A DNA stretch of 64,000 nucleotides from an uncultured Candidatus Saccharibacteria bacterium (GTDB taxonomy: Bacteria > Patescibacteriota > Minisyncoccia > CAIUEV01 > JAHKAQ01). The DNA lies in contig CAZRBB010000003.1 of NCBI GenBank assembly GCA_964598205.1, positions 115,186 to 179,185 of the forward strand. The letters run 5' to 3'. Of the stretch, positions 1 through 64,000 are shown in pieces. The stretch's first letter is position 1, and every line of letters starts with the position of its first letter. A model generated the notes under the pieces. The model had not been told where the DNA came from. It was given only the letters and a program-made list of their open reading frames with translations, and ran no database searches. The translations under genes and the position numbers were made by a program.

Positions 1-772
1 ACGGTTTCTGAGTATTTTTATCTATAATAATATCCGATCGAGACCAGGATAGCCCCAATGCGTTACTGGTATTAATGGCTATTTGTTTTATATGTTTGGG
101 GATTTTGATTGGATCAACAAATATTTCTTCTGCTCCATTACAGGTATTGTTGCGAAATTCTCCTTTGCAAGGATAACTTTTTTCACCAGAAACAACTACT
201 CCATTGGCAACCATTATTCCCCAATCGTATTCATTGGGAATGTATTTTTGAAAAATAAATTTCTTGTGCCCTGGAAGGTCTTTTATTTTTCGGAGAAGTT
301 CCTTTTTGGTGGCCACTTTTACCGAATGTGTTCCTCGCGATCCTCTAATATCTTTAATTACCAGCGGGTATCCGCAAATTTTTTGGATTTGGAGGAGTTT
401 TTTTTCTACTTCCTCGTTGCCAACAAACAGCGTGCTTGGAGTAGGGATTCCTTTTAAGGCAAAGAACATGTGGTCGGTTATTTTTGATGTACCTTTTTCT
501 ACATGAGTGTGGGGAACTTGATATTGTTCTAAATACAATTGAATAGCATAAGCTAAATCTCTTGAACTCCAAGAAGAGCAAAGCCAAACAAAAGAAAATT
601 CACGAATATCCACTCCTTTGTGGGTAATCGCTACTTTTCCATTTTGAAAAATGATTTCTAAGTTTTTGTATCGACCCTTGGTTAATGCTATGGGAAAGGA
701 GAACCTGTCTACTACTTGTTGCATATTAAGCACTGATGGCAGTACTAATAATTTGAATATTTTTTTTTGCAT
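1..772 (-). CDS. ATP-grasp domain protein (RimK/DdlA-like fold), partial. The C-terminus runs off the window start, so it is absent from the ORF track because no stop lies in the window.
   Basis: Manual minus-strand translation from ATG at 772-770 gives an uninterrupted ~257-codon frame (MQKKIFKLLVLPSVLNMQQVVDRFSFPIALTKGRYKNLEIIFQNGKVAITHKGVDIREFS...KKELLRKIKDLPGHKKFIFQKYIPNEYDWGIMVANGVVVSGEKSYP...). This matches an ATP-grasp-like layout: pre-ATP-grasp region, K-rich ATP-binding stretch, then an E/N-containing C-terminal region. Confidence 0.5.
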   Translation of the reverse strand, partial: MQKKIFKLLVLPSVLNMQQVVDRFSFPIALTKGRYKNLEIIFQNGKVAITHKGVDIREFSFVWLCSSWSSRDLAYAIQLYLEQYQVPHTHVEKGTSKITDHMFFALKGIPTPSTLFVGNEEVEKKLLQIQKICGYPLVIKDIRGSRGTHSVKVATKKELLRKIKDLPGHKKFIFQKYIPNEYDWGIMVANGVVVSGEKSYPCKGEFRNNTCNGAEEIFVDPIKIPKHIKQIAINTSNALGLSWSRSDIIIDKNTQKP

Positions 773-870
773 ATAAAATGAATAGTGATGAAATATTTTC
801 AATATTTGAACGCTTAAAAACCAAAAACATTGAATTTTTGGAGCCAAAATCCAACACTTAATTATTTTTT

Positions 871-1638
871 TTAAACTTCGATTTTAGAAAAAAGATAACT
901 GCCGATTGCTAAGGCAATGACCGTGAAGGAAAGTAGCACGAAAAAATCGGTTTGGAAAGTAAAGTGCATTTGAGCAGAAAGAATTCCTCGAATACCATCC
1001 ACTCCATAAGACAGGGGGTTAATATAGGTGATTGTCTGAATTGCTGGCGGAAGGCCGCCTAATGGGAACAAGGCTCCAGAAAGAAAGAAAAGGGGCATAA
1101 TCAGAAAATTGATAATCAACGGAAAAGCTTGCATGTCTTCCATTCGAGAAGCAATGGCTGTTCCAAAGGCGGTAAAAAAGGTGGCCATTAAAATCATATA
1201 AACAATTGCTAAAGGAGCAGTAAGAACATTTTCTGGCCGAAAGCCAACTAAAAGCGCAATGAAGAAAACCACAATTCCTTGGATAGTAGCAACGGTGGCT
1301 CCTCCAAAAGTTCGGCCAAGCATAATTGTCCAGCGAGGAACAGGAGCGACTAAGGTTTCTTTAAGAAAGCCAAACTGCCTGTCGTAAATAACTTCTATTC
1401 CAGCAAACATAGCGGTAAAAATAATGCTCATGGCAATAATTCCAGGGGCAATAAACTGAATGTAATTACCTTCGCCAGCTTTTTGGTAGATTGGTCCAAA
1501 GCCAAAACCTAGGGCCACCAAAAAAAGAACTGGTTGAGCCAAGGAGCCGATCATTCTGGCTCGGGAACGAGAGTACCTTTTAAGCTGGCGAAGCCAAAGG
1601 ATGTAAATGACTTTTGAATATTTTTTTATTTTTTCCAT
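871..1638 (-). CDS. ABC-2 type transporter permease
   Basis: 255 aa with 6 predicted TM helices. ABC-2 permease-like sequence directly downstream of, and overlapping, an ABC ATPase gene. Confidence 0.75.
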   Translation of the reverse strand: MEKIKKYSKVIYILWLRQLKRYSRSRARMIGSLAQPVLFLVALGFGFGPIYQKAGEGNYIQFIAPGIIAMSIIFTAMFAGIEVIYDRQFGFLKETLVAPVPRWTIMLGRTFGGATVATIQGIVVFFIALLVGFRPENVLTAPLAIVYMILMATFFTAFGTAIASRMEDMQAFPLIINFLIMPLFFLSGALFPLGGLPPAIQTITYINPLSYGVDGIRGILSAQMHFTFQTDFFVLLSFTVIALAIGSYLFSKIEV

Positions 1639-2417
1639 ACGCGTCTCATGTCTCTTAATTTATCTATTCCCTTGGCGCTTTCTTCTCGGATCTGTTTACC
1701 AGTAAGCAAAAGAAAAGCTTCTTCCAATGTCTTAGTGGCAGTTTTTTCTTGAAGTTCCTTGGCCGTTCCTTGGGCCACGATTTCCCCATTATCTATAATA
1801 GCGATTTGGTTGGCCATTCTTTGGGCCTCTTCCATGTAATGAGTGCTAAAAAAAACGGTAATGCCTTCTTTTTGGTTCATGTCTTTGATGTAGCTCCATA
1901 AGTGGTTTCTAGTTTGTGGGTCTAGTCCAATAGTTGGTTCATCTAGGAAAATTATTTTTGGGTGATGAAGCAATCCCCTGGCAATTTCGAGGCGCCTCTT
2001 CATGCCTCCAGAAAATTCTTTTACTAGATCGTTGCGACGATTTTCTAGTTCTACTATTTGCAAGAGTTCATCGATTCTTAATCGGCGGATCTTTCAGCGA
2101 ACATCATAAAGAACCCCATGGAATTCTAGGTTTTCAAAGGCAGTTAGTTCGTCGTCTAAACTTGGGTCTTGAAAAATTATACCAAAAGAACGACGGACAT
2201 CGTCTGGGTTAGTTACCGGATCAAAACCATTGATTAGAATTTTTCCACTAGTTGGCTTAAGGAGGGTGGTGAACATTTTAATAGTAGTGGTTTTTCCGGC
2301 ACCATTGGGACCAAGGAACGCAAAAATTCCTCCTTTTTTTACACTAAAAGAGATGTTATTAACGGCGGTAATGTCGTTGAATTTTTTTGTTAGATTTTTA
2401 ACTTCGATAATATTCAT
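1626..2417 (-). pseudogene. ABC transporter ATP-binding protein interrupted by one in-frame TGA (stop at 2094-2096). The N-terminal part is 2097-2417 and the C-terminal part 1626-2093, in the same frame.
   Basis: Walker A GPNGAGKTT lies in the 2094..2417 fragment. ABC signature LSGGMKRRLEIARGL and Walker B IIFLDEPTIGLD lie in the 1626..2063 fragment. Reading through gives ...YDVR*KIRRLRIDELLQIVELENRR..., and 2063 and 2096 are in the same frame. Confidence 0.6.
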
Positions 2418-2787
2418 TTTTCAATTAAACTACATAAACGGTGATGGGGCAATTTGTTCGTGGAAGGCTTTATCTTACTGGATTTATGCCACTTTTTATT
2501 TTGCGTGGTAGAATTAAGACATGAAAAATAGGATAAAAATATTTTTTGGTGTTTTGGGAAAAGGAGGAAGCGCGGAGATTGATGGAGAAAGAAAGCATTT
2601 GCATTCGGTTAGTTTGGCACAAAAATAAGTGACGCCATTTGTCTTTGGATTATATTTGGGGGTATGAGAGAGCGTTCAAAAATGGAATTGCTCTTGAACT
2701 ACTGGAAAAAAACCGTTGTTATGTTAAAATGGCGATTATAATAGGAATAGATAAGAAAAAATTTAAGGCGCATTTACGCTGGCTGTT

Positions 2788-4368
2788 GTGGTTTTGTTTT
2801 TTATTTGCTTGCGGTTTTGGCGTCAATTAAACATTGAATTGGTGAGTATAGGACTTGTTTTGGTCTTTCTCTTTATCTTGATAGCATCGATCATTACACC
2901 TCAATTTGTGGTTTTTTTTCTTGTTCTAAATTTGTTTTTGGGATTTTCTTTGTCTTTGTTTCAGATGGTGATTGTTTTTCTTCCAAAATTTAAAGCAAAA
3001 TACGGTAAAGTTAAAAATCAACCATTTGTTTCGGTTTTTGTTCCCGCCTACAACGAACCTCCAATTATCTTGATGCATGTTTTGGATATGCTATCTCAAA
3101 TGGACTATAAGAGATTCGAAGTGTTGGTAATAGACAATAATACCGAGGACCCCGATATTTGGAAGCCTGTTTTATCTTTTGTAAAGACATTGGGTCCCAA
3201 ATTTAAATTTTTTCATGTAGATGGTCTTCCTGGATTCAAGGCGGGAGCTCTTAATTATCTTCTGGATCACATTAATCCCAAATCAAAATATGTAGCGGTA
3301 ATTGATGCTGATTATGTTGTAAAAAGGGATTTTTTAAAGAAATCTTTGGCCTATTTTACGGATAATAAAACGGCTTTTGTGCAGTTTCCTCAACGATATA
3401 GAAATATTGCTAACGGAAACAAATCAATTGCCGACGAGTATCGACATTTTTTTTGTGTTTATATGAATATGGCTAATCATTTAGATTGTGTGCCGTCAAC
3501 GGGAACGGTGAGTGTTTATAAATTAGCTGTTTTGCGTCAAATAGGAGGATTTCATGGTGATGTATTGACCGAGGATGCTGATTTTGGATTAAGGATTTAT
3601 GGTGCTGGGTATCAAGGTTTATATGTTGATCAATCGATGGGCTATGGTCTTATGCCTTATGATCTGGAAGCTTATAAAAAACAAAAGTGGCGCTGGGCTT
3701 TTGGAAATGCGCAAACATTAAAAACTCTTTTTTTATTGCTTCCTAAAATTCCATTTAAATCTTGGATTGGTTTTCTTTCTCATCTTACAGCTTGGCATCA
3801 TTTTAATTTTTTGCCTTTTGCTACAATAGCCGCTTTTCCGGTAATTCTATTTTTAAAGATTCCGATTGTTCATTCCTATGAGCAAATTTTAATGTTTGCT
3901 TCCCTGTCTATTCTTATAACACTAGTGTCTAAGATGTTTCTTTTTTGGGCATCGCTAAGGAAGCAAAAAAAATGTTTTATTCGAGCTATTCGAGCATTCA
4001 TTGTCCATATGGGCATGACGCTAGTGTATTCTGGAGCTTGGATTTCTTATGCTTTTCAGAAAAACTTTTCTTTTGAAAGAACTAATAAATTTGTTTTAGA
4101 AAAAAAGCCAAGCCTACTAAAGAATACATATAGCGAGTTTTTTCTTGGAAGCTGGTTTCTTGTCGGCGCGGTTTTATCGGCGTATTATGGTTACGCAATG
4201 GAGACGATTGTTTTTTTACTTTCTGCTTCTGCGCTGTTTTCTATTTACTTTGTTTATTGGAAGATAGTTCCAACAAAAAAATACTCCAAGGATATTCTTT
4301 TTGGGTTGGAAAATAAATATCAAGCGTTTATTGACAAAAATACAGGGAAAATTCGGGGTAGCGGTTGA
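2788..4368 (+). CDS. Family 2 glycosyltransferase, membrane-bound processive type (cellulose/chitin synthase-like). The start codon is uncertain (TTG/GTG).
   Basis: VPAYNEPP, DADY(V), and Q(K)xRW as KQKWRWAFG; N- and C-terminal TM helices. Confidence 0.75.
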   Translation: MVLFFICLRFWRQLNIELVSIGLVLVFLFILIASIITPQFVVFFLVLNLFLGFSLSLFQMVIVFLPKFKAKYGKVKNQPFVSVFVPAYNEPPIILMHVLDMLSQMDYKRFEVLVIDNNTEDPDIWKPVLSFVKTLGPKFKFFHVDGLPGFKAGALNYLLDHINPKSKYVAVIDADYVVKRDFLKKSLAYFTDNKTAFVQFPQRYRNIANGNKSIADEYRHFFCVYMNMANHLDCVPSTGTVSVYKLAVLRQIGGFHGDVLTEDADFGLRIYGAGYQGLYVDQSMGYGLMPYDLEAYKKQKWRWAFGNAQTLKTLFLLLPKIPFKSWIGFLSHLTAWHHFNFLPFATIAAFPVILFLKIPIVHSYEQILMFASLSILITLVSKMFLFWASLRKQKKCFIRAIRAFIVHMGMTLVYSGAWISYAFQKNFSFERTNKFVLEKKPSLLKNTYSEFFLGSWFLVGAVLSAYYGYAMETIVFLLSASALFSIYFVYWKIVPTKKYSKDILFGLENKYQAFIDKNTGKIRGSG

Positions 4369-4397
4369 AAACTGAGATATAAAATTACAACATATTT

Positions 4398-5432
4398 ATG
4401 AAGATAGCTCTATTGGCCCCTCTTTGGAAAAAGATTCCACCAGATAAATATGGAGGTTCGGAGTTGGTGGTTGCTAATTTGGCCAAAGGGCTAACAAACC
4501 TTGGGCACGAAGTAACAACCTTTGCTTGTGCTGGATCAAATGTTTCTGGGAAACTTATTCCGGTGATCCCAGAGCCAATGTACGATTTAGTTGGTGGATT
4601 TGATTGGAACGGGATTAAGCAGTACGAATTTTTATCTTTTTTTGAATTAGGGAAACATATTGGGGATTTTGATGTGGTACATAACCACATGGGGTTTCAT
4701 CCTGTTGCGCTTGCTCCTTTTATTTCCATTCCTTTTGTAACAACTCTGCACAGCAGTTTACCACCAGACTTTCCTTTTTTGGCTGAAGCTTTCCGGGAGT
4801 ATCCTTTTATTTCGATTAGTAATTCTCAACGGAATTTGGCTCCTAAATTAAATTATGTAGAAACGGTTTATCATGGAATTGATACAGAGGCTTTTCTAAA
4901 AGATTTTAGAAAACATGACAATGAATTTTTCTTTTTAGGGACTCTTTCTAAAAATAAAGGAATTGATATTGCAGTGCGAGGAGCTAAGGCATTGGGTGCG
5001 CGACTCACCATTGCTGGAGAGATCCGTGAGGAGGATAAGGCGTTTTTGGAAAGCGAGGTTCTCCCTTTTGTTGATGGGGAACGGATTCGTTTTATAGGAG
5101 AGGTTTCTCATGCGGAAAAAATGAAGCTTCTTAATAATTCTTCGGCGCTTCTTTTTCCATCGCGCTGGAGTGAAGCTTTTGGCTTGGTAATGGTTGAGGC
5201 TCTGGCTTGTGGTACGCCGGTAGTGGCCTTAAACAACGGGGCGGTATCCGAGGTTTTGCGTCACGAGAAAACTGGTTTTATTGCGGAAAACGAAGATCAA
5301 TTCATTGAATCAATGAAGCGAGTAGGAGAGATTTCTCGGGAAGCGTGTCGTGATGAGGCTGAAAAGAGATTTGATATTTCGGTTATGGCAACTAATCATT
5401 TAGAGGTATATAAAAAATTAATAACAAAATAA
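4398..5432 (+). CDS. Glycosyltransferase family 4 (GT-B)
   Basis: C-terminal EAFGLVMVEALACGTPVVA motif typical of GT4 and a GT-B fold layout. Tandem paralog of the next gene. Confidence 0.8.
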   Translation: MKIALLAPLWKKIPPDKYGGSELVVANLAKGLTNLGHEVTTFACAGSNVSGKLIPVIPEPMYDLVGGFDWNGIKQYEFLSFFELGKHIGDFDVVHNHMGFHPVALAPFISIPFVTTLHSSLPPDFPFLAEAFREYPFISISNSQRNLAPKLNYVETVYHGIDTEAFLKDFRKHDNEFFFLGTLSKNKGIDIAVRGAKALGARLTIAGEIREEDKAFLESEVLPFVDGERIRFIGEVSHAEKMKLLNNSSALLFPSRWSEAFGLVMVEALACGTPVVALNNGAVSEVLRHEKTGFIAENEDQFIESMKRVGEISREACRDEAEKRFDISVMATNHLEVYKKLITK

Positions 5433-5434
5433 CA

Positions 5435-6496
5435 ATGAAAATAGCTATTGTTTCTCCGGTAATGGTTGTGGTCCCTCCTATAAAATATGGTGGGATCGAA
5501 AGAATAATCGATGAATTGGCTCAGGGATTAGCTCAAAGAGGGCACGAAGTAACGGTTTTTTGTGCTGGAGGCTCTACTCTTACGGGAGAAAATATTACTC
5601 GAGTTGAATGTTCGCCGTATCCTACTAAAGATCGATTAGAGGAAAATCGTGCTTGGGAAATTCGGCAATTACTTTTGGTACTTGGTCGGCAAGGTGAATT
5701 CGATGTGATCCATTTTAATTATGAACCGCTGGTGTGCCGATTGAATGCCGAGGGAACAAGTGTGAATTTGCTTGATTTTTTCACCACTCCGGTGGCGGCG
5801 ACTTTTCACAATACAACGCATATTCCCGAGCATGTGGAATATTACAAAAAAACTGAATCGCTATATCGTCATAACATGATATTGATCAGCGAAAATCAGC
5901 GACAACCGGTATCGTTTTTTCCCAACTCTAGCGTGATCTATAATGCTTTGGCCCTAAAGGAGTATCCCTTTGAAGAAAAAAAGGAAGATTTTTTGTTGTT
6001 TCTTGGAAGAATTACTCCCTTTAAGGGAATTATTGAAGCAATAGAAGTGGCTAAGAAAACAAAGATTCCTCTAAAAATTGTAGCAAAGGTAGATCCTGTT
6101 GATAAAGAATTTTACGAAAAAGAAGTGGCGCCATTGATTGATGGAGAATTAGTGCAGTATATGGGGGAAGCGGATTTTAAAGAAAAAATTGAATATTACA
6201 AGAAGGCGCGTTGTCTTTTGTTTCCTATTCTTTGGGAAGAGCCGTTTGGCTTGGTAATGATTGAAGCCTTGGCTTGTGGTACGCCGGTAATTGCTTTCCG
6301 TCGGGGATCGGTTCCAGAGATTATTCAAGACGGTGTTAATGGGTTTGTGGTGGAGAATACGGAAGAAATGATAGAGGCGCTAGACAAGTTGAAGAATATA
6401 TTGCCAGTTAATTGTAGGAAAAGTGTAGAAGAACGATTTACGGTGGAGCGAATGGTGGGAGAATACGAAAATCTTTTAATTAAAATTGCTAAATAG
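5435..6496 (+). CDS. Glycosyltransferase family 4 (GT-B), paralog
   Basis: EPFGLVMIEALACGTPVIA motif. N-terminus shares KYGG(S/I)E with the upstream GT4. Confidence 0.8.
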   Translation: MKIAIVSPVMVVVPPIKYGGIERIIDELAQGLAQRGHEVTVFCAGGSTLTGENITRVECSPYPTKDRLEENRAWEIRQLLLVLGRQGEFDVIHFNYEPLVCRLNAEGTSVNLLDFFTTPVAATFHNTTHIPEHVEYYKKTESLYRHNMILISENQRQPVSFFPNSSVIYNALALKEYPFEEKKEDFLLFLGRITPFKGIIEAIEVAKKTKIPLKIVAKVDPVDKEFYEKEVAPLIDGELVQYMGEADFKEKIEYYKKARCLLFPILWEEPFGLVMIEALACGTPVIAFRRGSVPEIIQDGVNGFVVENTEEMIEALDKLKNILPVNCRKSVEERFTVERMVGEYENLLIKIAK

Positions 6497-6508
6497 GGCT
6501 AAAAAATG

Positions 6509-6545
6509 AAAAGGCTTTTAGATTTTTTTCTAAAAGCCTTTTTAA
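6509..6545. terminator. Bidirectional rho-independent terminator between convergent genes
   Basis: 12-bp stem aaaaggctttta/taaaagcctttt with a T-run on the plus side and an A-run read as U on the minus side. Confidence 0.6.
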
Positions 6546-6592
6546 GATTGTTGGTTTATTTGATTCAAAACTTAACTCCTTCTTTGTATTTG

Positions 6593-7180
6593 TTAGGAAA
6601 TAAGCCGAAGGCCGATGGCAACGGCTTCTTCTATGGTGGTGTTAAAGGCGGTGGCGATTTTTTTAGCCTTTGCCAGTGATCCTTGTTGGCGATTTTTTAA
6701 GCCAACAAACCAGGCCGAGGAAACGCCAGTGTCTTTAAAGAAGGCGAGTTGGTTGGTAGGTTTACCTTCTTTTTTTGCTCTCTTCTTCCATTCTTCGATT
6801 TGGATTTTTATAAAAGTGGCAAAGGCCTTGGCCGCCTGAGGATCCTCTCGGAGATTTCTTTTGATCCCAGAGAGTATTCTGGCGGTTTCCTTTTTGGGAT
6901 CGGGTCTGATGAAAAACTTAATCCCTAGAGCGGTGGGAAAAACTTCTTTTCTTCTATTTCCTGCCTCTCCCCATTTGTAGTAGCAATCAAGACATGCCCA
7001 ATAAAGGGGATCTTTTTTACTGGAACAGATTGGACAGATTATGGCCGACCATTTGGTGTAAGCCATTAGGTCTAGAGCCCCGTAGTCAATACTAACAGGC
7101 ACTTCCATTCCTAGTTGCATTTTTTTTATTTCTCCTTCCTTTTTTAAATTCGGTTGGTAAAGATCCTGTTTAAAAAACAA
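6593..7180 (-). CDS. Hypothetical protein with a zinc-ribbon (CPIC...CLDC) and a basic C-terminal region
   Basis: 195-aa ORF. The Cys pattern is CxxC-(12)-CxxC, and no enzyme motif was recognised. Confidence 0.4.
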   Translation of the reverse strand: MFFKQDLYQPNLKKEGEIKKMQLGMEVPVSIDYGALDLMAYTKWSAIICPICSSKKDPLYWACLDCYYKWGEAGNRRKEVFPTALGIKFFIRPDPKKETARILSGIKRNLREDPQAAKAFATFIKIQIEEWKKRAKKEGKPTNQLAFFKDTGVSSAWFVGLKNRQQGSLAKAKKIATAFNTTIEEAVAIGLRLIS

Positions 7181-7530
7181 ACAGGTCTATTAGTTCTGCG
7201 TTTTAAAAACTTAGAGTGAGCCTAACGAATTGATTTTTTAAAAGCAAAGGATTTTAACTGGTAATGATTGACAATGCTGGCGGGTTTTAATAGCTTACAA
7301 TGAAGGTTCAGAGGGAGTAGGGGCGCTTTACCATGAAAAGAAAACGATAGAGGAACTTCATGGCACGAGATGTTTAAGGCCTTGTATTGGGGTCGCCGAA
7401 GCCTGTGGTCTTGAGGCTAAGGCGATTGGTCGGGTAAATTCCTGCCGATACCGAGAAGAATCAGGTTCTGATTAGGGTTGATGGTACCTGGTACGATTAT
7501 TAAGATCTTTTTCATAATGATTTTGAATAT

Positions 7531-8505
7531 ATGTTAATTGACGAAGTAACAATTAGAGTTTTTTCTGGTAAGGGCGGTGACGGCCGAGCGGCTTTTAATA
7601 AAACCAAAATGAATTTGGGTCCGACTGGGGGCAATGGTGGTGCTGGCGGTAGCGTTTATTTGGAAGGAACGGCAGATATTGGTGCTCTTTCTAGGTTTAG
7701 AGGGGTAAAAGTCTTTAGAGCGGAGTCGGGTCAGCCGGGCGGAACCAAGAATGACGAAGGTAGCGATGGCGATGATTTGATTTTAAAGGTTCCTACGGGA
7801 ACGGTGGTACATTTTTTATCTCCACTAAAAGAAGAGGCGGAAATTACCAAAATCGGTCAAAGATTGTTAGTGGCAGAAGGAGGACGCGGTGGGCGAGGGA
7901 ATTTTCTTTTTCGTTCAGCTCAAAATACTAGCCCTAAAGAATTTGAAAAAGGCACTGAAGGTCAAGAAGTGGAAACTTGTTTGGAATTGAAGTTAATTGC
8001 CGATGTAGGCTTTATTGGTTTTCCCAATGTGGGAAAGTCGAGTCTTTTAAACGAGCTGACCAATGCTAAAAGCAAGGTGGCGAATTATTCTTTTACAACG
8101 CTAGAGCCTAATCTGGGAGTTTTTTATGAATTAATTTTAGCAGATATTCCTGGACTAATAGAAGGAGCCGCTGGTGGCAAGGGGCTGGGAGTAAAGTTTT
8201 TAAGACACATTGAGCGGACAAGTGTTTTTTTCCATTTTGTTTCGGCGGAAACAGCAGATCCAGTTAGTGATTACAAGGCGGTAAGAAAGGAATTAGAGCT
8301 GTATAATTCTAAGCTTTTAGAAAAAAAGGAATATATTTTTCTTTCTAAAAGCGACATGATAGAGCCAAAGGAATTAGAAAAAAAGATTAAGGAATTAAAG
8401 AAAATTAACTCTCAGATATTTGCACTTTCCGTTTTGGACGAAGAAAGCTTAGAGACAGTTAGAAAGATTCTAAGAGAAATTATTAAAGAAAAGAAGGCAA
8501 AATAA
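7531..8505 (+). CDS. obg: GTPase Obg (short form without the C-terminal TGS domain)
   Basis: Gly-rich Obg fold at the N-terminus (GKGGDG, GGNGGAGG), then G motifs GFPNVGKSS and DIPG. Confidence 0.9.
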   Translation: MLIDEVTIRVFSGKGGDGRAAFNKTKMNLGPTGGNGGAGGSVYLEGTADIGALSRFRGVKVFRAESGQPGGTKNDEGSDGDDLILKVPTGTVVHFLSPLKEEAEITKIGQRLLVAEGGRGGRGNFLFRSAQNTSPKEFEKGTEGQEVETCLELKLIADVGFIGFPNVGKSSLLNELTNAKSKVANYSFTTLEPNLGVFYELILADIPGLIEGAAGGKGLGVKFLRHIERTSVFFHFVSAETADPVSDYKAVRKELELYNSKLLEKKEYIFLSKSDMIEPKELEKKIKELKKINSQIFALSVLDEESLETVRKILREIIKEKKAK

Positions 8506-8618
8506 TTGACATATTTTTATTTTTGTGGCAGACTGAGTTTTCATTAAAGACCGTGGGCTCTTAACCAGATAAAGAGTCTTGGTTGAGAGGCAGTAAATTG
8601 AATTTTGTCATTCTTTAT

Positions 8619-8642
8619 AACCGCCTTTTGAGCGGTTTTTGT
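8619..8642 (+). terminator. Rho-independent terminator
   Basis: aaccgc-cttttga-gcggtt followed by tttttgtt. Confidence 0.55.
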
Positions 8643-8651
8643 TATGAAAAA

Positions 8652-8770
8652 AGCACTTTCGCACTCGGCACATTTCTTTGTTAAAATCTTCGTCGTTTGC
8701 TTACCGTAACTTAATTACGCTTGGCTTGCTTCCTTGGTTTTGTTTCGAACTGTGCCAAATGTGAAAGTAC
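8652..8770 (+). repeat. Dispersed TIR repeat family, copy A (diverged termini gcactttcgcac / gtgaaagtac, still mutually complementary)
   Basis: Shares the core cacatttctttgttaaaa...ccgtaac(t)taattacg...ggttttg..tcgaact with copies C and G. Confidence 0.8.
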
Positions 8771-8861
8771 TTAAGAGGCGATGCTTTGCTTGGTTTATAT
8801 TTAAACAAGTAAGCGCTGAAGAATTTAAGAAAATTTTTAGATAATAATAATATTTTTTCCA

Positions 8862-10100
8862 ATGTTTAACACAGGTTACAGAACAGGTACTGATAGTCGT
8901 CGTTCATCTTCTCGCCCGGGGTCTTCTTTTAGAGGAGCCAGAACAGGTTCTTCTTTTAGGGGCGGCGGTCGTTCTCGCTTTGGTCGGGCCAGAAAGGCGC
9001 CACGGTTTTTTGATCCGTCTCTTTTAACTCGCAAGGCTCAGGTTACAAAATCTGAGATATATGTTCCTAAGCATGTATTTGCCGATTTTGATTTGGCGCC
9101 AGAATTAAAAAAGAACATTGAACACAAAGGATACGAAAAACCAACGCCAATTCAGGATCAAGTAATTCCGCTTTTAATTCAAGGTAAAGATGTGATTGGC
9201 TTGGCCAACACTGGTACCGGAAAAACGGTGGCTTTTTTACTGCCATTGATCAACAAAGTTTTAAATAATAGAAATCAAAAATCATTAATTATTGCTCCAA
9301 CCAGAGAACTGGCCGTGCAAATAGACGAAGAATTGCGGTCTTTGGTGCACAATCTGCGGATTTATTCCACGGTTTGTATTGGTGGAGTTTCTTTGGGTAG
9401 GCAAATGAGCGAACTTAGAAGAGGTCCTAATTTTACCATTGGTACCCCGGGAAGATTAAAGGATTTAGCCCAAAGACGAGCGATTAATTTTAAAGAATAC
9501 CGATCAATCGTATTAGACGAAGTGGACCGAATGTTAGACATGGGATTTTTGCCAGAAATGCAAAAAATTGTTGAAAGCTTGGCTTTTCCTAGGCAATCGC
9601 TGTTTTTTTCGGCAACCTTGCCAGAAAAAACAAAAGTAATTACCAAGGATTTCCTAAAGGATCCGGTTTTTGTTTCGGTAGGAACTAAAGTGGCGGCGGA
9701 AAATGTGGATCAAGATGTAGTGCGGGTTCGTGGAGCGGTCAAGATTGACTTGCTTCATGATCTACTTTTAAAGGAAGGTTTTGACAAAGTGCTTATTTTT
9801 GGCCGGACCAAATGGGGAATAGAAAAGCTAACCGAGGATCTTTCCGTAAGAGGATTCAAGGTATCTTCTATTCATGGAAATAAAAATCAGAGTCAACGGC
9901 AAAGAGCTTTGGCACAATTCAAAGAAGGTAGAATTCAAGCGCTTTTGGCTACAGATATTGCTTCTAGAGGCTTGGATATTAGCGATGTGACTCATGTGAT
10001 TAACTATGAATTGCCAGAATCTTACGAAGATTATATTCATCGAATTGGAAGAACTGGTCGGATTGGTAAAAAAGGAACGGCACTTTCTTTTATAGATTAA
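8862..10100 (+). CDS. DEAD-box ATP-dependent RNA helicase with an N-terminal Arg/Gly/Ser-rich tail
   Basis: Q-motif, ANTGTGKT, DEVD, SAT, HRIGRTGR. Confidence 0.9.
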   Translation: MFNTGYRTGTDSRRSSSRPGSSFRGARTGSSFRGGGRSRFGRARKAPRFFDPSLLTRKAQVTKSEIYVPKHVFADFDLAPELKKNIEHKGYEKPTPIQDQVIPLLIQGKDVIGLANTGTGKTVAFLLPLINKVLNNRNQKSLIIAPTRELAVQIDEELRSLVHNLRIYSTVCIGGVSLGRQMSELRRGPNFTIGTPGRLKDLAQRRAINFKEYRSIVLDEVDRMLDMGFLPEMQKIVESLAFPRQSLFFSATLPEKTKVITKDFLKDPVFVSVGTKVAAENVDQDVVRVRGAVKIDLLHDLLLKEGFDKVLIFGRTKWGIEKLTEDLSVRGFKVSSIHGNKNQSQRQRALAQFKEGRIQALLATDIASRGLDISDVTHVINYELPESYEDYIHRIGRTGRIGKKGTALSFID

Positions 10101-10150
10101 TTGGCAAAAATTAGCTGTGATTGGGTTTAAATTTTTCTTATTGATTTCTA

Positions 10151-10178
10151 AACCGCTCCTTTGGGAGCGGTTTTTTTA
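10151..10178 (+). terminator. Rho-independent terminator after the helicase gene
   Basis: accgctcc-tttg-ggagcggt + TTTTTTT. Confidence 0.7.
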
Positions 10179-10246
10179 TTAAACAATTTGTTTGACTAGG
10201 CGAGGCCGGTTTGTTAGCTTAGAAGGAGAATTTTTTAACTCTTTTT

Positions 10247-11653
10247 ATGAAGCTAGACATTGCCGAGCTTAATTGTAAGATTGGGGAGAAAATTATTTTT
10301 TTAGGTTGGGCGGAAAGGATTAGAAGCCATAAGAATGTGGCTTTTATTGACTTAAGAGATCGTTCGGGAGTGGTTCAGGCAGTGGTAACTGGTGGAGAAA
10401 AGCTGGATTTTTTAAACAAGGAAATAAAAACAGAAAGTCTTTTAAAGATAGAGGGATTAGTCAAAGAGCGGCCAGAAAAGTTGGTGAATCCTAAATTGGT
10501 TACGGGAGGAATAGAGGTGGATGTAGAAAAGTTAGAAATTTTATCTAGCACTCTCGATCTACCATTTGTAATCAATGAGGACACCAAGGAGGTTTCAGAG
10601 GCTTTGCGCTTAAAATATCGTTATCTAGATTTACGATCAGAACGAATGCGGCGCAATTTAGAATTTAGACATAAGTTTAATCTTTTTTTAAGAAACTATT
10701 TTTCTAGGGAAGGTTTTTGGGAAATAGAGACACCTTTTTTGGCCAAGGGAACGCCAGAAGGATCACGGGAGTATATTGTTCCTTCTCGTTTGCATCAGGG
10801 AGAATTTTTCGTTTTGCCTCAGTCGCCGCAGCAGTTTAAACAGCTGTTAATGGTGGGAGGAGTAGAGAAATATTTTCAGATTGTTCGTTGTTTTAGGGAT
10901 GAAGACCAAAGAAGCGATCGTCAGCCAGAATTTACTCAATTGGATTACGAAATGTCTTTTGTGGAAGAAGAAGATGTGCTGGAATTTACAGAAAAAGTAG
11001 TTTTAGCTTTACTAAAAGAGTTAGTGCCAGAAAAAAATATTCTTAAAACGCCATTCCCGCGGTTAACTTATGCTGAGGCAATGGCTAAGTATAAAACCGA
11101 TAAGCCCGATCTTCGCTCCGATGGAGAAAAAGACATGCTGGCTTTTTGTTGGATAACGGATTTTCCTTTGTTCGAAGAAAGCGAAGAAGAAGGTAGGTTG
11201 GTTTCGGCGCACCATCCCTTTACAGCTCCAAAAGAAGAAGATGCAAAATTTTTAGAAAAAAATCCCGAAAAAGCGCGGGCCAAAGCTTATGATTTAGTGT
11301 TGAATGGTTATGAAGTGGGTGGAGGAAGTATTCGGATTTTTCAAAGAGAATTACAGGAAAAAATATTTAAGGTTTTAGGTCTTTCCGAAGAAGAAACAAA
11401 AGAACGCTTTGGCCATATGTTAGAAGCTTTTGAATTTTCTCCACCACCGCACGGAGGAATGGCTTGGGGACTGGATCGATTTATTGCCTTGTTGATGGGA
11501 GAGGAAAATATTAGAGAGGTAATTGCTTTTCCAAAAACTGGCGACGCTAAGGATTTATTAATGGGAAGTCCTTCACCGCTTCCAGAAAAGGCGTTGAGAG
11601 AGGCGGGAGTGGAACTGAGGAAGAAAAAATTAACTGGGAAATCTTCTCTTTGA
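10247..11653 (+). CDS. aspS: Aspartyl-tRNA synthetase, short archaeal/eukaryal-like type without the GAD insertion
   Basis: Class II motifs: FRDED...QPEFTQLD (motif 2) and GGGSIRIF (motif 3), plus an N-terminal OB-fold anticodon-binding domain. 468 aa. Confidence 0.8.
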   Translation: MKLDIAELNCKIGEKIIFLGWAERIRSHKNVAFIDLRDRSGVVQAVVTGGEKLDFLNKEIKTESLLKIEGLVKERPEKLVNPKLVTGGIEVDVEKLEILSSTLDLPFVINEDTKEVSEALRLKYRYLDLRSERMRRNLEFRHKFNLFLRNYFSREGFWEIETPFLAKGTPEGSREYIVPSRLHQGEFFVLPQSPQQFKQLLMVGGVEKYFQIVRCFRDEDQRSDRQPEFTQLDYEMSFVEEEDVLEFTEKVVLALLKELVPEKNILKTPFPRLTYAEAMAKYKTDKPDLRSDGEKDMLAFCWITDFPLFEESEEEGRLVSAHHPFTAPKEEDAKFLEKNPEKARAKAYDLVLNGYEVGGGSIRIFQRELQEKIFKVLGLSEEETKERFGHMLEAFEFSPPPHGGMAWGLDRFIALLMGEENIREVIAFPKTGDAKDLLMGSPSPLPEKALREAGVELRKKKLTGKSSL

Positions 11654-11659
11654 TTTTCT

Positions 11660-13414
11660 ATGAAGAAAAAGACAGTACAAATTAAAAAATCCTCTCCAAT
11701 TTTAGTAACGGCAGCGTTGCCTTATATTAATAATGTTCCCCATTTGGGGCATATTGCTGGTTCTCATTTGCCGGCGGATATTTTTACTCGTTATCTTCGG
11801 GCTACTGGCAAGGAAGTATATTTTGTAGGTGGTTCGGATGAGCATGGAACGCCTTCGGTAATCGCTGCTAAAGAATTGGGAGTTCCGGTACAGGTTTTGG
11901 CTGATCGATTGCACGCTATTCATAAAAAAGTTTACCAGAAATTGGGGATTAGTTATGACAATTACTCCCGGACTTCTTTAGCTAAACATCATTTAGTAAC
12001 ACAGGATTTTTTTAGGGAGATCAAGAAGAAATCTGAATTGATATTAGAAAAAGAAGCGGAAATGTATTACTGCGAAACGGATAAGATGTTTTTGCCGGAT
12101 CGTTTTGTGGTGGGGGTTTGCCCAAAGTGTGGCTATGATTCGGCGAATGCCGATCAATGCGAGGTTTGTAGCCAAGTGATTGCACCAGGAGAATTAATTT
12201 CTCCTTGTTGTAAGGTTTGTGGCTTGCCGCCAATAATGAAAAAAACTAAACATCTCTATCTTGATTTAGAAAAACTCTCTCTGTTATTGAATCGTTGGAT
12301 TGAAGGCAAAAAGAAAATATTTAGGCCATATGTTTATAGTTCGGCTAAAAAGTGGATTAACGAAGGGCTTAGAGCCCGATCTATTACTAGAGATCTTACC
12401 TGGGGAGTGAAGGTGCCCCAAGAAGGATTTTTAGATAAGGTTTTTTATGTTTGGTTTGATGCGCCGATTGGTTATTTAACTTTTACCAAAGAGATAAAAG
12501 AAGATTTAGAAAAAAGACTGTGGCAAGATAGAGAAGCGCGCATTTATCATTTTGTAGGGAAAGACAATATTCCTTTTCATACTATTTTTTGGCCAGCATT
12601 ACTTTTGGCGGAAGGCAAACATAATCTTCCTTATAATGTGATTGGACTGAATTATTTGAATTACGGTGGCAAGAAATTTTCTAAAAGCAAGGGGGTAGGA
12701 GTGTTTTGTTTGAACTTGCTTGATTCGCCTATTAACATTGATACTTTGCGAGCGTATTTGGCAACAGTGATTCCCGAAACCAAGGATTCTGATTTTAAAT
12801 GGGAAGAGTACCAAGAACATACCAACAGTGAGGTGATTGGAAAGTTGGGTAATTTTCTGAATAGAACTCTTTCCATGATAGATAATTATTTTGGCGGAAA
12901 GTTAGAAGCGGATTTGGGGGCTAAGAAAAGATTAACGGACCTAGATAAAAAAATTCTAAAAGAAATCAAAAATTCTTCTAAAAAGGTAGGCGGATATTTA
13001 GTAAAGGCAGAAATTCGGAAGGGATACAGGGCGGTAATGGATTTAGCACGGGCAGGGAATGTTTATTTTGATCGCTCCAAGCCGTGGGAATTAATGAAGT
13101 TAGGAAAAAGGGAAGAGGCAAAATTGGTATTGCGCTTGGCTTTCTTTTTGGCAAGATCACTGATGATTACGGCAACGCCTTTTATGCCGGAAGGAATGGC
13201 GGAAATTTGGCAAAAGCAGTTTGGCTTTTTGGGATCGCCGGGAGATTGTGGTCGGTGGGAGGAGGCAGGCGAAGTAGATTTTTCTGTGACTTACCGAACC
13301 AAAAAACCCAAGCCTTTTTATTCTAGAATAGAGGATAAAGATTTAGAGGAATTAGAAAAAGATTTGGGACAGAAGCCGGCTTTAAGAGAAATAGTAGGCT
13401 CAATTAAGAATTAG
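11660..13414 (+). CDS. metG: Methionyl-tRNA synthetase
   Basis: HIGH-type motif PHLGHIAG, KMSKS as KFSKSKG, and zinc knuckle CPKCGY...CEVC. Confidence 0.9.
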   Translation: MKKKTVQIKKSSPILVTAALPYINNVPHLGHIAGSHLPADIFTRYLRATGKEVYFVGGSDEHGTPSVIAAKELGVPVQVLADRLHAIHKKVYQKLGISYDNYSRTSLAKHHLVTQDFFREIKKKSELILEKEAEMYYCETDKMFLPDRFVVGVCPKCGYDSANADQCEVCSQVIAPGELISPCCKVCGLPPIMKKTKHLYLDLEKLSLLLNRWIEGKKKIFRPYVYSSAKKWINEGLRARSITRDLTWGVKVPQEGFLDKVFYVWFDAPIGYLTFTKEIKEDLEKRLWQDREARIYHFVGKDNIPFHTIFWPALLLAEGKHNLPYNVIGLNYLNYGGKKFSKSKGVGVFCLNLLDSPINIDTLRAYLATVIPETKDSDFKWEEYQEHTNSEVIGKLGNFLNRTLSMIDNYFGGKLEADLGAKKRLTDLDKKILKEIKNSSKKVGGYLVKAEIRKGYRAVMDLARAGNVYFDRSKPWELMKLGKREEAKLVLRLAFFLARSLMITATPFMPEGMAEIWQKQFGFLGSPGDCGRWEEAGEVDFSVTYRTKKPKPFYSRIEDKDLEELEKDLGQKPALREIVGSIKN

Positions 13415-13486
13415 TAATTCAGTATTGTTCGGTTTGTAATCGAGTTTGAGGGAGGGGGCACCTTAAAAAAACAGGAGGATCGCCTA

Positions 13487-13837
13487 ATGAGAAAGAAAAA
13501 TGGTGGAAATGGAAGGAATGGAAAGGGAAGTGGCGGTGGAATATCGTTGATTCGTTGCCTAGTTTGCTTGGATATCCATGGTTGTTCTTCTGAAAAATGG
13601 GGAGTTTGCTTTTGTGGGCTACTGTGCCGGCGTCGTCGTCGCTGTTTAATCCCATGGAGAAAAGATCTTATTTTTGTTTATCAAACTTGTATTCTATGTG
13701 CCGTTAAAAGTCAGATTCTTTTTAAAGGAACCAGTTTTTTAAACCCATTGGACGAACTCTTTCAATTATTGCCACCGGACTTTTCGGAAATTGTACCGGT
13801 AGAAATTGAAGCGGCGAAATTAAAAGAGTGCTGTTGA
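13487..13837 (+). CDS. Small Cys-rich protein (116 aa, 13 Cys, Gly-rich N-terminus); hypothetical
   Basis: Complete ORF with a strong SD aggagg 8 nt upstream, inside a GC-rich islet. The competing antisense ORF has no SD. Confidence 0.35.
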   Translation: MRKKNGGNGRNGKGSGGGISLIRCLVCLDIHGCSSEKWGVCFCGLLCRRRRRCLIPWRKDLIFVYQTCILCAVKSQILFKGTSFLNPLDELFQLLPPDFSEIVPVEIEAAKLKECC

Positions 13838-13904
13838 TTTTGGTGGAAGCGAAGTTTTTTGTTGAATCAGACCTTTTGTTGATCAATACGAGGGAGGTGA
13901 TTCG

Positions 13905-13973
13905 ATGAGCAAAGGGATGAAAAAATGGTTGAAATCTAAATGGTGGAGACAGGCAAAGAAAAGAAAATGTTAA
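13905..13973 (+). CDS. Candidate 22-aa cationic Trp/Lys-rich peptide MSKGMKKWLKSKWWRQAKKRKC
   Basis: Perfect SD gagggaggtga 4-5 nt upstream of the ATG. No homology claimed. Confidence 0.3.
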   Translation: MSKGMKKWLKSKWWRQAKKRKC

Positions 13974-14077
13974 TAATAAACGGAACGGCTCAAAATGAGC
14001 GCAAGACGGCCATCAATTGGAGAAGATGGTCGTTTTAATTTTGTTTTGATTTCTGTCTTTAATTATTTTGGCGGAAA

Positions 14078-14125
14078 TTGAAAAGAGACCCAAGGAAGCA
14101 AATTATAAGCTTTCTGGGGTCTCTT
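14078..14125 (-). terminator. Rho-independent terminator for the minus-strand secreted-protein gene
   Basis: 9-bp stem aagagaccc/gggtctctt, followed on the minus strand by TTTT. Confidence 0.55.
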
Positions 14126-14141
14126 GTTGGGGGTTATTGGG

Positions 14142-15281
14142 TTAGTTGCCGATACACTGGCAATTTAAAAATTTCCACTCTACCGTTTCCCAGCTATAAG
14201 CGCCATTTCTGCTGGGAATAGGAACGGTTCTGGCGTGGACTTCGGCGCTGTGTCCGGAGCAAGGAGTGGGCGTGGTGTTGTAATAAATCACTTTTGCCTC
14301 CCACTTCATTCTGCCTTGGTTCCATTGCAAGGAACCGGAGACATCGCAATTCCCCTTGGTACTATCATTTTTCTGCTGGAAAATAGGGGTTAGCCCATTG
14401 TTGCAGCCGTCCAAGACACTCCAATATTGGGTGTTCCGGATTTCCAGTTCTGCTCCCGGAGTGCCTGGTATCCCCAATTCCCAGAAATATCCAAAAATCG
14501 GGTGCGTTGGACATGGTTCTGGTGCGCCATTGTAAGTCAAGATCAAGCGCAGCCAGCCCCAATGGGAGGTGTAGACCAATGATCCCGAAATGTATTCGTT
14601 GCTTTCGGTGCTTACCGGACATTGAAGCATGGCCGGATAATTTTCGCATCCGGTAATGCATTCAAATTTTTTCCACTCCACTGTCTCCCAGGCAGAAGTG
14701 CCAGGGCGATTTGGGATGCGGATGTTTTGGGAGTGTTTCCCAGCCGGATGAATCTCGCAGGGTGGCGGTGCCCCATTGTAAGAGATAGCTTTCGCTTCCC
14801 ATTTTTGAGTACCCGCATTCCACTGCAAGGAACCGGAAACATCGCAGCCACTTTTCTGGGAATCATTTTGGGCTTCAATAATTACTTGGAGCCCGTTGGT
14901 GTATGTTCCGCAATTGGTACTTTCATCACAGGTGAATCTTTTCCACCGTGTGGTTTCTCCTATTTCCGTCCCTGGTCCAGGAGGAAGATTCTGTAAATAT
15001 ATCCAGGCCTCATGTTCCGGGCAAGGGACTGGCGTTTGATAGTACAGGAGAAGCCCGGCAATCCATTTTTCTCCTGACCACCAAAAGCCTGCGTCCATTT
15101 GGCAACTGTTCCAGCTGCCATCCGTTACTCCTGTATGAACTTCGGGGTAGGTAGCGGTGGTGGAATTTATTGTTTTGGCGGTCGTATTGGCCGCGGCCAT
15201 GTTAGTGTTTAAAAAACTTGCTCCAATCAAAAAAACGATCAGGGCGACTAATACGGTGAAACCGGCTGTTCTTTTTTCCAT
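14142..15281 (-). CDS. Secreted Cys/Trp-rich protein with internal tandem ~60-90 aa repeats; function unknown
   Basis: N-terminal signal/TM segment. Repeats of type CDVSGSLQWN.G..KWEAK.I.YN..P.PC..H......IP.R.G..WETVEWK.F.C, containing (QxW)-like motifs. Coding sequence is ~50% GC versus ~35% for the flanks. Confidence 0.7.
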   Translation of the reverse strand: MEKRTAGFTVLVALIVFLIGASFLNTNMAAANTTAKTINSTTATYPEVHTGVTDGSWNSCQMDAGFWWSGEKWIAGLLLYYQTPVPCPEHEAWIYLQNLPPGPGTEIGETTRWKRFTCDESTNCGTYTNGLQVIIEAQNDSQKSGCDVSGSLQWNAGTQKWEAKAISYNGAPPPCEIHPAGKHSQNIRIPNRPGTSAWETVEWKKFECITGCENYPAMLQCPVSTESNEYISGSLVYTSHWGWLRLILTYNGAPEPCPTHPIFGYFWELGIPGTPGAELEIRNTQYWSVLDGCNNGLTPIFQQKNDSTKGNCDVSGSLQWNQGRMKWEAKVIYYNTTPTPCSGHSAEVHARTVPIPSRNGAYSWETVEWKFLNCQCIGN

Positions 15282-15459
15282 GGGTCTCTCCTTGTCTCTT
15301 CTTGGTTGTGGTTTGGTGCATCAAAAAATATCCGTGAACATTCTAGATATTGGTAAGGGGCTGAGAACTCGGTATTTAATAACAAAAAAGCGATTATGTC
15401 AAGCTAAGCTGCCGATTTTCACAGGCATTTTCCGATTTTTGGGTGTTTGTTTTTTGATT

Positions 15460-17133
15460 TTAGAACAATCCGGTAATTTCTCCGTTTTTATCTAAATCTA
15501 TTTTTTCGGCCGCAGGAATGGCAGGGAGTCCGGGCATAGTCATGATTTCTCCGGCCAAAGCTACAATAAAGCCAGCACCGCTAGAGATTCTTAACTCTTT
15601 AATGGTTAAATCAAAATCGGTGGGTGCTCCTAGGAGAGTGGGGTTGCCGGAAAAAGAATATTGATTTTTAGCAATACAAACCGGAAGCTCTCCCAGTCCC
15701 TGAGCCTCTATCTTTGCTAGTTGTTTTTGAGCTTTTTCTTCCAAAACTACTTTTTGGGCGTGGTATATTTTTTGGCCAATGGCTTCTATTTTTTGGGGAA
15801 TGCTCATTTTTAGAGAGTAGGAAAAATTTAGCCGGGGATCGGGATTATTTTTAATGGATTGAAGTGCTTTTTGAGCCAAATCCAATCCACCTGCACCACC
15901 AAGTTCCCAAACGCGACTTTCGGCAAACTCAGCGGTTAATTTTTGGCAGGTTCGGGCAATCAAATTTATTTCCTGGGGTCTATCGTTTTGAAAACGATTT
16001 ACTGTTACTACTACTGGTAAGCCAAAACTTTGAAGATTTTCTAAGTGTTGTTTAAGATTGGCAATTCCTTTTTCTAATCCCGCTTGATCTTCTTTCCCAA
16101 CATCTTCTAAGAGAACGCCACCATTGTATTTCAGCGAACGAACAGTGGTCACAATAACTACTAGGCTTGGTTTTAATTTAGCCAAGCGACATTTAATATT
16201 TAAAAACTTCTCTGCTCCCAAGTCGGCACCAAAGCCGGCTTCTGTAACCAAATAATCGCCAAGCTTTAAGCCATAACGGGTGGCTAGAACACTATTGCAA
16301 CCGTGAGCAATATTGGCGAATGGTCCTCCATGAATAATGGCAGGGGTATTTTCCAGGGTTTGAACTAGGTTGGGTTTTAGGGCGTCTTTTAACAGAACGG
16401 CTAGCGGACCTTCGGCCTTAAGGCTTTCGGCATAAACTGGTTCATTGTTGTAGGTGTAAGCAATACAGATTTTCTTAAGGCGTTTTTTAAGATCGGCTAA
16501 ATTTTCTGACAAACAAAGAATGGCCATGATTTCTGAGGCCACTGTAATGTTAAAGCCGTCTTCTCGTGGCATTCCCTGGAGCTTGCCACCAAGGCCGATG
16601 ATTACTTGCCGTAAGGCGCGATCGTTCAGATCTACTGCTCGCTTCCAAAGAATTTGGCGAGGATCAATGTTTAATTTGTTGCCAAAAAACAGATGGTTGT
16701 CTATTAAGGTGGCTAGCAGATTGTTGGCAGTAGTAATGGCGTGCAGGTCGCCGGTAAAGTGAAGGTTAATATCTTCCATTGGGGCGACTTGGGAGAAGCC
16801 ACCACCACAGGCGCCACCTTTAATGCCAAAACAGGGACCCAATGAAGGTTCGCGGATGGCTAGAACAGTCTTTTTTCCTAAACGATTTAGGGCCATAGCT
16901 AGGCCAATAGAAGTAGTGGTCTTGCCTTCTCCTAGAGGAGTAGGGCTGGTAGCGGTAACCAAAATTAATTTGCCATCTGGTTTATTTTTGATTCTTTCCC
17001 AAAGCTTGGGACTGAGCTTGGCTTTATCTTCCCCATAGAGTGTTAATTCTTGGGCTTTGATTCCCAATTTTTCGGCAATTGTTTTTATGGGAAGGAGTTT
17101 AGATTTACGAGCGATTTCTAGGTCAGATTTCAT
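15460..17133 (-). CDS. fhs: Formate--tetrahydrofolate ligase
   Basis: TPLGEGKTTT P-loop and full-length FTHFS-like sequence (557 aa). Confidence 0.9.
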   Translation of the reverse strand: MKSDLEIARKSKLLPIKTIAEKLGIKAQELTLYGEDKAKLSPKLWERIKNKPDGKLILVTATSPTPLGEGKTTTSIGLAMALNRLGKKTVLAIREPSLGPCFGIKGGACGGGFSQVAPMEDINLHFTGDLHAITTANNLLATLIDNHLFFGNKLNIDPRQILWKRAVDLNDRALRQVIIGLGGKLQGMPREDGFNITVASEIMAILCLSENLADLKKRLKKICIAYTYNNEPVYAESLKAEGPLAVLLKDALKPNLVQTLENTPAIIHGGPFANIAHGCNSVLATRYGLKLGDYLVTEAGFGADLGAEKFLNIKCRLAKLKPSLVVIVTTVRSLKYNGGVLLEDVGKEDQAGLEKGIANLKQHLENLQSFGLPVVVTVNRFQNDRPQEINLIARTCQKLTAEFAESRVWELGGAGGLDLAQKALQSIKNNPDPRLNFSYSLKMSIPQKIEAIGQKIYHAQKVVLEEKAQKQLAKIEAQGLGELPVCIAKNQYSFSGNPTLLGAPTDFDLTIKELRISSGAGFIVALAGEIMTMPGLPAIPAAEKIDLDKNGEITGLF

Positions 17134-17168
17134 TGGTAGAATTATGACTTATATACCGGGTATTGATT

Positions 17169-18572
17169 TTAGTAGCGATAGTTTTCTGGTTTATAAGGAC
17201 CGCTAACTTCTACGCCTAAGTATTGAGCCTGGCTTTTGGTAAGTTTGGTTAATTTAACTCCAAGACTGGCTAGGTGATAGCGGGCAACGGTTTCGTCTAA
17301 TTTTTTTGGTAGCAGATAAACTCCTGGTGAATAATTTTTTTGCCAAAGTTCTATTTGTGCCAGTACTTGATTGGAAAAGGAAGAAGACATAACAAATGAA
17401 GGGTGGCCGGTGGCACAACCTAAATTAACTAAACGGCCTTCGGCTAAGAGAAGAATAAAACGACCGTCTGGAAAAATGTATTTGTCTACTTGAGGTTTAA
17501 TGTTTATTTTTTTGATTTTTTTATCGGCGTTTAATTTGGCGACTTCTATTTCGTTATCAAAGTGGCCAATATTACAAACAATAGTACCAGATTTCATGCG
17601 GGTTAGGTGTTGATAGGTAATTACCGCTTGATTGCCGGTGGCGGTGACAAAGATATCGGCTTCCTTTAGTATTTCTTCTACTGTTTTAACCGGATAGCCT
17701 TCCATGGCTGCTTGTAGGGCGTTGATGGGGTCAATTTCTGTAATAATTACTTTAGCTCCTAAGCCACGCATTGATTGAGCACAGCCTTTACCAACATCAC
17801 CATAACCGCAGATTACAACGGTCTTTCCGGCGATCATAATATCTGTGGCTCTTTTAATGCCGTCGGCCAAAGACTCCCTACAACCGTAAATGTTGTCGAA
17901 TTTAGACTTGGTAACTGAATCGTTAACATTGATGGCAGGGAAAAGCAGTTTTCCTTCTTTTTCTAGTTGATAAAGGCGATGAACACCAGTGGTGGTTTCT
18001 TCGGAAACTCCTTTAATTTGAGAAGTTATTTTTTGAAAGTATTCTTTGTCTTTTTGGTAAGTGGATTTTAAAAGTTTAAAGAATTCTTGAGTGTCGGCCG
18101 GTTCTTTTGAATAATCTTTTTTAAGTAGTGCTGGATTTTTAGTAATAGCCATTCCCTGATGAACAAAGAGAGTGGCGTCGCCGCCGTCGTCCACGATTAA
18201 ATTTGGTCCTTGGCCATTACCAAAATCAAAAGATTGTTTAAGGCACCACCAATATTCGGCGAGGGTTTCTTCTTTCCAGGCAAAAACAGGAATTCCGGCT
18301 TGGGCAATAGCGGCGGCAGCATGGTCTTGAGTGGAAAAAATGTTACAGGAGCTCCAGCGAATGACGGCACCAAGGGCAACTAAGGTTTCTATAAGGACGG
18401 CGGTTTGAATAGTCATGTGGAGCGAGCCGGTAATTCGGGAACCTAAAAGAGGTTTCTTTTTTTGATACTCGGCGCGAATGGCAATTAATCCTGGCATTTC
18501 TTTCTCTGCTAATTCAATTTCTTTTCTACCCCATTCGGCTAATTTTAGATCTTTAACTTTATATTTTTCCAT
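17169..18572 (-). CDS. ahcY: Adenosylhomocysteinase
   Basis: NAD-binding [10 protein letters not shown] and conserved SAHH core (467 aa). Confidence 0.9.
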
Positions 18573-18661
18573 GGTGGTTTTTAAAAATTAAATGATGGGC
18601 ACTTGAGTCTGTTATTTTATTGCAAAATCAAGGGGTAGGCAATTATTGAACGGTAAGGTAA

Positions 18662-19399
18662 TTATTTTTTAATCAGTTTTTTTAAAGAAGGACCAAAGAC
18701 TAAAGAGCCTAACAATAAAAAAGAAATTAAAAAAATAAAAATCAGGAAATTAAATTCAAAAAGGGAAGCGCCTAAGAGTACATAAAAAATAGTTCCGGGA
18801 ATAATTCCTAGGGCAGTAGCAAAAAAATAATCACGAAAACTGATTTTAAAAAGTCCTAAAGAAAAATTAAGAGGGGCAAAGGGGAGGAAGGTGAGTAACC
18901 TTAGAACGACAATGGTTTTAAAGCTGTCTTTTTCTAGTCTTATTTTATAAGGGTTAATTTTTTTTAATTGTTTTTGGAATAGTTTGTTCAACCAGGTGGA
19001 TCCTAGATATTTAGCAACGCCAAAAGAAATGATTGCTCCTAAAAGTGCTCCTGTAAAAGTCCAAAGAAGGCCACCGAGAGTACCAAAAAGAGCAACAGCG
19101 GAAAGACTTAGCGGGTAAACTGGAACAAATAGAATAGAAACAAAAGCGAATAATAAAACAAAAAAGAGTGGTGCCAAAAAACCAAACTCAGTTATTCTTT
19201 CTTTTAGATTAAGGCTTTCTTGCCAGTTGGTTTGGGAGAGAAAAAAAGAAAAGATTCCTAAAATAAAAATGAGCAGAATGAAAAGAAATATTCTAACGGA
19301 GCTATGATTAGTGGAAAGCTTGGACATATAAATCAAAAACTTCTTAATCGGAACTGTTCTTGGTAGTATTGAAAATGCTGGGTGTCTCTTTTCCCCCAT
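18662..19399 (-). CDS. DedA/TVP38 (VTT domain) family membrane protein
   Basis: Polytopic membrane protein, 245 aa, with a VTT-like core. Confidence 0.55.
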   Translation of the reverse strand: MGEKRHPAFSILPRTVPIKKFLIYMSKLSTNHSSVRIFLFILLIFILGIFSFFLSQTNWQESLNLKERITEFGFLAPLFFVLLFAFVSILFVPVYPLSLSAVALFGTLGGLLWTFTGALLGAIISFGVAKYLGSTWLNKLFQKQLKKINPYKIRLEKDSFKTIVVLRLLTFLPFAPLNFSLGLFKISFRDYFFATALGIIPGTIFYVLLGASLFEFNFLIFIFLISFLLLGSLVFGPSLKKLIKK

Positions 19400-19531
19400 A
19401 GTATTCGGCTAACCGAAAGATGGTTTCTAAATGCTCTTTCGGCTTTGGCTATTTTTTTTAATCTAAAAAGAGAACGCCTAAGTTATTATAGTGGATTTTT
19501 TTTCCAGGAGAAATTTTTATCTATTTACAAA

Positions 19532-20488
19532 ATGTGGAAATATTTTAAATTTTTATTGCTGGGGCTTGTTTTGCTGGGAATTGCTAGCTTGATGATGTTT
19601 TGGATGCGATTTTCCAAAGAAAAAGCTCGTTTATTGGCGGTTCGCAATGATTTAAAAGAAGTTGTTTTTTGCCAAGATGGGCTTTGTGTTCCAACAGAAA
19701 CAAAGAAGGCTTTTCTAGCTGATTTTTTAGAGGAAAAAAAGATCAAAAAGGAAGAAGGGGACTATCTTTTTCCGCGAGTGGAATCGGCGCTTTATTCAGG
19801 AGCAACGGTCTTTTTGAATCGAAAAGTGCCAGTAGAAATCTTAGCTGACGGTCAGAAGAGAGAGGTAAAGACATTTGGATTAACGGTAGCCGATGTTCTG
19901 GCGGAAGAAGGGGTGGTTTTAAGCCATTTAGACTTAGTTTTACCTGGGAAAGAGGTGCGGCCGTTTTTGGGGATGAAGGTGGAAGTGGTGAGGATTAATG
20001 TAGAAGAAGTGGCGGAAAAAGAGGCAATTCCCTTTAAAACACAGGAAAAAGAGGACAATACGCTGAAATGGAGGACTACCAAGATAGGGACAGAAGGGCA
20101 AAATGGGGAAAAAGAGATTATTTACCGCATTACTTATACCAATGGAAAAGAGAGCAAGAGAGAGAAAATTGCCACTAAAACAACAAAAGAACCAGTAAAT
20201 AAGGTGATATTAAATGGTACAAAATTAGTTTTGGCTCCGGCTTACAAGGGAAGGGCTAGTTGGTATGCTTTTAATGGAGAAATGAGCTGTGCTTCACTAA
20301 AACATCCTTTTGGAACTTGGCTTAAGGTAACTAATCGAATTAATGGGAAAAGTGTTTTAGTGGAGGTAAAAGACAGCGGTCCTTATTCGCCAGACAAAAT
20401 CATAGATCTAGACAAAACAGCCTTTAAAAAGCTGGGCGATTTGGGTCAAGGGGTAATGGATGTGAAAATAGAAGAAATTTTGGACTAA
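19532..20488 (+). CDS. rlpA: RlpA-like lipoprotein (double-psi beta-barrel) with an upstream G5-like domain and N-terminal TM. The start is placed at ATG 19532 rather than the track's 19382.
   Basis: C-terminal GRASWYAF...HPFGTWLKVTNRINGKSVLVEVKDSGPY..KIIDLDKTAFKKLG matches the RlpA DPBB signature. Confidence 0.75.
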   Translation: MWKYFKFLLLGLVLLGIASLMMFWMRFSKEKARLLAVRNDLKEVVFCQDGLCVPTETKKAFLADFLEEKKIKKEEGDYLFPRVESALYSGATVFLNRKVPVEILADGQKREVKTFGLTVADVLAEEGVVLSHLDLVLPGKEVRPFLGMKVEVVRINVEEVAEKEAIPFKTQEKEDNTLKWRTTKIGTEGQNGEKEIIYRITYTNGKESKREKIATKTTKEPVNKVILNGTKLVLAPAYKGRASWYAFNGEMSCASLKHPFGTWLKVTNRINGKSVLVEVKDSGPYSPDKIIDLDKTAFKKLGDLGQGVMDVKIEEILD

Positions 20489-20516
20489 TTTACTGGTATT
20501 TTAAGGCTTTTGGCGA

Positions 20517-21533
20517 TTAATCTAGGGAAATTGTTTTTGGGGCCTTCTTCCAAGGCTTGTTTTTTTGCCAATTTTTAATCCAAGATTCGGGGATTACTAG
20601 GCTTAAAGCGGCTAAATCGGGTAAATGTTCGCCTAAAGCGGTGGGCAGGATCTCTACTTTTTGAGCAAGAGCGGGGAAAGATTCGTCTAAAAATGTCTTT
20701 TTTACAAGGGGTAAGAGGATTTTTTGGTTATTAGCAAAGACACTACCTCCTAAAATAAAGACTTTAGCGTCTAAGATGGCGTTTAGAGCAGAAAGGGCGC
20801 GACCAAAGTATTTAGCGGCTTCTTGCACTACTTTTAGGGCTTTGGGGTCCTTTTTTTGATAAAGCGTAAAGACTTCGGCGGTAGTTTTCCCTTGGCCATA
20901 GTCTCGAGCAATGGCTACCCCAGAACTCAAGGCTTCTAGGTGTCCTGTTTTACTACAGCCACATTGAGGACCGTTTTCTTTCATTAAAAAGTGGCTAAAA
21001 TGAGGAGCATTGCCATCTTTTCCGTCTATTAAGTGGCCATCTACAAAGGCGCCGGCACCAATTCCGGTGCTCCAAGTAGAATAAACTAGGTTATTTTCTC
21101 CTTGATGGGAGCCAAAAAGTCGCTCGGCAGCTACGGCAGCTACGCAATCGTTTTTGATTACTAGAACAGGAAAGGCTTTTTTTAGCTCAGTTTCTAGTGG
21201 AATATAGGTCCAATTGTTGGGAATAATACCCCTCTTTTTAGCTAAGCCACCGCAAAGATTAGGAGCAACTAGCACTCTTTCTTTGCCTTTTTGGGCAAAG
21301 GGACTGCAAGTACTGACTCCTAGGGCCTTAATTTGGGACTTTGAGACGCCGATTTTTTTAGCCAGAAAGGTGATTAATTCAATGGCCTGAGTGGGGATAG
21401 CGTTGTTTTTACCAGTGTTTTTAACCTTTTGGAAGACTTTTCCTAGAATACCGGATTCATTGATTAGGCTGGCGGTTATTTTAGTACCACCAATGTCTAG
21501 GGCAGCAATAAGAGGGTTTTTGGGAGAGTTCAT
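20517..21533 (-). CDS. ROK-family sugar kinase (glucokinase/fructokinase-like)
   Basis: N-terminal ALDIGGTK and the ROK zinc motif CGCSKTGHLEA. Confidence 0.8.
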   Translation of the reverse strand: MNSPKNPLIAALDIGGTKITASLINESGILGKVFQKVKNTGKNNAIPTQAIELITFLAKKIGVSKSQIKALGVSTCSPFAQKGKERVLVAPNLCGGLAKKRGIIPNNWTYIPLETELKKAFPVLVIKNDCVAAVAAERLFGSHQGENNLVYSTWSTGIGAGAFVDGHLIDGKDGNAPHFSHFLMKENGPQCGCSKTGHLEALSSGVAIARDYGQGKTTAEVFTLYQKKDPKALKVVQEAAKYFGRALSALNAILDAKVFILGGSVFANNQKILLPLVKKTFLDESFPALAQKVEILPTALGEHLPDLAALSLVIPESWIKNWQKNKPWKKAPKTISLD

Positions 21534-21759
21534 AGGGGAAAGTTAAGAATTATGATGTTATTATAGCGGAAAGAGGTGGTTAATCAATTGTGGATGGAGA
21601 ATAATGAATAATTGACTAGCAGCAATATTAAAATTCTAAGGAATACATTCTAACGGGCTTAGCTTTTAGGAGTACGCTACGCTTCGCCCAGCGGCTTCGC
21701 TTGCTCGAGTTGGCTTTCTTTGATTTATAATCGATTTTTGGAAAATTGGGTGGAAGGGG

Positions 21760-21788
21760 TTGCCAGAAAGTGTTATTTATGATATAGT
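21760..21788 (+). promoter_or_regulatory. Sigma70-like promoter TTGCCA-N17-TATAGT with extended -10 TG
   Basis: Hexamers at 21760-21765 and 21783-21788 with an exact 17-nt spacer. A near-identical promoter lies at 24330-24358. Confidence 0.6.
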
Positions 21789-21892
21789 ATGATGTTGTAT
21801 TACGGAGAGGCAGATTAAGAAAGAATCGGAAAGAATGAGAGAACTTTAAAAATCTGCCGAATAAAAATCAATTACCTTGAGGGAGGTCAAAC

Positions 21893-22828
21893 ATGTTTGG
21901 AATTGCAAGAGGAAGAAAACGGGAAAGAAGTTTGGCTATTGGGGCGACTGGCAGTAACGGTCGCCAGGTGTCCGGTATTTTTACGGACATCGATAATACA
22001 TTTGTTTATGATGGCTGCAAAGCGGCTACAGTGGCTGTTCTGGGCCTGGCGTGCAAACGCCGGATGCCCGTAGTTGCAGTGACCGGGGCGGATTTAAATT
22101 CGGTTTTTTCACGAATCATGGCAGACGAACTGCCATACTTTAGGGCCCTGGCTACTTCTTGCGGAACGGAGATTTATTTTTTGTCCAAAGGAGGGTATTA
22201 CCAGGATCATCATTGGGATAACCAGCTCCGAAGCAGGTTCAACCGGAAAGAAGTTTTTTTCCGGGCGGAGAATTTGGCAAGGGAATGGGCTGTAACAAGC
22301 CCAGGCTGTGAACTGGAAATTCAGAAGAAGAAGGTTACCGAGAAGTACAAGGTAAGCTTCTATTTTAAAGCCAGCGACGGCTTGGTAGCGTCGATGGCGG
22401 CAGAGGAAATTTTAAGCTACTTTTCTGAGTACCAGTTGGCTTGGTGTGAGGATATTACTTGGGAACCGAAAGACGGTTTGCGGCGGTACTGTGTGGATGT
22501 GTTAGCCGCAAACAAGCAAGACGCGGTAGAATACATTACGGAGCAACTTGGGATCACTGATGGCATTGTAGCTGGAGATTCTGGCAACGATGCCGAAATG
22601 GTTCTGGATTGCGATCGGCGTTTTGTCGGAGTAGTTGTTGGCGGTGCGAGGGAAGAGCTGAAAGAAGCGCTCCGCAAGCGTGATCCGCGGCCAGTCGGCA
22701 AAATCCAGGACAGCAGAGGTTTTTCTCGGTACTACCTTGACGGACGCTTTGTCCTGGTGGACGAACATCCGGACAGGAGAGGGCCGGAGTCAATTTTAGC
22801 AGCTCTGGAGGTGCTTTACAGCGCTTAA
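21893..22828 (+). CDS. HAD-IIB phosphatase, sucrose-phosphate phosphatase-like
   Basis: Motif I TDIDNTF and motif IV AGDSGNDAEM. SD gagggagg. GC-rich coding sequence. Immediately upstream of the SPS-like gene. Confidence 0.75.
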   Translation: MFGIARGRKRERSLAIGATGSNGRQVSGIFTDIDNTFVYDGCKAATVAVLGLACKRRMPVVAVTGADLNSVFSRIMADELPYFRALATSCGTEIYFLSKGGYYQDHHWDNQLRSRFNRKEVFFRAENLAREWAVTSPGCELEIQKKKVTEKYKVSFYFKASDGLVASMAAEEILSYFSEYQLAWCEDITWEPKDGLRRYCVDVLAANKQDAVEYITEQLGITDGIVAGDSGNDAEMVLDCDRRFVGVVVGGAREELKEALRKRDPRPVGKIQDSRGFSRYYLDGRFVLVDEHPDRRGPESILAALEVLYSA

Positions 22829-22897
22829 GGAGTAAAAATCAAAAAAACCAAAAAACAGAAGCAGGCTCTGGGGCGACTTGGGGCCGAGGAGTGGATA

Positions 22898-24268
22898 ATG
22901 GAAGCGACAGCAAAAACAGCGACAGGACGGCAAGAGGCGGGGAAAGCCATTTACGTGGTTAGTACCCATGGTTACTTTGACCTGAGTTCGGAGACCGGCA
23001 GTGTATCGACAGCCGGTCGGCCGGACACCGGTGGGCAGACGGTATATACCGTCGAGCTTGCCAAGGCGTTGGGCCGGCTGGGCTACCTGGTATTTCTCGT
23101 GGTCCGGTGGTTTGACCCGTCCAAAAGAGAGTTGCAAAAGCTGGGCGATAATGCCTGGTTGCTGCGACTTCGGGGCGGACCTTGGGGATTCGTTCCCAAG
23201 GAAAGGATCTACTCGTTACTTCCGGAAATTTCCGACAATCTGGTCTCCTTTATAGAGGATGACTGGAAGGAAATGTTTAGGGAAGCAGGCGATAAGGCAC
23301 CAGAAAATGTAGATCCGGCACTGATCCATGGCCACTACATCGATGGCGGATTAGTAGCCGTTTCCGTGGCCCGCCATTTCCGTTGTCCGGTTTTTTGGAC
23401 CAGTCATTCGCTGGGTGCATTGAAAAGAGAGCGGATGGGTGGTGATCCCGAAAAGATGGAAACGGAGTTCAACTTTCGTCATCGGATAGAACAGGAAGTA
23501 GCGGTGATGAAGAAGGTCGCTAAACATGGCGGACAAACAGTGACCGCCAAAACAGAACCGGGGGACATTGAGCGCCTTTATGGGCTTGAGTTGCCGGATC
23601 TGCAGTTTATTCCGCCGGGGGTGGACACAAAAAAGTTTCATCCACTGCCATGTGGGAAAGAGATTGATCCGATTCCCGGTTGGCCAGCAGTTGGTGGACC
23701 TGTTGTCTTAATGGGTGGCCGGATTGCTAAGACCAAGGGCTATGAGCTAGCGCTCTATGCGTTTCACCGAGTGTTGCGTGAATTTCCAGACGCAAGCTTG
23801 GTGATATTTGGTGGATCGGATAACCCGTCTGGAGAGGAACAAGCTGTTCTCCAGGTAATGGACGATTACCGGGAAAAAAAAGGGATTGCCCGGCGCGTCT
23901 TTTTTCTTGGTGGCTTGACCCATGACCAGCTTCCAAAAGTTTACCGGCGAGCAGACTTGTTTTTGCTGCCGAGCAAGCACGAACCTTTTGGGATGGTACC
24001 GCTGGAGGCAGCAGCTTGCGGAACACCGGTAGTGGTCAGTTGCCATGCCGGGATTGCTTCGGAACTGAAGGACGGCGAGAATTGTTTGATCGTTGATCCC
24101 GAGGATACCCACGAGTTGGCAGAAGCGATGGCGACGCTGTTGCGCTCTTGCGAATGCGCCAAAAAAGTCGCTAAAAACGGTCACTTGACCGTCACCCGGG
24201 ATTATTCTTGGGAAGGCATCGCCAGGAGGCACTTAATTTTTTGGCGCGCCAATGGCGCCGTGATTTGA
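22898..24268 (+). CDS. Sucrose-phosphate synthase-like GT4 glycosyltransferase (GT domain only)
   Basis: GRPDTGGQTVYTVELAKALG, IHGHYIDGG, SHSLGALKRERM, PPGVDTKKF and EPFGMVPLEAAACGTPVV align with the SPS/sucrose-synthase family signatures. Confidence 0.85.
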   Translation: MEATAKTATGRQEAGKAIYVVSTHGYFDLSSETGSVSTAGRPDTGGQTVYTVELAKALGRLGYLVFLVVRWFDPSKRELQKLGDNAWLLRLRGGPWGFVPKERIYSLLPEISDNLVSFIEDDWKEMFREAGDKAPENVDPALIHGHYIDGGLVAVSVARHFRCPVFWTSHSLGALKRERMGGDPEKMETEFNFRHRIEQEVAVMKKVAKHGGQTVTAKTEPGDIERLYGLELPDLQFIPPGVDTKKFHPLPCGKEIDPIPGWPAVGGPVVLMGGRIAKTKGYELALYAFHRVLREFPDASLVIFGGSDNPSGEEQAVLQVMDDYREKKGIARRVFFLGGLTHDQLPKVYRRADLFLLPSKHEPFGMVPLEAAACGTPVVVSCHAGIASELKDGENCLIVDPEDTHELAEAMATLLRSCECAKKVAKNGHLTVTRDYSWEGIARRHLIFWRANGAVI

Positions 24269-24329
24269 ACCTTATAGCAGGGAGGAAGAAGAGAAGCCTA
24301 ATTGCTTTTACTTCTACCTCCCTTTTTTG

Positions 24330-24358
24330 TTACCAATAAAATAAAAGTATGATATAGT
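24330..24358 (+). promoter_or_regulatory. Sigma70-like promoter TTACCA-N17-TATAGT with extended -10 TG
   Basis: Shares the 15-mer tatgatatagtatga with the promoter at 21760-21788. Confidence 0.6.
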
Positions 24359-24429
24359 ATGAAAAATAGATCGGAGCACCTTACCAAAAACAAACAACCC
24401 CCAACATCTGGTTGAGGGAGGTACTTTAC

Positions 24430-25191
24430 ATGGGAACTCTTGTATTCGATATCGACGGAACATTGACTAAGGCAGGAGGGTTCGCGGCCGTTCCATGTGA
24501 ACCTCCAACAGAAGTAAAAACCGCTATCCAAGCACAGCAACGAAAGCATCAGATCGTGCTGTTAACTGGACAACCTTTGCGCGTGGCTACCGGGATGGCT
24601 AGAATGCTGGATCTTCCGCATTGTTTGGTAGCACCAGACTATGGGGCGTTCGTTTGTAGCCCAAGAAATCTGGCAGAAAAGGAGTTTCTGATTAATAGAA
24701 AGGCTTTAGAGGCTTTAATGTTGGTTAAGAATTTTTTAGTGCCGTCGTTTCAAAAATTAGGAGGCAGAATTGACTCCCGCGACGGCATCGGCATTATCAG
24801 TTTTATTTGGGAGTGTCGAGATGGTTGGGCCGATGCTCAGCGGCTCGTGGTCTCTTCTGCCTACGACAAGTTTGTGGCTAATAACGGTTTACGGTTTCAG
24901 TGGAACAGGATTGATTTGTCCATGAATGTAATGCCGGCCGAGCTTTCAAAGGGACTGATTGCTTCCAGGTATTCCGATATTCTGGTGGCAGCCGGAGACA
25001 CCAGCAGCGATCTGCCGGTAATTCAAAAAGCTCTTTTTCCCATAGTTACCCATGACGAGGGAATGTCGATTCATCCTGATCTTGCGGCAGTCGCTGTGGA
25101 TCGGGGATATATCGCTTCCCCAGAAGAACATCATGGATGGGGGTTGATTTCAGGACTCCAAGCTGCACAAGCGGCTGGGATACTGAATTAA
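24430..25191 (+). CDS. HAD-IIB phosphatase (second SPP/Cof-like paralog). The start is placed at ATG 24430.
   Basis: FDIDGTLT and AAGDTSSDLP motifs. SD gagggagg 8 nt upstream. Confidence 0.7.
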   Translation: MGTLVFDIDGTLTKAGGFAAVPCEPPTEVKTAIQAQQRKHQIVLLTGQPLRVATGMARMLDLPHCLVAPDYGAFVCSPRNLAEKEFLINRKALEALMLVKNFLVPSFQKLGGRIDSRDGIGIISFIWECRDGWADAQRLVVSSAYDKFVANNGLRFQWNRIDLSMNVMPAELSKGLIASRYSDILVAAGDTSSDLPVIQKALFPIVTHDEGMSIHPDLAAVAVDRGYIASPEEHHGWGLISGLQAAQAAGILN

Positions 25192-25333
25192 AACTAGGAG
25201 CGGCTTTGCCTTTGGGCAATCGCCGCTTCTTTTAGTTTTGGTGATTTGTTATTATTATGGGGTTCATGCATCTTTGATTAGATGAATTTTGCACTAATTT
25301 GTTGTTTGTAGATTTAAAACATAATTAAAAACT

Positions 25334-26404
25334 ATGAGTCGACACAACTATGGAGTGCGGATCGATGCTAGCGGGACATATCACGGTATGCGTTCTCTTG
25401 TTTTGGAAAACGAAAAATTACGGATTACTGTATTGTTAGATAAGGGAACGGATATTGTTGAGTTTTTGCATAAGCCAACAGATACTGATTTTATGTGGAA
25501 ATCACCACTGGATTGGCATTCGGCCGGTCAATTTTTGCCTACTACTCATAGTTCTATTAGCAGTTTTATGGATTCTTTTGGCGGTGGGTGGCAAGAATGT
25601 TTTCCTAGCGGTGGTCCGCATACTCAATACAAAGGCACAGAGATTGGTTTGCACGGTGAGGTGTGCACTATTCCTTGGGACTGCATTATTACTAAGGATT
25701 CTCCGGAAGTTGTGGAAGCGGTTTGTACTGTTAGAACTTATCGCACCCCTTTTATAATCAAAAAAACATTGAGACTAAAACGGGAAAGTTCAGTGCTAGA
25801 AATGGACGAAGAAATTACCAATGAAGGAAAGGAAGATTTACCTTATATGTGGGGACATCACCCTTCTTTTGGCGAAAATATTTTAGATGATTCTTGCCGA
25901 ATTGATTTACCGGCCGGCAAGGTAGAAACTTACAGTAAAGTTCAAGATAAAATTTCTTCCCAGTTTGCTCCGGAAACTAAGGGTAAGTGGCCGTTTTTAA
26001 AAAACATTAAAGGGGAGCTGATTGACAATTCAAAGGTTCTTCCGGCTAGTAAAAAAACGCACGATCTTTTATTTATCTCTGGATTAAAAGCGGGTTGGTA
26101 CGCCTTGACTAACACCAAGAAAAAATTGGGCATTGGAATGAGTTGGGATGAAAAACTTTTTCCCTATGTGTGGTTTTGGCAAGTTTATGGTGGAGGAAGC
26201 GGTTATCCTTGGTATGGTCGAACTTATAATATTGCGCTTGAACCTTGGACCAGCTGGCCCAACGATGGGGTGGAGGTGGCGGTAAAAAATGGAACAGCCC
26301 CTATTCTAAAAGCGGGGAAAACGATTAAAACTAATTTTTCAGCGGTTGTTTATTGTGGGAAAAAAAAGGTTAGTTTAATCGATAGAAAAGGGAATGTTAA
26401 ATAG
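25334..26404 (+). CDS. Aldose 1-epimerase (mutarotase) superfamily protein, DUF4432-like
   Basis: WGHHPSFGEN resembles the mutarotase HPYFN motif. 356 aa. Confidence 0.55.
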   Translation: MSRHNYGVRIDASGTYHGMRSLVLENEKLRITVLLDKGTDIVEFLHKPTDTDFMWKSPLDWHSAGQFLPTTHSSISSFMDSFGGGWQECFPSGGPHTQYKGTEIGLHGEVCTIPWDCIITKDSPEVVEAVCTVRTYRTPFIIKKTLRLKRESSVLEMDEEITNEGKEDLPYMWGHHPSFGENILDDSCRIDLPAGKVETYSKVQDKISSQFAPETKGKWPFLKNIKGELIDNSKVLPASKKTHDLLFISGLKAGWYALTNTKKKLGIGMSWDEKLFPYVWFWQVYGGGSGYPWYGRTYNIALEPWTSWPNDGVEVAVKNGTAPILKAGKTIKTNFSAVVYCGKKKVSLIDRKGNVK

Positions 26405-26508
26405 ATTCTGCTAGGATTCATCTTTTTTCTTGGTGGGCAAGGTTTTTACGACTTATTCATTTGTATTTTTGTTCCTTAAATTCTGTATGATACAATATCT
26501 GTACCGTT

Positions 26509-26604
26509 CGCTTACCGTAATCTAATTACGCCCCGCCTCGGACGGCGGGTATGCTCACTTACTTCTCCGGCTTTGCCTTGAACTATAACCAAATGTGTAA
26601 GTCC
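26509..26604 (+). repeat. Dispersed TIR repeat family, copy B (5'-truncated; carries the GC-hairpin insert ccgcctcggacggcggg)
   Basis: cgcttaccgtaatctaattacgcc...ggctttgccttgaactataaccaaatgtgtaagtcc. Confidence 0.8.
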
Positions 26605-26634
26605 TAATTTTCATAAAATAATTAAAATAAAATT

Positions 26635-28194
26635 ATGTCCATTCCATCTTCTGGCCTAAAGAATAAAGTACAATTGATTACTTATGCCGACAGTCTTGGT
26701 CGGAATTTAAAGGAACTAAATATTGTTTTAGATAATTATTTTAAAGGGGTTGTTTACGGGGTGCATATTCTACCTTTCTATCCGTCTTCTTCGGATCGCG
26801 GCTTTTCTCCTTTAACGCATTTTAAAGTAGATTCGGCTTTTGGAGATTGGGAAGATGTAGAAAGAATCGCTAAAAAGTACGATCTAATGTGCGATTTTAT
26901 TCCGAATCATGTTTCTGCTAAGTCTGATTGGTTTTGTGATTTTTTAGAAAAAGGAGACAAGTCTCTTTATAAAGATTATTTTATTACGGCGGAGAAATTT
27001 TCTAGGCGAATCAAAAAAAATCGAGAAATTTTTCCAGCACTGACCGATTACCTAGAAAGAATTGCTAATAAATTAAGGCGATTAGATATTGTTTTTCATA
27101 AAGGGGGTGTTAATCGTTTTGTGCTAAAAAAAATTTATCGTCCTCGTCCGGGAACACCGTTTGTGGAGTTTAAGTTAAAAGATGGCACAATAAGAAATAT
27201 TTGGTGTACTTTTTCTGCTGATCAGATTGATCTAGATATCAACAATCCCGAAGTTAAGAATCATTTTAAAAAAACTTTAATTTTTTTGGCTGAAAGGGGA
27301 ATAAGATTAGTGCGCTTGGATGCGGTGGGTTATGCAGCCAAAGAGAGAGGAACTAATAACTTTTTAATTCCCGAAACTTATCAGTTGATTGAAGATCTGA
27401 CTAGAATTGCGCATCAGCGAGGAATAAAAATTCTTCCAGAAGTCCATAATCATTACACTTTCCAAATGCAGTTGGCGCGGGCTAAGGGAGTGGATTATAT
27501 TTACGATTTTGCTTTGCCTCTTTTATTAATGAATGCACTTTTTACCAAAAATGTTAAAAATTTAAAACACTGGATTAAGATTAGACCCAAAAAGGCGATT
27601 ACCACCCTAGACACGCACGACGGCTTGCCAGTGCCAGATGTAGAAGATTTAATGCCAGAAGAAGAACGAAAGATGGTGATTAAAAGAATTCGGGAAAATG
27701 GTGGGAATGATGCATTGCGGGCTTCTGGGGCCAATTCCAACAATGTGGATGTTTATCAGATTAATTGCACTTATTATTCTGCTCTAGGGGAAGATGATAA
27801 TAGTTATATTATTGCGCGGGCGGTGCAATTTTTTGTGCCGGGAATTCCCCAAGTTTATTATGTGGGACTTTTGGCTGGCAAAAATGATGCTCAAAGATTA
27901 AATAAAACCGGTATTGGTCGAGACATTAATCGTCATGCTTATACTATTGCTGAAGTAGCGGAAGAAATGAAACGGCCGGTGGTGGAGCGGTTGTTTTGGT
28001 TGATTCGTTTCCGGAATCGCTATCCAGCATTTAATGGTCGATTTTATACCAAGAAAACGGAAGAATCTGCTTTGGTTATAGGATGGAAAAAGGAAACCTG
28101 TTATTGTGAGCTGAGAGTGGATTTTTTAACCAAGAGAGCAATCGTGGAATATAGGGAGAAGAAGTCGGGTAAGCGTCGTCGCCATGAGCTTTAG
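26635..28194 (+). CDS. GH13_18 sucrose phosphorylase family (sucrose, glucosylglycerol or glucosylglycerate phosphorylase)
   Basis: KNKVQLITYADSLG...GVHILPFYPSSSDRGFSP...IPNHVS, RLDAVGYAAKE, LDTHDG, and YQINCTYYSALG...QFFVPGIPQVYYVGLLAGKND closely follow sucrose phosphorylase signatures. Confidence 0.9.
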   Translation: MSIPSSGLKNKVQLITYADSLGRNLKELNIVLDNYFKGVVYGVHILPFYPSSSDRGFSPLTHFKVDSAFGDWEDVERIAKKYDLMCDFIPNHVSAKSDWFCDFLEKGDKSLYKDYFITAEKFSRRIKKNREIFPALTDYLERIANKLRRLDIVFHKGGVNRFVLKKIYRPRPGTPFVEFKLKDGTIRNIWCTFSADQIDLDINNPEVKNHFKKTLIFLAERGIRLVRLDAVGYAAKERGTNNFLIPETYQLIEDLTRIAHQRGIKILPEVHNHYTFQMQLARAKGVDYIYDFALPLLLMNALFTKNVKNLKHWIKIRPKKAITTLDTHDGLPVPDVEDLMPEEERKMVIKRIRENGGNDALRASGANSNNVDVYQINCTYYSALGEDDNSYIIARAVQFFVPGIPQVYYVGLLAGKNDAQRLNKTGIGRDINRHAYTIAEVAEEMKRPVVERLFWLIRFRNRYPAFNGRFYTKKTEESALVIGWKKETCYCELRVDFLTKRAIVEYREKKSGKRRRHEL

Positions 28195-28223
28195 GAAATA
28201 AATGCCTTATTAATCAAAATAAA

Positions 28224-29054
28224 ATGACCAGAGAAAGGCTAACTATTACACTAAAAAAAGATATCATCGGTTTTTTGGATCGTTTTGTAGATGGGGCACG
28301 GATTAGAAACCGTTCTCATGCCATAGAATATATTTTGGCTAAGCATTTTTTACCGGAATCGGTTAAGGTGTTGATTCTAACAGGGGGAGAGGGGATAAAG
28401 TTGCGACCAATAACTTACGAAATTCCTAAAGCATTGATCCCGATTCATAATCGACCGCTTTTGGAATACACGCTGGAATTTTTAGCTAAGGCGAATTTAA
28501 AAGACTTAATTTTTGCGACTGGTCACTTGGGAGAAAAAATAGAAGCTCACTTTTTAGATGGGACTCGGTTTGGAGTAAAAATAAGTTATTCCAGAGAGAA
28601 AGAAAAAAATTCAGGAACAGTAGTGCCGCTTTTAGAAGCGCGTTCTCAATTGGAAGGTGGGACTTTTTTGGTAGTTTATGGCGATGTTCTAGCTGATATT
28701 GATTACTTGGATCTTTTAGAGTTTCATAAAAAAAATAAGGGATTGGCAACGGTGGCTTTGACTTCGGTAGATCGACCGGCGGAATGGGGAGTAGCAAGTT
28801 TGCAGGGTAATCGGATTACGCAGTTCGAAGAGAAACCAAAAACTAAAGTTTCTTCTCACTTGATTAATGCTGGGGTTTATGTTTTTGATTCGCGGATTTT
28901 TGATTATTTGAGCCCAGACCAGCGAAGTTTGTCTGGGGATGTTTTCCCTCTTTTGGCTCAAAAAGGTGAATTGTTGGGATATTCTTTTTTTGGTCGGTGG
29001 CACGATGTTGGTTCGCCACGGGCCTATACTCAGGCGCTTAAGGAATGGCGGTAA
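28224..29054 (+). CDS. Fusion protein: N-terminal ribbon-helix-helix (CopG/Arc/MetJ-like) domain plus a sugar-1-phosphate nucleotidyltransferase (RmlA/GalU/GlgC-like NTP_transferase)
   Basis: Residues ~4-42 RLTITLKKDIIGFLDRFVDGARIRNRSHAIEYILAKH fit the RHH beta-alphaA-G-x-(S/N)-alphaB pattern. They are followed by LILTGGEGIKLRPITYEIPKALIPI, the G-rich NDP-sugar pyrophosphorylase motif. Confidence 0.7.
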   Translation: MTRERLTITLKKDIIGFLDRFVDGARIRNRSHAIEYILAKHFLPESVKVLILTGGEGIKLRPITYEIPKALIPIHNRPLLEYTLEFLAKANLKDLIFATGHLGEKIEAHFLDGTRFGVKISYSREKEKNSGTVVPLLEARSQLEGGTFLVVYGDVLADIDYLDLLEFHKKNKGLATVALTSVDRPAEWGVASLQGNRITQFEEKPKTKVSSHLINAGVYVFDSRIFDYLSPDQRSLSGDVFPLLAQKGELLGYSFFGRWHDVGSPRAYTQALKEWR

Positions 29055-29413
29055 TTCAATTACGAATAAAGAATAAAGAATTACGAATAAAATTAGAATT
29101 GAGAGTTTTAAATTATTTTGGAATTCAGAATTAACAAGAAGGGATTCTTCGCTTCGCTCAGTATGACAAAAATAATTTGTAATTTAGAATTAAAAATTTA
29201 TTCGAAATTCAAAACTCGAAATTAAGAATTATATGTCTTGGTAAATTTGACAGTACAAAAAAAAGGCTTATGATAAAGCCATAAATTATTCAATGATTTT
29301 AAGACAAACCACAATCTGTTCCGCAGTAAAAAAGGCAGGGTCTACCCCAGCCGGTTTTGGTTTGTTCTTAAGAAGTAACGGATGATCTAAGGAAAAAATC
29401 TAAGAGCAAACCA

Positions 29414-29448
29414 AAATCGGCAATCAAAAAGCCGATTTTTTGTTTTTT
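29414..29448 (+). terminator. Rho-independent terminator at the end of a 360-nt noncoding stretch
   Basis: aaatcggc-aatcaaaaa-gccgattt + TTTTTGTTTTTT. Confidence 0.5.
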
Positions 29449-29570
29449 GAACCTTTTGGTCGGAAGATAAACTTCTCCCAAACGGCTCAAAATGAGTCGG
29501 AAAGAACATTACAAACCAATCAACAAAAAATCCAAATGGGTAAGAACCAATAACCGAGGGAGGTTAAAGC

Positions 29571-31142
29571 ATGGAAGCACAAGCACAAACATTACAGAGT
29601 CAGGGGCAGACTGTTGCCAGCATAGCGACGGTCAAAGAATTACAACTTTTTAATGCACCGGTAGTAAATTGGGTGCGCGGCTGGCCGGCAATTAGTTTTG
29701 AGCCGGAGTTTTCCAAAGAAGGCAACCAGATTGCGGATATTATTCACGCGGGATGTTATGCTAAGCGAGTGCCAGTGGAAGTAGTGAAAGAGCTGGTGAA
29801 GATTGCTTACGCAACTGGCTTAGTTGCTGGTAGTGATGGGCATCGGATCGGTTACGACGGTTCTTGTATTGCACAAATTGCCCCGGAGTGCGCAGGTCGG
29901 AACGGTGACGGAATTTTTCTGGCTGATCTTGACCGGTTACGGAGCCAAAAGCCGGCGAGCGTTCCGGAATTTGTGACGCAGAGCGTAAAGTTTTTTCAGC
30001 GGAACGGAGATTTATTTTCCGGATTCTCCGGTTGCAATGGCGACTTTTCCAAAAAGTTTAAGTATGGAGTTTTCCGGATGGAATCGCTTTATTCCATTCC
30101 GCCGGGATTTAGGGAAATGGGACTTGAGGATTTTTTCCGCTTCGTGGCGATAAATCTTTGGGAGCGAAAAGAATTGTTTGGGGAGAATTTTGTGGAGGTG
30201 CATCGATCTTCTACAATTCCAAAGGACGACGACCCCGAAAGATGTTTATTCGAAACCTTTGGTCACTGGGAACAACTGGAAGGCGTCCTGGACACACAGC
30301 AGTGGGGGAAGGTGCCGCTTTTCTGCCGCATTGCTCCGTCTTACGGTGAGTGCTGTTTGGGGTGGGAACTGGCAATCACGGTGACCGATCCTCGGTCCAA
30401 CCTGTTTACCGTTGGGGTAAATATGGTGTGGGACAGTGTGCGGCATCAGTTTGTGCCGATTATCAACAAGATCCAGACCATGGTGCTTCACCTCGACAAG
30501 TGTCTTCGGTATTGGGGGCAGGAAATGCTTTCTGACGACGAGCTCTTGAGCCGAAAACTGTTCTTGGAGCTTCAGGGGGAAATCAACAAGTTTTTGGGTG
30601 GTGACCTGTTTTACACCATGATCGCCGCGATTGTTTCTTTCTATCGGTTGCGAGAGTATCCAGCAATCAAGGGGATTTGCGGTCGGGATAATCTTTGGCT
30701 GAAGTATCACGCCAAAGAAGTTCTGGCCAAGAAGGGTGTGGCGGCGGCAGAACAGGTACGGAAACGATCGGAGGAGATTTACGACAAGAAATTTGCTCAC
30801 CTGGGATTTGCCCGAACGCACGGTTGCTGGGAATTGCCGCAGGAGAGCTATGCTAAATTTCTTCGGCGAGCACTGGTTCCATATCAACTGGCACAAAACG
30901 AGATCATAAGGGTAGAGGTGGAGCGAGGCGGTCGGATTCAGCCAAAGAACATTAGTCTTCCGACTTATGCGGAAAAAACAACGCCGAATGGGTTGGGAGC
31001 GGTTTTAAAGGTGATGGACAATTGTTTTTGTTCCGTCCCCTTGGAGATTGGTTCCTTTCAGGGGATAGGCGAAGTTCTCCAGGAACGGCGGAACGAGCGT
31101 TCAAGAATCAAAAAAGAGAGGGAGGCCCTGTTGATTGGTTAA
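29571..31142 (+). CDS. Hypothetical protein, 523 aa, GC-rich, with no recognisable motif
   Basis: Long clean ORF with SD gagggagg 6 nt upstream, ~50% GC, and a terminator at 31180-31212. Confidence 0.6.
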   Translation: MEAQAQTLQSQGQTVASIATVKELQLFNAPVVNWVRGWPAISFEPEFSKEGNQIADIIHAGCYAKRVPVEVVKELVKIAYATGLVAGSDGHRIGYDGSCIAQIAPECAGRNGDGIFLADLDRLRSQKPASVPEFVTQSVKFFQRNGDLFSGFSGCNGDFSKKFKYGVFRMESLYSIPPGFREMGLEDFFRFVAINLWERKELFGENFVEVHRSSTIPKDDDPERCLFETFGHWEQLEGVLDTQQWGKVPLFCRIAPSYGECCLGWELAITVTDPRSNLFTVGVNMVWDSVRHQFVPIINKIQTMVLHLDKCLRYWGQEMLSDDELLSRKLFLELQGEINKFLGGDLFYTMIAAIVSFYRLREYPAIKGICGRDNLWLKYHAKEVLAKKGVAAAEQVRKRSEEIYDKKFAHLGFARTHGCWELPQESYAKFLRRALVPYQLAQNEIIRVEVERGGRIQPKNISLPTYAEKTTPNGLGAVLKVMDNCFCSVPLEIGSFQGIGEVLQERRNERSRIKKEREALLIG

Positions 31143-31179
31143 TAAACAAATAACGGCTAGAGAACTAGCCACAACAAGA

Positions 31180-31212
31180 AGGACAAAAGCTTTACGCTTT
31201 TGTCCTTCTTTT
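31180..31212 (+). terminator. Rho-independent terminator
   Basis: aggacaaaagc-tttac-gcttttgtcct + TCTTTT. Confidence 0.65.
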
Positions 31213-31273
31213 AATTTAGGAGAGAAAATTTTAGATTTATGCTAAATTGGCGAATCTTAAAATTGTTTTTGAT

Positions 31274-32365
31274 TCAAGCTAAATGGTCAGAGGTAATGAT
31301 GTCTAGTAGAATTTTGGTGAATTTAGAAAATTGAGAAATATTTAATTTTTCTTTAGTGGTATGGCAACCAGTATAGCCTAAGCCTAGATTCAAAGATTTA
31401 ATTTCTTTTTCTTCTAAGCAATTATTGCTACTGATTAGGAGTTTTTTTTGCAACTTTAATTTGATGCCATTTTTTTGGTAAGCGACAACAATTTTTTGAA
31501 CAAATGGGCTTTTGGGGCCGGCGTTTGTACCGGTGTAGGTTTCTAAAATTTCTACTTTGGTTTTGGTTTTGAATTTTTGATCGGCCAAATGGGCTTCTTT
31601 TTTTATTTTTTTTAAAAAGGTAGTAACATCTTTTTCTTTAAAGCAATAGATGTTGCCTTTTAATTCGGCGGACTTGGGAACCATGGTGGTGGCGGTGCCA
31701 CCAGTAATAATGCCGGTATTAGCTATGCAACCTTTTTGGTAAAATCCCCAAGGCAAACGGCTAATAATTTGAGTTAGGGCGGTAATGGCGTTAGCTCCTT
31801 TAGGGTAGTCCATTTGAGCGTAAACTTCTTTACCTAAAACTTTAATCAAGAAAACTTTAGCAAAAGGTCCTTGGGCAATGGCTTCGTTAATTGGGGCGGC
31901 ATTATCTAGCACCAAAGAAAGTTTTGATTCTGGCTGGGCATAATTTAGTGTATGATCGCCAGCTTCTTCGTTGGTGGAAAAAATAAATTCCAAATTTTTT
32001 AATTCTTTTTTTTGATTGCGGAAAAAATCCAAAACAAAAAGAATGGCGGCGATGCCAGACTTGGGGTCGGCGCCGAGAATAGTAGTGCCATCGCTAGTAA
32101 TAAAACTTCCTTTTATTTTTGGTTTAATATTTTCTCCGGGAGAAACGGTATCTAGGTGGGTGGTCAGGAGAAGAGCTTTTTTAGCGTCAAATTTTTTAGT
32201 CTTAAAAACTAAATTACCAAATCGGTCTAGTTTTCCTTTTAGATTTCTTTTTTTTAATTCTTTTTTTAGGTGATTTTGAAAACGCTCAACTCTACCAGTA
32301 GGACTGCCAATTCTTACCAGTTCTAAAAAAATCCTTATCAATTGATTTTGGAATACTTGATTCAT
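31274..32365 (-). CDS. M20-family metallopeptidase (PepT/ArgE/DapE-like)
   Basis: THLDTV, GADPKSGIAA and NEEAGD metal-ligand motifs. Confidence 0.55.
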   Translation of the reverse strand: MNQVFQNQLIRIFLELVRIGSPTGRVERFQNHLKKELKKRNLKGKLDRFGNLVFKTKKFDAKKALLLTTHLDTVSPGENIKPKIKGSFITSDGTTILGADPKSGIAAILFVLDFFRNQKKELKNLEFIFSTNEEAGDHTLNYAQPESKLSLVLDNAAPINEAIAQGPFAKVFLIKVLGKEVYAQMDYPKGANAITALTQIISRLPWGFYQKGCIANTGIITGGTATTMVPKSAELKGNIYCFKEKDVTTFLKKIKKEAHLADQKFKTKTKVEILETYTGTNAGPKSPFVQKIVVAYQKNGIKLKLQKKLLISSNNCLEEKEIKSLNLGLGYTGCHTTKEKLNISQFSKFTKILLDIITSDHLA

Positions 32366-32501
32366 AAAGTGAATTTACTGGTTTGTTTAAAAAAATGGAA
32401 GAGGGTGTTTTTTTATATTGATCTAGTTATTAAAATAAAAGTTTGAGCTTTGGAAAGAGTTGTTGTATATTAAAGAAGAAATTTAACCATTAACAAAAAA
32501 A

Positions 32502-32735
32502 ATGGGTCTTAAAGAACTCTTGCAAAAATGGGGTCTAATGAAAAAAGATGAATCAGTGGAAGGTGGAGAAGTGCAAAGCAACAACGAAGAAGAAGTTGCT
32601 ACACCAACAGAGACCGAAGAAGACTCAGAGGTAACAGTGGTGGACGATGATTCGGAAACCGAAACAGAAGAAGCCCCTGTTTCAACAGAGATGCCTACCA
32701 AAGAAACAGACGAAACAGACGAAACAAACAATTAA
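32502..32735 (+). CDS. Small acidic protein (77 aa, E/D/T-rich tail); hypothetical
   Basis: Complete ORF followed by a strong terminator. Confidence 0.45.
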   Translation: MGLKELLQKWGLMKKDESVEGGEVQSNNEEEVATPTETEEDSEVTVVDDDSETETEEAPVSTEMPTKETDETDETNN

Positions 32736-32754
32736 AACTGTTTTTTCAAGTCAA

Positions 32755-32780
32755 AAAGCGCGCCACTGGCGCGCTTTTTG
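32755..32780 (+). terminator. Rho-independent terminator
   Basis: agcgcgcc-actg-ggcgcgct + TTTTT. Confidence 0.8.
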
Positions 32781-32790
32781 ATATTTAAAT

Positions 32791-32932
32791 GGACTTACGC
32801 GTAGCCGCATATTTCTTTGTTAAAACCTGCGCCACTCGCTCACCGTAACCTAATTACGTCCCGCCTCGGACGGCGGGCATGCTCGCTCGCTTGCTCGGTT
32901 TTGCCTCGAACTATACTCAAACGCGTAAGTCC
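32791..32932 (+). repeat. Dispersed TIR repeat family, copy C (full length, 142 bp, 12-bp perfect TIR ggacttacgcgt/acgcgtaagtcc, with GC-hairpin insert)
   Basis: Reference copy. Convergent intergenic region between the small acidic ORF and zupT. Confidence 0.85.
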
Positions 32933-32947
32933 TAATTTTTAAGAGAA

Positions 32948-33685
32948 TTATTTGAAAAGGAACATTAATAATATACCAGCAATAATCCCCAAGAGTTGTA
33001 AGAATGATTTAGGGAAACTAATTTCTTTTTGGAGTTCTGGAATTAAATCAGCGGTGGCGATGTAGATAAAGCCACCGGCGGCCAGGGGAAGAAGGTTGGC
33101 AGTAATAGTGGTTGATCCTTGGAAAAGAAAAAATATTGTCCAAAAGCCTAAAAAAGCGGTTAAAGAGGTTAGAAAATTAAGCCAGAGAGCCTTTTTGGGA
33201 GAGAAGCCGGCATGAATTAAAACTCCAAAGTCGCCGATTTCTTGAGGAACTTCGTGAAGGGCAATGGCAATGGTAGAAGAAATTCCCAGAGCTGGATTGG
33301 CCAAAAAGGAGGCAGCAATAATGGTGCCATCTATAAAATTGTGAATTAAATCTCCAATAATATTCATTAGCCCTAGGTGGTGAGGGTGTTTGGGGCCCGT
33401 AGTAATGTGACAGTGGCGCCAGCAGATTAGTTTTTCCAAAATAAAAAAAAGGATGATTCCCGCTAAGACTCCTATAAACAAGTGTTCTTTGTTGGTGGAT
33501 ATTTCTAGGGCTTCTGGAATAAGATGTAAGAAGGCTCCCCCTAAAAGGGTTCCAGCAGAGAGAGAAACGAGTAAAAAAATTAATTTATTAAGAACGGTTC
33601 TTCCTAGAAGCAAAGTTAAAGCGCCACCTAGAGAAATTAGGGAAATAATAAAAATAGAAATTGACCCTTGAATAAATGGAGACAT
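32948..33685 (-). CDS. zupT: ZIP-family zinc transporter
   Basis: HEVPQEIGDFGVL motif and 8 TM helices. Confidence 0.85.
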   Translation of the reverse strand: MSPFIQGSISIFIISLISLGGALTLLLGRTVLNKLIFLLVSLSAGTLLGGAFLHLIPEALEISTNKEHLFIGVLAGIILFFILEKLICWRHCHITTGPKHPHHLGLMNIIGDLIHNFIDGTIIAASFLANPALGISSTIAIALHEVPQEIGDFGVLIHAGFSPKKALWLNFLTSLTAFLGFWTIFFLFQGSTTITANLLPLAAGGFIYIATADLIPELQKEISFPKSFLQLLGIIAGILLMFLFK

Positions 33686-33734
33686 TGGTTCTTTTAATGA
33701 CTTGTAGTATACACATAATATACTAGAAAAATAA

Positions 33735-34829
33735 ATGAGTTATAAAATTGTTTTAAATTCTAAGTTAAGTGGGGCGCGCTTGGGTCGACTCAAAACTGCA
33801 CATGGGGTTTTAGGGACGCCTTTTTTTATGACGATTGCTACACGAGGAGTGGTAAAGGGGATTACGGTGGAAGAATTAAAAGAAGCGCAGACGGAAATCG
33901 TTTTAGGGAATACTTATCATTTAATGATTCGACCGGGTCGAAAATTTTTAAAAGAGAAAGGCGGTCTGCATCAATTTATGAACTGGGACGGACCGATTCT
34001 AACGGATAGTGGTGGGTATCAAGTGTTTAGTCTTAAGGATCATCGGAAGATAACTGAAGAAGGGGTGGAGTTTAAAGATCCTCGGGATGGCAAGAAATAT
34101 TTTTTAAGTCCCAAAGAATCTATTTTGGTACAAAAGGCGATTGGTTCGGATATTATTTTAGCACTCGATGAATGTACGCCTTATTCTCCCCAGAAAGAAA
34201 AAGTGGCCGAAGCGGTAAGAAGAACAATCAAGTGGGCTCATGAAAGTTACAAAGAGCACGCTAAAAATCCTAATGGTCAGTTGATTTTTGCGGTTGGCCA
34301 GGGCGATCGTTTCCTAGATTTGCGGGAAGAGTGTTTGGCGAGATTAAAAGAAATTCCTTTTGACGGTTTTTGTTATGGAGGGATGGCGCCTTTAAAAACG
34401 GTTTATAAAATGTTAGAAAAAACCACGCCTTTTTATTCGGTGGATAAGCCAAGGTATTTAATGGGAGTAGGCTATCCAGAAGACATTGTAGAAGCGGTAA
34501 GACGAGGGATCGATATGTTTGATTGCGTAATTCCCACCAGAGAAGGTCGTCATGGCAGGGTTTTTGTGCGGGATAAGAAGGTTAAGTTGGGGGATCCTGG
34601 ATTTTATAAAAGATTGAATTTTTATAATGCCGAATGGCAAAAGGAAACTGCTTCTATTGCCAATGATTGTGCTTGTCCGGCCTGCCGGATGTATGGTAAA
34701 GATTATATAAATTACTTATTCAAAATGGAGGATTATTTGGGGCCAAGATTGGCTAGTTTGCACAATATTTATTTTTACCAATCTTTAATGCGGGAAATTC
34801 GGAGAGAAATTCAGCAGGGTAATTTTTAA
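33735..34829 (+). CDS. tgt: Queuine tRNA-ribosyltransferase
   Basis: LGTPFFM, DSGGYQV, LDEC, and zinc site CACPACRMY...H. Confidence 0.9.
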   Translation: MSYKIVLNSKLSGARLGRLKTAHGVLGTPFFMTIATRGVVKGITVEELKEAQTEIVLGNTYHLMIRPGRKFLKEKGGLHQFMNWDGPILTDSGGYQVFSLKDHRKITEEGVEFKDPRDGKKYFLSPKESILVQKAIGSDIILALDECTPYSPQKEKVAEAVRRTIKWAHESYKEHAKNPNGQLIFAVGQGDRFLDLREECLARLKEIPFDGFCYGGMAPLKTVYKMLEKTTPFYSVDKPRYLMGVGYPEDIVEAVRRGIDMFDCVIPTREGRHGRVFVRDKKVKLGDPGFYKRLNFYNAEWQKETASIANDCACPACRMYGKDYINYLFKMEDYLGPRLASLHNIYFYQSLMREIRREIQQGNF

Positions 34830-34871
34830 CATCAGCAAGGCTTGGGGGCGGTAAGATACCGAAACTATAAT

Positions 34872-34944
34872 GGGCCAATAGCTCAGTTGGTAGAGCGCAG
34901 CATTCGCATTGCTGAGGTCAGGGGTTCGATTCCCCTTTGGTCCA
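34872..34944 (+). tRNA. tRNA-Ala (anticodon CGC)
   Basis: GGGCCAATAGCTCAGTTGGTAGAGCGCAGCATTCGCATTGCTGAGGTCAGGGGTTCGATTCCCCTTTGGTCCA. G3:U70 Ala identity pair; anticodon loop TTCGCAT; CCA not encoded. Confidence 0.9.
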
Positions 34945-35003
34945 CAATTTTAAAAATTCCCTTCCGGTTTTTTACGCGGTAGAGACATATCTTAAAATGA
35001 GCG

Positions 35004-36182
35004 TTACGATACTTTGTTTTCGGTGTCTATGGCTTTTTGATAAAGCGATTCGTACTTTTTAATTATCTTATTAATATCGTGCTCTTCTATTATTTTTAAA
35101 CTTTCTTCTGACATTTTATTTCTTAACTCTTTGTCAGAAAAAATACTAACAATATGCTTGGCAACGGATTCTGTTTGACCTTCTTGGAACAAAAACCCAT
35201 TTTTTCCATGCTTAACTAGATGAGGCAGTGCCATGGCATTAACTGCAATAATCGGCAGACCAGAGGCCATGGCTTCCATGGTGGCAATGCTTTGCAGTTC
35301 TACGGTGCCAGCAATTAGAAAGCAATCGGCGACTCGATATAAATTGGGCTTGTCTTTGTCGGGTACAAAACCAGTAAAGGTAACAGATTTCTCTATTCCC
35401 AAATCGGTTACTAATTTTTTTAAATTAGCTTCTTCGGCGCCAAATCCAGCGGTCACAAAATGAGCATCAATTTTTTTTGTGGCAATAGCAAATGCTTTTA
35501 AAAGAAAATCAACATACTTTTCCTTATCTAGCCTTCCTAAATACATTAAAGTTGGTTTGTTTGGAAGGTGGTATTTCTTTCTAAGATAATCGCTGTTGTT
35601 TTTGTTGTTAAAGATCTCAAGATCGATTCCATTGGAGATTGAGCTGATTGGTTTTTTGAGGCCGATTTTAGTTAATATTTGGGCTCCGGTTTCGGTGGGG
35701 GCAGTAACGGCGTTTAATTTTTCAAAGACTCTTCTAAAATCATTCCAGGCTAATCGAATAATATAAGCTTCTATTTTTTTGGGTAAATGCAGATAATGGG
35801 TTAAGTTTTCTGGCATAAAGTGATTGGTTCCTACTACGGGGATTCCAAGCTCTTTGGCAACTTTTATAATTGTATTGCTGAAGGCGAGATGGCTTTGAAG
35901 GTGAATAATATCTGGTGAAAATTCTTTGATAATTTTCTGAATAGTGTTTTTTATAAAAAAAGATTGAGCGATTCTAACCCCGTTGATAAATATTGAGAAA
36001 GATCGAATTCCCAAAACCGAAACGCCATTTAGTTTATAGGTTTCATGATGTAGGAATCGAGAAGGGGCAATCACCAAGACGGAATGTCCTCTTTTATTAA
36101 GATAGTGGGCTAGTCTTTGGGTAAAGTAAGAGGCGCCATTAACATTGGGATAAAAAGTAGGACCAGCAATGAGAATCTTCAT
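35004..36182 (-). CDS. Glycosyltransferase family 4
   Basis: GT-B layout; E...EAMASGLPIIA motif near the C-terminus. Confidence 0.8.
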   Translation of the reverse strand: MKILIAGPTFYPNVNGASYFTQRLAHYLNKRGHSVLVIAPSRFLHHETYKLNGVSVLGIRSFSIFINGVRIAQSFFIKNTIQKIIKEFSPDIIHLQSHLAFSNTIIKVAKELGIPVVGTNHFMPENLTHYLHLPKKIEAYIIRLAWNDFRRVFEKLNAVTAPTETGAQILTKIGLKKPISSISNGIDLEIFNNKNNSDYLRKKYHLPNKPTLMYLGRLDKEKYVDFLLKAFAIATKKIDAHFVTAGFGAEEANLKKLVTDLGIEKSVTFTGFVPDKDKPNLYRVADCFLIAGTVELQSIATMEAMASGLPIIAVNAMALPHLVKHGKNGFLFQEGQTESVAKHIVSIFSDKELRNKMSEESLKIIEEHDINKIIKKYESLYQKAIDTENKVS

Positions 36183-36194
36183 TTTATTGGCGGA

Positions 36195-36785
36195 TTAAAG
36201 GTCTTTGCTCCCATATTTTGCACTGACCCTTTTTAGCGTTAAGTGGATTACAATAAATATAATGCTCAGTCCGATTGTGATGATTGCCGTATAATCTAAA
36301 TATGTATTGATCTTGTTATAGGTTTCACCAAAAAAGTAACCAATAAGCAAAAGAATTAACGATTTTGGTAGGGTAGGAATAAAGTTATACCAAATAAACT
36401 TTCTAAAGGGTATCCTAGCTACTCCGGCGGCCACCAACAAAACAGCACCAATGGCATTAGTTAGCTTTCCAATGATTAATGTTTTGCCACTATGTTTTTT
36501 AAAATGTTTTTCTAATCTTTCTATGCGCTTTACTGTGATGCCTAGAAAATGCCCCCAGCGTTCAATAAAGTTTTTTCTGCCATAATATCCTAATGCGTAA
36601 TAAAGACTATCTCCTACTAAATCACCAACTACTACCACTGCATATACGGCAAAAAGATTAAGATGACCAATAGAAGATAGGAATCCTGCAATAACGGTAA
36701 TAATCGGTCCTTCAACAATGACCATTGGAAAAAGGAAAAAATAGGTATAGGTATTTAGGAGAAAAATAATTTCTTGAAACGACAT
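36195..36785 (-). CDS. DedA family (VTT domain) membrane protein
   Basis: 196 aa polytopic. GKLTNAIGAVLLVAAGVARIPFRKF is DedA core-like. Confidence 0.65.
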   Translation of the reverse strand: MSFQEIIFLLNTYTYFFLFPMVIVEGPIITVIAGFLSSIGHLNLFAVYAVVVVGDLVGDSLYYALGYYGRKNFIERWGHFLGITVKRIERLEKHFKKHSGKTLIIGKLTNAIGAVLLVAAGVARIPFRKFIWYNFIPTLPKSLILLLIGYFFGETYNKINTYLDYTAIITIGLSIIFIVIHLTLKRVSAKYGSKDL

Positions 36786-36938
36786 TAAGTTTGTATAGTT
36801 TTTTCTGGCTATAAACGCTATTAAGGTTCGTTTATAATATCTCTATCCTTAATTAATTCCAACTATAAAAAGCCCCTGCTTTGGCAGGAGCTTTTTATGC
36901 TGATAATAAAATAAATAAGGCCGAGCGAGTAAAAAATG

Positions 36939-37982
36939 CTACTCGCCAATTCCTTTAAATAACGGCATGCCAGAAGCAGGGTTAATTGGAATATAGATGG
37001 TTCCTTGGCGATCCTTTAGTTCTTTAATGTAAAGGTATTTTAAATATTCATTGGTCAAGCTTTCGTTGATTATTTTTTGGGCATCTCGTTGACCTCCGGC
37101 TTCAATAATTTTTCTTTCGGCTTCTTTCTTTTCTTTGGCTAAAAGAAATTCATAGGTTTGTGATTCTTGCTCAGCTTTTAATTTTTCTTGAATGGCTTGG
37201 GTAAGATTGGCTGGAAGAAGGACATCGCGAATTACCACATCTTCGGCAATAATGCCACGGGGATCTAGCTTGCTTTTTAGGTAGTCCAAAATTTCCTTAC
37301 CGGCAACTTGTCTTTTTTCTGAATAAACTTCTTTTGCATCATAACGGGCAACAATTTCTCTAATGGCGCCTCTAATTTCTGGGCGGATTATTTTTTCTTC
37401 GTAGTCAATACCTAATTCTCGGTAAACATCAGAAGCCTTGGTTTCTTCGAGGTGGTAAAGGGCGGTAATGTCTAGACTAACATTCAAACCTTCTTTAGTA
37501 AGTGCAGTAATGGAATCGTCGTTTTTTCTTTGACCCTCACCAATGGCGCGACTCATGGTGTATTGTTCAGTGCGGACGCTTAATTTTTGAACCTTTCCAA
37601 AGGGATTAATAATATGGAATCCAGAGCGGAGCTCAGTGTCTTTGACTTTACCAAATAAGGAATAAATACCGGTTTGTCCAGCGTCTATAATAACAAAAGA
37701 AGCAGAGGCCAGCCAAACAAGCAAAAGGACAACGACAATACTCAAAAATATCTTCTTGGAACTTCCAGGGAGGTTTACGGTAGCGGATTTGTAAAGGTTG
37801 GTTGGCTCACTCATTTTTTTATTGAACAAATTATTAAGGGGTAATCTTTTTCTAAAAACTTTAAAAATCAGGAATAAAAGAACTAGAATAAAAAACCAGC
37901 TTTTGGAAGCAACAAGAAAGAGGAAGATAATTATTGAAAAAACAATCAATACCAATTTTGTCTTGAGATTTGCTTCGTTCAT
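36939..37982 (-). CDS. SPFH/band-7 domain protein (HflK/HflC-like)
   Basis: N-terminal TM, SPFH core, and a C-terminal coiled coil rich in E/K/Q. Confidence 0.7.
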   Translation of the reverse strand: MNEANLKTKLVLIVFSIIIFLFLVASKSWFFILVLLFLIFKVFRKRLPLNNLFNKKMSEPTNLYKSATVNLPGSSKKIFLSIVVVLLLVWLASASFVIIDAGQTGIYSLFGKVKDTELRSGFHIINPFGKVQKLSVRTEQYTMSRAIGEGQRKNDDSITALTKEGLNVSLDITALYHLEETKASDVYRELGIDYEEKIIRPEIRGAIREIVARYDAKEVYSEKRQVAGKEILDYLKSKLDPRGIIAEDVVIRDVLLPANLTQAIQEKLKAEQESQTYEFLLAKEKKEAERKIIEAGGQRDAQKIINESLTNEYLKYLYIKELKDRQGTIYIPINPASGMPLFKGIGE

Positions 37983-38803
37983 TATTTTACTTCGTAGCTA
38001 ATATTAACATCAATAATAATCTCTTCTTTGCCGGGGGTAATTTGTGGAGTACCAACGCCTCCGTCCACGGCCATTCCGCTATAAGCAACATTATTTAGAT
38101 CTGGTGATTGAATTAAGTTTTCGTACCAGCCGGTTATTTTGCCCAACTTAACGCCTGCTGTTTTGGCTGTTTCTTGAGATTGCTTTTTAGCATCTTGAAT
38201 TGCCAAGAGTCGAGCCCTTTGTTTTAAATCACTTAGCTTAGAAGAAGTAAAAGCAACGCCTTTTATTTGGTTGGCGCCAGCTTCTGTGGCTTTGGCAACG
38301 GTTTTATTAACTAAATCTTTTCCAACTGAAAGGTCTTTAATAGAAACAATGACCATTTGATCGGCGTTATAGCCAGAAATAGTACTTGGTTCTCCGGTTT
38401 CTGTGACAAAGCTTTGCTTGGGATAAAGATTGTAAGCTAATGTCCGAATATCTTTTTTGGGAATACCAAGAGATTCTAGGGCAGGAATTATTTTCCCAAT
38501 GGTTGTATTTAGTTCTTGAATGGCAACATTGGCTGTGCTGGCATTATCAATACTTACCCCCAATGTAACTTCGGCAGTGTCAGGATCTAAAAGGACTTTT
38601 CCTTGTCCGGTAACATTAACTTGGTAATTGTTTTGGGACACCAAGCGCTCTCTTAAAATAGAGATAACAATAATTCCAAAAAAAAGAACGACTCCCAGAA
38701 TGAGCAGAACTTTTTTGAATTTGTTTTGACAACAGCAACTGGATCCGCAATTACACTGGGAATCGGTTTTTGTGGTATCGGACTTTGAGTCGAAGTTTTT
38801 CAT
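37982..38803 (-). CDS. SIMPL/DUF541 (BP26-like) periplasmic protein with a Cys-rich N-terminus
   Basis: TM anchor then DUF541-like YNLYPKQ...ISGYNADQMV. CNCGSSCCC lies near the N-terminus. Confidence 0.6.
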   Translation of the reverse strand: MKNFDSKSDTTKTDSQCNCGSSCCCQNKFKKVLLILGVVLFFGIIVISILRERLVSQNNYQVNVTGQGKVLLDPDTAEVTLGVSIDNASTANVAIQELNTTIGKIIPALESLGIPKKDIRTLAYNLYPKQSFVTETGEPSTISGYNADQMVIVSIKDLSVGKDLVNKTVAKATEAGANQIKGVAFTSSKLSDLKQRARLLAIQDAKKQSQETAKTAGVKLGKITGWYENLIQSPDLNNVAYSGMAVDGGVGTPQITPGKEEIIIDVNISYEVK

Positions 38804-39138
38804 GATAGATTTTAAAAATAATTGTTTTTTATTTTAGCATATTCTGTTTCATTGGGAATGATTTGTAAAGAAAGTAAAATTTAGAAATTGTTGAACAGCC
38901 ATCTTCTATGGAGCTCACTTGGACAGACAAGGCTCTGAGTCTGTCTACGCGAGCTCCATGGAAAATGGCCAGGGAAATATTGGTTGATTTTCAGAAGAAT
39001 TGTTCAGGCAAAAAGCCTCTTAAGCTTGCTTACACAAGCCCTCTAACTGATGTTAAATTTCTTTTTAAAAAATTATTTATATAATCTTTTAATTTAAGAG
39101 AAGCAAAGGTATAGTAGAAGAAGGTTTTTAAAAACAAA

Positions 39139-39894
39139 ATGAAAAAGATAGTTATTTTAATAGGACTTATTTTTGTACTGCTTTTAGTGGTGATGATTGG
39201 GCGTTTCTTTTATTTACGGGTGACTAATTCTCCTAAAATTATTCCAAGAATTGTGACCAAAGAAACTGGCAAGGTCGGGGAGCTAGAAAGTATTGAAGTT
39301 TTTAGGAAATCTATTTTGCAGAAAGAAACGGAAGAAAGAGAAAAGATAACCAAAGAAGACGAAAAGATAAAAGATTTTTGGCCTTATATTCCGTTATTTT
39401 TTAATAACGGATTTAGTTATTTAACGGTAGCGTCCGTTTCGCCGGATCCTGATTTTGGGACAGTTTTTACTCCTCACGGATCAGAAAAGATAGGGTCTTT
39501 GGCTGGATACGAAACAACTTATTGTCATCCAGAGAAGGGTTGTATTGTTCGGGTTAAAACAGAAAAACTAAATCCGGACACTTACGAAGGAGATAGGGTA
39601 AAGTTTTTTTATTCTTTAATGGTACTAACGAATTCTGGACAAAGGGAAGATGTAAAAAAGGAGCGGTATAATGGGTTGGAGTGTGAGTATGTGGAGAATG
39701 GAAACCTTGAAGATCTTCTTTTAGGTGTGACGGTGATTTATCTTCCAAGGGAAAAAATGATCACCACGGTTTCTTTTTTGGGAGAAATTTCTGAAGATAA
39801 GAAATTTAGAAACTGGGAAGAATTTTTAGATTTTAAGGTGAAATTTTTAAAAGAATTAACCAGTTACTACACTCGTCAGGGAGAGATAAAGTAA
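39139..39894 (+). CDS. Hypothetical membrane-anchored protein
   Basis: 251-aa ORF with an N-terminal TM; no motif recognised. Confidence 0.5.
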   Translation: MKKIVILIGLIFVLLLVVMIGRFFYLRVTNSPKIIPRIVTKETGKVGELESIEVFRKSILQKETEEREKITKEDEKIKDFWPYIPLFFNNGFSYLTVASVSPDPDFGTVFTPHGSEKIGSLAGYETTYCHPEKGCIVRVKTEKLNPDTYEGDRVKFFYSLMVLTNSGQREDVKKERYNGLECEYVENGNLEDLLLGVTVIYLPREKMITTVSFLGEISEDKKFRNWEEFLDFKVKFLKELTSYYTRQGEIK

Positions 39895-39988
39895 GAAAAG
39901 TCAGGTCAACTTGAATTTTCTTAGGAATTAACAAAAGCAACTAGAAAGTTGAAAATCAGTTTTTATTTTCTATTGAAGATGTTTAAGT

Positions 39989-40065
39989 TGGTCGGGGCAG
40001 CCGGACTTGAACCGGCGACCTCACGCACCCCATGCGTACGCGCTAGCCAACTGCGCTATGCCCCG
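39989..40065 (-). tRNA. tRNA-Pro (anticodon GGG), CCA encoded
   Basis: Reverse complement CGGGGCATAGCGCAGTTGGCTAGCGCGTACGCATGGGGTGCGTGAGGTCGCCGGTTCAAGTCCGGCTGCCCCGACCA. Anticodon loop ATGGGGT with G37. Confidence 0.85.
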
Positions 40066-40210
40066 ATAGGAACTATATATGTTTAACAAAAAGCATATAG
40101 GTTCTTAAATTAATGGATTTTCTTGATTGCTGCAACCAGAAAGAAAAATTTTAGTGGGCTGGGGGAATTTTTTTTGTTACAATCAGTAGTAAATCAATTA
40201 ATAAATTTCT

Positions 40211-41053
40211 ATGGAAGAGAAACAAGCGCTAAACAAAGAAATTTGGTCAGATCTATCTAAAATTTGGGCGGTAGGGATTCCTCCTTGGCGACCATCTAAG
40301 ATGGAAGTTGATATTTACAGGGAATGCTTAGAAAATATAAAACATAAAACGGGAAATAAAATAAAAGCCTTGCTTTTAGGAGCAACGCCGGAGTTGAGAG
40401 ATCTTTTGGCAAAACAAGATATTGAAACAACAATTGTGGATATTAATCCCAATATGGTTCGGGCCATGGAGGAACTTTTGGAGTATTCTAATGGTAAAGA
40501 AGAAGTAGTAATTGCCAATTGGTTAAGCATTCCCTTAGAAGCCGAGCAATTCGATTTAGTGCTTTGTGATCAAGGCTTGCACCATATTTTCTTTGAACAA
40601 TGGGATGATTTTTTTAGGGAGATTTCTCGCTTGCTAAAAAAAGACGGCTCTTTTTTATTGGGAATAGTTACAGTAAACAAGGCAGAGGGGGTAACGGCAG
40701 AGCAAGTAATTGATTCTTACAAAAAGTCTATCTTTACCAAAGAAGACTCTTTTTATTTTAATTATCGCTTTTGGGTGAACTTGAAAGATATAGAAGGAAA
40801 AAAGCATTATAAGTTCGTAGAAGATATTAACACTGCTTTAGAGGAGTTTGTAAAAAAAGGACAAATCAAGAGAGAGGAGCTTGAATTTTTAAAGTTGCCG
40901 GGACCGGCAGCGAACTTTAAAGTAGTAATGCCTCCCAAAGAAGTGATAGACGAAGTTTTTTCAAAACATATGCTTATTAAAGCAGTGAAAAGCGATTTTA
41001 CTCATCCGGTTTTTTCTTGTCATAAAATCTATTTTGGAAAAGTAAAAAAATAA
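40211..41053 (+). CDS. Class I SAM-dependent methyltransferase-fold protein with a degenerate Gly loop
   Basis: LLGATPE (motif I-like), acidic residue in IVDIN, FDLVLCDQGLHH, and LLKKDGSFLL (motif III). Confidence 0.5.
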   Translation: MEEKQALNKEIWSDLSKIWAVGIPPWRPSKMEVDIYRECLENIKHKTGNKIKALLLGATPELRDLLAKQDIETTIVDINPNMVRAMEELLEYSNGKEEVVIANWLSIPLEAEQFDLVLCDQGLHHIFFEQWDDFFREISRLLKKDGSFLLGIVTVNKAEGVTAEQVIDSYKKSIFTKEDSFYFNYRFWVNLKDIEGKKHYKFVEDINTALEEFVKKGQIKREELEFLKLPGPAANFKVVMPPKEVIDEVFSKHMLIKAVKSDFTHPVFSCHKIYFGKVKK

Positions 41054-41064
41054 TTTTTAAAAAA

Positions 41065-41781
41065 ATGTCGAGCTTAGTTTTTGATATTGAAACAGTGGGA
41101 GAGGATTTTAAAAAGATGGATAAAGAAACCCAAGAGGCGCTGACTTATTGGATAGAAAGGGAGTCGATGGGGGAAACGGAATATAAAAAAAATGTGGATC
41201 GGGTAAAAGAACGCTTAGGGCTTTCTCCCTTAACTGGAAGAGTGGTTTCGGTGGCCTTGGTGAATCCCGACACTAATAAAGGGGCAGTTTATTTTTCTGC
41301 TCCTAATCAAAAAATTAAAGATTTTAAAAAGGGAGAAGTAGAGTTTGTGGTTACTACGGAGAAAGGAATTTTGGAAAGGTTTTGGGCAGCGGCAGAAAAA
41401 TACGATGAATTTGTAACTTATAACGGTCATTCTTTTGATGTGCCTTTTTTGATTATGCGTTCCATGGCACACAAAATAAAACCCACTAAGAATATTATGT
41501 CTAACCGTTATTACCGAAGCCAGGATCCCAAGGCACGCCATGTGGATTTAATGGACCAGTTTACTTTTTACGGAGCAGTACCTAATCGACCGAAGCTACA
41601 CTTGGTTTGCCGGGCCCTAGGAATCAAGAGTCCTAAGGAAGAAGGTATTTCTGGTGCGGATGTGGCAAAATTATTTGCCAAAGGTTACTACAAAAAAATT
41701 GCTGAGTATAATTTACGAGACACATTGGCTACGGCTAGTGTTTATCGGGCTTGGAGGGAGTATCTTCGTTTCGGCTATTAG
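41065..41781 (+). CDS. DEDDy 3'-5' exonuclease, RNase H-like (PolB-exo/YprB-like)
   Basis: Exo I FDIETVGE, Exo II YNGHSFDVPFL, Exo III YNLRDTLATASVY. Confidence 0.65.
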   Translation: MSSLVFDIETVGEDFKKMDKETQEALTYWIERESMGETEYKKNVDRVKERLGLSPLTGRVVSVALVNPDTNKGAVYFSAPNQKIKDFKKGEVEFVVTTEKGILERFWAAAEKYDEFVTYNGHSFDVPFLIMRSMAHKIKPTKNIMSNRYYRSQDPKARHVDLMDQFTFYGAVPNRPKLHLVCRALGIKSPKEEGISGADVAKLFAKGYYKKIAEYNLRDTLATASVYRAWREYLRFGY

Positions 41782-41786
41782 GGGAG

Positions 41787-41854
41787 GGCTTATGCGGTTG
41801 GCACATTTCTTCGTTAAAACCTCCGTCGCTTGCTCACCATAATCTAATTACGCC
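41787..41854 (+). repeat. Dispersed TIR repeat family, copy D (3'-truncated)
   Basis: ggcttatgcggttggcacatttcttcgttaaaacctccgtcgcttgctcaccataatctaattacgcc. Confidence 0.75.
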
Positions 41855-42762
41855 AAAGTTTCTTTGGTTACTTCTTTTTTATTTATCTTAAAAAGGCCGA
41901 CTAATCTCCCTAGCCAAAAAATAATTTCCATTAAAAGGAAGAAGGGGAGTTCAAAAAGAAAGGCAACGGTTTTTAAAGTTAAAAACAAACCAAGGGCTAA
42001 GCCAAAAGCGGAAAGAGGGTTTGTTTTTTCTAAGGAATTTAAATAATCTTCTATTTTTTGATTAATAATTTGGTTAAATATTTCTGAAATTTTTAGTTGG
42101 GGATCAAGCTCCATTTTCCAAGATTTTTCTAAAGTAGCGAGATATTTATTTACTTCTAGGGCAGAAGGTTCTTGGGAGGACTCTTCTTTTAATGATTTAG
42201 AAATTGCTTGTTCTAAGGAAAGCGAAGAATCATAGCCGATTACTCCTAATTGGGAGAAGCTTTTGGTTTTTTTCAGAATAAAATCGGTAGTTTTTTGGGT
42301 TAAGGCTAAGCGAAGCGGTGGAAGGTGTTTGTTTTCGTGTTTTTTCGTTAGCTCAGAAAAGTAGAGACCGGATCCAGCAAGGAAAAGAGATGTGGTAATT
42401 AGAGAATAGCTTACCAAAAGGGTGGCACTGACCTTTATTTTAACGGAATTTTTAAGATGTCTTTTTGTTTTCTGGGCTCCAGCAGCAAAAAAGATAATAG
42501 CCAAAATTAAGGCGATAGAGGAAATAAGGCCAAAGCTGATAATTAATATAGGAAGGAAACTTAGGACAGAAATAAAAAGGGCAAAGCGGAAAGAAAGAAA
42601 AATTACCCAAAAAATAGCGATCAGGAAAATAAGAAAATAACCAAGAAGGGAAGCCCAGCTAAAACGCTGCCCTTTAAGGAATGAAAAGGCACAGAACCAA
42701 CCGGCTCCGGAGCCAAAGAGAGCAGCTAAAGAAAAAAACCAAAGACTAAGCTTGTTGGTCAT
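41848..42762 (-). CDS. Hypothetical polytopic membrane protein
   Basis: 304-aa ORF with multiple TM segments; overlaps the next gene. Confidence 0.5.
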   Translation of the reverse strand: MTNKLSLWFFSLAALFGSGAGWFCAFSFLKGQRFSWASLLGYFLIFLIAIFWVIFLSFRFALFISVLSFLPILIISFGLISSIALILAIIFFAAGAQKTKRHLKNSVKIKVSATLLVSYSLITTSLFLAGSGLYFSELTKKHENKHLPPLRLALTQKTTDFILKKTKSFSQLGVIGYDSSLSLEQAISKSLKEESSQEPSALEVNKYLATLEKSWKMELDPQLKISEIFNQIINQKIEDYLNSLEKTNPLSAFGLALGLFLTLKTVAFLFELPFFLLMEIIFWLGRLVGLFKINKKEVTKETLA

Positions 42763-43315
42763 AAGAAGTCTTTTGGGTAGAAGAGGGAATAACTTTTAAA
42801 ACCGCTAAGGCTAAAAGTCCTCCGGTAAGAGCGGTGATTAGTTGAGGCCATTGCATTATGGTGGCGATTGGTTGGGGGAGATGAAAAAATAGGGCGCTAG
42901 CGCCAGCAATTATTATTGATTTAGAAACGGCACTAATAATTACTGCTCCTAATTGATTTTTAGAAAATAATTTAGAAAAAATAAAAGCAAGAACAATGTT
43001 TCCCAAGATAATAAAAGGAATCATTGGAACTAATGGTATTGGCAAAAGACCACGGGTGGCGGCGATTAGCGAAGGAATTGTGGCGGGAAGAAGGGAGCCA
43101 ACGGTCTTGATTTTAGCGGCGGCTAAGAAAATAATTAGATTAACCAAAATACCGGTAATCCATTGATTGTGAGGAGTATGCGCTAAAATTGCGGGAATAA
43201 TTAAGGCCAAAAGAGTAAAACCAAAAGACAGAGCGATATTTTTTACAAAGACTTTTTGCAAAAGAGAGGCGCCGTAATTTTTTTGTGTAGCGACTTTTAT
43301 TTGAGACTCATTCAT
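42746..43315 (-). CDS. Small polytopic membrane protein (possible transporter substrate-capture component)
   Basis: 189 aa with 5-6 TM segments. Confidence 0.45.
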   Translation of the reverse strand: MNESQIKVATQKNYGASLLQKVFVKNIALSFGFTLLALIIPAILAHTPHNQWITGILVNLIIFLAAAKIKTVGSLLPATIPSLIAATRGLLPIPLVPMIPFIILGNIVLAFIFSKLFSKNQLGAVIISAVSKSIIIAGASALFFHLPQPIATIMQWPQLITALTGGLLALAVLKVIPSSTQKTSYDQQA

Positions 43316-43328
43316 TTTTATTTTTTAT

Positions 43329-43357
43329 ATTATTATAAGGATTTACGCGTAGCCGCA
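43329..43357 (+). repeat. Dispersed TIR repeat family, fragment E (left end only)
   Basis: ggatttacgcgtagccgcatatttcttt. Confidence 0.6.
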
Positions 43358-43470
43358 TATTTCTTTCTCATCTTACATTTTTGGAGATAAAATTTCAATC
43401 AATTGAGTTCTCTCGGTACAACGACTTGTTTCTCTTTTGTTAGAAAGTATAGAATGAAGAAAATATTACT

Positions 43471-44688
43471 ATGAACAATAAAAAACAATCAGCAGAAATT
43501 CCTTGGGCTGACCGCTTTCGTCCTCAAGAGATGTCAGAAATTGCAGGCCAGGAAGTCGTTTTTAAAAAAGGAAGTTTTTTGCACGGAATGATAGAAAAGG
43601 ATGCTCTTTTCTCTCTTATTTTTTGGGGTCCACCGGGGTCGGGGAAAACTAGTTTAGCTTTTGTGATTGCGAACAAAACAGGAGGGCGGTTTATTAATTT
43701 TTCGGCGGCTACTTCTGGTGTGCCAGAAATGAAAAAGGAAATAGAAAAGGCAAAAAAATTTTTAGAAGAGGAAAATCAAAAAACTATTCTTTTTATAGAT
43801 GAAATTCATCGCTTTAATAAAAGACAACAAGATGTTCTTTTACCTTATGTGGAAAAAGGAACGGTAATTTTAGTGGGAGCAACAACGGAAAATCCTAGCT
43901 TTGAAGTTAATGCGGCACTTTTGTCTCGGTCCAAAGTAGTGGTGTTAAAAAGAATAGATTCAGAATCAATGATTAAGATTTTGGATAGGGTTTGGGGAAT
44001 GGTTAAAAAAGAAAAACTTGCAGAATCAAAAAATAAAATTCGGCCGGAAGTTTTTAAACTAATTGCCTCCATGGCCAATGGGGATGCGCGGACGGCGATT
44101 AATACTCTGCAAATGGCTGTTCAAAGTGGCAAAGAAATCAGTTTGGAATTGATTAAGGAAATCTTTCAAAAGAGTCATTTATTTTACGATAAATCTGGAG
44201 AAGAACATTTTAATATTATTTCTGCATTGCATAAATCAATGCGTGGTGGTGACGCTGATGCTGCTGTTTATTGGCTTGCTAGAATGCTAGAAGGAGGGGA
44301 AGAGCCACTCTATATTGCTCGGCGCCTGGTACGGTTTGCTTCTGAAGATATTGGAATGGCTAATAACAGTGCTTTAATGCTGGCTGTTTCTGTTTACCAG
44401 GCATGTCACTTTTTAGGTCTTCCGGAATGCAATGTTCATTTGGCCCATTGTGTTATTTATTTGGCCAAATCTAAAAAAAGTGTGGCGGCTTATAAGGCAA
44501 TTAAAAGTGCTAAGGACGATGTGGTTCGTTTTGGAAATTTACCGGTGCCGCTTCATATTAGAAACGCACCAACCAAGTTAATGCGGGATCTTGGCTACAG
44601 TAAGGGTTATCAATATTCTCCGGATCATGATTGGAAAGAAAATCAAGATTATTTTCCTGACCGCTTAAAAAAAAGAAAGTATCTTTAA
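43471..44688 (+). CDS. rarA: Replication-associated recombination protein A (MgsA/RarA AAA+ ATPase)
   Basis: GPPGSGKTS, DEIHRFNK, and C-terminal MgsA domain ARMLEGGEEPLYIARRL. Confidence 0.9.
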   Translation: MNNKKQSAEIPWADRFRPQEMSEIAGQEVVFKKGSFLHGMIEKDALFSLIFWGPPGSGKTSLAFVIANKTGGRFINFSAATSGVPEMKKEIEKAKKFLEEENQKTILFIDEIHRFNKRQQDVLLPYVEKGTVILVGATTENPSFEVNAALLSRSKVVVLKRIDSESMIKILDRVWGMVKKEKLAESKNKIRPEVFKLIASMANGDARTAINTLQMAVQSGKEISLELIKEIFQKSHLFYDKSGEEHFNIISALHKSMRGGDADAAVYWLARMLEGGEEPLYIARRLVRFASEDIGMANNSALMLAVSVYQACHFLGLPECNVHLAHCVIYLAKSKKSVAAYKAIKSAKDDVVRFGNLPVPLHIRNAPTKLMRDLGYSKGYQYSPDHDWKENQDYFPDRLKKRKYL

Positions 44689-44762
44689 TGGCTAGCTTAT
44701 TAAACCAAAAGTTGTGTCTAGAAGTGTGCTATAATCGCCAAGAATAAGGATAAGTTTTTTAA

Positions 44763-45887
44763 ATGGAGCCTTTGACTATTTTTTTTGTTGTTTTAATTGT
44801 TGGCCTTTTGGGCTTGTCTTTTTATTTTTACCAAAAGCTAAAAGAGTTAGAGATTAAAAAGGAAGTAGGAAGAGGCGAGGAGCAGAGAACGCTTTTGTCT
44901 TTAATGAATGAAATTAGGAGAGATATTGCGGATTCTGCCGGAGTGAATCGAAGAGAACTTCAGGGAAGATTAGATAAAATCGGTGACAATCTTACTAGGG
45001 GTATTAGTCATTCTACTGATTCTGTGGAGCGGCAGTTTAAAGAAAGTCGAGCATTAATTCAGGAGACAGCTAAAAAAATAGCCGAGTTTGAACGGACTAA
45101 CGAAAAGATTGCTGGTTTTGCTGGACAGTTGCAGAGTTTAGAAAATATTCTTTTGAATCCTAAACAAAGAGGAGTGTTAGGAGAATATTATTTGGAAACA
45201 ATGCTTAAAAATGTTTTTGAACCAGGGCAATACCAAATGCAGTATAAATTTCCCGATGGAGAAATTGTTGATGCGGTGATTTTTTATCAGAAAAAGATTT
45301 TGCCAATAGATTCTAAATTCTCCATGGAGAACTATAACAAAATGATTTCCGAAAGAGATCCAGAAAGGAAAAAACTTTTAGGAAAAAAATTAGTTGCCGA
45401 TTTTAAAAACCGAATTCAAGAAACAGCACGCTATATTAAGGTCAAGCACAATACATTTGATTTTGCTTTTATGTTCATTCCTTCAGAAGGAGTTTTCTAT
45501 GATGTTTTGGCTGCTAGGGTCGGTTCGCTAAAGGAAACTTCTTTTAGTTTAATGGAGTATGCTCACCAAAGGAAGGTGATCATTGTTTCTCCTAGTTCCT
45601 TTTTTGCCTACTTACAAACAATTCTTCACGGTCTTCGTGCTGTTGATTTAAGAGAGTCGGTGGATTTTATTTTAAAAAGAATAGAACAATTAAATCGGCA
45701 TCTTGTTTCTTATGAAGTTTATTTTTCTAAGCTAGGAAAAAGTCTTTCTTCTTCAGTAATTGCTTATAATCAGTCTTCAAAGGAATTTGCCAAAATTGAT
45801 AAAGATATATACCGTATTACAGAGGGTCGTGAAGGCGGTAAGCTTAATTTAGAAGAGCTGGAAAGGCCCTCTGCCATTGATTCTTAG
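44763..45887 (+). CDS. rmuC: DNA recombination protein RmuC
   Basis: N-terminal TM plus coiled coil, then the RmuC core FMFIPSEGVFYDVL. Confidence 0.8.
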   Translation: MEPLTIFFVVLIVGLLGLSFYFYQKLKELEIKKEVGRGEEQRTLLSLMNEIRRDIADSAGVNRRELQGRLDKIGDNLTRGISHSTDSVERQFKESRALIQETAKKIAEFERTNEKIAGFAGQLQSLENILLNPKQRGVLGEYYLETMLKNVFEPGQYQMQYKFPDGEIVDAVIFYQKKILPIDSKFSMENYNKMISERDPERKKLLGKKLVADFKNRIQETARYIKVKHNTFDFAFMFIPSEGVFYDVLAARVGSLKETSFSLMEYAHQRKVIIVSPSSFFAYLQTILHGLRAVDLRESVDFILKRIEQLNRHLVSYEVYFSKLGKSLSSSVIAYNQSSKEFAKIDKDIYRITEGREGGKLNLEELERPSAIDS

Positions 45888-45973
45888 CCGATATGGTGAA
45901 ATTGGTAGACACGCGACACTCAAAATGTCGTGGACTTCGGTCCATGTCGGTTCGACTCCGACTATCGGCACCA
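45887..45973 (+). tRNA. tRNA-Leu (anticodon CAA), class II long variable arm, CCA encoded
   Basis: GCCGATATGGTGAAATTGGTAGACACGCGACACTCAAAATGTCGTGGACTTCGGTCCATGTCGGTTCGACTCCGACTATCGGCACCA. Confidence 0.9.
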
Positions 45974-46026
45974 GGATTCTTGCCCCTCTTGGCGGGTCTA
46001 TGCTAGAATAGACCGACAGGAGCAGG

Positions 46027-46097
46027 AGAATTACGAATTACGAATTACGAATTACGAATTACGAATTACGAATTACGAATTAGTTAATTAGTTAATA
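46027..46097 (+). repeat. Tandem heptamer (GAATTAC)x8 followed by (TTAGTTAA)x2
   Basis: Read directly in the sequence, between tRNA-Leu and hup. Confidence 0.9.
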
Positions 46098-46106
46098 AAA
46101 ACAGTA

Positions 46107-46376
46107 ATGAACAAAGGAGAACTGATTGAGGTTGTGGCTAAGAAGCTTAAAATGCCTAAGGCCCAGGTTCAAAGAGTGATTGACGAGACTCTAGGGCTCG
46201 TTAAAAAGACAATGAAGATTAAGAAGGTTCAATTGATTGGGTTTGGAACCTTCCAAGCGGTCAAGAGAAAGAAAAGAGAAGGAGTTAATCCAGCCACTGG
46301 TAAAAAGATTACTATTCCTGCCAAAAGAGTTCCTAAGTTTAAGGCTGGTCAAGCAATGAAAGACGCTGTTAAATAG
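46107..46376 (+). CDS. hup: DNA-binding protein HU
   Basis: MNKGELIEVVAKK...GFGTF...R.GVNPATGKKI.IPA HU/IHF fold. Confidence 0.9.
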   Translation: MNKGELIEVVAKKLKMPKAQVQRVIDETLGLVKKTMKIKKVQLIGFGTFQAVKRKKREGVNPATGKKITIPAKRVPKFKAGQAMKDAVK

Positions 46377-46405
46377 ACAACTATTCCGGTTCATTTTTAG
46401 GTAAA

Positions 46406-46437
46406 ACACCGCGGAATTATTCTGCGGTGTTTTTTTG
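46406..46437 (+). terminator. Rho-independent terminator after hup
   Basis: acaccgc-ggaattattct-gcggtgt + TTTTTTT. Confidence 0.75.
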
Positions 46438-46470
46438 ACAGAGAGAGTGTTTTTTTGGTTAAATGAGTTA

Positions 46471-46560
46471 GAACTTACACGCTTGGCACATTTCTTTATT
46501 AAAACCTGCGTCACTCGCTTACTCGGTTTTGCCTAGAACTGTGCTCAAGCGTGTAAGTCC
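46471..46560 (+). repeat. Dispersed TIR repeat family, copy F (internally deleted; 15-bp perfect TIR acttacacgcttg.../...caagcgtgtaagt)
   Basis: gaacttacacgcttggcacatttctttattaaaacctgcgtcactcgcttactcggttttgcctagaactgtgctcaagcgtgtaagtcc. Confidence 0.8.
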
Positions 46561-46584
46561 TATAAGTTTAAACTAAATAAAAAA

Positions 46585-47523
46585 ATGTTGAGTCAATTGA
46601 AATTTGGGGGTGTGGTTTTTTCCTTGGGTATTTTGTTTATTGGCTTAACCACTCCAGTAAAGGCAGCGAACTATGATCTTTTTGTGGATGCTAATGCTAC
46701 TGCTAGAGGGAATGGTAGCGAAGCTCTTCCTTATCTAACAATTACTCAGGCTCTAACAGCGGCAGTTGAGGGGGATAAGATATTAATCAAAGATGGAACT
46801 TATGAAGAAAGTCTTAATGTTCCCGAAAGAGTGGAATTATATGGAGAAAGTAAAAGTGGGGTGGTAATAGATGGGGGAGAAGATGGAATAACAGTTACTT
46901 TAAGTCATAAGTCAAAGTTAAAAAAATTAACAATTACAGGAGGAGATACTGGTGTTTTAGTTCCAGAAAGAGCGGGGGCGACTTTAAGTAATGTAAAAAT
47001 TAAGAAGGCTGATCATGATGGACTAGTCTTAGAAGGAGACCAAAAAACTAGAGAATCAGAAAAATACAAGAGGACGATTAAGGACTGTACAATTAAAGAC
47101 AATGACAATAAAGGAATTTATGCTAAAAAGAGCCAGCTTTCTATTGATGATTCAGAAATTTCGGAAAATGGCGAAGAGGGCGTTGATCTAAGAAAAGGGA
47201 TAAAGGTGGAAATGAAGAATAACGAACTCAGTGGAAATGGTGAAGGAAATTTGGAATTTAAAATAGATGAAGCGGATCTAGATATTAAGAGTAACTCTTT
47301 TTTGAAAGCCGGATCGAGTTCTATTGGTGCTCAGTCTTATCAGGGAAGAGGCGGAGAAATTTTAATAGAGGGGAATAAAATAAGCGGCAGTAAGCATTTT
47401 GGTTTGCGGTGTTCTGTTCAGCAAGTAAAGCCTCAAGGAGGATGGGCAAACCAGCTGTTTCTTGTAAACAATTCTTTCTCGAATAACAACAAAGGAAACA
47501 TCTCTCCTGATTGTGGTTTTTAG
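46585..47523 (+). CDS. Secreted right-handed parallel beta-helix repeat protein
   Basis: Signal peptide, then repeats of the G..G..I.N..I..N-type characteristic of the pectin-lyase fold. Confidence 0.6.
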   Translation: MLSQLKFGGVVFSLGILFIGLTTPVKAANYDLFVDANATARGNGSEALPYLTITQALTAAVEGDKILIKDGTYEESLNVPERVELYGESKSGVVIDGGEDGITVTLSHKSKLKKLTITGGDTGVLVPERAGATLSNVKIKKADHDGLVLEGDQKTRESEKYKRTIKDCTIKDNDNKGIYAKKSQLSIDDSEISENGEEGVDLRKGIKVEMKNNELSGNGEGNLEFKIDEADLDIKSNSFLKAGSSSIGAQSYQGRGGEILIEGNKISGSKHFGLRCSVQQVKPQGGWANQLFLVNNSFSNNNKGNISPDCGF

Positions 47524-47538
47524 TTTTTAATTAAATAA

Positions 47539-48021
47539 ATGATAGCCAAAAATAAAAATAAAAAAGAAAAAGTTTGCGTAATAGACGATGAGCCGGCTTT
47601 TAGGGAAATTTACGGAAGAAAGTTTAGGGATTCTGGTTACGAGGTGGTTTCCGCTAAAGATGTTGGAGAAGGTTTTAAGGTAATTTTGGATGAAATGCCA
47701 GATATTGTTTTTTTGGATATTATTTTACCGAATGGAGAAAGCGGAATGGATCTTTTAGCCAAGCTTAAATACAATCAAAGAACCAGAGAAATTCCCGTGG
47801 TTCTTTTGACTAACATGGATTCCAGTGAATTGCGCGAACAGGGTTGTCGAATAGGGGCTTTATATTTCCTAACCAAGGCGAATTTTTTGCCATCAGAATT
47901 AGTTGAATTGACTAGGGAAATTTTGGCGGTTAGAGATTATGAAAAAAATTATTCAAAAAATGTGATCAACGATAAGCCTTACATTAATAATTTTAATAAT
48001 GTTACTCCATCCCAGCATTAA
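47539..48021 (+). CDS. Stand-alone response-regulator receiver (CheY-like) domain protein
   Basis: VCVIDDE, phospho-acceptor in FLDIILP, T/K positions conserved. Confidence 0.75.
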   Translation: MIAKNKNKKEKVCVIDDEPAFREIYGRKFRDSGYEVVSAKDVGEGFKVILDEMPDIVFLDIILPNGESGMDLLAKLKYNQRTREIPVVLLTNMDSSELREQGCRIGALYFLTKANFLPSELVELTREILAVRDYEKNYSKNVINDKPYINNFNNVTPSQH

Positions 48022-48144
48022 TGGACTAGTTGCTTCCCAAAACGGTTGGTTGTAAAATGAAAAGTGCGCAAAAATAAAATACAAAAATTAAAATAAAAAG
48101 AAAATAAAAAGAAAATCGAGTTCTACTCTTGCAAGAGTCAAAAA

Positions 48145-48170
48145 CAGCCCCAGGGTGACTTCAGGGGCTG
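48145..48170. terminator. Bidirectional hairpin terminator between convergent genes
   Basis: cagcccc-agggtgacttca-ggggctg, with a U-run on the minus-strand side. Confidence 0.5.
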
Positions 48171-48191
48171 TTTAATTTCTGCCCCAATCTG

Positions 48192-49178
48192 TTAAAACTC
48201 GACACGATTAGGAACGCTAGCGATTTTTTCTTTCCCTAAAGTCTTAATAATGATTGAAATGTTTTTATGGTTTCTAATCCGTGGATAGTAGTGGCCAAGA
48301 ACCCCACCGATTTTTTTAAGATCTTGAAAATTTAGAAAAGACTTGTCAAAGTTTCGCACTAAAAGAAATGGTCCAAGAAAATCTTTTAAGGAAATTAAAA
48401 TATCTTTTTGGGAATTGTAGCTTTGAATAAGTTTTTCATTTTCTTCTTTATTTCTTCCAATAATCACTAATCTTTTTTTAAAGAAAAAAACTCGTCCAAG
48501 TTTTAACAAGGAAACATCGGAAAGATTAGTTTTTGGACTATTCTTTAAAAGGGCGGTTAATCTTTCGCTGTAACCAGGGTCGGTTAAGAGACATCCGCCA
48601 GCAGGAGAGGGATAATATTTTACTCCGTAGCGGTGGGCAAGTTCTAGTTGGTGCTTCCTTCCGCGACCACGAATATTTAGTAGATTTTTAGGACTTATTA
48701 ATTTTTCTTTTTCATATATGGTTGTTGGGAGGATTTTGGCAGAGAGAGGCCGGAGAATTTTTCCCTTAAGACCGCTTTTTCTTTCTATTAATTCTAAAGC
48801 GTTTTTGTTTTGGGACATTGGTCGTTGTCCTAAGACTTCACCACTGGCTAGAATATTAAAATTTTTCTCTTTGAATATTTTAGTTGCTGCCCGGAGCATT
48901 GCTAGTCTACAGTCTAGGCAGGGATTAAGATTTTTACCATAACCAAAGTGAGGATTCTTAATAAGAGTAAGGTGTTTTTTAGAAAAATCAGAAGAAAGAA
49001 GCTTTATTTTATTTTTTTTGGCGTAGAGGTGAGCTTTTTGGGAATCAAGAAAAATACTTTTAAGATAAAAAGCGGTAACAATTATACCGGAAGCTTCTAA
49101 GATTTTGCACGCCAAAATAGAATCTAATCCTCCAGAAAAAAGTACAAGTGCGCTCGGCGAATTATTTTTATTGTTCAT
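48192..49178 (-). CDS. THUMP-less ThiI-like PP-loop ATPase (tRNA sulfurtransferase family)
   Basis: PP-loop SGGLDS at residues 15-20, ThiI-like GEVLGQRPMSQ, and CxxC (CLDC). Confidence 0.55.
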   Translation of the reverse strand: MNNKNNSPSALVLFSGGLDSILACKILEASGIIVTAFYLKSIFLDSQKAHLYAKKNKIKLLSSDFSKKHLTLIKNPHFGYGKNLNPCLDCRLAMLRAATKIFKEKNFNILASGEVLGQRPMSQNKNALELIERKSGLKGKILRPLSAKILPTTIYEKEKLISPKNLLNIRGRGRKHQLELAHRYGVKYYPSPAGGCLLTDPGYSERLTALLKNSPKTNLSDVSLLKLGRVFFFKKRLVIIGRNKEENEKLIQSYNSQKDILISLKDFLGPFLLVRNFDKSFLNFQDLKKIGGVLGHYYPRIRNHKNISIIIKTLGKEKIASVPNRVEF

Positions 49179-49249
49179 TAGTTTCTTTACAAGCGGTTTA
49201 TCAAAAACTATACTCTTTTAGAGGAGGTGGCTTATTTTTAAATAGTATT

Positions 49250-49861
49250 ATGTCCGAATCTCTAGAATATCTTTTTGGCTCCAAGTTAAAATTAAGGATC
49301 CTAAAGACTCTGATATTAAACTCAAGTTTGAGTTTTACGGCAAGCGAAATAGCAGGAAGAATTAAATGTCCAATGGCTTCGGTAAGAAGCGAGCTTGAAA
49401 AAATGAAAAAGGTAGAGTTGGTTTTGTGTAAAATAAAAAAGAAAAAAAAGAACTATACTATTAATCGGGATTTTCCTTTTTACCCGGAAATAAAAAAAGT
49501 TGTTAGTAAATGTACAATTACTCCAGAAAGCAAAACATTAAAAGGGATAAAAACGGCGGGTTCGATTATTTATGCTGCTCTAACTGGAATTTTTACCGAT
49601 AATCGGAAGGCAGTAGTAGATTTGTTGGTGGTAGGAGACAGCTTAAGAAAGACCAAGATTAGAAAAATTGTGGCAGAGTTAGAAGCGGAAACGGGTAAAG
49701 AAATTCGTTATTCTATTCTTTCGTCTAAAGAAATGTTTTATCGAATGGAAATGTTCGATAAATTTATTACAGAAATTATGGGTGGCCCTAAATTGGTTTT
49801 AGTGGATAAAATTCAACAGGCCAAGAAAAAGCTGAGGAGTAATTTTCATAATGGTCAGTGA
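49250..49861 (+). CDS. Hypothetical protein with an N-terminal winged-helix-like segment; start uncertain
   Basis: ORF frame 49148..49861 with first ATG at 49250; LRILKTLILNSSLSFTASEIAGRIKCPMASVRSELEKM resembles a wHTH. Confidence 0.4.
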   Translation: MSESLEYLFGSKLKLRILKTLILNSSLSFTASEIAGRIKCPMASVRSELEKMKKVELVLCKIKKKKKNYTINRDFPFYPEIKKVVSKCTITPESKTLKGIKTAGSIIYAALTGIFTDNRKAVVDLLVVGDSLRKTKIRKIVAELEAETGKEIRYSILSSKEMFYRMEMFDKFITEIMGGPKLVLVDKIQQAKKKLRSNFHNGQ

Positions 49862-50198
49862 GATTAGAAAAGGAGCGATTAATCGTTTTTTATTTTTTGG
49901 GTCAGCCCTGATTAATCTTTCGGCCTTTTTTTTGGTTTTAGGAAAGTTAATGATTTTGCCTGAGCCGATCATTCTTAAATACAATGCTTTTTTGGGAGTT
50001 AGTTTGGAGGGAGATAAAAGAGAGGCACTGGTACTTCCCTTTTTGGGGCTGGCCGTGTTTTTGATTGATTGGTTTTTGGTTCTTTCCCTAGGAAAAGATA
50101 ACAAGATTGCTTTGCGAATACTCTTGAGTAATAGTTTTTTGTTTAATTTAATTATTTTGATTGCTGTTTTTTCTTTGGTTTTAGTAAATGGAATATGA
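49851..50198 (+). CDS. Small membrane protein (3 TM)
   Basis: 115-aa ORF overlapping its neighbours in operon style. Confidence 0.4.
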   Translation: MVSEIRKGAINRFLFFGSALINLSAFFLVLGKLMILPEPIILKYNAFLGVSLEGDKREALVLPFLGLAVFLIDWFLVLSLGKDNKIALRILLSNSFLFNLIILIAVFSLVLVNGI

Positions 50199-51721
50199 AA
50201 TATCCTTCTTTGCCTGAGCCGGGAATGCCGGAATATAAGTTACAGCGCTGGTTAGCAATGGTCCCCGGGGTTCTAACTTGGTCGACCTTGATTGGTGCTT
50301 TTGTTTTTTCTTTTTGGCAGCCAGTTTGGGTGGCAGTTTTTGTAATTATTTATGATCTTTATTGGTTATTTAAAGCATTGGTGATTGGTGGTCACTCCAT
50401 TTTGGCTTATAGAAGAATGAGACGAATAGTAAAAATCAATTGGCTTAGAAAATGCCAGAATATTAAGAATAGTCATGGTCTTGATCTTAAAGAAATAGTT
50501 CACTTAATTGTGATTCCTTATTGTCAGGAGGGTTTAGAGATCTTAGAGCCCACGATTAAGGCAATTGCAGATTCTAATTTTTTACTTGATCAGGTAGTCG
50601 TGGTAATGAGCGGAGAAAAAAAGGCAGGACCAGGAGTGGGGGAAAGAGGATTAATTTTGAAGGAAAAATACGGTCGATTTTTTAGGACTTTTTTAACCAC
50701 TGTTCATCCTGTTTCTTCTGGAAAAATGAGCAATAAATCGGCTAACGCTAATTGGGCGGCCGAAAAAGGAATCGCTTATTTGAAAAAAGAAAATATTGAT
50801 TCGGATCGAGTAATTGTTTCTAACTTTGACTGCGATACTTGCATTCACAAGCAATATTTGGCGAATGTGACTTATCGGTTCTTGGCTAGTAAAAATCGTT
50901 ATCGTGAAAGCTACCAACCTCTGCCAATGTATAACAATAATATTTGGGATACGATCGCCATTGTTCGTGTAGTTTCCTTAGGCTGTTCTTTTTGGCACAT
51001 GATAGAAAGCACGCGTCCAGAAAGATTAATCACTTTTTCATCTCACTCCATGAGTTTAAAGGCTCTTTTGGATGTTGGTTTGTGGCAAAGAGATGTAATT
51101 AGTGACGACTCGGCTATTTTTTGGCAGTGCTATATTTTTTATGATGGCGACTATCGTAGCGTTCCTCTTTACATTCCAGTCTCTATGGATGCCACTCTTT
51201 CTACTAGTGTAAAGAAAACAATTATCAATGAGTACAAACAAAAAAGGCGCTGGGCTTACGGAATTGAGCATTTTCCAAGAGTGACTCGGGCCTTTCTTCG
51301 CAATAAAAAAATCCCTTTTGGTGAGCGATTGCGACATTTGGGGATTATCTTGGGTGGACATTATTCTTGGGCCACTTCTTCTCTGTTAATTATGATTTTG
51401 GGTTGGCTGCCTTTGTTTATAGGGGGGTCAAAATTCAATGAAACGGTCTTGGCTCATTATTTGCCTCTTTTAACAAGAAATATCTTGATAATAGCGATGC
51501 TAGGACTTTTGGTTTCTACTTTTTTAAGTTTCTTTCTGCTTCCTCCTAAACCCAAGCGCTACGGGAAGGCAAAGTATATTCCAATGGTTTTTCAATGGGC
51601 ACTGGTTCCTGTGATTGCTTCTTTAATGGGTTCTATTCCCGCAATAGATTCCCAAACTCGCTTAATGTTGGGGAAATATGTTAATCGGTTCTGGGTAAGC
51701 GAAAAGATAAGAAAAAAATAA
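50195..51721 (+). CDS. Membrane-bound family 2 glycosyltransferase
   Basis: DCD (DxD), QKRRW (QxxRW), and N- and C-terminal TM helices. Confidence 0.65.
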   Translation: MKYPSLPEPGMPEYKLQRWLAMVPGVLTWSTLIGAFVFSFWQPVWVAVFVIIYDLYWLFKALVIGGHSILAYRRMRRIVKINWLRKCQNIKNSHGLDLKEIVHLIVIPYCQEGLEILEPTIKAIADSNFLLDQVVVVMSGEKKAGPGVGERGLILKEKYGRFFRTFLTTVHPVSSGKMSNKSANANWAAEKGIAYLKKENIDSDRVIVSNFDCDTCIHKQYLANVTYRFLASKNRYRESYQPLPMYNNNIWDTIAIVRVVSLGCSFWHMIESTRPERLITFSSHSMSLKALLDVGLWQRDVISDDSAIFWQCYIFYDGDYRSVPLYIPVSMDATLSTSVKKTIINEYKQKRRWAYGIEHFPRVTRAFLRNKKIPFGERLRHLGIILGGHYSWATSSLLIMILGWLPLFIGGSKFNETVLAHYLPLLTRNILIIAMLGLLVSTFLSFFLLPPKPKRYGKAKYIPMVFQWALVPVIASLMGSIPAIDSQTRLMLGKYVNRFWVSEKIRKK

Positions 51722-52707
51722 TGCTTCCTCTTTTTTTTATTTTTTTTGGATCTTTTATTTTTGTTGTTTCTGCTCTGCAATTTTTTAAGAGAAGAAAAGA
51801 AAATAAAGGTTTTTTCCCGCGTGGTGGTGGGTTAGTGTTGAGTCTGGTCTCTCTTTTTATTTTGACTGTTATTTTTTTTGGAGGAAATTTTTTTGGAATT
51901 AGAGCTAAGGATTATTGGAGTATTTTGATTGCTCAACTAATAATTATTGGTGGGGGATCCTGGGATGATAGGCGAGGACTTTCACCGATTTATCAGTTGG
52001 GGTATCAGGTATTGGCGATTCTTTTTTTGGTTTTGGCGGGAGACCTAATAAATCATGTGCAAATTCCTTTATTGGGAATTACGGAGCTTCCTTTTTGGAT
52101 AAACATTTTATTAACTTTTTTTTGGTTTTTAGTGGTGTTGAATTCTTTTAATTGGTTTGATGGTTTAAATGGCTTGGCTGGTGGATCGGCAGTGCTAAGT
52201 TTAGCTGCTCTTTTTTGGATTAACTTTTTTTCTTTGACTTCTCAAGCCGATGTAACGGCGATGATTGCTGTTACTGTTGGAGTAACGGCTGGTTTTTTAC
52301 TTTTTAATTTTAAAGGAGAGATTCAACTAGGAACTGCTGGAAGTGGATTTTTGGGTCTTTTACTGGCGCTTTTTTCTGTTTATTTAGGTGGCAAGGTGGC
52401 GGCAGCAGCTTTTATTTTAGCGCTTCCCGTTTTGGATTTTTTCTGGGTTTGTTTTTTGAGGATTAAAAATGGGGAAAGACCTTGGCAGGGAGGTGATCGT
52501 CGACATCTGCATTATTATTTAATAGATAAAGGATGGAGAAAGGATAGCGTGGTATCGTTTTTTTATTTTGGGAATTTTATTTTGGGAATTTTAGCTTTTT
52601 TGATTCAAGGAATTTTGAATTGGAGTTCTTTTTTCTTTTTGGTGGCTGTTTTGGGTCTAATTTTAGGAGGGCAAGCAACGAGAGATTGTTTGAGATTTAA
52701 GAAATAA
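51721..52707 (+). CDS. MraY/WecA-family polyprenyl-phosphate N-acetylhexosamine-1-phosphate transferase
   Basis: NSFNWFDGLNGLAGG motif; 10+ TM helices. Confidence 0.8.
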   Translation: MLPLFFIFFGSFIFVVSALQFFKRRKENKGFFPRGGGLVLSLVSLFILTVIFFGGNFFGIRAKDYWSILIAQLIIIGGGSWDDRRGLSPIYQLGYQVLAILFLVLAGDLINHVQIPLLGITELPFWINILLTFFWFLVVLNSFNWFDGLNGLAGGSAVLSLAALFWINFFSLTSQADVTAMIAVTVGVTAGFLLFNFKGEIQLGTAGSGFLGLLLALFSVYLGGKVAAAAFILALPVLDFFWVCFLRIKNGERPWQGGDRRHLHYYLIDKGWRKDSVVSFFYFGNFILGILAFLIQGILNWSSFFFLVAVLGLILGGQATRDCLRFKK

Positions 52708-52775
52708 AACTGTTCTTTGTTGACCAGTTTTTTTCTTAATGCTTTAATGGCGGGATAAAGAATTAAAAGAAAATA

Positions 52776-53096
52776 ATGCTGGCAGTTATAAAAACAGGCG
52801 GAAAACAATACTTAGTAAAAGAAGGTGATAAAGTTAAAATAGAAAAAGTTTCTCTAAAAGAAGGGGAGAGTATTTCTTTCGGTGAAGTGCTTTTGGCTTT
52901 TGGAGAAGATGAGAAAAATTTGAAACTGGGAAAGCCATTTTTAAATGGGGCAGAAGTTCAAGGAAAGGTAGTCAAACAAGGATTTAAAAAGAAAGTCACT
53001 ATTCTTAAAAAGAAACCCAAGAAACGCTATCAACTTAAAAAAGGTCATCGGCAACCTTATTCAGAGGTGGAGATTTCTAAGATTAAGATTGGCTAA
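52776..53096 (+). CDS. rplU: 50S ribosomal protein L21
   Basis: MLAVIKTGGKQYLVKEGD... bL21 N-terminus and a basic C-terminal tail. Confidence 0.9.
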   Translation: MLAVIKTGGKQYLVKEGDKVKIEKVSLKEGESISFGEVLLAFGEDEKNLKLGKPFLNGAEVQGKVVKQGFKKKVTILKKKPKKRYQLKKGHRQPYSEVEISKIKIG

Positions 53097-53100
53097 TTTT

Positions 53101-53126
53101 AGAACTTATGCGCCTGGCGTAGTCCT
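53101..53126 (+). repeat. Dispersed TIR repeat family, minimal ends-only copy H
   Basis: gaacttatgcgcc|tggcgtagtcctaa, i.e. left-end and right-end motifs joined. Confidence 0.5.
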
Positions 53127-53130
53127 AAAA

Positions 53131-53727
53131 TTAGAATCCTGATCGATTATTAAAAGATTCTCTCATTGATTCGGTGTCGGCATAGCCGATTTCTCCTCCA
53201 GTTGGAAGGCCTCGTCCGAGGCGGGTTATTTTTAGTTTAGGGAATTGTTCTAATATTTCTTTGATTAGGGTGGCGGTGGCTTCTCCGGTGGAAGTAAAGT
53301 TGGTGGCAATAATTACTTCTTTAATTTTTTCTTTTAAGATCCTTTCTTTTAGTTCAGTGATTTTTAACTTATTTAGATTGTTTTTTCCGCCGATTCCTAG
53401 CGTTCCTCCTAGAACATGGTAGGTTCCCTTGTAGATTGCTTTTTCTTCTATGGCCATTAAATCTAGAGGGCTTTCTGTTACGCAGAGCAGTTCCTTGATT
53501 CTTTCTGGATCTTGACAGATAGAGCAAAGATGATCTTCTGTTAAATTAAAACAAATTGGGCAAAATTTCCCCAATCGTAAGTGATCTAAGGCTTCTTTAA
53601 AGCCTTCTAATTCAGTGGCTGGTTTTTTGATTAGGTAAAGGGCTATTCGTTCGGCGCTTTTGGGGCCGATAGCTGGAAGTCTAGATAAAAGCGAAATTGC
53701 TCTTTGGATATTTCTAGGAAATGGCAT
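53131..53727 (-). CDS. recR: Recombination protein RecR
   Basis: HhH N-terminus, C4 zinc finger CPICFNL...CSIC, and a Toprim domain. Confidence 0.9.
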   Translation of the reverse strand: MPFPRNIQRAISLLSRLPAIGPKSAERIALYLIKKPATELEGFKEALDHLRLGKFCPICFNLTEDHLCSICQDPERIKELLCVTESPLDLMAIEEKAIYKGTYHVLGGTLGIGGKNNLNKLKITELKERILKEKIKEVIIATNFTSTGEATATLIKEILEQFPKLKITRLGRGLPTGGEIGYADTESMRESFNNRSGF

Positions 53728-53733
53728 AAAAAT

Positions 53734-55155
53734 TTAAAAACTGATTTCTTGTTTAGTTGGTGTCGGTGTGTTGTGTCGGGCGTCTATTTCCATGAACTTT
53801 ACTGAGTTTTCATTGAAAAAGAGCTCTGCTTTACCAATAGGGCCATTACGATGCTTGGCGATGTGAATTTCAGCGATATTTTTATTAGTAGAGTCTTGTT
53901 TTTCTCGGTCTTCTCGGTAAATAAACATTACTACATCTGCATCTTGTTCAATGGAGCCTGACTCGCGTAAATCGGAAAGCTTGGGAATTTGTGGGGAACG
54001 GCTTTCTACTGCTCTAGAAAGTTGGCTTAGGGCAAGAACGGGGACATTTAACTCTCTCGCCAGTTGTTTTAGTGAACGAGAAATTTCGGAAATTTCTTGG
54101 ACACGATTTTCGGTGTTGCCACGGCCTTCCATTAACTGAAGATAGTCAACAATAATTAAGCCCAAATTTTGTTCTGCTTGCAGGCGTCTAGCCATTGCTC
54201 GAATTTGCATAATATTGGTAGTACCGGAGTCGTCAATAAAAATCGGTGCTTCTGAAAGAAAACCCATGGCGTCTCCAAGTCTTTGAAAGTCGCTGTAGTC
54301 ACCTTTGTCAGAGAGCTTTCCCGTTCTTAATTTCCAAAGATCAACCTCTGCTTCCGAAGAAAGCATACGATCGACTAGTTGGTCCTTGCTCATTTCCAAA
54401 GAAAACATAGCCACTGGCTTTTTTTGCTTAACGGCAACATCGCGCATTATGTCTAAGGAAAGAGTGGTTTTTCCAAGACTGGGTCTGGCGGCTAAAATAA
54501 TCAAGTCGGATTTTTGGAAACCAGCTAAAATATTATCTAGGCTTTTAAATCCCGAAGACACTCCTCGCAAAGAACCCTTGTTTTTATGAAGTTCGTCAAT
54601 GCGATTAAAAGCATCTTCTAAGATATCTTTAATGGGGACAAAATCTTGTTTTAAAAAGTTTTGACTAACGGAAAATAATTTTCTTTCTGCCTCGTCTAGC
54701 ATTTTTTCTACATCTTCGTTTTCCTGGTAGGCCATTTCTGCTATTTGGGAAGCTGATTCTATTAAGCGCCTAAGAGTGGCTTTTTTAGCAACGGTTTTGG
54801 CGTAGAAAGCAGCATTGGTAGCAACGGGCATTTCGTTGGCTAGTTCTGTTAAGTAGGTGTTTCCGCCAATTTCTTGAAGAATTTTTTTTTCTCGTAACCG
54901 ACCGGCAACACTGATTAAATCTATAGGGTCGTTTTTTTCGTAAAGTTCCAGCATTGTTTCGAAGATGAGCTGGTTTTTTCGGCCGTAAAAGTCTTGGCTT
55001 CGAAGAATGTCTACTACTTTATTAGCTGCCTTTTCTTCGATCATCAAAGAGCCAAGAACGCTTTGTTCGGCGATTAAATCGTGAGGAGGGATGCGGAGAT
55101 TTTCTGTGGGAGCATTTTTTTGAATGGTGTCCCGTTTAATTTTTTTAACCATCAA
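53734..55155 (-). CDS. dnaB: Replicative DNA helicase DnaB
   Basis: Walker A ARPSLGKTT and the DnaB C-terminal RecA-like domain with IIVDYLQLM. Confidence 0.9.
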   Translation of the reverse strand: MMVKKIKRDTIQKNAPTENLRIPPHDLIAEQSVLGSLMIEEKAANKVVDILRSQDFYGRKNQLIFETMLELYEKNDPIDLISVAGRLREKKILQEIGGNTYLTELANEMPVATNAAFYAKTVAKKATLRRLIESASQIAEMAYQENEDVEKMLDEAERKLFSVSQNFLKQDFVPIKDILEDAFNRIDELHKNKGSLRGVSSGFKSLDNILAGFQKSDLIILAARPSLGKTTLSLDIMRDVAVKQKKPVAMFSLEMSKDQLVDRMLSSEAEVDLWKLRTGKLSDKGDYSDFQRLGDAMGFLSEAPIFIDDSGTTNIMQIRAMARRLQAEQNLGLIIVDYLQLMEGRGNTENRVQEISEISRSLKQLARELNVPVLALSQLSRAVESRSPQIPKLSDLRESGSIEQDADVVMFIYREDREKQDSTNKNIAEIHIAKHRNGPIGKAELFFNENSVKFMEIDARHNTPTPTKQEISF

Positions 55156-55166
55156 AGAGTGAAAAA

Positions 55167-56222
55167 TTAGTTGTTTATTTCTTTCATTAGGCTGGCGATT
55201 TCGGCAAGAGAATTGATGCTAGTAATTCTGTGCCTGAATTCTTTAGCTCCAGGAAAGCCTTTAAAATACCAAAGGAGATGCTTCCTTGATTCTAAGAGGC
55301 CATGTGTTCCTTTTAGTATATGCGAATAACGAGCGTGCTCCAAGGCAGTTTCTTTGACTAGTTGCCAAGGTGGTTTTTTTTCTGAAAGATTTGGATTTTT
55401 ATTTTTCAAACAAAGAAGCTCTAGAAAAATAAATGGTTGGCCTAGGCTTCCCGCACCTATTCCTAAGCCGTCGGCCCCAGAAGCTTGAAGCATTCTTTGG
55501 CCACTAGAAAGACTATTAATTCCGCCATTGGCAATGATAGTCCCTTTAAAAATAGAACGAGCTTCTTGGAATGCGGTGTAGTCTGGGTTTCCTTGAAACC
55601 CTTGCTCATAGGTTCGACCGTGAATCATCAGTGCCTGAATGCCAAGAGAATTTATTTTAATTCTTTTTAGAAAATCCGCCAGTCGGAATCCTTTAACCCC
55701 GGCGCGAACTTTAATGGAAAGAGGGAGATTGGTATTTTTTCTGACAGTTTGAATAATATTTTTTGCAAGTTCCGGATCAAGCATTAGAGCACAACCCGAT
55801 CCATGACTAAAAACTTTTTTTGCCGGACAACCGAAATTAATATCAATGCCTGCCGGAGGGGTAAGGGTTTCTGGGGAAGAAGGTGATGATTTTGAAGAAT
55901 AATTAATTGTGGGGACTCCTTTGCTAATAATTTGGGCGGCTTTGGCAAAATGTTCTGGAGTTTTTCCAAAAAGCTGAACAACATAGGGCTGTTCTTCTAT
56001 GGAAAAGCGGAGAAGGTTTAAGGTGCGCTCGGGCTTAAAATAGAGGGCGGAGGCGGAGGCCATTTCTGAATAAACAATGTCGGCACCGTTTTTTTTGCAA
56101 ATTAAACGAAAAGCGGAATCGGTAATACCAGCCATAGGAGCTAGGCAGAGAAGGGGCTTGGGACCGGTCCAAAAGTTAGAGTTATTTTTTACAGAGTTCA
56201 TAGGCGCCGTCTTTTTGGTCAT
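55167..56222 (-). CDS. dus: tRNA-dihydrouridine synthase
   Basis: LAPMAGITD; TIM-barrel FMN motifs. Confidence 0.8.
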   Translation of the reverse strand: MTKKTAPMNSVKNNSNFWTGPKPLLCLAPMAGITDSAFRLICKKNGADIVYSEMASASALYFKPERTLNLLRFSIEEQPYVVQLFGKTPEHFAKAAQIISKGVPTINYSSKSSPSSPETLTPPAGIDINFGCPAKKVFSHGSGCALMLDPELAKNIIQTVRKNTNLPLSIKVRAGVKGFRLADFLKRIKINSLGIQALMIHGRTYEQGFQGNPDYTAFQEARSIFKGTIIANGGINSLSSGQRMLQASGADGLGIGAGSLGQPFIFLELLCLKNKNPNLSEKKPPWQLVKETALEHARYSHILKGTHGLLESRKHLLWYFKGFPGAKEFRHRITSINSLAEIASLMKEINN

Positions 56223-57645
56223 TGATTTGGTATCCTTGTTTCTCTATTGTTTGCCGCAAAAGATCGGCAGCTTGAAATTGTTTTTTTTCTTTTAAGGACT
56301 TTCTTTCCTGGGCCATTCTTTTAATGGTGATGGGGATTTTTTCTATTTTTTCTTCCAAAAGAAGGGCGAAAATTTGATCAAAATATTTTAGAGTTTCTTT
56401 GGTTTCTTTTTTATTTTGAAGTTTATTTTGGGAGAGTAGTTGATTTCCTTTTTTTACTAGGGCAAGAACAATCTTTAGGGCTTCTGGAGTGTTCAAGTCG
56501 TTAGCCATGGCTTTTTGGAACTGATGACGATAGGAATCAAGATCTATTTTTTTGGAATCGGAAAGAGGAGAAACGGTACATTTTTTTTGGAGGTTTCTGT
56601 AAAAATCGTTAAGACGCTCCCAGTTAGTTTGGGCTTGACGCATTGCGGCTAAGGTAAAATTAGCTTGGCTTCGATAATGGGAAGCTAGCTTTAAAGTCCT
56701 AAAAGCTAAAGGGTGAAAGCCTAAAGTTTCCAAATCTTGGCAGTGACCGCTGGGAGTGGGGGAAACGGTTAGGATATTGCCCAATGACTTAGACATTTTT
56801 TGTCCATCCATTAAGAAATGGCGAACATGAAGCCAATATTTAACAAAGGGTCGATTGGTGTAGGCTTCGCTTTGAGCGATTTCACATTCGTGATGAGGAA
56901 AAATATTATCTTCGCCACCAGTATGAATATCTAAGGAGTCTCCTAAATAGCGAGTGGCCATGGCGGTGCATTCAATGTGCCAACCAGGGAAGCCTTGACC
57001 CCAAGGACTATCCCAATGTAAAGAATGTTTTTTGTTTTTGCCAACTTTTTTAATCCAGAGCGCAAAGTCGGCAGGATTTTTTTTAGCTTCATTAATAGCA
57101 ACTCTAGCTCCAGAACGAATCTTTTTCAAGGTGTTTCCGGAAAGTTTTCCATAGTTAGGAAATTTTTTAACAGCAAAATAAACACCATCCTTGGTTTCGT
57201 AGGCAAACTTTTTTTTAATCAAGTCTTTTATAATGGTAATGATGGCGTCTATTTCCTGGGTAGGGCGAGGACGGAAGTGAGGCGGTTTAATGTGGAGCTT
57301 TTTTTCGTCTAATAGGAAGTATTTTATATAGTGTTCGGCGATTTTTAGTGGAGTCTTTTTTTCTCTTTTGGCGGCCTTATCCATTTTGTCCTCTCCACTA
57401 ACGCAAAGGTCTTCGTCGTCTGTAAAATGGCCAACATCGGTAATGTTTTTGATTTGCTTTACTTCGTATCCAGAAAACTCTAAGAAACGGCGTAAAATAT
57501 CGGCGGTTAAGTAGGCCCACATATTGCCAACAGAAGCGTAGTCATAAACGGTGGGACCGCAGGAATACATTTTGACTCGGCCTTTTTCTAATGGGGTAAA
57601 GGTTTCTTTTTTCTTAGAAAGGGTGTTGTAAAGCTTAATTGCCAT
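56182..57645 (-). CDS. cysS: Cysteinyl-tRNA synthetase
   Basis: MYSCGPTVYD (HIGH region) and KMSKSLGN. Confidence 0.9.
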   Translation of the reverse strand: MAIKLYNTLSKKKETFTPLEKGRVKMYSCGPTVYDYASVGNMWAYLTADILRRFLEFSGYEVKQIKNITDVGHFTDDEDLCVSGEDKMDKAAKREKKTPLKIAEHYIKYFLLDEKKLHIKPPHFRPRPTQEIDAIITIIKDLIKKKFAYETKDGVYFAVKKFPNYGKLSGNTLKKIRSGARVAINEAKKNPADFALWIKKVGKNKKHSLHWDSPWGQGFPGWHIECTAMATRYLGDSLDIHTGGEDNIFPHHECEIAQSEAYTNRPFVKYWLHVRHFLMDGQKMSKSLGNILTVSPTPSGHCQDLETLGFHPLAFRTLKLASHYRSQANFTLAAMRQAQTNWERLNDFYRNLQKKCTVSPLSDSKKIDLDSYRHQFQKAMANDLNTPEALKIVLALVKKGNQLLSQNKLQNKKETKETLKYFDQIFALLLEEKIEKIPITIKRMAQERKSLKEKKQFQAADLLRQTIEKQGYQINDQKDGAYELCKK

Positions 57646-57654
57646 GTTTGAATT

Positions 57655-58551
57655 TTAAAGCCACTTTTTTATCTTAACAAGAAGAAATGTTAGGAGCATT
57701 AAGGAAAAAACTATTCCTAAAATTAGAGCATAACTATTTATAGGAATCTTGGTGTTCATGCCAAAGATTCCTGTGACTAAGGTGCCGGGAAGTAAAACAA
57801 TAGAAAAAATGGTTAATGTTTTAATGGTTTCATTTAATTTGTAAGAAAATAAAGAATCATTGGTGGCTTCCAGCGAGTCAATGGTTTCCTTGTGGTTTTC
57901 TAAGATATGCCAAACGCGGATGTTGGCACCGATTATATCGGCAGTTCTAATTTTTAAATCTTGATCCGACTGAAATGTTTTATTAGAAGCTAAGGACTCC
58001 AAGATAGTTCTCTGTGGTTGAACAATGCGTCGAAAATTCTGAATATTTCTTTTTACAATAGATATTTCTTTAACCATTTCTTTTTCGTTGCCCAAAAAGA
58101 TTTCTGATTCTATTTTGAAAAGGTTATCTGTAATATGGTCTAATTTGGGAAAACAGGCGCTCCAAAGGTGGTCAATGAGTTTTAAGAGAAGAAGATAGGG
58201 ACTGCGGAAAGATTCATTGTGAATATCTTTTTGTTTTTGCTGTTCTTCCTGAAAAAAATAATCTAAGACTTCTTGATGTTCTAGACAGCTAGTAACTAGG
58301 TATTCATTATTAATAAGAATGTCTATTTCTCCAGTTTCTATTCGCCTATCTTGGCGATTAAAGAGAGGGAAGTGAAGTACCATGGAAATATAGTTGAGAT
58401 GTTGTTCTACTTTTGGTCGATAGGTTGGAAGATTGAATTCTCCTAAGACAATAGGATGTAGGTTGAATATTTTTTGTAAGGCTTCTAGGTCTTGGTGATC
58501 TGGTTTTTCAAAGTAGAGCCAAGTGTAGTGGGGGGTTTTAATAGATTTCAT
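57655..58551 (-). CDS. corA: CorA-family magnesium transporter
   Basis: GMN motif (GIFGMNTK) before the two C-terminal TM helices. Confidence 0.85.
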   Translation of the reverse strand: MKSIKTPHYTWLYFEKPDHQDLEALQKIFNLHPIVLGEFNLPTYRPKVEQHLNYISMVLHFPLFNRQDRRIETGEIDILINNEYLVTSCLEHQEVLDYFFQEEQQKQKDIHNESFRSPYLLLLKLIDHLWSACFPKLDHITDNLFKIESEIFLGNEKEMVKEISIVKRNIQNFRRIVQPQRTILESLASNKTFQSDQDLKIRTADIIGANIRVWHILENHKETIDSLEATNDSLFSYKLNETIKTLTIFSIVLLPGTLVTGIFGMNTKIPINSYALILGIVFSLMLLTFLLVKIKKWL

Positions 58552-58616
58552 TTTTTTAAATTTGAATAATTGAACAGTTTGGAAGATGATACTAAATATA
58601 TCATAATCTTAACAAT

Positions 58617-58699
58617 TATGAATTACGAATTTTTAATTTCGAAATAATTTTAAATTTTAAATTAAGAATTTAATCGAAATTAAAAATTCGTAATTCATA
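58617..58699. repeat. Perfect 26-bp inverted repeat (tatgaattacgaatttttaatttcga / tcgaaattaaaaattcgtaattcata) with a 31-nt AT spacer
   Basis: Read directly; the arms are exact reverse complements. Lies in the divergent corA/yidD intergenic region. Confidence 0.9.
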
Positions 58700-58713
58700 A
58701 TTCAATCTTTCTT

Positions 58714-58941
58714 ATGAATCGTGGACAAAAAGTAATTATTTTTTTAATTTCGTTTTACCAAAAAACGCTTTCGCCGGATCATAGTTGGATTAAGGTATTT
58801 TTTCCTTTTGGAGTTTGCAGATTTCATCCTACTTGTAGCGACTATACAAAAGATAAAGTAACTCGATTGGGTGCTCTCCGTGGTCTTTTTTTGGGTTTTA
58901 AAAGGATTCTTAAATGCCATCCTTTTTATAAGCCTCGCTAG
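58714..58941 (+). CDS. yidD: Membrane protein insertion efficiency factor YidD
   Basis: CRFHPTCSDY motif. Confidence 0.8.
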   Translation: MNRGQKVIIFLISFYQKTLSPDHSWIKVFFPFGVCRFHPTCSDYTKDKVTRLGALRGLFLGFKRILKCHPFYKPR

Positions 58942-58964
58942 CACTCTATCTTGACGAGTGCTAA
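58938..58964 (+). promoter_or_regulatory. CIRCE operator (HrcA binding site) upstream of hrcA
   Basis: cTAGCACTC-tatcttgac-GAGTGCTAA against consensus TTAGCACTC-N9-GAGTGCTAA. Confidence 0.85.
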
Positions 58965-58994
58965 TAGATGTTTTAAAATGATGGTAGTAAATTT

Positions 58995-59762
58995 TTGGCA
59001 ATGCTTACCACCCGTCAGGAAAAAATTTTAGAATGTGTTGTTAAGGAATATACCCGTACTGCACAGTCGGTAGGATCAAAGAACCTTTTAAATCGATACA
59101 AGTTTGGTGTGTCTCCGGCAACAATGAGAGCGGAAATGTTTGAGCTAGAAAGATTGGGATATTTATATCATCCACACACTTCTTCGGGGAGAATTCCAAC
59201 AGACAAGGGTTATCGTTTCTTTGTGGCTTCTTTAATGAAAGATAAAGAACTTTCCCGGAAGGACCAGATATCTCTCCAAGAGGAGCTTTGGAAGTTAAGA
59301 GCCAAAAGCAATCGAATGGCGCGAACAGCGGCAAAGATGTTGTCTGTTCTAAGTCATAATTTGGCAATTTCTGGAGTGGTAGAAGAAGAGGAATACTTTC
59401 AATCGGGAATTAAGGAATTACTTTCTCAGCCAGAGTTTACAGATATCGATGGAATTTGCCGTATAGTAGAAGTGTTGGATTATTTAGATCAGAATATAGC
59501 CGATCTCTTGGTTGATTTAAAGCAGGGAGAGGTTAAGGCCTTGATTGGTAAAGAGAATCCATTAGTAAAGGGCGAGCAGTGTTCTATCGTGGTGGCTCGT
59601 TGTCGGTTGCCAGAGGGAGAAACTGGCATAATTGCAATCATGGGACCTAAAAGAATGGAATATGCAAAGAATATTTCTTTGGTGCGTTATGTTTCAGAAG
59701 TCTTGGAAGGAAGGGCAGAATTAAGCGGACCGTTGTCAATTAAAACAGAGGACAACAGCTGA
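58995..59762 (+). CDS. hrcA: Heat-inducible transcription repressor HrcA (short form)
   Basis: LTTRQEKIL...VGSKNL...SPATMRAEMFELERLGYLYHPHTSSGRIPTDKGYRFFV. Confidence 0.8.
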   Translation: MAMLTTRQEKILECVVKEYTRTAQSVGSKNLLNRYKFGVSPATMRAEMFELERLGYLYHPHTSSGRIPTDKGYRFFVASLMKDKELSRKDQISLQEELWKLRAKSNRMARTAAKMLSVLSHNLAISGVVEEEEYFQSGIKELLSQPEFTDIDGICRIVEVLDYLDQNIADLLVDLKQGEVKALIGKENPLVKGEQCSIVVARCRLPEGETGIIAIMGPKRMEYAKNISLVRYVSEVLEGRAELSGPLSIKTEDNS

Positions 59763-59776
59763 TTCTAAATTATTAT

Positions 59777-59895
59777 GACTTACGCGTAGCCACATATTTT
59801 TTCGTTAAAATCTGTGCCATTCACTCACCGTAACCTAATTATGCCTTACTTGCTTTTCCGGTTTTGCCTTGAACTATAATCAAACGCGTAAGTCC
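59777..59895 (+). repeat. Dispersed TIR repeat family, copy G (full length without GC insert) between hrcA and grpE
   Basis: gacttacgcgtagccacatattttttcgttaaaatctgtgccattcactcaccgtaacctaattatgcc...ggttttgccttgaactataatcaaacgcgtaagtcc. Confidence 0.85.
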
Positions 59896-59912
59896 TAATA
59901 ATATTAAAGATT

Positions 59913-60467
59913 ATGTGGAATAAAAAGAAGAAAAAAGAAACAACTAAAGCACCAGAGTTAAAGGAGCTCAAAAAAGAAAAGAAAGCAGAAAAAATAGTAG
60001 AGGAGAAGGCAGGGGAAGCGGTAAAAGAGGAGGTGCTTAGGGAACAAGAGGATTACTTGGCTGGCTGGCAAAGGTGCAAGGCTGACTTTGAGAATTATCA
60101 AAAAAAAGTTTCCCAATTGTTGTTTGATTCCCAGCAGAAAACAAAGGAGCGCTTAATTACAGAAGTGATCGGGGTTTTGGACAATTTTAATTTGGCGGTG
60201 GGGTATATTCCAAAGGATCAAATGAAAGAAGGCTGGGTGATTGGAGTAATCTACATTAAAAAGCAGTTAGAGGATTTTTTAAAGAAAGAAGAAGTAGAGG
60301 AAATTTTGATTTTAGGAGAAGATTTTAATCCGGAATTTGCCGAATGTTTAGAAGAACTCCCTGAATCGGGTAAAGATAATAAAGGTAAAGTAATGGAGAT
60401 TATTCAAAATGGGTATCGTTTAAATGGGAGAGTAATTAGAGCAGCCAAGGTTAAAATAGGTGGTTAA
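59913..60467 (+). CDS. grpE: Nucleotide exchange factor GrpE
   Basis: K/E-rich N-terminus, DFENYQKK, and GrpE C-terminal beta domain. Confidence 0.85.
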   Translation: MWNKKKKKETTKAPELKELKKEKKAEKIVEEKAGEAVKEEVLREQEDYLAGWQRCKADFENYQKKVSQLLFDSQQKTKERLITEVIGVLDNFNLAVGYIPKDQMKEGWVIGVIYIKKQLEDFLKKEEVEEILILGEDFNPEFAECLEELPESGKDNKGKVMEIIQNGYRLNGRVIRAAKVKIGG

Positions 60468-60531
60468 ACAGAAACCGATTCTTAAATAATTTTTAAGAAT
60501 CAATTTCTTTTTAATTAATAATCAAAAAAAG

Positions 60532-62478
60532 ATGAGTAAGATATTAGGCATTGATCTTGGCACTACTAACTCCTGCATGTCGGTAATGGAGGGAGATAAG
60601 CCAGTAGTATTAGAAAACAAAGAGGGCAATCGAACGCTGCCTTCTATGGTGGCGTTGAGCAAGTCAAAGGAAAGATTAGTGGGTCTTTTGGCTAAAAGAC
60701 AAGCGGTAACTAATTCCGCGAACACTATTTTTTCGGCTAAACGATTGATTGGTCGAAAATTTTCGGACGCTGAGGTTCAAAGAGACAAAAAGCTTTTGCC
60801 TTATGAAATTAGAGAAGGAGCGGATGGCTCAGTAGAAATTAAACTGGGAGAAGAATGGAAAAAGCCAACAGAAATTGCGGCAATGATTCTTCAGAAAATG
60901 AAAGTTGACGCCGAAGAAAAGCTGGGAGAAGAAATTAAAAAGGCAGTAATTACTGTGCCGGCTTATTTTGACGACTCTCAAAGAAAGGCAACTAAGGATG
61001 CTGGGAAAATTGCTGGGCTGGAAGTGGAACGAATTATTAACGAACCAACAGCAGCTGCCCTGGCCTATGGTTTTGACAAGCTTAAAGATGAGCAGATTGC
61101 TGTCTACGATTTAGGTGGCGGTACTTTTGATATTTCTATTTTGGAAGTAGGAACAGGCGAGGAAAAATCTATAGAAGTAAAATCCACCAACGGTGATACT
61201 CATTTAGGAGGAGATGATTTTGATCAGAAGATTATGGACTGGATTGTGACTGAGTTTAAAAAAAGTGAAGGGATAGATCTTTCTAAAGACGGGATGGCAC
61301 TGCAAAGGATTAAGGAGGCGGCAGAAAAAGCCAAGATTGAACTTTCTACTGCAGAAGAAACAGAAATCAACCAACCTTTTATCACTACTAGTAATGAAGG
61401 GCCAAAGCATTTGGTTTTAAAAATGACTAGAGCTAAATTGGAAGAATTAGTAAGTGATCTAGTGGAGAAAACTTTAGAACCTTGCCGAAAGGCGGTGGCC
61501 GATTCTGGATTAAAGACTTCTGAAATAGAAGAGGTGATTCTAGTCGGTGGTCAAACACGGATGCCTTTTGTTCAAAAAAAGGTAGAGGAATTTTTTGGTA
61601 AAAAACCAAATGTCACCGTGAATCCAGACGAAGTAGTAGCAATGGGAGCGGCAATTCAAGGAGGTGTTCTAAGAGGAGATGTAAAAGATGTACTACTCTT
61701 AGATGTAACGCCTTTGACTTTAGGAATTGAAACATTGGGTGGTGTTCGCACTCCATTAATAGAAAAGAACACTACGATTCCAACTTCTAAGAATCAAATA
61801 TTTTCTACAGCGTCGGACAGTCAGCCTTCTGTAGAAATTCATGTTTTGCAAGGAGAGCGATCAATGGCATCAGACAATAAAACTTTAGGTCGATTTCATT
61901 TGGACGGCTTACCACCAGCTCCACGAGGTATTCCTCAAATAGAAGTAGTTTTTGATTTAGACGCGAACGGAATTTTAAATGTGAAAGCCAAAGATAAAGC
62001 GACCAACAAAGAACAGTCGATTAGAATTGAAGCCTCTGGTGGATTATCTAACGAAGAAATAGAGAGAATGAGAAAAGAAGCCGAAGTTCATGCTGAGGAA
62101 GACAAAAAGAAGAAAGAAAAAGTAGAAACACTCAATTTGGCGGATAGTCTTATTTTCACCACAGAAAAAACATTAGAAGAGGCAGGAGATAAAGTTTCCG
62201 AAGAAAATAAAAAACCAGTAACTGAAAAGATAGAAGAATTGAAAAAAATAAAGAACGGTGAAGACACGGAAGCAATCAAAAAAGCGGTGGAGGCTTTGAA
62301 TCAGGAAATTTCTAAAATAGGAAAAGAGCTTTACGAAGCGGCCCAAAAGGCGGAAGCGGAAAAAACGGCTGGTAGCGAAAAACCAAAAGAAGAAGGAAAG
62401 GTAGAAGACGCAGAAGTAGAAGAAAAAGATACAAAAAAGGAAGAACCAAAAGAGCCGGAGGTGGATTCAAAAGAATAA
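60532..62478 (+). CDS. dnaK: Chaperone DnaK (Hsp70)
   Basis: [29 protein letters not shown]; 648 aa. Confidence 0.95.
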
Positions 62479-62481
62479 TTT

Positions 62482-63567
62482 ATGGAAAAAGATTACTATC
62501 ATATTTTGGGGATTTCTAAAGATGCGAATGCGGCAGAGATTAAGAAAAGTTTCCGAAAATTAGCACATCAGCACCATCCCGACAAAAAAGGAGGAGATGC
62601 TGAAAAGTTCAAGGAAATCAACGAGGCGTATCAGGTACTTTCCAGTCCAGAAAAAAGAGCCCAGTATGATCGATTTGGCTCTGGCTCTTTTTCTGGTGGT
62701 GGAGGTGGGAGAGGTGGTTTTGAGGGATTTTCTGGCGGTGGTGCCGGTGATTTTGGTTTTGATTTTTCTTCTGGAAATTTTTCGGATATTTTTTCTGATT
62801 TTTTTTCAGGGTTTCAAGGAGAAGAGGAAGTGGGTGGCCGTCAGGGAGCGGATGTTGGAGTAGACTTAGAGATTACTTTTTTGGAAATGGCCACCGGAGC
62901 GGAAAAAGAATTGGAGATTTTTAAAGGAATGATTTGCTCTTCTTGCGGTGGATCGGGAGCGGAAAAAGGTAGTGGATTTAAAGATTGCTCTTCTTGCGGT
63001 GGATCAGGGAAAATAAGAACAGAGCGAAGAACAATTCTAGGGTCTATTGCTCAGGTGATTATTTGCCCAGAATGTAAGGGGAAGGGGAAAATTCCCGCCA
63101 AACCCTGTTCTTCTTGCCGAGGAAAAGGAATTCAAAAAGGAAAAGATAGAATTAAAATTACCGTTCCTGCTGGGATTAAAGATGGTCAAACTCTGAGTAT
63201 TAGCGGGAGAGGAGAGCCAGGGGAATCGGGAGGAAGAGCTGGCGACCTCTATGTTAATATTCATGTTAAGCCGCATCCGTTTTGGGAAAGAAAGGGTGAC
63301 GACATTTATTATCAGGCGGAAATTCCTTTTTCTTTAGCGGTACTGGGAGGAAAAATAGAAGTGCCGACTCTTTTTTCTAAAGTTAAAATAAAAATTTCTT
63401 CGGGAACACCGAATGCTAAAATTTTTAGGCTTAGAGGAGAGGGAGTTAAGCGCCTTTCTAATTACGGTTCTGGTGACTTGTTTGTTAAAATAAAGGTAGA
63501 GGTGCCAAATCGCTTGACTTTTGGTCAAAAAAAACTGATAAAAGAGCTCAAGGAAAAAGGTTTATAG
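62482..63567 (+). CDS. dnaJ: Chaperone DnaJ
   Basis: J-domain with HPD, a G/F-rich region, and CxxCxGxG zinc repeats. Confidence 0.9.
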   Translation: MEKDYYHILGISKDANAAEIKKSFRKLAHQHHPDKKGGDAEKFKEINEAYQVLSSPEKRAQYDRFGSGSFSGGGGGRGGFEGFSGGGAGDFGFDFSSGNFSDIFSDFFSGFQGEEEVGGRQGADVGVDLEITFLEMATGAEKELEIFKGMICSSCGGSGAEKGSGFKDCSSCGGSGKIRTERRTILGSIAQVIICPECKGKGKIPAKPCSSCRGKGIQKGKDRIKITVPAGIKDGQTLSISGRGEPGESGGRAGDLYVNIHVKPHPFWERKGDDIYYQAEIPFSLAVLGGKIEVPTLFSKVKIKISSGTPNAKIFRLRGEGVKRLSNYGSGDLFVKIKVEVPNRLTFGQKKLIKELKEKGL

Positions 63568-63588
63568 TTATTTAGTTCTTTTACTATA

Positions 63589-63947
63589 CCAAAAGAGGAC
63601 GGATGGCCGCTTGCTTTTATTAGCAAGAGGAAAGTCCGGACATCCCTTAGACTTGATTTAAGGAAAAGAGTAGTGGGTAACACCCACCTTTTTTAGGAGC
63701 GATCCTTAAAACGGGATAGTGCCACAGAGACAATACTAGTTCCACCTTGGTGGGACGAAAGGTGAAAAGTGAATTGGTTTTGTTTACAAAATACGATTCT
63801 CGGGCGCTAGTGATAGCGTTTGTGGAAAACCCTACTTGATGCAAGGCTGGGCCTTTTTTAAAAGGAATGCCGCTTGAGCCCACTGGTAATGGTGGGTCTA
63901 GATAAATGGTCATCGATTACAGAATCCGGCTTATAGTCCTCTTTTGG
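63589..63947 (+). ncRNA. rnpB: RNase P RNA (bacterial type A)
   Basis: P1 ccaaaagaggac/gtcctcttttgg; GAGGAAAGTCCGG (P4 5' strand); GTGCCACAGAGA; ACAGAATCCGGCTTATAG (P4 3' strand). Confidence 0.85.
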
Positions 63948-64000
63948 TATAGTAGAAGAAGGGGTGTTTTTAAAAATGTTTATTCGTTATATGATAAAGG

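What the first reader, a model, noticed from the sequence alone, without database searches (positions are those of the whole stretch)
21540..31212. Mosaic sugar island encoding a complete sucrose synthesis/phosphorolysis cycle in a reduced genome
The GC-rich block has an SPP-like HAD (21893), an SPS-like GT4 (22898) and a second HAD-IIB (24430). These make sucrose-6-phosphate then sucrose, or a related glucoside, from NDP-glucose and a phosphorylated acceptor. Downstream, native-GC genes encode a mutarotase-like protein (25334) and a GH13_18 sucrose-phosphorylase homolog (26635) releasing glucose-1-phosphate. An NDP-sugar pyrophosphorylase (28224) converts glucose-1-phosphate back to donor. 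An adjacent ROK kinase (20517, minus) could phosphorylate the freed hexose. A closed sucrose or compatible-solute cycle is unexpected in an organism with otherwise minimal metabolism. The GC contrast says part of it was acquired horizontally. It may serve osmoprotection, carbon storage, or exchange with a host.
Basis: partly seen in the sequence, partly recalled or inferred. Interest (0 to 1): 0.7.

Follow-up and report, generated by a model that had tools for sequence, protein, structure and literature searches.

The report
Sucrose make-and-break gene cluster in Moranbacteria
A tiny-genome groundwater-type bacterium (Candidatus Moranbacteria) carries three imported, GC-rich genes that most likely make sucrose, sitting beside its own sucrose phosphorylase that breaks sucrose down again; this is a new sucrose version, in a new lineage, of a solute-turnover gene layout already known for other sugars.

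Summary
All named genes are at the stated coordinates. Three of them form a sharply GC-rich block: HAD1 21893-22828, GT4 22898-24268 and HAD2 24430-25191 (GC3 0.45-0.55 against 0.33 ± 0.03, z = 4-7).

- **Organism:** Candidatus Moranbacteria (CPR). A close relative sits on a 1.2 Mb contig.
- **GH13_18:** it passes NCBI's sucrose-phosphorylase cut-off. It carries the published sucrose-specific loop A (NVDVYQ) and loop B (YRPRP).
- **GT4:** it fails the SPS equivalog cut-off. It still has the SPS-type acceptor and catalytic signature and groups away from MshA.
not met. HAD2-HAD1-GT4-GH13_18-PfkB(fructokinase-like) recurs on four further independent contig lineages.

- The phosphorylase is native and common in Patescibacteria. 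Only the three-gene synthesis block is foreign.
- ROK, DUF4432 and the NDP-sugar pyrophosphorylase are not conserved cassette members.
- The GC-rich 523-aa ORF belongs with the neighbouring M20 peptidase.
- SPS-like plus S6PP-like pairs occur elsewhere in the phylum.

One puzzle remains. In the relatives the block keeps GC3 of 0.73-0.90, although the flanking host genes are synonymously saturated.

Specificities are inferred, not shown. I rate this a new variant of a known kind, with moderate interest.

The parts
21893..22828 (+). HAD1: S6PP-family sugar-phosphate phosphatase, the predicted sucrose-6F-phosphate phosphatase. Part of the GC-rich imported block.
   Evidence: PF05116 S6PP scores 80 bits against a cut-off of 20.3, but the SPP equivalogs fall far below their cut-offs (TIGR01485, 48 against 184). 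DIDNT and GDSGND motifs are intact. The best solved relative is NtdB 3gyg (51 bits by profile), then Synechocystis SPP 1s2o (28 bits). GC3 is 0.52, z = 6.1. Orthologues at 39-43% identity lie beside the GT4 in all four relative lineages. An SD-like GAGGGAGG lies 7 nt upstream of the ATG.
22898..24268 (+). SPS-type GT4 glycosyltransferase, the predicted sucrose-6F-phosphate synthase (NDP-glucose + fructose-6-P). Part of the GC-rich imported block.
   Evidence: The best NCBIfam matches are MshA (158 bits) and the SPS N-domain (152 bits), both far below their cut-offs. The best PDB match is T. elongatus SPS 6kih, 137 bits. The signature DTGGQ / PKE / T-x-HSLG-x-x-K / R-I-x-x-E / R..K / EPFG..E is identical to bona fide SPS-SPP fusions and differs from the MshA type. 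It maps to TeSPS Gln51, Arg105, His158, Arg178, Arg249, Glu331 and Glu339 (PMC7264703). In the NJ tree the clade has bootstrap 100, clade plus tier 2 has 99, and the non-MshA side has 80. GC3 is 0.55, z = 7.3.
24430..25191 (+). HAD2: a very divergent HAD-IIB-like phosphatase or phosphotransferase of unknown substrate. Third gene of the GC-rich block. The longest ORF starts at a TTG at 24412.
   Evidence: FDIDGT and GDTSSD motifs are conserved in four orthologues. Only sub-threshold HAD-IIB/MPGP hits were found. hhalign to HAD1 covers 208 columns, E = 1.2e-4. In the relatives it lies upstream of HAD1; here it lies downstream of GT4. GC3 is 0.45, z = 4.1.
26635..28194 (+). GH13_18 sucrose phosphorylase (sucrose + Pi -> alpha-glucose-1-P + fructose). 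Native GC. It belongs to a Patescibacteria clade with an insertion of about 30 aa before loop B.
   Evidence: TIGR03852 scores 532 bits against a cut-off of 334. PDB matches are 7qqj (454 bits) and BaSP 1r7a (402 bits). Loop A NVDVYQ equals the SP fingerprint N(L/V)D(I/L/V)YQ (PMC7178133). Loop B IYRPRPG, the RLDA nucleophile and the PEVH acid/base are all kept in orthologues. Of the 120 best homologues, 84 carry the insertion. Identity tracks DnaK identity. GC3 is 0.32.
28224..29054 (+). NDP-sugar pyrophosphorylase with a 47-aa N-terminal extension that looks like a ribbon-helix-helix. It is a possible supplier of NDP-glucose from glucose-1-P. An accessory gene, not part of the conserved cassette.
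   Evidence: PF00483 scores 151 bits. The best PDB match is UDP-glucose pyrophosphorylase 8x7s (130 bits), but GDP-mannose pyrophosphorylases score 122-125 bits. It starts 29 bp after the GH13_18 stop. An orthologue at 49% identity, including the extension, lies 4 kb upstream of GH13_18 in L015. It is absent from the four cassette relatives.
20517..21533 (-). ROK-family sugar kinase, divergently transcribed from HAD1. A possible hexose kinase for the cycle. Accessory and not conserved.
   Evidence: PF00480 scores 137 bits. The best PDB match is glucokinase 3vov (107 bits); fructokinase 1xc3 scores only 45 bits. The zinc motif C-x-C-S-x-x-G-H-x-E is visible in the sequence. No ROK lies next to the cassette in any relative. 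No PfkB or hexokinase-like gene lies in the window.
25334..26404 (+). DUF4432, a galactose-mutarotase-like protein inserted between HAD2 and GH13_18 only in this lineage. Role unknown.
   Evidence: PF14486 scores 87 bits. There is a weak hit to aldose 1-epimerase 3nre, E = 0.011. JGI names it 'galactose mutarotase-like enzyme'. It is absent from all relatives' cassettes. GC3 is native at 0.35.
21534..21892 (.). Divergent intergenic region between ROK (-) and HAD1 (+), and the left edge of the GC-rich block.
   Evidence: GC is 0.37 here and rises to 0.49 at 21901. A promoter-like TTGCCA-17-TG-TATAGT lies at 21760-21788, but promoter-like sites in the region are no more frequent than in shuffles. 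No flanking repeats or mobile-element ends were found.

Best explanation
The locus is a sucrose turnover system in a Candidatus Moranbacteria (Patescibacteria/CPR) genome. It has two layers.

**Layer 1, native.** A GH13_18 sucrose phosphorylase is widespread in Patescibacteria. [quoted passage not shown]

**Layer 2, imported.** A three-gene block from a high-GC source sits beside it.
- An SPS-type GT4 joins NDP-glucose to fructose-6-phosphate, giving sucrose-6F-phosphate.
- An S6PP-family HAD phosphatase (HAD1) releases sucrose.
- A second, very divergent HAD (HAD2) always travels with them. Its role is unknown.

In relatives the canonical order is HAD2-HAD1-GT4-phosphorylase-fructokinase(-hexokinase-like). 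Fructose would be re-phosphorylated to the acceptor there.

In this genome HAD2 has moved and a DUF4432 gene has been inserted. The kinases are missing. A neighbouring ROK kinase and an NDP-sugar pyrophosphorylase may play the recycling roles.

The cell would build sucrose as a compatible solute or small carbon reserve when hexose phosphates are plentiful. It would recover it by phosphorolysis when they are not.

**Shown from sequence:** family membership, active-site fingerprints, gene linkage across lineages, foreign composition and host taxonomy.

**Inferred:** donor and acceptor of the GT4, substrate of both HADs, in-vivo direction and regulation, and physiological role.
For: - **Phosphorylase.** It scores above the NCBIfam sucrose-phosphorylase cut-off (532 against 334). 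Loop A NVDVYQ matches the published SP fingerprint. It does not match the SPP, GGaP or GGoP fingerprints. Loop B YRPRP and the catalytic residues are invariant in the orthologues aligned. Most of the 120 closest homologues keep the loop A fingerprint.
- **GT4.** It is identical to true SPS-SPP fusion proteins at all acceptor-site and catalytic positions examined, and unlike MshA-type proteins. These positions map onto TeSPS residues that contact sucrose-6-P and UDP. The tree places it on the SPS side.
- **HAD1.** It is in Pfam S6PP with intact catalytic motifs.
- **Linkage.** The same four genes lie together on four other independent contig lineages. They run on one strand with short gaps and are followed by a PfkB whose best match is fructokinase.
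- **Nearest relative.** L015 has a different but also SPS-type GT4 between the phosphorylase and PfkB.
- **Known analogues.** Synthase/phosphatase genes next to a GH13_18 phosphorylase are established for glucosylglycerol (ggpPS-ggp). They are also listed for glucosylglycerate in Synechococcus 7002 (PMC10873239).
- **Host and transfer.** DnaK places the host in Moranbacteria. GC3 z-scores of 4-7 mark the block as foreign.
Against: - No enzyme has been assayed.
- The GT4 scores far below the SPS equivalog cut-off (152 against 576). It scores as well against MshA (158). It forms its own clade with no characterised member.
- JGI labels it mannosylfructose-phosphate synthase. I could not compare it with a characterised MfpsA.
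- HAD1 is closer to NtdB (kanosamine-6-P phosphatase) than to cyanobacterial SPP.
- A second HAD has no place in the textbook pathway.
- Co-transcribing synthesis and phosphorolysis would be a futile cycle unless regulated. No regulator was identified.
- The phosphorylase has an insertion of about 30 aa next to the mobile loop B. Its effect is unknown.
- In this window no fructokinase-like gene is present. ROK resembles glucokinases.
- The pyrophosphorylase is as close to GDP-mannose enzymes as to UDP-glucose enzymes.
- Many Patescibacteria have the phosphorylase without any synthesis block. So it also has a role independent of endogenous sucrose.
Confidence: 0.58

Rival explanations
1. The imported block makes a different fructose-6-P-derived or other phospho-sugar glycoside, for example mannosylfructose (MfpsA/MfppA-like, from GDP-mannose). 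The sucrose phosphorylase next to it is functionally unrelated and serves to catabolise sucrose taken from outside or from a host.
For: JGI's orthology label for the GT4 and its tier-2 relatives is mannosylfructose-phosphate synthase. The adjacent NTP-transferase scores almost as well against GDP-mannose pyrophosphorylases (122-125 bits) as against UDP-glucose pyrophosphorylase (130 bits). The GT4 is below the SPS cut-off. HAD1 is not close to true SPP. The phosphorylase occurs alone in many Patescibacteria.
Against: The block sits directly upstream of the phosphorylase and a fructokinase-like PfkB, on the same strand with short gaps, in four other lineages. Subsite -1 of GH13_18 enzymes is strictly specific for glucose (PMC7178133). 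A mannoside product would therefore have no catabolic partner here. The NTP-transferase is not part of the conserved cassette.
Confidence: 0.17
2. The GT4 and HADs have nothing to do with soluble sugars. They glycosylate a cell-envelope or other acceptor. Their position next to the phosphorylase reflects an insertion hot-spot, not function.
For: GT4 is a very broad family with many envelope enzymes. The window has other GT4 genes. HAD2 has no recognisable specificity. The block behaves as mobile DNA, with foreign GC in every lineage.
Against: The GT4 keeps the basic residues that hold the acceptor phosphate, and the fructose-contacting Gln, of SPS. Its partner is an S6PP-family phosphatase, the usual second step for phospho-sugar glycosides. 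No membrane or lipid-carrier genes accompany it. The same neighbourhood recurs in five lineages. The nearest relative L015 has a different SPS-type GT4 in the same position.
Confidence: 0.1
3. The phosphorylase is not sucrose-specific. The clade-specific insertion of about 30 aa beside loop B reshapes subsite +1. The enzyme would then act on another alpha-glucoside, possibly the true product of the GT4/HAD block.
For: The insertion lies directly before the mobile loop B. It defines a large, uncharacterised, mainly Patescibacteria clade (84 of the 120 best hits). GH13_18 has repeatedly yielded new specificities among proteins annotated as sucrose phosphorylase (PMC7178133, PMC10873239).
Against: Every published specificity determinant is in the sucrose state: loop A N-V-D-V-Y-Q, loop B Y-R-P-R-P and His after the acid/base. 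A fructokinase-like PfkB follows the gene in relatives, which fits fructose as the product.
Confidence: 0.1

Closest known systems
Compatible-solute synthase/phosphatase genes adjacent to a GH13_18 phosphorylase: Marinobacter ggpPS-ggp (glucosylglycerol), and Synechococcus PCC 7002 GpgS (A2021), GGaP (A2022) and GpgP (A2023) for glucosylglycerate (PMC10873239)
   Same: A glycoside-phosphate synthase and its phosphatase are encoded directly next to, and on the same strand as, a GH13_18 phosphorylase. The proposed logic is the same: make the solute, then recover it by phosphorolysis to glucose-1-P.
   Different: The solute here is predicted to be sucrose. The synthase is a GT4 of the SPS type, not the glucosylglycerol-phosphate or glucosyl-3-phosphoglycerate synthases of those systems. 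There are two separate HADs. A fructokinase-like gene is attached in relatives. The host is a CPR bacterium. The synthesis half is compositionally foreign while the phosphorylase is native.
Sucrose pathway of halotolerant methanotrophs: Sps, Spp, FruK and amylosucrase (Ams) in Methylotuvimicrobium alcaliphilum (enzymes listed in PMC8062543). That these form one sps-spp-fruK-ams cluster is from my own recollection.
   Same: The enzyme logic for sucrose matches: SPS, SPP, a sucrose-cleaving GH13 enzyme and a PfkB fructokinase.
   Different: The cleaving enzyme there is amylosucrase (a different GH13 subfamily, making glucan), not a phosphorylase. The GT4 here is a separate subfamily. There is an extra HAD2. 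The GC mosaic is absent there as far as I know.
Bifidobacterium adolescentis sucrose phosphorylase (BaSP, PDB 1r7a/2gdv) and the GH13_18 specificity fingerprints (PMC7178133)
   Same: Loop A N-(L/V)-D-(I/L/V)-Y-Q, loop B Y-R-P-R-P, the catalytic Asp/Glu/Asp and His234 equivalents are all present. It scores 402 bits to 1r7a.
   Different: It has an insertion of about 30 aa in domain B just before loop B. The insertion is conserved in a large, mostly Patescibacteria clade. No member of that clade has been characterised, as far as the searched literature shows.
Cyanobacterial and Halothermothrix sucrose-phosphate synthases (TeSPS 6kih, HoSPS 2r60) with SPP (1s2o)
   Same: GT-B GT4 fold. The residues contacting fructose-6-P and UDP-glucose are conserved. 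It is paired with an S6PP-family HAD.
   Different: It scores only 137 bits to 6kih. It lies below NCBI's SPS cut-off and in a separate clade. HAD1 is closer to NtdB than to SPP.

Membership tests
GH13_18 sucrose phosphorylase (EC 2.4.1.7) | Whole-protein score above the curated equivalog cut-off (NCBIfam TIGR03852) | tested here: met
   532 bits against a cut-off of 334.
GH13_18 sucrose phosphorylase (EC 2.4.1.7) | Loop A fingerprint N(L/V)D(I/L/V)YQ, and absence of GFDVHQ or KxxYYQ (SPP), VGAIYQ (GGoP), and Glu plus (T/S)ETN (GGaP) | tested here: met
   Loop A is NVDVYQ and the acid/base region is LPEVHNH. The same holds in L003, L005, L015, L016, L034 and L035.
GH13_18 sucrose phosphorylase (EC 2.4.1.7) | Loop B with the phosphate-binding Arg (BaSP Y132-R-P134-R135-P) and the catalytic nucleophile and acid/base | tested here: met
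   IYRPRPG, RLDA and PEVH are invariant in the orthologue alignment A1.
GH13_18 sucrose phosphorylase (EC 2.4.1.7) | Phosphorolysis of sucrose to alpha-glucose-1-P and fructose | not testable with these tools
   This needs an enzyme assay. The effect of the clade-specific insertion of about 30 aa is unknown.
Sucrose-phosphate synthase (GT4, EC 2.4.1.14) | Score above the curated SPS glycosyltransferase-domain cut-off (TIGR02472) | tested here: not met
   152 bits against a cut-off of 576. MshA (TIGR03449) scores 158 bits against 462.5.
Sucrose-phosphate synthase (GT4, EC 2.4.1.14) | Residues that bind fructose-6-P or sucrose-6-P and the donor (TeSPS Gln51, Arg105, His158, Arg178, Arg249, Glu331, Glu339) | tested here: met
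   The window has Q47, K101 (Arg to Lys, as in all SPS-type sequences of A6), H170, R196, R275, E362 and E370. The pattern is identical to SPS-SPP fusions P0046 and P0057 and differs from the MshA type.
Sucrose-phosphate synthase (GT4, EC 2.4.1.14) | Phylogenetic placement with characterised SPS | tested here: inconclusive
   In the NJ tree the clade lies on the SPS-type side of the MshA split (bootstrap 80). It is a separate lineage with no characterised member. Characterised MfpsA was not available for comparison.
Sucrose-phosphate phosphatase (S6PP family, EC 3.1.3.24) | Pfam PF05116 above the gathering score, with HAD motifs I-IV | tested here: met
   80 bits against 20.3. DIDNT, a Thr in 'AVTG', and GDSGND are conserved.
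Sucrose-phosphate phosphatase (S6PP family, EC 3.1.3.24) | Equivalog-level match to plant or cyanobacterial SPP | tested here: not met
   TIGR01485 scores 48 bits against 184. A profile search hits NtdB 3gyg (51 bits) ahead of SPP 1s2o (28 bits, C-terminal part only).
Mannosylfructose-phosphate synthase/phosphatase (MfpsA/MfppA) | Closer to characterised MfpsA than to SPS; GDP-mannose as donor | not tested
   Only JGI's automatic label points here. No MfpsA sequence or structure was reachable. The literature search gave nothing usable, and the plasmid tblastn gave at most 30% identity to unnamed glycosyltransferases.
Synthase-phosphatase-GH13_18 phosphorylase solute cassette (ggpPS-ggp type) | Synthase/phosphatase genes directly adjacent to the GH13_18 phosphorylase on the same strand, conserved across genomes | tested here: met
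   In L003, L005, L034 and L035 the gap from GT4 to GH13_18 is 108-166 bp on the same strand. In the window they share a strand but are separated by HAD2 and DUF4432.
HAD-IIB (for HAD2) | Score above the TIGR01484 cut-off; catalytic DxDxT and GDxxxD | tested here: inconclusive
   24 bits against 41.8. The motifs are present and conserved. hhalign to HAD1 gives E = 1.2e-4 over 208 columns. The AlphaFold single-sequence model was unusable (pLDDT 34).

The most novel reading that the evidence does not exclude
The HAD2-HAD1-GT4 block is a self-contained, recurrently transferred 'sucrose-synthesis module'. It either repeatedly docks, or is repeatedly replaced, at the same site upstream of the native sucrose phosphorylase in different Moranbacteria lineages, or it is actively held GC-rich.

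Either way it would give ultrasmall, metabolically minimal CPR cells their own disaccharide reserve or osmolyte, with an energy-saving recovery route. It could also be a sugar currency exchanged with a host.

The evidence that keeps this open:
- In four lineages the block retains GC3 of 0.73-0.90.
- It also retains more shared synonymous signal than the flanking GH13_18 and PfkB genes, which are saturated.
- Yet its proteins are more diverged than theirs.
Probability: 0.25. Interest if true: 0.65.

Novelty: new variant of a known kind. Interest (0 to 1): 0.5.

Why it matters
CPR/Patescibacteria are thought to have very little biosynthetic capacity and to depend on hosts.

- **A tested pathway to add to their metabolic picture.** A conserved, horizontally acquired module for making a disaccharide, wired to a native phosphorolytic recovery enzyme, would show that some of them manage their own compatible solute or carbon reserve. 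It would also be a concrete case of gene import expanding the metabolism of streamlined cells.
- **New enzymes.** The locus points to two uncharacterised subfamilies. One is an SPS-like GT4 clade. The other is a large insertion-bearing sucrose-phosphorylase clade. Sucrose phosphorylases are used industrially for glycoside synthesis, so both could be useful biocatalysts.
- **Evolution.** The persistent GC-rich signature beside saturated host genes is a tractable case for studying amelioration versus repeated transfer.

If the specificities turn out otherwise, the locus is still a tidy example of a solute synthase/phosphorylase cassette, but of less interest.

Tried and rejected
- **AlphaFold on HAD2.** The single-sequence model was useless (pLDDT 33.7), so no fold search was run on it.
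- **Scan of species-representative genomes with the GT4 clade alignment.** It found only one close relative, which was the already known L003 contig.
- **Metagenome scan with the same alignment.** It found no close relative and did not even recover the window's own contig, so it could not serve as a co-occurrence census.
- **tblastn of the GT4 against plasmids**, to reach annotated MfpsA or SPS. It gave at most 30% identity to unnamed glycosyltransferases.
- **Literature searches.** Searches for mannosylfructose, for 7QQJ/7QQI and for sucrose metabolism in Patescibacteria or Moranbacteria returned nothing usable. 'Not previously reported' therefore holds only within that library.
- **Looking for island boundaries.** No direct or inverted repeats, tRNA or integrase-like genes were found. 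Promoter-like and terminator-like sites are no more frequent than in shuffled sequence, apart from one strong hairpin at 31176-31210.
- **The 523-aa GC-rich ORF as part of the sugar system: rejected.** It shares no similarity with the relatives' hexokinase-like protein. It has its own long upstream gap. Its homologue in L020 is again next to an M20 peptidase. Its model resembles GNAT acyltransferases only weakly.
- **The GH13_18 as a sucrose-6F-P, glucosylglycerol or glucosylglycerate phosphorylase: rejected** on the loop fingerprints.
- **The GT4 as MshA: rejected** on the signature table and tree.
- **PHROGs scan** of the orphan, HAD2 and the other GC-rich ORF gave no hits.
- **First NJ script** timed out and was rerun with a faster distance routine.

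Full report
**1. What is in the sequence**

The interval holds, on the + strand:
- an S6PP-family HAD (HAD1, 21893-22828);
- a GT4 glycosyltransferase (22898-24268);
- a second, very divergent HAD (HAD2; ATG at 24430, longest ORF from a TTG at 24412, ending at 25191);
- a DUF4432 / mutarotase-like protein (25334-26404);
- a GH13_18 protein (26635-28194);
- an NTP_transferase (28224-29054);
- an unannotated 523-aa ORF (29571-31142).

A ROK kinase (20517-21533) lies upstream on the opposite strand.

The composition claim is correct and strong. Forty ordinary ORFs of the window have GC3 of 0.329 ± 0.031 (maximum 0.38). HAD1, GT4 and HAD2 have 0.52, 0.55 and 0.45 (z = 6.1, 7.3, 4.1). The step falls on the gene boundaries. 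The phosphorylase, DUF4432 and the transferase are native in composition.

The locus is found on identical contigs in JGI and Logan assemblies, and its proteins are also on record in NCBI. It is therefore not an assembly chimera.

**2. Whose genome**

The window's DnaK is 77-83% identical to proteins that are all labelled Candidatus Moranbacteria, Moraniibacteriota or Patescibacteria wherever a name exists.
- One hit (81%) lies on a 1,201,846-bp contig. That contig also carries the closest GH13_18 relative (73%, L015).
- Another hit (73%) lies on the contig of L016, whose GH13_18 is 62% identical.
- GH13_18 identity therefore follows DnaK identity.

So 'reduced genome' is justified, and the phosphorylase looks vertically inherited.

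**3. The phosphorylase**

- It passes NCBI's curated sucrose-phosphorylase cut-off (532 against 334 bits).
- It scores 400-450 bits to solved GH13_18 enzymes.
- The review of this subfamily gives loop A as the specificity fingerprint. N(L/V)D(I/L/V)YQ indicates sucrose phosphorylase. GFDVHQ or KxxYYQ indicates sucrose-6F-P phosphorylase. VGAIYQ indicates glucosylglycerol phosphorylase. A Glu in loop A plus (T/S)ETN indicates glucosylglycerate phosphorylase (PMC7178133).
- The window has NVDVYQ. It also has loop B IYRPRPG (BaSP Tyr132/Pro134/Arg135), the RLDA nucleophile and PEVH (acid/base plus the His234 equivalent). All are kept in the orthologues.
- It differs from characterised enzymes by an insertion of about 30 aa just before loop B.
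- The insertion is present in 84 of the 120 best homologues. Most of those keep the sucrose fingerprint, and where named they are Patescibacteria.
- Many of these genomes have the phosphorylase alone, or with a PfkB nearby.

**4. The glycosyltransferase**

By whole-protein scores it is ambiguous. MshA scores 158 bits and the SPS N-domain 152 bits, both far below their cut-offs. The best structure is T. elongatus SPS 6kih (137 bits), followed by MshA 3c48 (117 bits).

At residue level it is not ambiguous.
- In a 44-sequence alignment, the window's clade, its next relatives and bona fide 716-aa SPS-SPP fusion proteins all share DTGGQ, (P)KE, T-x-HSLG-x-x-K, R-I-x-x-E, R...K and EPFG...E.
- Proteins of the MshA type instead have DAGGMN, MFHT(L/V) and ESFG.
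- These positions correspond to the TeSPS residues reported to contact the fructose moiety (Gln51), the sugar phosphate (Arg105, Arg178), the glucose (His158, Glu331) and UDP (Arg249, Glu339) (PMC7264703; mapping from the alignment).
- A neighbour-joining tree puts the window's clade (bootstrap 100) with a second tier (99) on the SPS side of the MshA split (80). It remains a lineage without any characterised member.

The clade is rare. There are about eleven 90%-identity clusters in 5.8 billion proteins and one species-representative genome.

JGI's label for it is mannosylfructose-phosphate synthase. That enzyme also uses fructose-6-P. I could not obtain a characterised sequence to test this.

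**5. The two HADs**

HAD1:
- It is a clear Pfam S6PP member with intact motifs.
- It is closer to NtdB, a kanosamine-6-P phosphatase, than to Synechocystis SPP.

HAD2:
- It keeps the catalytic Asp pair and GDxxxD in four orthologues.
- It aligns with HAD1 over 208 profile columns (E = 1.2e-4).
- It matches no family above threshold.
- It could not be modelled.
- Its role is open.

**6.

Four further independent contig lineages carry the same genes in the order HAD2-HAD1-GT4-GH13_18-PfkB. They are L003 (= L004/L008), L005/L006, L034 and L035. All genes are on one strand with short gaps. L035 begins at HAD1, so HAD2 is not seen on it.
- Two of them add a 447-451-aa protein of the hexokinase fold.
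- The PfkB's best model is fructokinase (180-184 bits against 111-141 for ribokinase).
- Identities to the window are GH13_18 65-66%, GT4 55-62%, HAD1 39-43% and HAD2 28-34%.
- L003's cassette lies just downstream of a 23S rRNA gene split by a group I intron and LAGLIDADG ORFs. From my own knowledge this is typical of CPR. The record's 'Gammaproteobacteria' label is therefore doubtful.
- The window's nearest relative, L015, lacks the block. It has instead another GT4 between the phosphorylase and PfkB. That GT4 is only 30% identical to the window's but also carries the SPS-type signature. L015 also has an orthologue of the window's NTP-transferase 4 kb upstream.

The window's arrangement is the derived one:
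- HAD2 has moved behind GT4.
- DUF4432 has been inserted.
- PfkB and the hexokinase-like gene are absent from the whole 64 kb.

ROK, the only kinase nearby, is closest to glucokinases. The transferase is equally close to UDP-glucose and GDP-mannose pyrophosphorylases. The 'closed cycle' is thus plausible, but its closing enzymes differ between lineages and are unproven here.

**7. History of the block**

The mosaic is shared and even sharper in the relatives. Block GC3 is 0.73-0.90, against 0.36-0.50 for GH13_18 and 0.27-0.48 for PfkB.

I looked at four-fold degenerate sites of conserved residues among the four relatives, with expectations computed per amino acid.
- The host genes are saturated: observed minus expected, rescaled, is 0.04 for GH13_18 and 0.045 for PfkB.
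- The block keeps more signal: 0.17 for GT4, 0.13 for HAD1 and 0.09 for HAD2.
- Yet its proteins are more diverged than the host proteins.

A single ancient import followed by passive amelioration should have erased the GC signal. Three options remain:
- later spread or replacement of the block at the same site;
- something holding GC high;
- unusually fast protein evolution after transfer.

I could not separate these. No donor was found. The next GT4 relatives (38-44% identity) are always paired with a PRK-family kinase and have no HAD.

**8. Most likely mechanism**

- NDP-glucose plus fructose-6-P gives sucrose-6F-P (GT4).
- Sucrose-6F-P gives sucrose (HAD1).
- Sucrose plus Pi gives glucose-1-P and fructose (GH13_18).
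- Fructose is re-phosphorylated by PfkB in relatives, and perhaps by ROK here.
- Glucose-1-P may be re-activated by the adjacent pyrophosphorylase.

Run simultaneously this is a futile cycle. The two halves must be separated by regulation or by metabolite levels, and I found no regulator. A compatible-solute or small-reserve role is the natural reading. That reading is an inference.

**9. Comparison with what is known**

The layout 'synthase/phosphatase next to a GH13_18 phosphorylase' is established for glucosylglycerol in Marinobacter. There ggpPS lies 17-76 bp upstream of ggp. The same paper lists a GpgS, GGaP and GpgP set with consecutive locus tags for glucosylglycerate in Synechococcus 7002 (PMC10873239).

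Methanotrophs have Sps, Spp, FruK and amylosucrase for sucrose (PMC8062543).

What is new here:
- the sucrose-plus-phosphorylase combination;
- the uncharacterised GT4 and phosphorylase subclades;
- the extra HAD;
- the CPR host;
- the persistent foreign composition.

SPS-type GT4s with S6PP-type HADs and a second GT4 also occur at native GC on other Patescibacteria-type contigs. Sucrose-type synthesis is therefore probably not unique to this island within the phylum. I found no paper on sucrose metabolism in these bacteria in the searchable library.

**10. Verdict**

Its core holds, and its details are corrected above.
- I class it as a new variant of a known kind, with moderate interest.

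Noticed in passing
[not shown]
   Followed up: partly
window 28224-28370 (N-terminus of the NTP_transferase); L015 5878-6711: The NDP-sugar pyrophosphorylase has a 47-aa N-terminal extension (MTRERLTITLKKDIIGFLDRFVDGARIRNRSHAIEYILAKH). It looks like a ribbon-helix-helix DNA-binding module. It has no Pfam hit. It is conserved in the L015 orthologue (aligned from residue 1, 49% identity). This may be a sugar-nucleotide enzyme fused to a regulator.
   Followed up: partly
L007 2529-4428; L021 5342-7245; L023 5325-7236; also L011, L013, L014: The next-closest relatives of the GT4 (38-44% identity, in Bacteroidales and high-GC contigs) are each directly preceded by a PF00485 PRK-family P-loop kinase of about 220 aa. 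In the Elusimicrobiota loci, which are more distant, a kinase homologue follows the GT4 instead. None has a HAD or GH13 neighbour. This looks like an uncharacterised kinase plus SPS-like GT4 pair.
   Followed up: partly
L010 7945-11442; L026 7923-11449; L029 5200-8771: Other low-GC contigs, one of them from a MAG named Patescibacteria (L010), carry an SPS-type GT4, an S6PP-family HAD and a second GT4 together at native GC. This recalls the SPS and glucosylsucrose synthase of T. elongatus (PMC9909042); whether those two genes are neighbours I did not check.
   Followed up: partly
L003 523-7040: A 23S rRNA gene is stretched to about 6.1 kb by insertions that include a group I intron and three LAGLIDADG ORFs. 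A 5S rRNA follows, directly upstream of the sugar cassette. The public record is labelled 'uncultured Gammaproteobacteria', which looks wrong.
   Followed up: partly
window 14142-15281 (-): This is another strongly GC-rich ORF (GC3 0.52, z = 6.1). It encodes 379 aa with an N-terminal hydrophobic segment and has no Pfam or PHROGs hit. It may be a second foreign gene in the window.
   Followed up: partly
window 26623-26638, 28208-28224, 24337-24352, 32431-32446: An A/T-rich motif, TAAAATAAAA(G/T)(T)ATG, recurs immediately upstream of several start codons, including those of GH13_18 and the NTP-transferase (families D8/D9). The imported HAD1 instead has a classical GAGGGAGG Shine-Dalgarno sequence.
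   Followed up: no
window 29078-29210 and 29350-29421: The 516-bp gap before the 523-aa ORF holds two inverted repeats (42-nt arms at 76% and 21-nt arms at 90% complementarity). It also holds the best promoter-like match of the region (29247-29274, 11 of 12).
   Followed up: no
L003 14043-15386; L005 8637-9992: The last cassette gene in two relatives is a very divergent protein of the hexokinase fold (PF00349 and PF03727 at about the gathering score, no NCBIfam hit). This fold is mostly associated with eukaryotic hexokinases, so it is unusual in bacteria.
   Followed up: no

What the first reader, a model, noticed from the sequence alone, without database searches (positions are those of the whole stretch)
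28224..29054. Ribbon-helix-helix DNA-binding domain fused to an NDP-sugar pyrophosphorylase
Residues ~4-42 form a textbook RHH: beta strand RLTITL, helix A KKDIIGFLDRFVD, a Gly turn, and N-capped helix B NRSHAIEYILAKH. They join directly to a RmlA/GalU-type nucleotidyltransferase domain (LILTGGEGIKLRPIT...). This RHH-enzyme fusion is not a common architecture; known examples include PutA and NikR. It suggests a trigger enzyme that binds DNA in response to sugar-1-phosphate or NTP. It may autoregulate the adjacent sucrose-cycle genes.
Basis: partly seen in the sequence, partly recalled or inferred. Interest (0 to 1): 0.6.

Follow-up and report, generated by a model that had tools for sequence, protein, structure and literature searches.

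The report
DNA-binding sugar-nucleotide enzyme with its operator
This gene fuses a small DNA-binding domain to a sugar-activating enzyme, and its relatives in hundreds of ultra-small bacteria and archaea carry a matching repeated DNA motif on their own promoters, so it is probably an uncharacterised enzyme that also switches sugar genes on and off.

Summary
ORF 28224-29054 (+) encodes 276 aa: a ribbon-helix-helix (RHH) domain (residues ~4-42) joined by about 5 residues to an NTP_transferase domain (48-273).

The N-terminus is translated and is the most conserved part of the protein. R5, T7, T9 and I27-A33 are invariant in 120 homologs that share only 50-63% identity overall.

The fusion is not a one-off. 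It was found in at least 593 species genomes of Patescibacteria (CPR) and DPANN archaea. A second class of about 210 aa keeps the RHH but has a degenerate, evidently inactive enzyme domain.

New here: 31 of 73 homolog genes, against 7 of 407 neighbouring ORFs, carry a direct repeat GTATGAT-N3-GTATGAT on their promoter. Its period is exactly 10 bp. GTATGA is the half-site of E. coli NikR, whose ribbon has the same R-x-T-x-T pattern. Homologs with an R-x-S-x-T ribbon have GTATTAC repeats instead.

In the window the motif is not directly upstream of the gene. It lies on two promoters of the sucrose cluster (21777-21803 and 24347-24363), and a lone half-site lies at 26485-26491.

Best reading: a self-regulating trigger enzyme of sugar-nucleotide metabolism. 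DNA binding, catalysis and the effector are untested. I found no literature on it.

The parts
28224..29054 (+). Gene for the RHH-nucleotidyltransferase fusion protein (276 aa)
   Evidence: ORF listing and sequence. The identical protein is on 9 contigs. 120 full-length homologs at 49-64% identity.
28233..28349 (+). Ribbon-helix-helix domain (residues 4-42). Ribbon is ERLTITLK, with R5, T7 and T9 facing outward. Helix A is 12-21, the turn is DGARIRN, helix B is 30-41.
   Evidence: Profile match to NikR (E 2.5e-5) and CopG. Pfam RHH_1 in 31/32 homologs. AF2 helices. R5, T7, T9, D19, D23, G24 and I27-A33 invariant in 120 sequences.
28365..29042 (+). Sugar-1-phosphate nucleotidyltransferase domain (residues 48-273), of the GMPP / CugP-UGPase / MurU-like short type
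   Evidence: PF00483 E 4.4e-44. PDB 8x7s (annotated UTP-glucose-1-phosphate uridylyltransferase) E 1.2e-36 and GMPPB E 2.3e-35. Foldseek TM 0.71-0.78. Conserved GGxGxKxRP, PK, DG, GT, YGD, EKP, NAG and WxD motifs.
24347..24363 (+). Operator-like direct repeat O2: GTATGAT-ata-GTATGAA, embedded in promoter-like TTACCA-17-TATAGT (24330-24358). It lies 67 nt upstream of the HAD-like gene, the first gene of the run HAD-like / DUF4432 / sucrose phosphorylase / RHH-NTase.
   Evidence: 1 mismatch to the family consensus. There are 2 such hits in the 64 kb window against 0.01 expected. Promoter scan. Sequence.
21777..21803 (+). Operator-like triple repeat O1: TTATGAT-ata-GTATGAT-gtt-GTATTAC, overlapping promoter-like TTGCCA-17-TATAGT (21760-21788). 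It lies 90 nt upstream of the sucrose-6-phosphate phosphatase gene.
26485..26491 (+). Single GTATGAT half-site in the 231-nt gap before the sucrose phosphorylase gene. The position 10 bp downstream is degenerate (ATATCTG). Possibly a weak internal site.
   Evidence: Three of the five GTATGAT heptamers in the window lie in the three intergenic regions of this cluster.
21893..22828 (+). Sucrose-6-phosphate phosphatase-like gene (PF05116), first gene downstream of O1
   Evidence: Pfam annotation of the same contig. Start codon seen.
22898..24268 (+). GT4 glycosyltransferase, sucrose-phosphate-synthase-like
   Evidence: Pfam Glycos_transf_1 E 3.9e-37 and a weak hit to the sucrose synthase GT-B domain.
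24430..25191 (+). HAD-like hydrolase gene, first gene downstream of O2
   Evidence: Weak HAD hits with a DxDGT motif. Gene call.
25334..26404 (+). DUF4432 protein
   Evidence: PF14486 E 1e-24.
26635..28194 (+). Sucrose phosphorylase. It ends 29 nt before the RHH-NTase start codon.
   Evidence: TIGR03852 E 1.1e-159, above the curated cut-off.

Best explanation
The gene encodes a bifunctional trigger enzyme. One part is a sugar-1-phosphate nucleotidyltransferase, probably a UDP-/NDP-hexose pyrophosphorylase. The other is an N-terminal ribbon-helix-helix domain that makes the same polypeptide a sequence-specific repressor.

Two chains pair their ERLTITLK strands into the DNA-reading ribbon. Two or three such dimers, presumably held together by the enzyme domains as a tetramer or higher oligomer, then occupy direct repeats GTATGAT-N3-GTATGAT. 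These repeats are spaced exactly one helical turn apart and overlap the -10 / extended -10 region of the promoter. Binding there would block RNA polymerase.

In most relatives the site lies on the gene's own promoter, which gives autoregulation. In this genome it lies on the two promoters of the sucrose cluster, and the second of these most likely also drives the RHH-NTase gene. The ligand state of the enzyme domain (substrates or NDP-sugar product) is proposed to set DNA affinity, giving feedback control of sugar activation.

Shown: the domain identities, the conservation, the motif, its position on promoters and its co-variation with the ribbon.

Inferred: actual DNA binding, repression rather than activation, oligomeric state, catalytic activity, substrate and effector.
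For: The RHH assignment is supported at profile level and by the model.

The outward ribbon residues R5/T7/T9 and the helix-B N-cap I27-A33 are invariant in 120 homologs at about 50% overall identity. In RHH proteins, ribbon positions 2, 4 and 6 make the base contacts, and at least two dimers bind regularly spaced adjacent sites (PMC3413123).

The motif GTATGAT-N3-GTATGAT lies within 200 nt upstream of 31/73 family genes but only 7/407 other ORFs in the same loci (odds ratio 42, p 4e-22). Its density is 66-fold higher than in the rest of the loci.

Adjacent half-sites were exactly 10 bp apart in all 34 closely spaced pairs but one (8 bp); none were 9 or 11 bp apart. All exact matches are on the gene's strand, and the sites overlap promoter-like TTGACA/-10 elements.

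The half-site equals the E. coli NikR half-site GTATGA (PMC7055735). NikR is also the best PDB match of the RHH profile, with ribbon QRVTITL.

Co-variation: R-x-T-x-T ribbons go with GTATGAT (31/58) and never with GTATTAC. R-x-S-x-T ribbons go with GTATTAC-N3-GTAWTAC (5/7) and never with GTATGAT (Fisher p 2.5e-6). This holds in DPANN archaea, where the repeat lies just upstream of the start codon and close downstream of AT-rich stretches that read like TATA boxes, and so cannot be a bacterial -10 box.

The dead-enzyme paralogs keep the RHH. One of them heads an operon of a ManC-like nucleotidyltransferase, PGM/PMM and a ROK kinase, with a GTATGAT site at its start.

Other operator-preceded genes are PfkB sugar kinases, a HAD hydrolase and a second paralog.

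An unrelated ParD-type RHH with ribbon ERMTITLP also has GTATGAT x3 at 10-bp period on its promoter.

In the window, the only two sites with at most 1 mismatch (0.01 expected) both lie on promoters of the sucrose cluster that ends with this gene.
Against: - Nothing here is biochemical. No binding, repression or enzyme activity has been measured.
- Only about half of the homolog loci show a recognisable site within 250 nt. The closest relative (L004, 63% identity) has none.
- The repeat contains a -10-like hexamer (TATGAT / TATAGT), so part of its conservation could be promoter function.
- CopG has the identical ribbon core RLTITL but reads GCA(C/T) boxes. Ribbon residues therefore do not by themselves fix the target.
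- The ribbon/operator co-variation rests on few independent lineages (a DPANN group plus one bacterial pair), so the Fisher p-value overstates independence.
- Foldseek with the isolated 47-residue monomer model gave no significant hit (best E 0.58), although the list is mostly RHH proteins.
- The family has Lys where the G-x-G-T-R signature has the catalytic Arg (K59 in 107/120). Full catalytic competence is therefore not certain.
- In the window, transcription from O2 through to the gene crosses 143- and 231-nt gaps and has not been shown.
Confidence: 0.65

Rival explanations
1. The protein is essentially a transcription factor. The nucleotidyltransferase fold serves only as a ligand-sensing and oligomerisation domain, as the C-terminal domain does in NikR, and it has little or no catalytic role even in the full-length class.
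For: A whole class of paralogs has lost the GGxGxKxRP...PK loop, the EKP hairpin and the C-terminal WxDxG motif but keeps the RHH. In that class an intact nucleotidyltransferase is encoded immediately downstream. The full-length class has Lys instead of the signature Arg.
Against: In the full-length class nearly every catalytic-type motif is invariant or nearly so across 120 sequences: G54, G55, G57, R61, P62, P68, K69, D154, E203, P205, N215, G217, W259 and D261. That is more conservation than ligand binding alone would need. In the window it is the only nucleotidyltransferase in a cluster that needs NDP-glucose.
Confidence: 0.15
2. The RHH is only an obligate dimerisation module for the enzyme and does not bind DNA. 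The GTATGAT repeats would then be a promoter element or the site of another regulator whose regulon happens to include this gene.
For: RHH folds are obligate dimers and nucleotidyltransferases work as dimers or tetramers. The repeat overlaps -10-like hexamers. About half of the loci lack the motif.
Against: The invariant positions are the solvent- and DNA-facing ones (R5, T7, T9, and N29, R30, S31 at the helix-B N-cap), not only the core. The motif co-varies with ribbon residue 7 and persists in archaea, which have different promoters. It is 42-fold enriched at this gene compared with neighbouring genes. It matches the half-site of the closest characterised RHH, NikR.
Confidence: 0.12
3. The RHH is an antitoxin-like or mobile-element remnant, or the fusion is an annotation or assembly artefact (true start near residue 48).
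For: The single-sequence hits include MazE-type antitoxins. A GTG codon exists at residue 49.
Against: The same architecture with the same start position occurs in at least 593 species genomes. The N-terminus is under stronger constraint than the enzyme domain. The gene calls on both sides of the gene in the five contexts read show no toxin-family neighbour.
Confidence: 0.02

Closest known systems
NikR (nickel-responsive repressor, E. coli; PDB 1q5v / 2hzv)
   Same: NikR is the closest characterised RHH by profile (E 2.5e-5). Its ribbon QRVTITL has the same R-x-T-x-T outward residues and the same NRS helix-B cap. Its half-site is the same, GTATGA. It has the same logic: an N-terminal RHH followed by a ligand-binding domain that oligomerises the protein and gates DNA binding.
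   Different: The C-terminal domain is a nucleotidyltransferase fold, not the ACT-like nickel-binding domain. The half-sites are direct repeats 10 bp apart that overlap the -10 region, not an inverted pair separated by 16 bp. The effector is presumably a sugar nucleotide or its precursors, not a metal.
PutA (proline utilisation A)
   Same: PutA is the textbook RHH-enzyme fusion and trigger enzyme. Its N-terminal RHH represses its own operon while the rest of the protein catalyses steps of the regulated pathway.
   Different: The enzyme domains are unrelated (PRODH / P5CDH versus nucleotidyltransferase). PutA is about 1300 aa and switches through membrane association and FAD redox state. Here the protein has 276 aa with a linker of about 5 residues.
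BirA and NadR (enzyme-repressors of cofactor metabolism)
   Same: Each is a single polypeptide that both catalyses a nucleotidyl-transfer reaction and represses the pathway's genes. In these proteins the substrate or adenylate state sets DNA binding, which is the mechanism proposed here.
   Different: Their DNA-binding domains are winged-helix / HTH, not RHH. The enzyme folds and pathways are different.
CopG (pMV158) and other small RHH repressors (Arc, MetJ, ParG, omega)
   Same: CopG has the identical ribbon core RLTITL. These proteins bind as several dimers, cooperatively, to regularly spaced repeats that overlap a promoter.
   Different: They are stand-alone proteins of about 45-100 aa with no enzyme or sensor domain. 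CopG reads GCA(C/T) boxes, not GTATGAT.
CugP-type UDP-glucose pyrophosphorylase / GDP-mannose pyrophosphorylase / MurU
   Same: These are the best sequence and fold matches of residues 48-273 (8x7s E 1.2e-36; GMPPB; VTC1; MurU). The domain has the same short Rossmann-like nucleotidyltransferase core with an R-P-x-T loop.
   Different: None of the solved enzymes carries an N-terminal DNA-binding domain. This family lacks the C-terminal beta-helix of GMPP/CugP and has Lys in place of the signature Arg.

Membership tests
Ribbon-helix-helix superfamily (Pfam RHH_1 PF01402, CopG/Arc/MetJ clan) | Sequence-profile match to RHH models | tested here: met
   The window sequence alone is below threshold. 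The family profile matches NikR at E 2.5e-5 and CopG at 0.007. 31/32 homologs match PF01402, best 3.6e-6. Homologs P0087 and L086 are above the gathering score.
Ribbon-helix-helix superfamily (Pfam RHH_1 PF01402, CopG/Arc/MetJ clan) | N-terminal strand with alternating polar (outward) and hydrophobic (core) residues, then helix A, a turn, and helix B capped by S/T/N | tested here: met
   E-R-L-T-I-T-L-K, helices at 12-21 and 30-41, turn DGxxIRN, cap N29-R30-S31.
Ribbon-helix-helix superfamily (Pfam RHH_1 PF01402, CopG/Arc/MetJ clan) | Intertwined homodimer that forms the two-stranded ribbon | not testable with these tools
   Only monomer prediction was available. In the monomer models the strand is extended coil, as expected. 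The Foldseek list is mostly RHH proteins but is not significant.
Ribbon-helix-helix superfamily (Pfam RHH_1 PF01402, CopG/Arc/MetJ clan) | Sequence-specific binding to repeated DNA sites | tested here: inconclusive
   The comparative signal is strong: a motif at the gene's own promoter, a 10-bp period, and ribbon/operator co-variation. There is no binding experiment.
NTP_transferase (PF00483) sugar-1-phosphate nucleotidyltransferases | Profile match above the curated cut-off over the whole domain | tested here: met
   151 bits against a cut-off of 21.2, residues 48-273. Fold match TM 0.7-0.78 to GMPP, CugP-type and MurU structures.
NTP_transferase (PF00483) sugar-1-phosphate nucleotidyltransferases | N-terminal G-x-G-T-R-(L/M)-x-P signature with catalytic Arg, followed by a conserved Lys | tested here: inconclusive
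   G54-G55-x-G57-x-K59-x-R61-P62 and P68-K69 are conserved, but the signature Arg position is Lys in 107/120 sequences.
NTP_transferase (PF00483) sugar-1-phosphate nucleotidyltransferases | Catalysis of NTP + sugar-1-P -> NDP-sugar + PPi, and substrate identity | not testable with these tools
   No NCBIfam equivalog reaches its cut-off; the best hits are Arch_glmU, man1P GTase, rmlA_long and MurU, all far below.
NikR family | C-terminal ACT-like tetramerisation domain with His/Cys nickel site | tested here: not met
   The NikR models match residues 4-41 only. The rest of the protein is a nucleotidyltransferase.
PutA family | RHH followed by proline dehydrogenase and P5C dehydrogenase domains | tested here: not met
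   No such domains were found.
Type II antitoxin (RHH class: MazE, ParD, CopG-like) | Small protein encoded next to, and neutralising, a toxin gene | tested here: not met
   The protein is fused to an enzyme in all homologs. The gene calls on both sides of it in the five contexts read carry no toxin family.
Trigger enzymes (enzyme plus transcription regulator in one protein) | The same polypeptide has a metabolic activity and controls transcription of related genes in response to metabolite state | tested here: inconclusive
   The architecture, the operator at its own and other sugar-gene promoters and the dead-enzyme paralogs all fit. Neither activity has been measured.

The most novel reading that the evidence does not exclude
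This is the founding member of an uncharacterised regulator family shared between CPR bacteria and DPANN archaea. In this reading, catalytic turnover or ligand occupancy of a sugar nucleotidyltransferase is coupled directly, through a 5-residue linker, to an RHH that reads 10-bp-phased GTATGAT/GTATTAC repeats. It would be one of the few conserved transcription-factor/operator pairs in these reduced genomes. It would have crossed the bacterial/archaeal boundary while keeping its operator geometry, and it would have repeatedly given rise to dead-enzyme sensor paralogs.
Probability: 0.4. Interest if true: 0.78.

Novelty: new variant of a known kind. Interest (0 to 1): 0.65.

Why it matters
Gene regulation in Patescibacteria and DPANN archaea is almost unexplored. 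Few of these organisms can be grown in culture, and they encode few recognisable regulators.

This work gives a concrete protein family (at least 593 species genomes), a predicted operator with defined sequence, phasing and promoter position, a first sketch of a regulon (sugar kinases, phosphatases/mutases, nucleotidyltransferases and, in this genome, a sucrose synthesis/degradation cluster), and a specificity-switch prediction (ribbon T7 versus S7). All of these can be tested with recombinant protein and oligonucleotides, without culturing the organism.

It would also add a small, tractable case to the short list of RHH-enzyme trigger proteins (PutA), and give a natural series running from active enzyme-regulator to dead-enzyme sensor.

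Tried and rejected
1. 28150-28223 contains nothing: the gap is 29 nt, with no GTATGA and no repeat. 26405-26634 has only one half-site.

2. Conserved gene neighbourhood. Four homolog contexts (next to MurJ; next to a second NTase, GalT and TrmB; next to a glucosamine-isomerase-family gene; next to a CNNM gene) share nothing with the sucrose cluster. Several relatives sit just after a 23S-5S rRNA operon. 'Sucrose regulator' is therefore not a family property.

3. Unbiased scan of metagenome contigs for the triple repeat. It was dominated by perfect 10-bp microsatellites, many from one sample, and so was useless for a regulon census. It yielded one useful by-product, the ParD-type RHH with the same repeats.

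4. Foldseek with the isolated 47-residue model gave no significant hit, best E 0.58.

5. Rfam found nothing in the long leaders between some operators and the next gene. Two of these leaders encode small non-conserved ORFs followed by terminators.

6. Four literature searches for an RHH-nucleotidyltransferase fusion or a CPR/DPANN regulator of this kind found nothing relevant. The library is incomplete, so this is absence of evidence only.

7. The K-x-T-x-T ribbon subgroup (7 loci) shows neither operator type. Two loci have CGTAT-type repeats further upstream, but this was too thin to use.

8. The organism name was not recovered. The nearest relatives are Moranbacteria MAGs at 63% identity.
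Full report
**1. The observation.** Pfam assigns residues 48-273 to NTP_transferase (PF00483, E 4.4e-44). Residues 1-47 taken alone are below every curated threshold. Their only hits are nevertheless RHH proteins: NikR, an RHH-type MazE and CdrS in NCBIfam, and NikR 1q5v and MazE9 in the PDB.

**2. Is the N-terminus real, and is it an RHH?**

- A homology search returned 1848 relatives. The best 120 are all about 275-285 aa, cover 99-100% of the query at 49-64% identity, and where named come from Patescibacteria MAGs.
- Every one carries the N-terminal block RLTITL...D..(I/V)DG.(K/R)IRNRSHAIE.
- In these 120 sequences R5, T7, T9, D19, D23, G24, I27, R28, R30, S31, H32, A33 and E35 are invariant. 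The first 47 residues are on average more conserved than the enzyme domain.
- In about 80 genomic loci the ORF begins 26-32 codons before the RNRSH motif. A downstream start near residue 48 is therefore excluded.
- A profile of 32 N-termini (A1) matches E. coli NikR over positions 4-46 (E 2.5e-5) and CopG (E 0.007) in the PDB. 31 of the 32 sequences match Pfam RHH_1 individually.
- AlphaFold2 on the family alignment (pLDDT 88, pTM 0.81) gives an extended N-terminal segment, helices at 12-21 and 30-41, and then the nucleotidyltransferase fold from residue 48. The isolated domain gives the same two helices.
- Foldseek with that 47-residue monomer is not significant (best E 0.58). Its hit list is made up mostly of RHH proteins: MazE-mt1, Reg576, AvtR, ParD, CdbA.

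I regard the RHH assignment as established at the sequence-profile level. The intertwined dimer itself could not be modelled with these tools.

**3. The enzyme domain.**

- The best solved relatives are 8x7s (tlr0611, deposited as UTP-glucose-1-phosphate uridylyltransferase, E 1.2e-36), human GMPPB, Arabidopsis VTC1, a Bacillus RmlA-like protein and MurU.
- The family conserves GG-x-G-x-K-x-RP, PK, (F)xDG, GT(A), YGD, EKP, NAG and W-x-D. The domain is therefore under the kind of constraint expected of an active enzyme.
- One caveat: the position of the signature Arg in G-x-G-T-R is Lys in 107/120 members.
- No NCBIfam equivalog reaches its cut-off, so the substrate is open.

**4. How widespread, and in what forms?**

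They are mostly Patescibacteria: Moranbacteria, Doudnabacteria, Buchananbacteria, Paceibacterota, Kerfeldbacteria, Gottesmanbacteria, Roizmanbacteria and Berkelbacteria. They also include DPANN archaea: Nanoarchaeia, Woesearchaeota, Parvarchaeota and Altiarchaeales.
- A full HMMER pass of the RHH profile over 1.84 billion cluster representatives found 585 clusters (161 below 1e-10).
- The lengths fall into three groups: the full-length class of about 255-290 aa, many short sequences of which the four read include clear truncations, and a distinct class of about 205-220 aa.
- The 205-220 aa class aligns end to end with the full-length family (hhalign probability 100%, E 3.8e-49). It has lost the R-P-x-T...P-K loop, the EKP hairpin and the C-terminal W-x-D-x-G segment, and Pfam no longer recognises it as NTP_transferase. 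It keeps the RHH intact.
- In two genomes one of these dead-enzyme paralogs is the first gene of an overlapping run: RHH-dead / ManC-like nucleotidyltransferase / PGM-PMM / ROK kinase.

A lineage that discards catalysis but keeps the RHH, and sits at the head of a sugar-activation operon, is hard to explain unless the RHH has a regulatory function.

**5. The operator.** When I read the 100 nt upstream of the gene in 74 non-redundant loci, one motif stood out: GTATGAT(A)-N3-GTATGAT(A).

- With at most 2 mismatches it occurs at 2.13 per kb in the 200 nt upstream of the gene, against 0.032 per kb in the remaining 589 kb of the same loci.
- At gene level, 31/73 family genes but only 7/407 other ORFs of at least 120 aa have it upstream on their own strand (odds ratio 42, p 4e-22).
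- Of the 35 closely spaced pairs of adjacent half-sites (under 20 bp apart), 34 were exactly 10 bp apart and one was 8 bp; none were 9 or 11.
- All exact matches in all loci are on the gene's strand. Some sites have three repeats.
- The sites overlap promoter-like elements. They lie downstream of a TTGAC(A/T/C) box, and one repeat or the TGATATAGT junction between repeats supplies the (extended) -10.
- GTATGA is the half-site of the E. coli NikR operator GTATGA-N16-TCATAC (PMC7055735). NikR is also the best structural relative of this RHH, and its ribbon QRVTITL has the same outward R-T-T pattern.
- Ribbon positions 2, 4 and 6 are the base-contacting ones in RHH proteins, and RHH repressors typically bind as two or more dimers on regularly spaced adjacent sites (PMC3413123).

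**6. Co-variation.**

| Ribbon | Loci | GTATGAT repeat | GTATTAC-N3-GTA(A/T)TAC repeat |
|---|---|---|---|
| R-x-T-x-T | 58 | 31 | 0 |
| R-x-S-x-T | 7 | 0 | 5 |

The Fisher test on the GTATTAC column gives p 2.5e-6.

- The GTATTAC repeats keep the same 10-bp register.
- The R-x-S-x-T loci are mainly DPANN archaea. There the repeat lies 21-25 nt before the start codon, just after AT-rich stretches that read like TATA boxes (L056, L065, L072, L073, L075). It cannot be a bacterial -10 element.
- Two bacterial R-I-S-I-T loci have hybrid GTATGAA...TATTAC sites.
- The third repeat of the window's own O1 is GTATTAC.
- An unrelated ParD-type RHH antitoxin (ribbon ERMTITLP, 63% GC contig) has three GTATGAT repeats at 10-bp period about 25 nt before its start codon.

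Two caveats apply. The S7 cases represent few independent lineages. And CopG, which has the identical ribbon core RLTITL, reads GCA(C/T) boxes, so the ribbon is necessary context rather than a code.

**7. The window itself.**

- The gene has no site of its own. It starts 29 nt after the sucrose phosphorylase stop.
- The 64-kb window has exactly two sites within 1 mismatch of the consensus, against 0.01 expected.
- O1 is at 21777-21803 (TTATGAT ata GTATGAT gtt GTATTAC). It lies inside TTGCCA-17-TATAGT with an upstream TG, 90 nt before the sucrose-6-phosphate phosphatase gene.
- O2 is at 24347-24363 (GTATGAT ata GTATGAA). It lies inside TTACCA-17-TATAGT with an upstream TG, 67 nt before the HAD-like gene.
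- A lone perfect half-site lies at 26485-26491 before the sucrose phosphorylase gene. Three of the window's five GTATGAT heptamers are thus in the three intergenic regions of this cluster.

The cluster reads as follows:

- ROK kinase (minus strand, divergent from O1)
- O1, then S6PP and an SPS-like GT4 glycosyltransferase
- O2, then HAD-like, DUF4432, sucrose phosphorylase (TIGR03852, E 1e-159) and the RHH-NTase

Sucrose phosphorylase makes glucose-1-phosphate. A nucleotidyltransferase would turn it into NDP-glucose, the donor for the SPS-like enzyme. Synthesis and breakdown are thus encoded side by side, and control by a protein that senses the G1P/NDP-glucose node makes physiological sense. 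That last step is inference.

**8. Mechanism proposed.**

- Two chains form each RHH ribbon.
- Two or three dimers occupy the phased repeats on one face of the DNA, across the -10 region, and occlude RNA polymerase. In archaea they would block initiation downstream of the TATA box.
- The very short linker (residues 43-47) ties each ribbon to two enzyme domains. Ligand-induced changes in the enzyme oligomer could then alter the spacing or availability of the ribbons, as nickel does in NikR and bio-5'-AMP does in BirA.
- The direction (repression), the effector and the stoichiometry are inferred, not shown.

**9. Comparison with what is known.** The protein works like NikR (RHH plus sensor domain, same half-site) and PutA (RHH plus enzyme). 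In logic it also resembles BirA and NadR. It is not a member of any of those families, because their defining C-terminal domains are absent. It is a member of the RHH superfamily and of Pfam NTP_transferase. Source annotations call these proteins only 'NTP transferase domain-containing protein' or similar. Four literature searches found no description of the fusion or of the motif. I class it as a new variant of a known kind, the RHH trigger enzyme or one-component regulator. Its distribution across two domains of ultra-small organisms is unusual, and its operator prediction is directly testable.

**10. Verdict.**

The sucrose link is local to this genome.
- Confidence that the protein is a sequence-specific DNA-binding regulator acting at GTATGAT repeats is about 0.75.
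- Confidence in the full trigger-enzyme model, including catalysis and ligand control, is about 0.65.
- Interest: 0.65.

Noticed in passing
window 21589-21597; loci L012, L013, L014, L021, L022, L025, L026, L028, L029, L031, L037, L043 upstream regions: A DnaA-box-like nonamer (TGTGGATAA / TTATCCACA, in either orientation) recurs just upstream of the -35 box of many promoters that carry the GTATGAT repeats (TGTGGATGG in the window). It could be a second regulator site or a CPR promoter-upstream element.
   Followed up: no
window 22000-25400 and 29600-31000: Two islands of 48-53% GC sit in a 33-43% GC background. They cover the S6PP, SPS-like and HAD-like genes and the 523-aa ORF. The genes at 21893, 24430 and 29571 share the unusual ribosome-binding context GAGGGAGGT, whereas the sucrose phosphorylase and RHH-NTase genes start after AAAATAAAAT with no Shine-Dalgarno. 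This suggests horizontally acquired genes placed under local promoters.
   Followed up: partly
window 29571-31142 (+): A 523-aa ORF directly downstream of the finding has no Pfam hit at all and is GC-rich. Its function is unknown.
   Followed up: no
window 29055-29570: The 516-nt intergenic region after the gene contains a 42-nt imperfect inverted repeat (29078-29119 / 29169-29210), the best sigma-70-like promoter of the region (TTGACA-16-TATGAT, 29247-29274) and a hairpin followed by a T-run at about 29414-29450. This is a candidate small RNA of about 150 nt. Rfam has no match at gathering threshold.
   Followed up: partly
proteins P0170, P0172, P0176, P0185, P0190, P0203, P0230 and others; loci L089 875-1510, L212 7001-7636: A class of about 210-aa paralogs has an intact RHH and a degenerate nucleotidyltransferase-like domain. 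P0170 and its close variant P0271 lie after the ribosomal protein S20 gene and overlap the start of a ManC-like NTase / PGM-PMM / ROK operon. Intermediate forms that keep GG but lack the RP...PK loop also exist (P0218, P0240, P0242, P0251, P0252).
   Followed up: partly
L134 5944-6282 (- strand), also L171: A ParD-type RHH antitoxin-like gene on a 63% GC contig has ribbon ERMTITLP. It has three GTATGAT repeats at 10-bp period about 25 nt upstream of its start. This is the same operator grammar in an unrelated RHH.
   Followed up: partly
L012 324-3527, L021 195-310, L023 592-3874, L032 1-1405, L058 576-691: In several relatives the RHH-NTase gene lies immediately downstream of the 23S-5S rRNA genes. 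The 23S gene of L012 carries two group I introns.
   Followed up: no
L059, L060, L070, L071, L076, L078, L081 (upstream of the family gene): A subgroup with a K-x-T-x-T ribbon (EKLTVTIK) has neither the GTATGAT nor the GTATTAC repeats. L076 and L071 show (T)CGTAT repeats at about 10-bp spacing 110-150 nt upstream, possibly a third specificity class.
   Followed up: partly
L088 265-285, L057 and L058 upstream regions: Some sites are inverted rather than direct arrangements of the same half-site, for example GTATGATAC-CATCATA and GTATGATACTATCATAC. These are reminiscent of a compressed NikR palindrome.
   Followed up: no
window 26533-26551: A GC-rich hairpin (CCCGCC-tcgga-CGGCGGG) with no T-run lies in the leader of the sucrose phosphorylase gene, about 40 nt after the lone GTATGAT half-site. 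Its role is unknown.
   Followed up: no
window 63591-63949, 34872-34944, 39992-40065 (-), 45887-45970: The window also holds a bacterial class A RNase P RNA and three tRNA genes, consistent with a bacterial (CPR) chromosome segment.
   Followed up: no
L094, L097, L103, L136, L146, L152, L163 and others (metagenome sample Ga0126342): Perfect 10-bp tandem satellites containing GTATGAT are abundant in one metagenome. They swamp any motif-first search for the operator and are unrelated to the finding.
   Followed up: no

What the first reader, a model, noticed from the sequence alone, without database searches (positions are those of the whole stretch)
32791..32932. Previously undescribed dispersed ~120-140 bp element with terminal inverted repeats, found as at least 8 copies or fragments in 64 kb
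Copies lie at 8652-8770 (A), 26509-26604 (B), 32791-32932 (C), 41787-41854 (D), 43329-43357 (E), 46471-46560 (F), 53101-53126 (H) and 59777-59895 (G). A possible degenerate remnant lies near 21655-21735. Full copies begin GGACTTACGCGTAGCC and end ACGCGTAAGTCC, a 12-15 bp TIR. They share an internal core cacatttctttgttaaaacctgcg...caccgtaacctaattacg...ggttttgcctcgaactata. Subtypes exist. B and C carry an extra GC hairpin ccgcctcggacggcgggc. F has an internal deletion. D and E are half-elements, and H is an ends-only footprint. All copies are intergenic. The architecture resembles MITE-like elements such as ERIC or Correia, but this family is in a reduced low-GC genome.
Basis: seen in the sequence. 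Interest (0 to 1): 0.75.

Follow-up and report, generated by a model that had tools for sequence, protein, structure and literature searches.

The report
Hairpin-forming dispersed repeat family in CPR bacterium
A real family of about 120-base non-coding DNA repeats, each folding into one long hairpin, is scattered just after gene ends in a tiny-genome "candidate phyla radiation" bacterium and in one distant relative; it resembles the small palindromic mobile repeats of other bacteria (ERIC, REPIN, MITEs), and I found no record of it.

Summary
Eight copies or fragments lie in the window, and a ninth lies 4.5 kb upstream on the same contig. All are on the + strand, which is the leading strand and the majority gene strand.

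- B is full length (26449-26604).
- E is at 43339-43366.
- The remnant near 21.7 kb is unproven.

Each copy is one long imperfect hairpin, not just a pair of terminal inverted repeats. A covariance model also found six copies in a relative (ENA ERZ21869533 contig_5; DnaB 79%, GrpE 47% identical). They sit in different spacers of the same conserved operon, again always on the leading strand. Four other relatives showed none in 17-35 kb each.

Across 11 copies, 17 of 25 stem pairs show changes on both sides that keep the pair (0 of 500 shuffles). The hairpin is therefore actively maintained.

Copies start 2-14 nt after a stop codon or just after an intrinsic terminator. I found no target-site duplication, no transposase, and no match in Rfam, plasmid, phage or viral collections. 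The GTDB-genome and JGI-metagenome pattern scans gave no confirmed copy.

Best reading: an old, non-autonomous hairpin repeat of the ERIC/REPIN/MITE kind, new to Patescibacteria. Whether the folding strand is ssDNA or RNA is unresolved.

The parts
8653..8770 (+). Copy A, full length (118 nt). It lies between obg and a DEAD-box helicase gene and starts about 12 nt after the T-run of an intrinsic terminator.
   Evidence: R1 128.5 bits; R2 105.9 bits. Folds as one long hairpin, z = -4.7. Terminator at 8619-8637.
26449..26604 (+). Copy B, full length (156 nt). It has a degenerate 5' arm, a 16-nt internal duplication (tgatacaatatctgta) and the extra GC hairpin. It ends 30 nt before the ATG of an alpha-amylase-family gene.
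   Evidence: R1 49.9 bits, model positions 1-119, alignment shown. Sequence.
32791..32932 (+). Copy C, the flagged copy (142 nt), full length with the extra GC hairpin. It follows a 77-aa + strand ORF and its terminator, and is convergent with a ZIP transporter gene.
   Evidence: Sequence. R1 131.1 bits. Fold. ORFs.
32791..32802 (+). 5' arm of the outer stem in copy C (GGACTTACGCGT).
   Evidence: Exact inverted match to 32921-32932. Pairs 1-12.
32921..32932 (+). 3' arm of the outer stem in copy C (ACGCGTAAGTCC).
32844..32858 (+). Apical hairpin CGTAA-CCTAA-TTACG. Its structure is conserved while its sequence changes (CTGTAC...GTACAG in the relative). It is flanked by CTCGCT direct repeats.
   Evidence: Fold. 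Helix 2: two pairs with changes on both sides, 91.7% of cells paired.
32860..32877 (+). Extra GC-rich hairpin (CCCGCC-TCGGAC-GGCGGG), an insertion found only in copies B and C.
   Evidence: Alignments. Helix 5.
41786..41854 (+). Copy D, the 5' half only. It starts 5 nt after the stop codon of a 3'-5' exonuclease gene. Its AATTACG loop supplies the TAA stop codon (41848-41850) of the convergent ORF 41848..42762.
   Evidence: R1 39.2 bits. Alignment. Sequence.
43339..43366 (+). Copy E, a 28-nt 5'-end fragment (GGATTTACGCGTAGCCGCATATTTCTTT) in a divergent spacer.
   Evidence: (D8).
46471..46560 (+). Copy F (90 nt). An internal deletion between CTCGCT direct repeats removed the apical hairpin. It lies between the HU gene (with its terminator) and a beta-helix protein gene.
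   Evidence: R1 99.4 bits. Fold z = -8.2. Alignment. Sequence.
53102..53125 (+). Copy H, an ends-only copy of 24 nt. It sits in the 34-nt convergent spacer between rplU (L21) and recR. With its flanks it forms a 40-nt hairpin that runs from one stop codon to the other.
   Evidence: The two-ended pattern has 0.005 matches expected in shuffles. Fold z = -4.2.
59776..59895 (+). Copy G, full length (120 nt), between hrcA (stop codon 14 nt upstream) and grpE (ATG 17 nt downstream).
   Evidence: R1 135.2 bits. Gene calls.
21696..21730 (+). Possible degenerate remnant of a 3' half. Not established.
   Evidence: Only a 15-nt local match (1 of 200 shuffles for one of five copies). Not found by R1 or R2 at E up to 10 or 2.

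Best explanation
This is an old family of non-autonomous dispersed repeats that fold into a hairpin. It is the same kind of object as ERIC, REPIN and palindromic MITEs.

Anatomy. A full copy (118-156 nt) is a single imperfect palindrome. It has a 12-17 bp outer stem (GGACTTACGCG(T)TTGG / CCAAACGCGTAAGTCC and covarying versions), a bulged middle stem, and a 5-6 bp apical hairpin flanked by CTCGCT direct repeats.

History (inferred). The family multiplied separately in at least two Moranbacteria-like lineages. Each genome has its own sequence type and different spacers are occupied. The copies then decayed by internal deletion (F, H, I), truncation (D, E) and internal insertion (B, C).

Placement. 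Copies persist only at gene 3' ends, 2-14 nt after a stop codon or just past an intrinsic terminator. The same strand always lies on the leading strand.

What is shown. The family exists and the hairpin is conserved through compensatory change. Orientation and placement are regular. The element occurs in a second genome at non-orthologous sites and was not found in four others.

What is inferred. The element really folds as a single strand in the cell. It spread through a strand-specific single-stranded DNA route at the replication fork, catalysed in trans by an enzyme encoded elsewhere (an HUH/Y1 enzyme of the RAYT or IS200 type is the obvious candidate). Once inserted, it is transcribed as part of 3' UTRs and operon spacers.
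For: Family membership and statistics.

Whole-length hairpin: eight copies fold with z-scores from -3.8 to -12 on the gene strand.

Covariation:
- Eleven copies from two genomes give 25 pairs with 90.9% of cells paired, against 75.4% in shuffles.
- Seventeen pairs and 42 cells have changes on both sides, with 0 of 500 shuffles reaching this. Slid controls give 2-6 pairs.
- The closest pair of copies, X3 and X4 (88% identical), differ at three stem pairs, and all three are compensated.
- X2 and X3 show 7 compensated pairs and 1 broken.

Second genome: four copies in L100 and two in L104 (ENA ERZ21869533 contig_5), found with R1 and R2.

Non-orthologous sites in the syntenic hrcA-grpE-dnaK-dnaJ operon:
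- Window: hrcA|G|grpE.
- Relative: X3|hrcA, grpE|X2|dnaK, dnaJ|X1.
- The same spacers are 11-86 nt and element-free in L098, L101 and L102.

Lineage-specific sequence types: 75% and 68% identity within the two genomes, 49% between them.

Patchy distribution: no hit in L098/L099/L105/L106, L101, L102 or L103.

Orientation:
- 9 of 9 copies in the window genome and 6 of 6 in the relative lie on the G-rich leading strand.
- In L104 the GC skew is negative and the copies are on the minus strand.
- This includes 4 copies in convergent spacers and 1 in a divergent spacer, where gene direction alone would not fix the orientation.

Decay products and assembly breaks typical of repeats: a short-read contig ends inside copy C.

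Precedents:
- REPINs are about 100-nt hairpins with common compensatory changes, mobilised in trans by single-copy RAYTs (PMC3116915).
- REPs lie mostly downstream of ORFs, between unidirectional and convergent genes (PMC3733652).
- IS200/IS605 elements insert with an orientation set by the lagging-strand template (PMC5027513).
Against: - No target-site duplication can be shown.
- No precise empty site is available. The nearest relatives have only 47-52% identical GrpE, and all other samples of this organism are 100% identical.
- No transposase, RAYT or IS-like gene appears among the genes of the roughly 117 kb read from the two carrier genomes.
- No two copies are more than 88% identical, so there is no sign of recent movement.
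- The arms are not themselves REP hairpins.
- Leading-strand orientation and gene co-orientation coincide for all but five copies, so coupling to replication is not proven.
- Well-kept stems in old copies would equally fit a host function at the RNA level.
Confidence: 0.6

Rival explanations
1. The element is a host-serving cis-acting RNA module in 3' UTRs and operon spacers. Transcribed with the upstream gene, the long hairpin would protect the 3' end from exonucleases, or offer a double-strand RNase (RNase III-type) site that separates cistrons. Selection on this function would keep the stems and fix the orientation relative to transcription. On this reading the way it spread is secondary.
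For: - Fourteen of 15 copies have a co-oriented gene immediately upstream. Seven start 2-14 nt after its stop codon: X1 2, Y1 3, X2 5, D 5, H 5, I 9, G 14.
- Several copies sit inside operons (hrcA-grpE, grpE-dnaK).
- Stems are kept by compensatory change in copies only 66-88% identical.
- None of the 8 spacers of at least 85 nt between two lagging-strand genes carries a copy, against 4 of 10 leading-strand tandem spacers in the window (gene tables).
- REP-type repeats are thought to act as RNA elements downstream of genes (PMC3733652).
Against: - A, C, F and Y2 lie after a separate intrinsic terminator, so they may not be transcribed with the upstream gene.
- Wobble pairs show no strand preference in the well-defined stems: 7 G-T against 8 A-C.
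- The antisense strand folds as well or better in all eight full-length copies tested, by 10-17 kcal/mol in five of them.
- All four copies in convergent spacers keep the leading-strand orientation.
- Half copies and end fragments (D, E) persist.
- Four related genomes with the same operons were found to lack the element.
Confidence: 0.25
2. The element is a classical cut-and-paste MITE of a DDE transposon (for example IS630/Tc1-like with TA duplication). Only the terminal inverted repeats would matter, and they would be bound by a transposase encoded elsewhere.
For: - Terminal inverted repeats of 12-17 bp.
- TA follows the 3' end in 5 of 6 window copies. TA precedes the 5' end in F, H and G.
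- Size, copy number, deletion derivatives and patchy distribution fit.
Against: - The 5' flank is TA in only 3 of 8 window copies, and 1 of 4 L100 copies has TA on both sides. TA is self-complementary, so it may simply extend the palindrome.
- The terminal sequences themselves vary between copies with compensation (ACGCG/CGCGT, ACACG/CGTGT, ATCTG/CAGAT, CTTCACG/CGTGAAG). One transposase reading a fixed end sequence would not produce this.
- Internal stems and the apical hairpin covary too.
- A 15 of 15 orientation bias is not expected for insertion into double-stranded DNA.
- No DDE transposase was seen.
Confidence: 0.1
3. The element is a family of independent small-RNA genes, or an orientation-dependent single-stranded DNA site used by the replication machinery (for example a priming or primosome-assembly hairpin on the lagging-strand template).
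For: - Conserved structure with some conserved unpaired blocks (TTTGGC, CTCGCTCAC, CATCCAAA) across two genomes.
- Strict orientation with the replichore.
Against: - No conserved promoter or terminator flanks the copies. Only A has a promoter-like match, and no copy has a U-tract.
- Truncated and gutted copies are common.
- No copy was found in four related genomes.
- No Rfam family matches.
- Spacing is irregular (1.5-18 kb).
Confidence: 0.05

Closest known systems
ERIC / IRU elements of Enterobacteriaceae and Vibrio (about 127 bp imperfect palindromes)
   Same: - About 120 nt and non-coding.
- The whole element is one imperfect palindrome.
- Dispersed in intergenic regions close to genes.
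- Shorter variants arise by internal deletion and longer ones by insertion at internal sites. Here these are F, H and I against B and C.
- No transposase of its own.

(The ERIC properties are from my own knowledge and from mentions in PMC3184786 and PMC2759123, listed.)
   Different: - No sequence relationship was shown, and the phylum is different.
- Here all 15 copies have one orientation relative to the leading strand. From memory, ERICs occur in both orientations.
- Copies here are much more diverged from each other.
REPINs (REP doublets forming hairpins) mobilised by RAYT Y1 transposases
   Same: - A symmetric hairpin of about 100 nt predicted in ssDNA or mRNA.
- Compensatory changes are common.
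- Extragenic, non-autonomous and persistent in lineages, with lineage-specific sequence populations (PMC3116915; abstracts).
- Placed downstream of ORFs between unidirectional and convergent genes (PMC3733652).
   Different: - The arms are not REP units. They have no self-folding 20-40 nt palindrome, and GTAG appears in only three copies.
- No RAYT gene was seen in the DNA available.
- There are no near-identical master copies, and no clusters or tandem arrays.
Correia / NEMIS elements of Neisseria and other bacterial MITEs (RUP, Nezha, RPE)
   Same: - Size of 100-160 bp, with terminal inverted repeats.
- High density in a small genome, with deletion subtypes.
- Possible TA at the ends.
- Expected to be co-transcribed and to form RNA hairpins (own knowledge).
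   Different: - No demonstrable target-site duplication.
- The termini covary instead of being fixed.
- Orientation is strict.
- Unlike RPE, none is inserted inside a coding sequence, apart from D touching the end of one gene.
IS200/IS605-family elements and their non-autonomous derivatives
   Same: Orientation is locked to the direction of replication, as expected for transposition of single-stranded DNA into the lagging-strand template (PMC5027513). These elements also depend on folded single-stranded DNA.
   Different: Those elements carry two separate subterminal hairpins and specific tetranucleotide or pentanucleotide cleavage and target sites, not one whole-length hairpin. No TnpA or TnpB gene was seen here.

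Membership tests
MITE (non-autonomous DNA transposon) | Small, non-coding, multi-copy and dispersed | tested here: met
   There are 9 copies or fragments in about 75 kb and 6 in about 42 kb of a second genome, sized 24-156 nt. No reading frame is conserved, because indels differ between copies.
MITE (non-autonomous DNA transposon) | Terminal inverted repeats | tested here: met
   The outer stem is 12-17 bp and perfect or nearly perfect in every copy that has both ends.
MITE (non-autonomous DNA transposon) | Target-site duplication flanking each copy | tested here: inconclusive
   TA follows the 3' end in 5 of 6 window copies but precedes the 5' end in 3 of 8. The flanks of the L100 copies are A...T, with no direct repeat. 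TA is self-complementary.
MITE (non-autonomous DNA transposon) | A cognate autonomous element or transposase with the same ends | not testable with these tools
   None occurs among the called genes of the roughly 117 kb read from the two carrier genomes. The rest of both genomes could not be fetched.
MITE (non-autonomous DNA transposon) | Presence/absence polymorphism (empty sites) | tested here: inconclusive
   The two carrier genomes have different spacers of the same operon occupied, and syntenic spacers in four relatives are short and empty. No precise empty site exists at nucleotide resolution. All other samples of this organism are identical.
REPIN / REP-BIME | Built from two inverted REP units, each a 20-40 nt palindrome with a GTAG or CGTC tag | tested here: not met
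   The arms contain no self-folding unit. GTAG occurs only in C, G and E. The definitions come from PMC3116915 and PMC3733652.
REPIN / REP-BIME | Long hairpin with compensatory changes between the two halves | tested here: met
   Seventeen of 25 pairs have changes on both sides, with 0 of 500 shuffles reaching this.
REPIN / REP-BIME | An associated single-copy RAYT (Y1 HUH) gene flanked by the repeat | not testable with these tools
   No Y1_Tnp domain occurs in any called gene of the loci held.
ERIC / IRU | Sequence similarity to the ERIC consensus, in an enterobacterial or Vibrio host | not tested
   No ERIC consensus or model was available in the tools. The host is a Patescibacterium, so homology is unlikely. 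Only the architecture is shared.
Integron attC array | Hairpin sites with R''/R' core motifs (RYYYAAC...GTTRRRY) that separate promoterless cassettes next to intI | tested here: not met
   Housekeeping genes (obg, aspS, metG, dnaK, dnaB) lie between copies at 1.5-18 kb spacing. The termini are GGACTTAC.../...GTAAGTCC, and there is no integrase.
Intrinsic (Rho-independent) terminator | GC-rich hairpin immediately followed by a U-tract | tested here: not met
   The scans call the separate upstream terminator at A. The ones before C and F are visible by eye but were not called. The scans call nothing at the elements themselves. The L100 and L104 copies are followed by TTAAAC, TGACTA, TAAGAG, TAACGT and TACAAC.
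Any curated RNA family (Rfam 15) | A match to a covariance model at its gathering score | tested here: not met
   Only RNase P and three tRNAs pass in the window. Permissive scans over copies A and C hit only the neighbouring terminators, far below threshold.

The most novel reading that the evidence does not exclude
This would be a long-lived hairpin replicator under selection for its structure, specific to a Moranbacteria-like branch of the candidate phyla radiation. It would be analogous to REPIN-RAYT systems but built differently: one whole-length hairpin with no REP units. It would spread through single-stranded DNA at the replication fork, which would explain why all 15 copies share the leading-strand orientation, using a mobilising enzyme that is so far unknown. 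It would have been co-opted as a punctuation element immediately after stop codons in ultra-compact genomes.
Probability: 0.3. Interest if true: 0.65.

Novelty: new member of a known kind. Interest (0 to 1): 0.45.

Why it matters
Genomes of the candidate phyla radiation are about 1 Mb, tightly packed, and generally regarded as poor in mobile DNA. This family has roughly one copy per 7 kb, so it would fill more than 1% of such a genome. It breaks short-read assemblies: contigs end inside copies.

Its stems are kept intact by compensatory change even though copies are only 66-88% identical. Something in the cell therefore reads the folded single strand. The strict strand orientation and the placement right after stop codons give two clean, testable alternatives: ssDNA mobilisation at the replication fork, or an RNA function in 3' UTRs.

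Practical uses:
- The covariance model can mask or annotate these repeats in Patescibacteria MAGs.
- It can flag spurious small ORFs called over them, such as L104 17666..17962.
- The copies can serve as strain or lineage markers.

Tried and rejected
1. Public-collection scans with degenerate patterns.
- The GTDB genome scan gave 84 single hits, all chance. None was confirmed by R1.
- Two JGI metagenome scans gave 0 hits.
- Three IMG/VR scans gave 0 hits.
- These collections evidently do not hold, or mask, the source genome. The exact-pattern method cannot reach diverged relatives, so the absence is weak evidence.

2. Plasmid and phage BLAST with copy C found no match.

3. Strain-level empty sites. 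Every other contig of this organism (JGI and Logan samples) is 100% identical over the elements, so there is no polymorphism to use.

4. Choosing the functional strand from wobble pairs.
- A first count on window copies suggested more G-U pairs on the + strand.
- With 11 copies and only the unambiguous stems it is 7 against 8.
- Folding energies favour the opposite strand.
- I reject the claim that the + strand RNA is the folded species as unproven.

5. Promoter inside the element. Only copy A gives a sigma-70-like match (TTCGCA-18-TAAAAT with TG). Other copies have TAAAAC or weak -35 elements. Rejected as a family property.

6. Intrinsic terminator: rejected, because there is no U-tract.

7. 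Integron attC, retron, CRISPR and small-ORF readings: rejected on anatomy.

8. Unannotated ORFs next to copies as a hidden transposase (304-aa and 189-aa ORFs between D and E, and others). No Pfam or NCBIfam support. The weak hits look like membrane proteins.

9. Remnant at about 21.7 kb: not confirmed.

10. A 13-nt inverted match of the B/C hairpin inside recR is probably chance.
Full report
**Where the window comes from**

- The window matches a 106 kb JGI metagenome contig (3300044991, Ga0485167_0000045) and identical contigs in several Logan and JGI samples.
- Gene content is typical of Patescibacteria (CPR): many glycosyltransferases, DUF4012 and a compact layout.
- The best named protein hits are Candidatus Moranbacteria (DnaB up to 83% identical, GrpE at most 52%).
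- GC content is 35-45%. GC skew is positive across the whole window, so the + strand is the leading strand throughout. About two thirds of the genes are on it.

Yes.
- The terminal 12-mer occurs 5 times against 0.07 expected.
- Two longer degenerate patterns match 5 and 4 copies against 0 expected.
- The repeat finder groups the copies.
- A covariance model built from four full copies (R1) was run unfiltered over both strands. It recovers A, B, C, D, F and G on the + strand and nothing else. A second model does the same.
- The short pieces E and H are too small for the models. E shares 28 nt with C at 84% including the flank (D8). H matches a two-ended pattern expected 0.005 times.
- A ninth copy ('I', L091 3214-3278) lies 4.5 kb upstream of the window on the same contig.

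Corrections:
- B is a complete copy (26449-26604). Its 5' arm has drifted but still pairs with the 3' arm. It carries a 16-nt internal duplication.
- E is at 43339-43366.
- The remnant near 21.7 kb is not supported.

**Anatomy**

- Every copy with both ends folds into one long imperfect hairpin. Gene-strand z-scores run from -3.8 to -12 in the eight full-length copies tested.
- The outer stem has 12-17 bp. Next comes a bulged middle stem, then in most copies a 5-6 bp apical hairpin flanked on both sides by CTCGCT-type direct repeats.
- F lost the apex by a deletion between those direct repeats.
- H and I keep little more than the two ends.
- B and C carry an extra 18-nt GC hairpin.
- D and E are 5' pieces.
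- The elements are richer in GC (40-55%) than the surrounding spacers.
- Unlike the rest of the leading strand, they are richer in C than G on that strand.

**A second genome**

The direct pattern scans gave no confirmed copy. I therefore fetched the chaperone and dnaB loci of the nearest relatives through their proteins.

- R1 and then R2 found four copies in L100 and two in L104. Both loci come from one 1.2 Mb ENA contig (ERZ21869533 contig_5) whose DnaB is 79% and GrpE 47% identical to the window's.
- These copies have the same length (118-122 nt) and architecture, and share blocks such as GCGTTTGGC, CTCGCTCAC and CATCCAAACGCG. They form a distinct sequence type.
- Identity is 75% within the window genome, 68% within the relative and 49% between them.
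- They occupy different spacers of the same conserved operon. In the relative these are upstream of hrcA, between grpE and dnaK, and after dnaJ. In the window it is between hrcA and grpE.
- In three other syntenic relatives the hrcA-grpE spacer is 11, 35 and 86 nt and empty. In L102 the L21 and recR genes overlap, with no room for a copy like H. The HU-to-beta-helix spacer holds only a terminator.
- Four related genomes gave no hit in 17-35 kb each, where 2-5 copies would be expected at the carrier density.
- Positions are therefore not inherited from a common ancestor. The family multiplied separately in each lineage and is patchily distributed, which is the behaviour of mobile DNA.

**The hairpin is maintained**

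- On an alignment of 11 copies (A7), using only the unambiguous helices, 90.9% of 264 cells form standard pairs, against 75.4% in shuffles.
- Seventeen of 25 pairs and 42 cells show changes on both sides, with 0 of 500 shuffles reaching this. Sliding the partner gives 2-6 pairs.
- The two closest copies (X3 and X4, 88% identical) differ at three stem pairs, all compensated. X2 and X3 differ at eight, seven of them compensated.
- Examples of outer stems: GGACTTACGCG/CGCGTAAGTCC, GAACTTACACG/CGTGTAAGTCC, GGGCTTGCGCG/CGCGCAAGCCC, GAACCTTCACG/CGTGAAGGTTC, GGGATTATCTG/CAGATAATCCC.
- Copies this diverged would have lost about a fifth of their pairs if they drifted neutrally. The five best copies of the relative keep 24-25 of 25 Watson-Crick pairs.
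- Either selection acts on folding at each locus, or the two arms correct each other while folded. Both require that the element really folds as a single strand or cruciform in the cell. This is an inference, but a strong one.

**Which strand folds is not settled**

- Wobble pairs in the clear stems are balanced: 7 G-T against 8 A-C.
- The strand antisense to the genes folds as well or better in all eight full-length copies tested, by 10-17 kcal/mol in five of them, because it is the G-rich strand.

**Placement and orientation**

- All 9 copies of the window genome and all 6 of the relative have the same strand on the leading strand.
- In L104 the GC skew is negative, and both copies there are on the minus strand.
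- Fourteen of 15 have a co-oriented gene directly upstream.
- Seven begin 2-14 nt after its stop codon: X1 2, Y1 3, X2 5, D 5, H 5, I 9, G 14.
- Four begin just after a separate intrinsic terminator: A, C, F and Y2.
- The four copies in convergent spacers and the one in a divergent spacer also keep the leading-strand orientation. Gene direction alone would do that 1 time in 32.
- No copy lies between two lagging-strand genes (0 of 8 such spacers of at least 85 nt). The test that would separate replication from transcription therefore cannot be made with the DNA I could reach.

**What it is not**

- No Rfam family matches.
- It is not an intrinsic terminator: no U-tract, and no calls at the elements.
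- It is not a promoter module. Only A has a sigma-70-like match.
- It is not an attC array, because housekeeping genes lie between copies and there is no integrase.
- It is not coding.
- No transposase domain occurs among the genes of the roughly 117 kb read from the two carrier genomes. The unannotated ORFs near copies have no such signal.
- A target-site duplication cannot be shown. TA follows the 3' end in 5 of 6 window copies but precedes the 5' end in 3 of 8, and in the relative the flanks are simply A...T, which extends the palindrome by one pair.

**Interpretation**

The best-supported reading (confidence about 0.6) is an old, non-autonomous hairpin repeat of the ERIC/REPIN/palindromic-MITE kind.
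- REPINs are the closest in behaviour. They are about 100-nt symmetric hairpins with frequent compensatory changes, extragenic, mobilised in trans, and persistent within lineages (PMC3116915).
- ERIC is the closest in build (own knowledge): one whole-length imperfect palindrome of about 127 bp, with deletion and insertion variants.
[quoted passage not shown] I therefore favour an ssDNA route with a trans-acting HUH-type enzyme. That step is inferred, and no such gene was seen.

The main rival (about 0.25) is that the copies are kept because they serve as RNA hairpins in 3' UTRs and operon spacers, for stability or for processing by a double-strand RNase. The two readings are not exclusive. A plain DDE-type MITE (about 0.1) fits less well, because the termini themselves covary and the orientation is uniform.

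**Novelty and interest**

- I found no description of such a family in Patescibacteria and no database match.
- It is a new family of a known kind, not a new kind of system.
- Its unusual points are the 15 of 15 strand lock, the placement right after stop codons, well-kept stems in old copies, and a density of about one per 7 kb in a roughly 1 Mb genome. These make it a modestly interesting and very testable case.

Noticed in passing
window 46028-46082: There are 7.9 perfect tandem copies of GAATTAC directly after tRNA-Leu. The JGI contig version (L095) has 14 nt more here, which is two units. Two short-read contigs end in this array. The array length therefore varies between assemblies or samples.
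   Followed up: partly
window 58614-58702: An AT-rich palindrome of 89 nt (44-nt arms, 89% complementary) lies in the divergent spacer between corA and yidD-hrcA. It contains GAATTACGAATT, the same 7-mer as the tandem array at 46 kb. Several Logan contigs start here. It could be a regulatory operator for the chaperone operon. It does not resemble the CIRCE consensus as I recall it.
   Followed up: no
window 59913-60467 (grpE): GrpE here is 184 aa. In the closest relatives it is 252-290 aa, with an N-terminal NUDIX domain fused to it. Repeat copy G occupies the spacer where that extra coding sequence would begin.
   Followed up: no
window 41848-42762 (minus strand) with copy D: The TAA stop codon of this unannotated 304-aa ORF lies inside the truncated repeat copy D (41848-41850). 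The repeat, or the event that truncated it, therefore defines the present C-terminus of the protein.
   Followed up: partly
L104 7008-7153 (ENA ERZ21869533 contig_5): A different long palindrome of about 146 nt, unrelated in sequence (GGGCTTTTGCTTACCCCTTTTAGAACC ... GGTTCTAAAAGGGGTAAGCAAAAGCCC), lies in a divergent spacer of the relative's genome. That genome may carry more than one family of hairpin repeats.
   Followed up: no
L103 9268-10363 (NCBI GCA_043816685.1): In this relative dnaJ is called as three pieces, with a 49-aa antisense ORF in between. This could be an insertion, a frameshift or an assembly error. Neither repeat model hits it.
   Followed up: partly
window 53213-53225 (inside recR): A 13-nt exact inverted match to the extra GC hairpin of copies B and C (CCCGCCTCGGACG) lies in coding sequence (I21/I22). 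It is probably chance, given how many 13-mers the family offers.
   Followed up: no
all full copies (for example window 32791-32932; L100 14259-14377): On the leading strand the repeats have more C than G (47 C to 31 G in copy C; 36 to 20 in X1), although the genome has about 20% more G than C on that strand. The antisense strand folds 10-17 kcal/mol more stably in five copies. This is unexplained. It could mean that the weaker-folding strand is the one tolerated in mRNA or on the lagging-strand template.
   Followed up: partly
L104 17666-17962: A 98-aa 'gene' called on the relative's contig lies over repeat copy Y2 (17737-17854) and is probably a spurious ORF.
   Followed up: no
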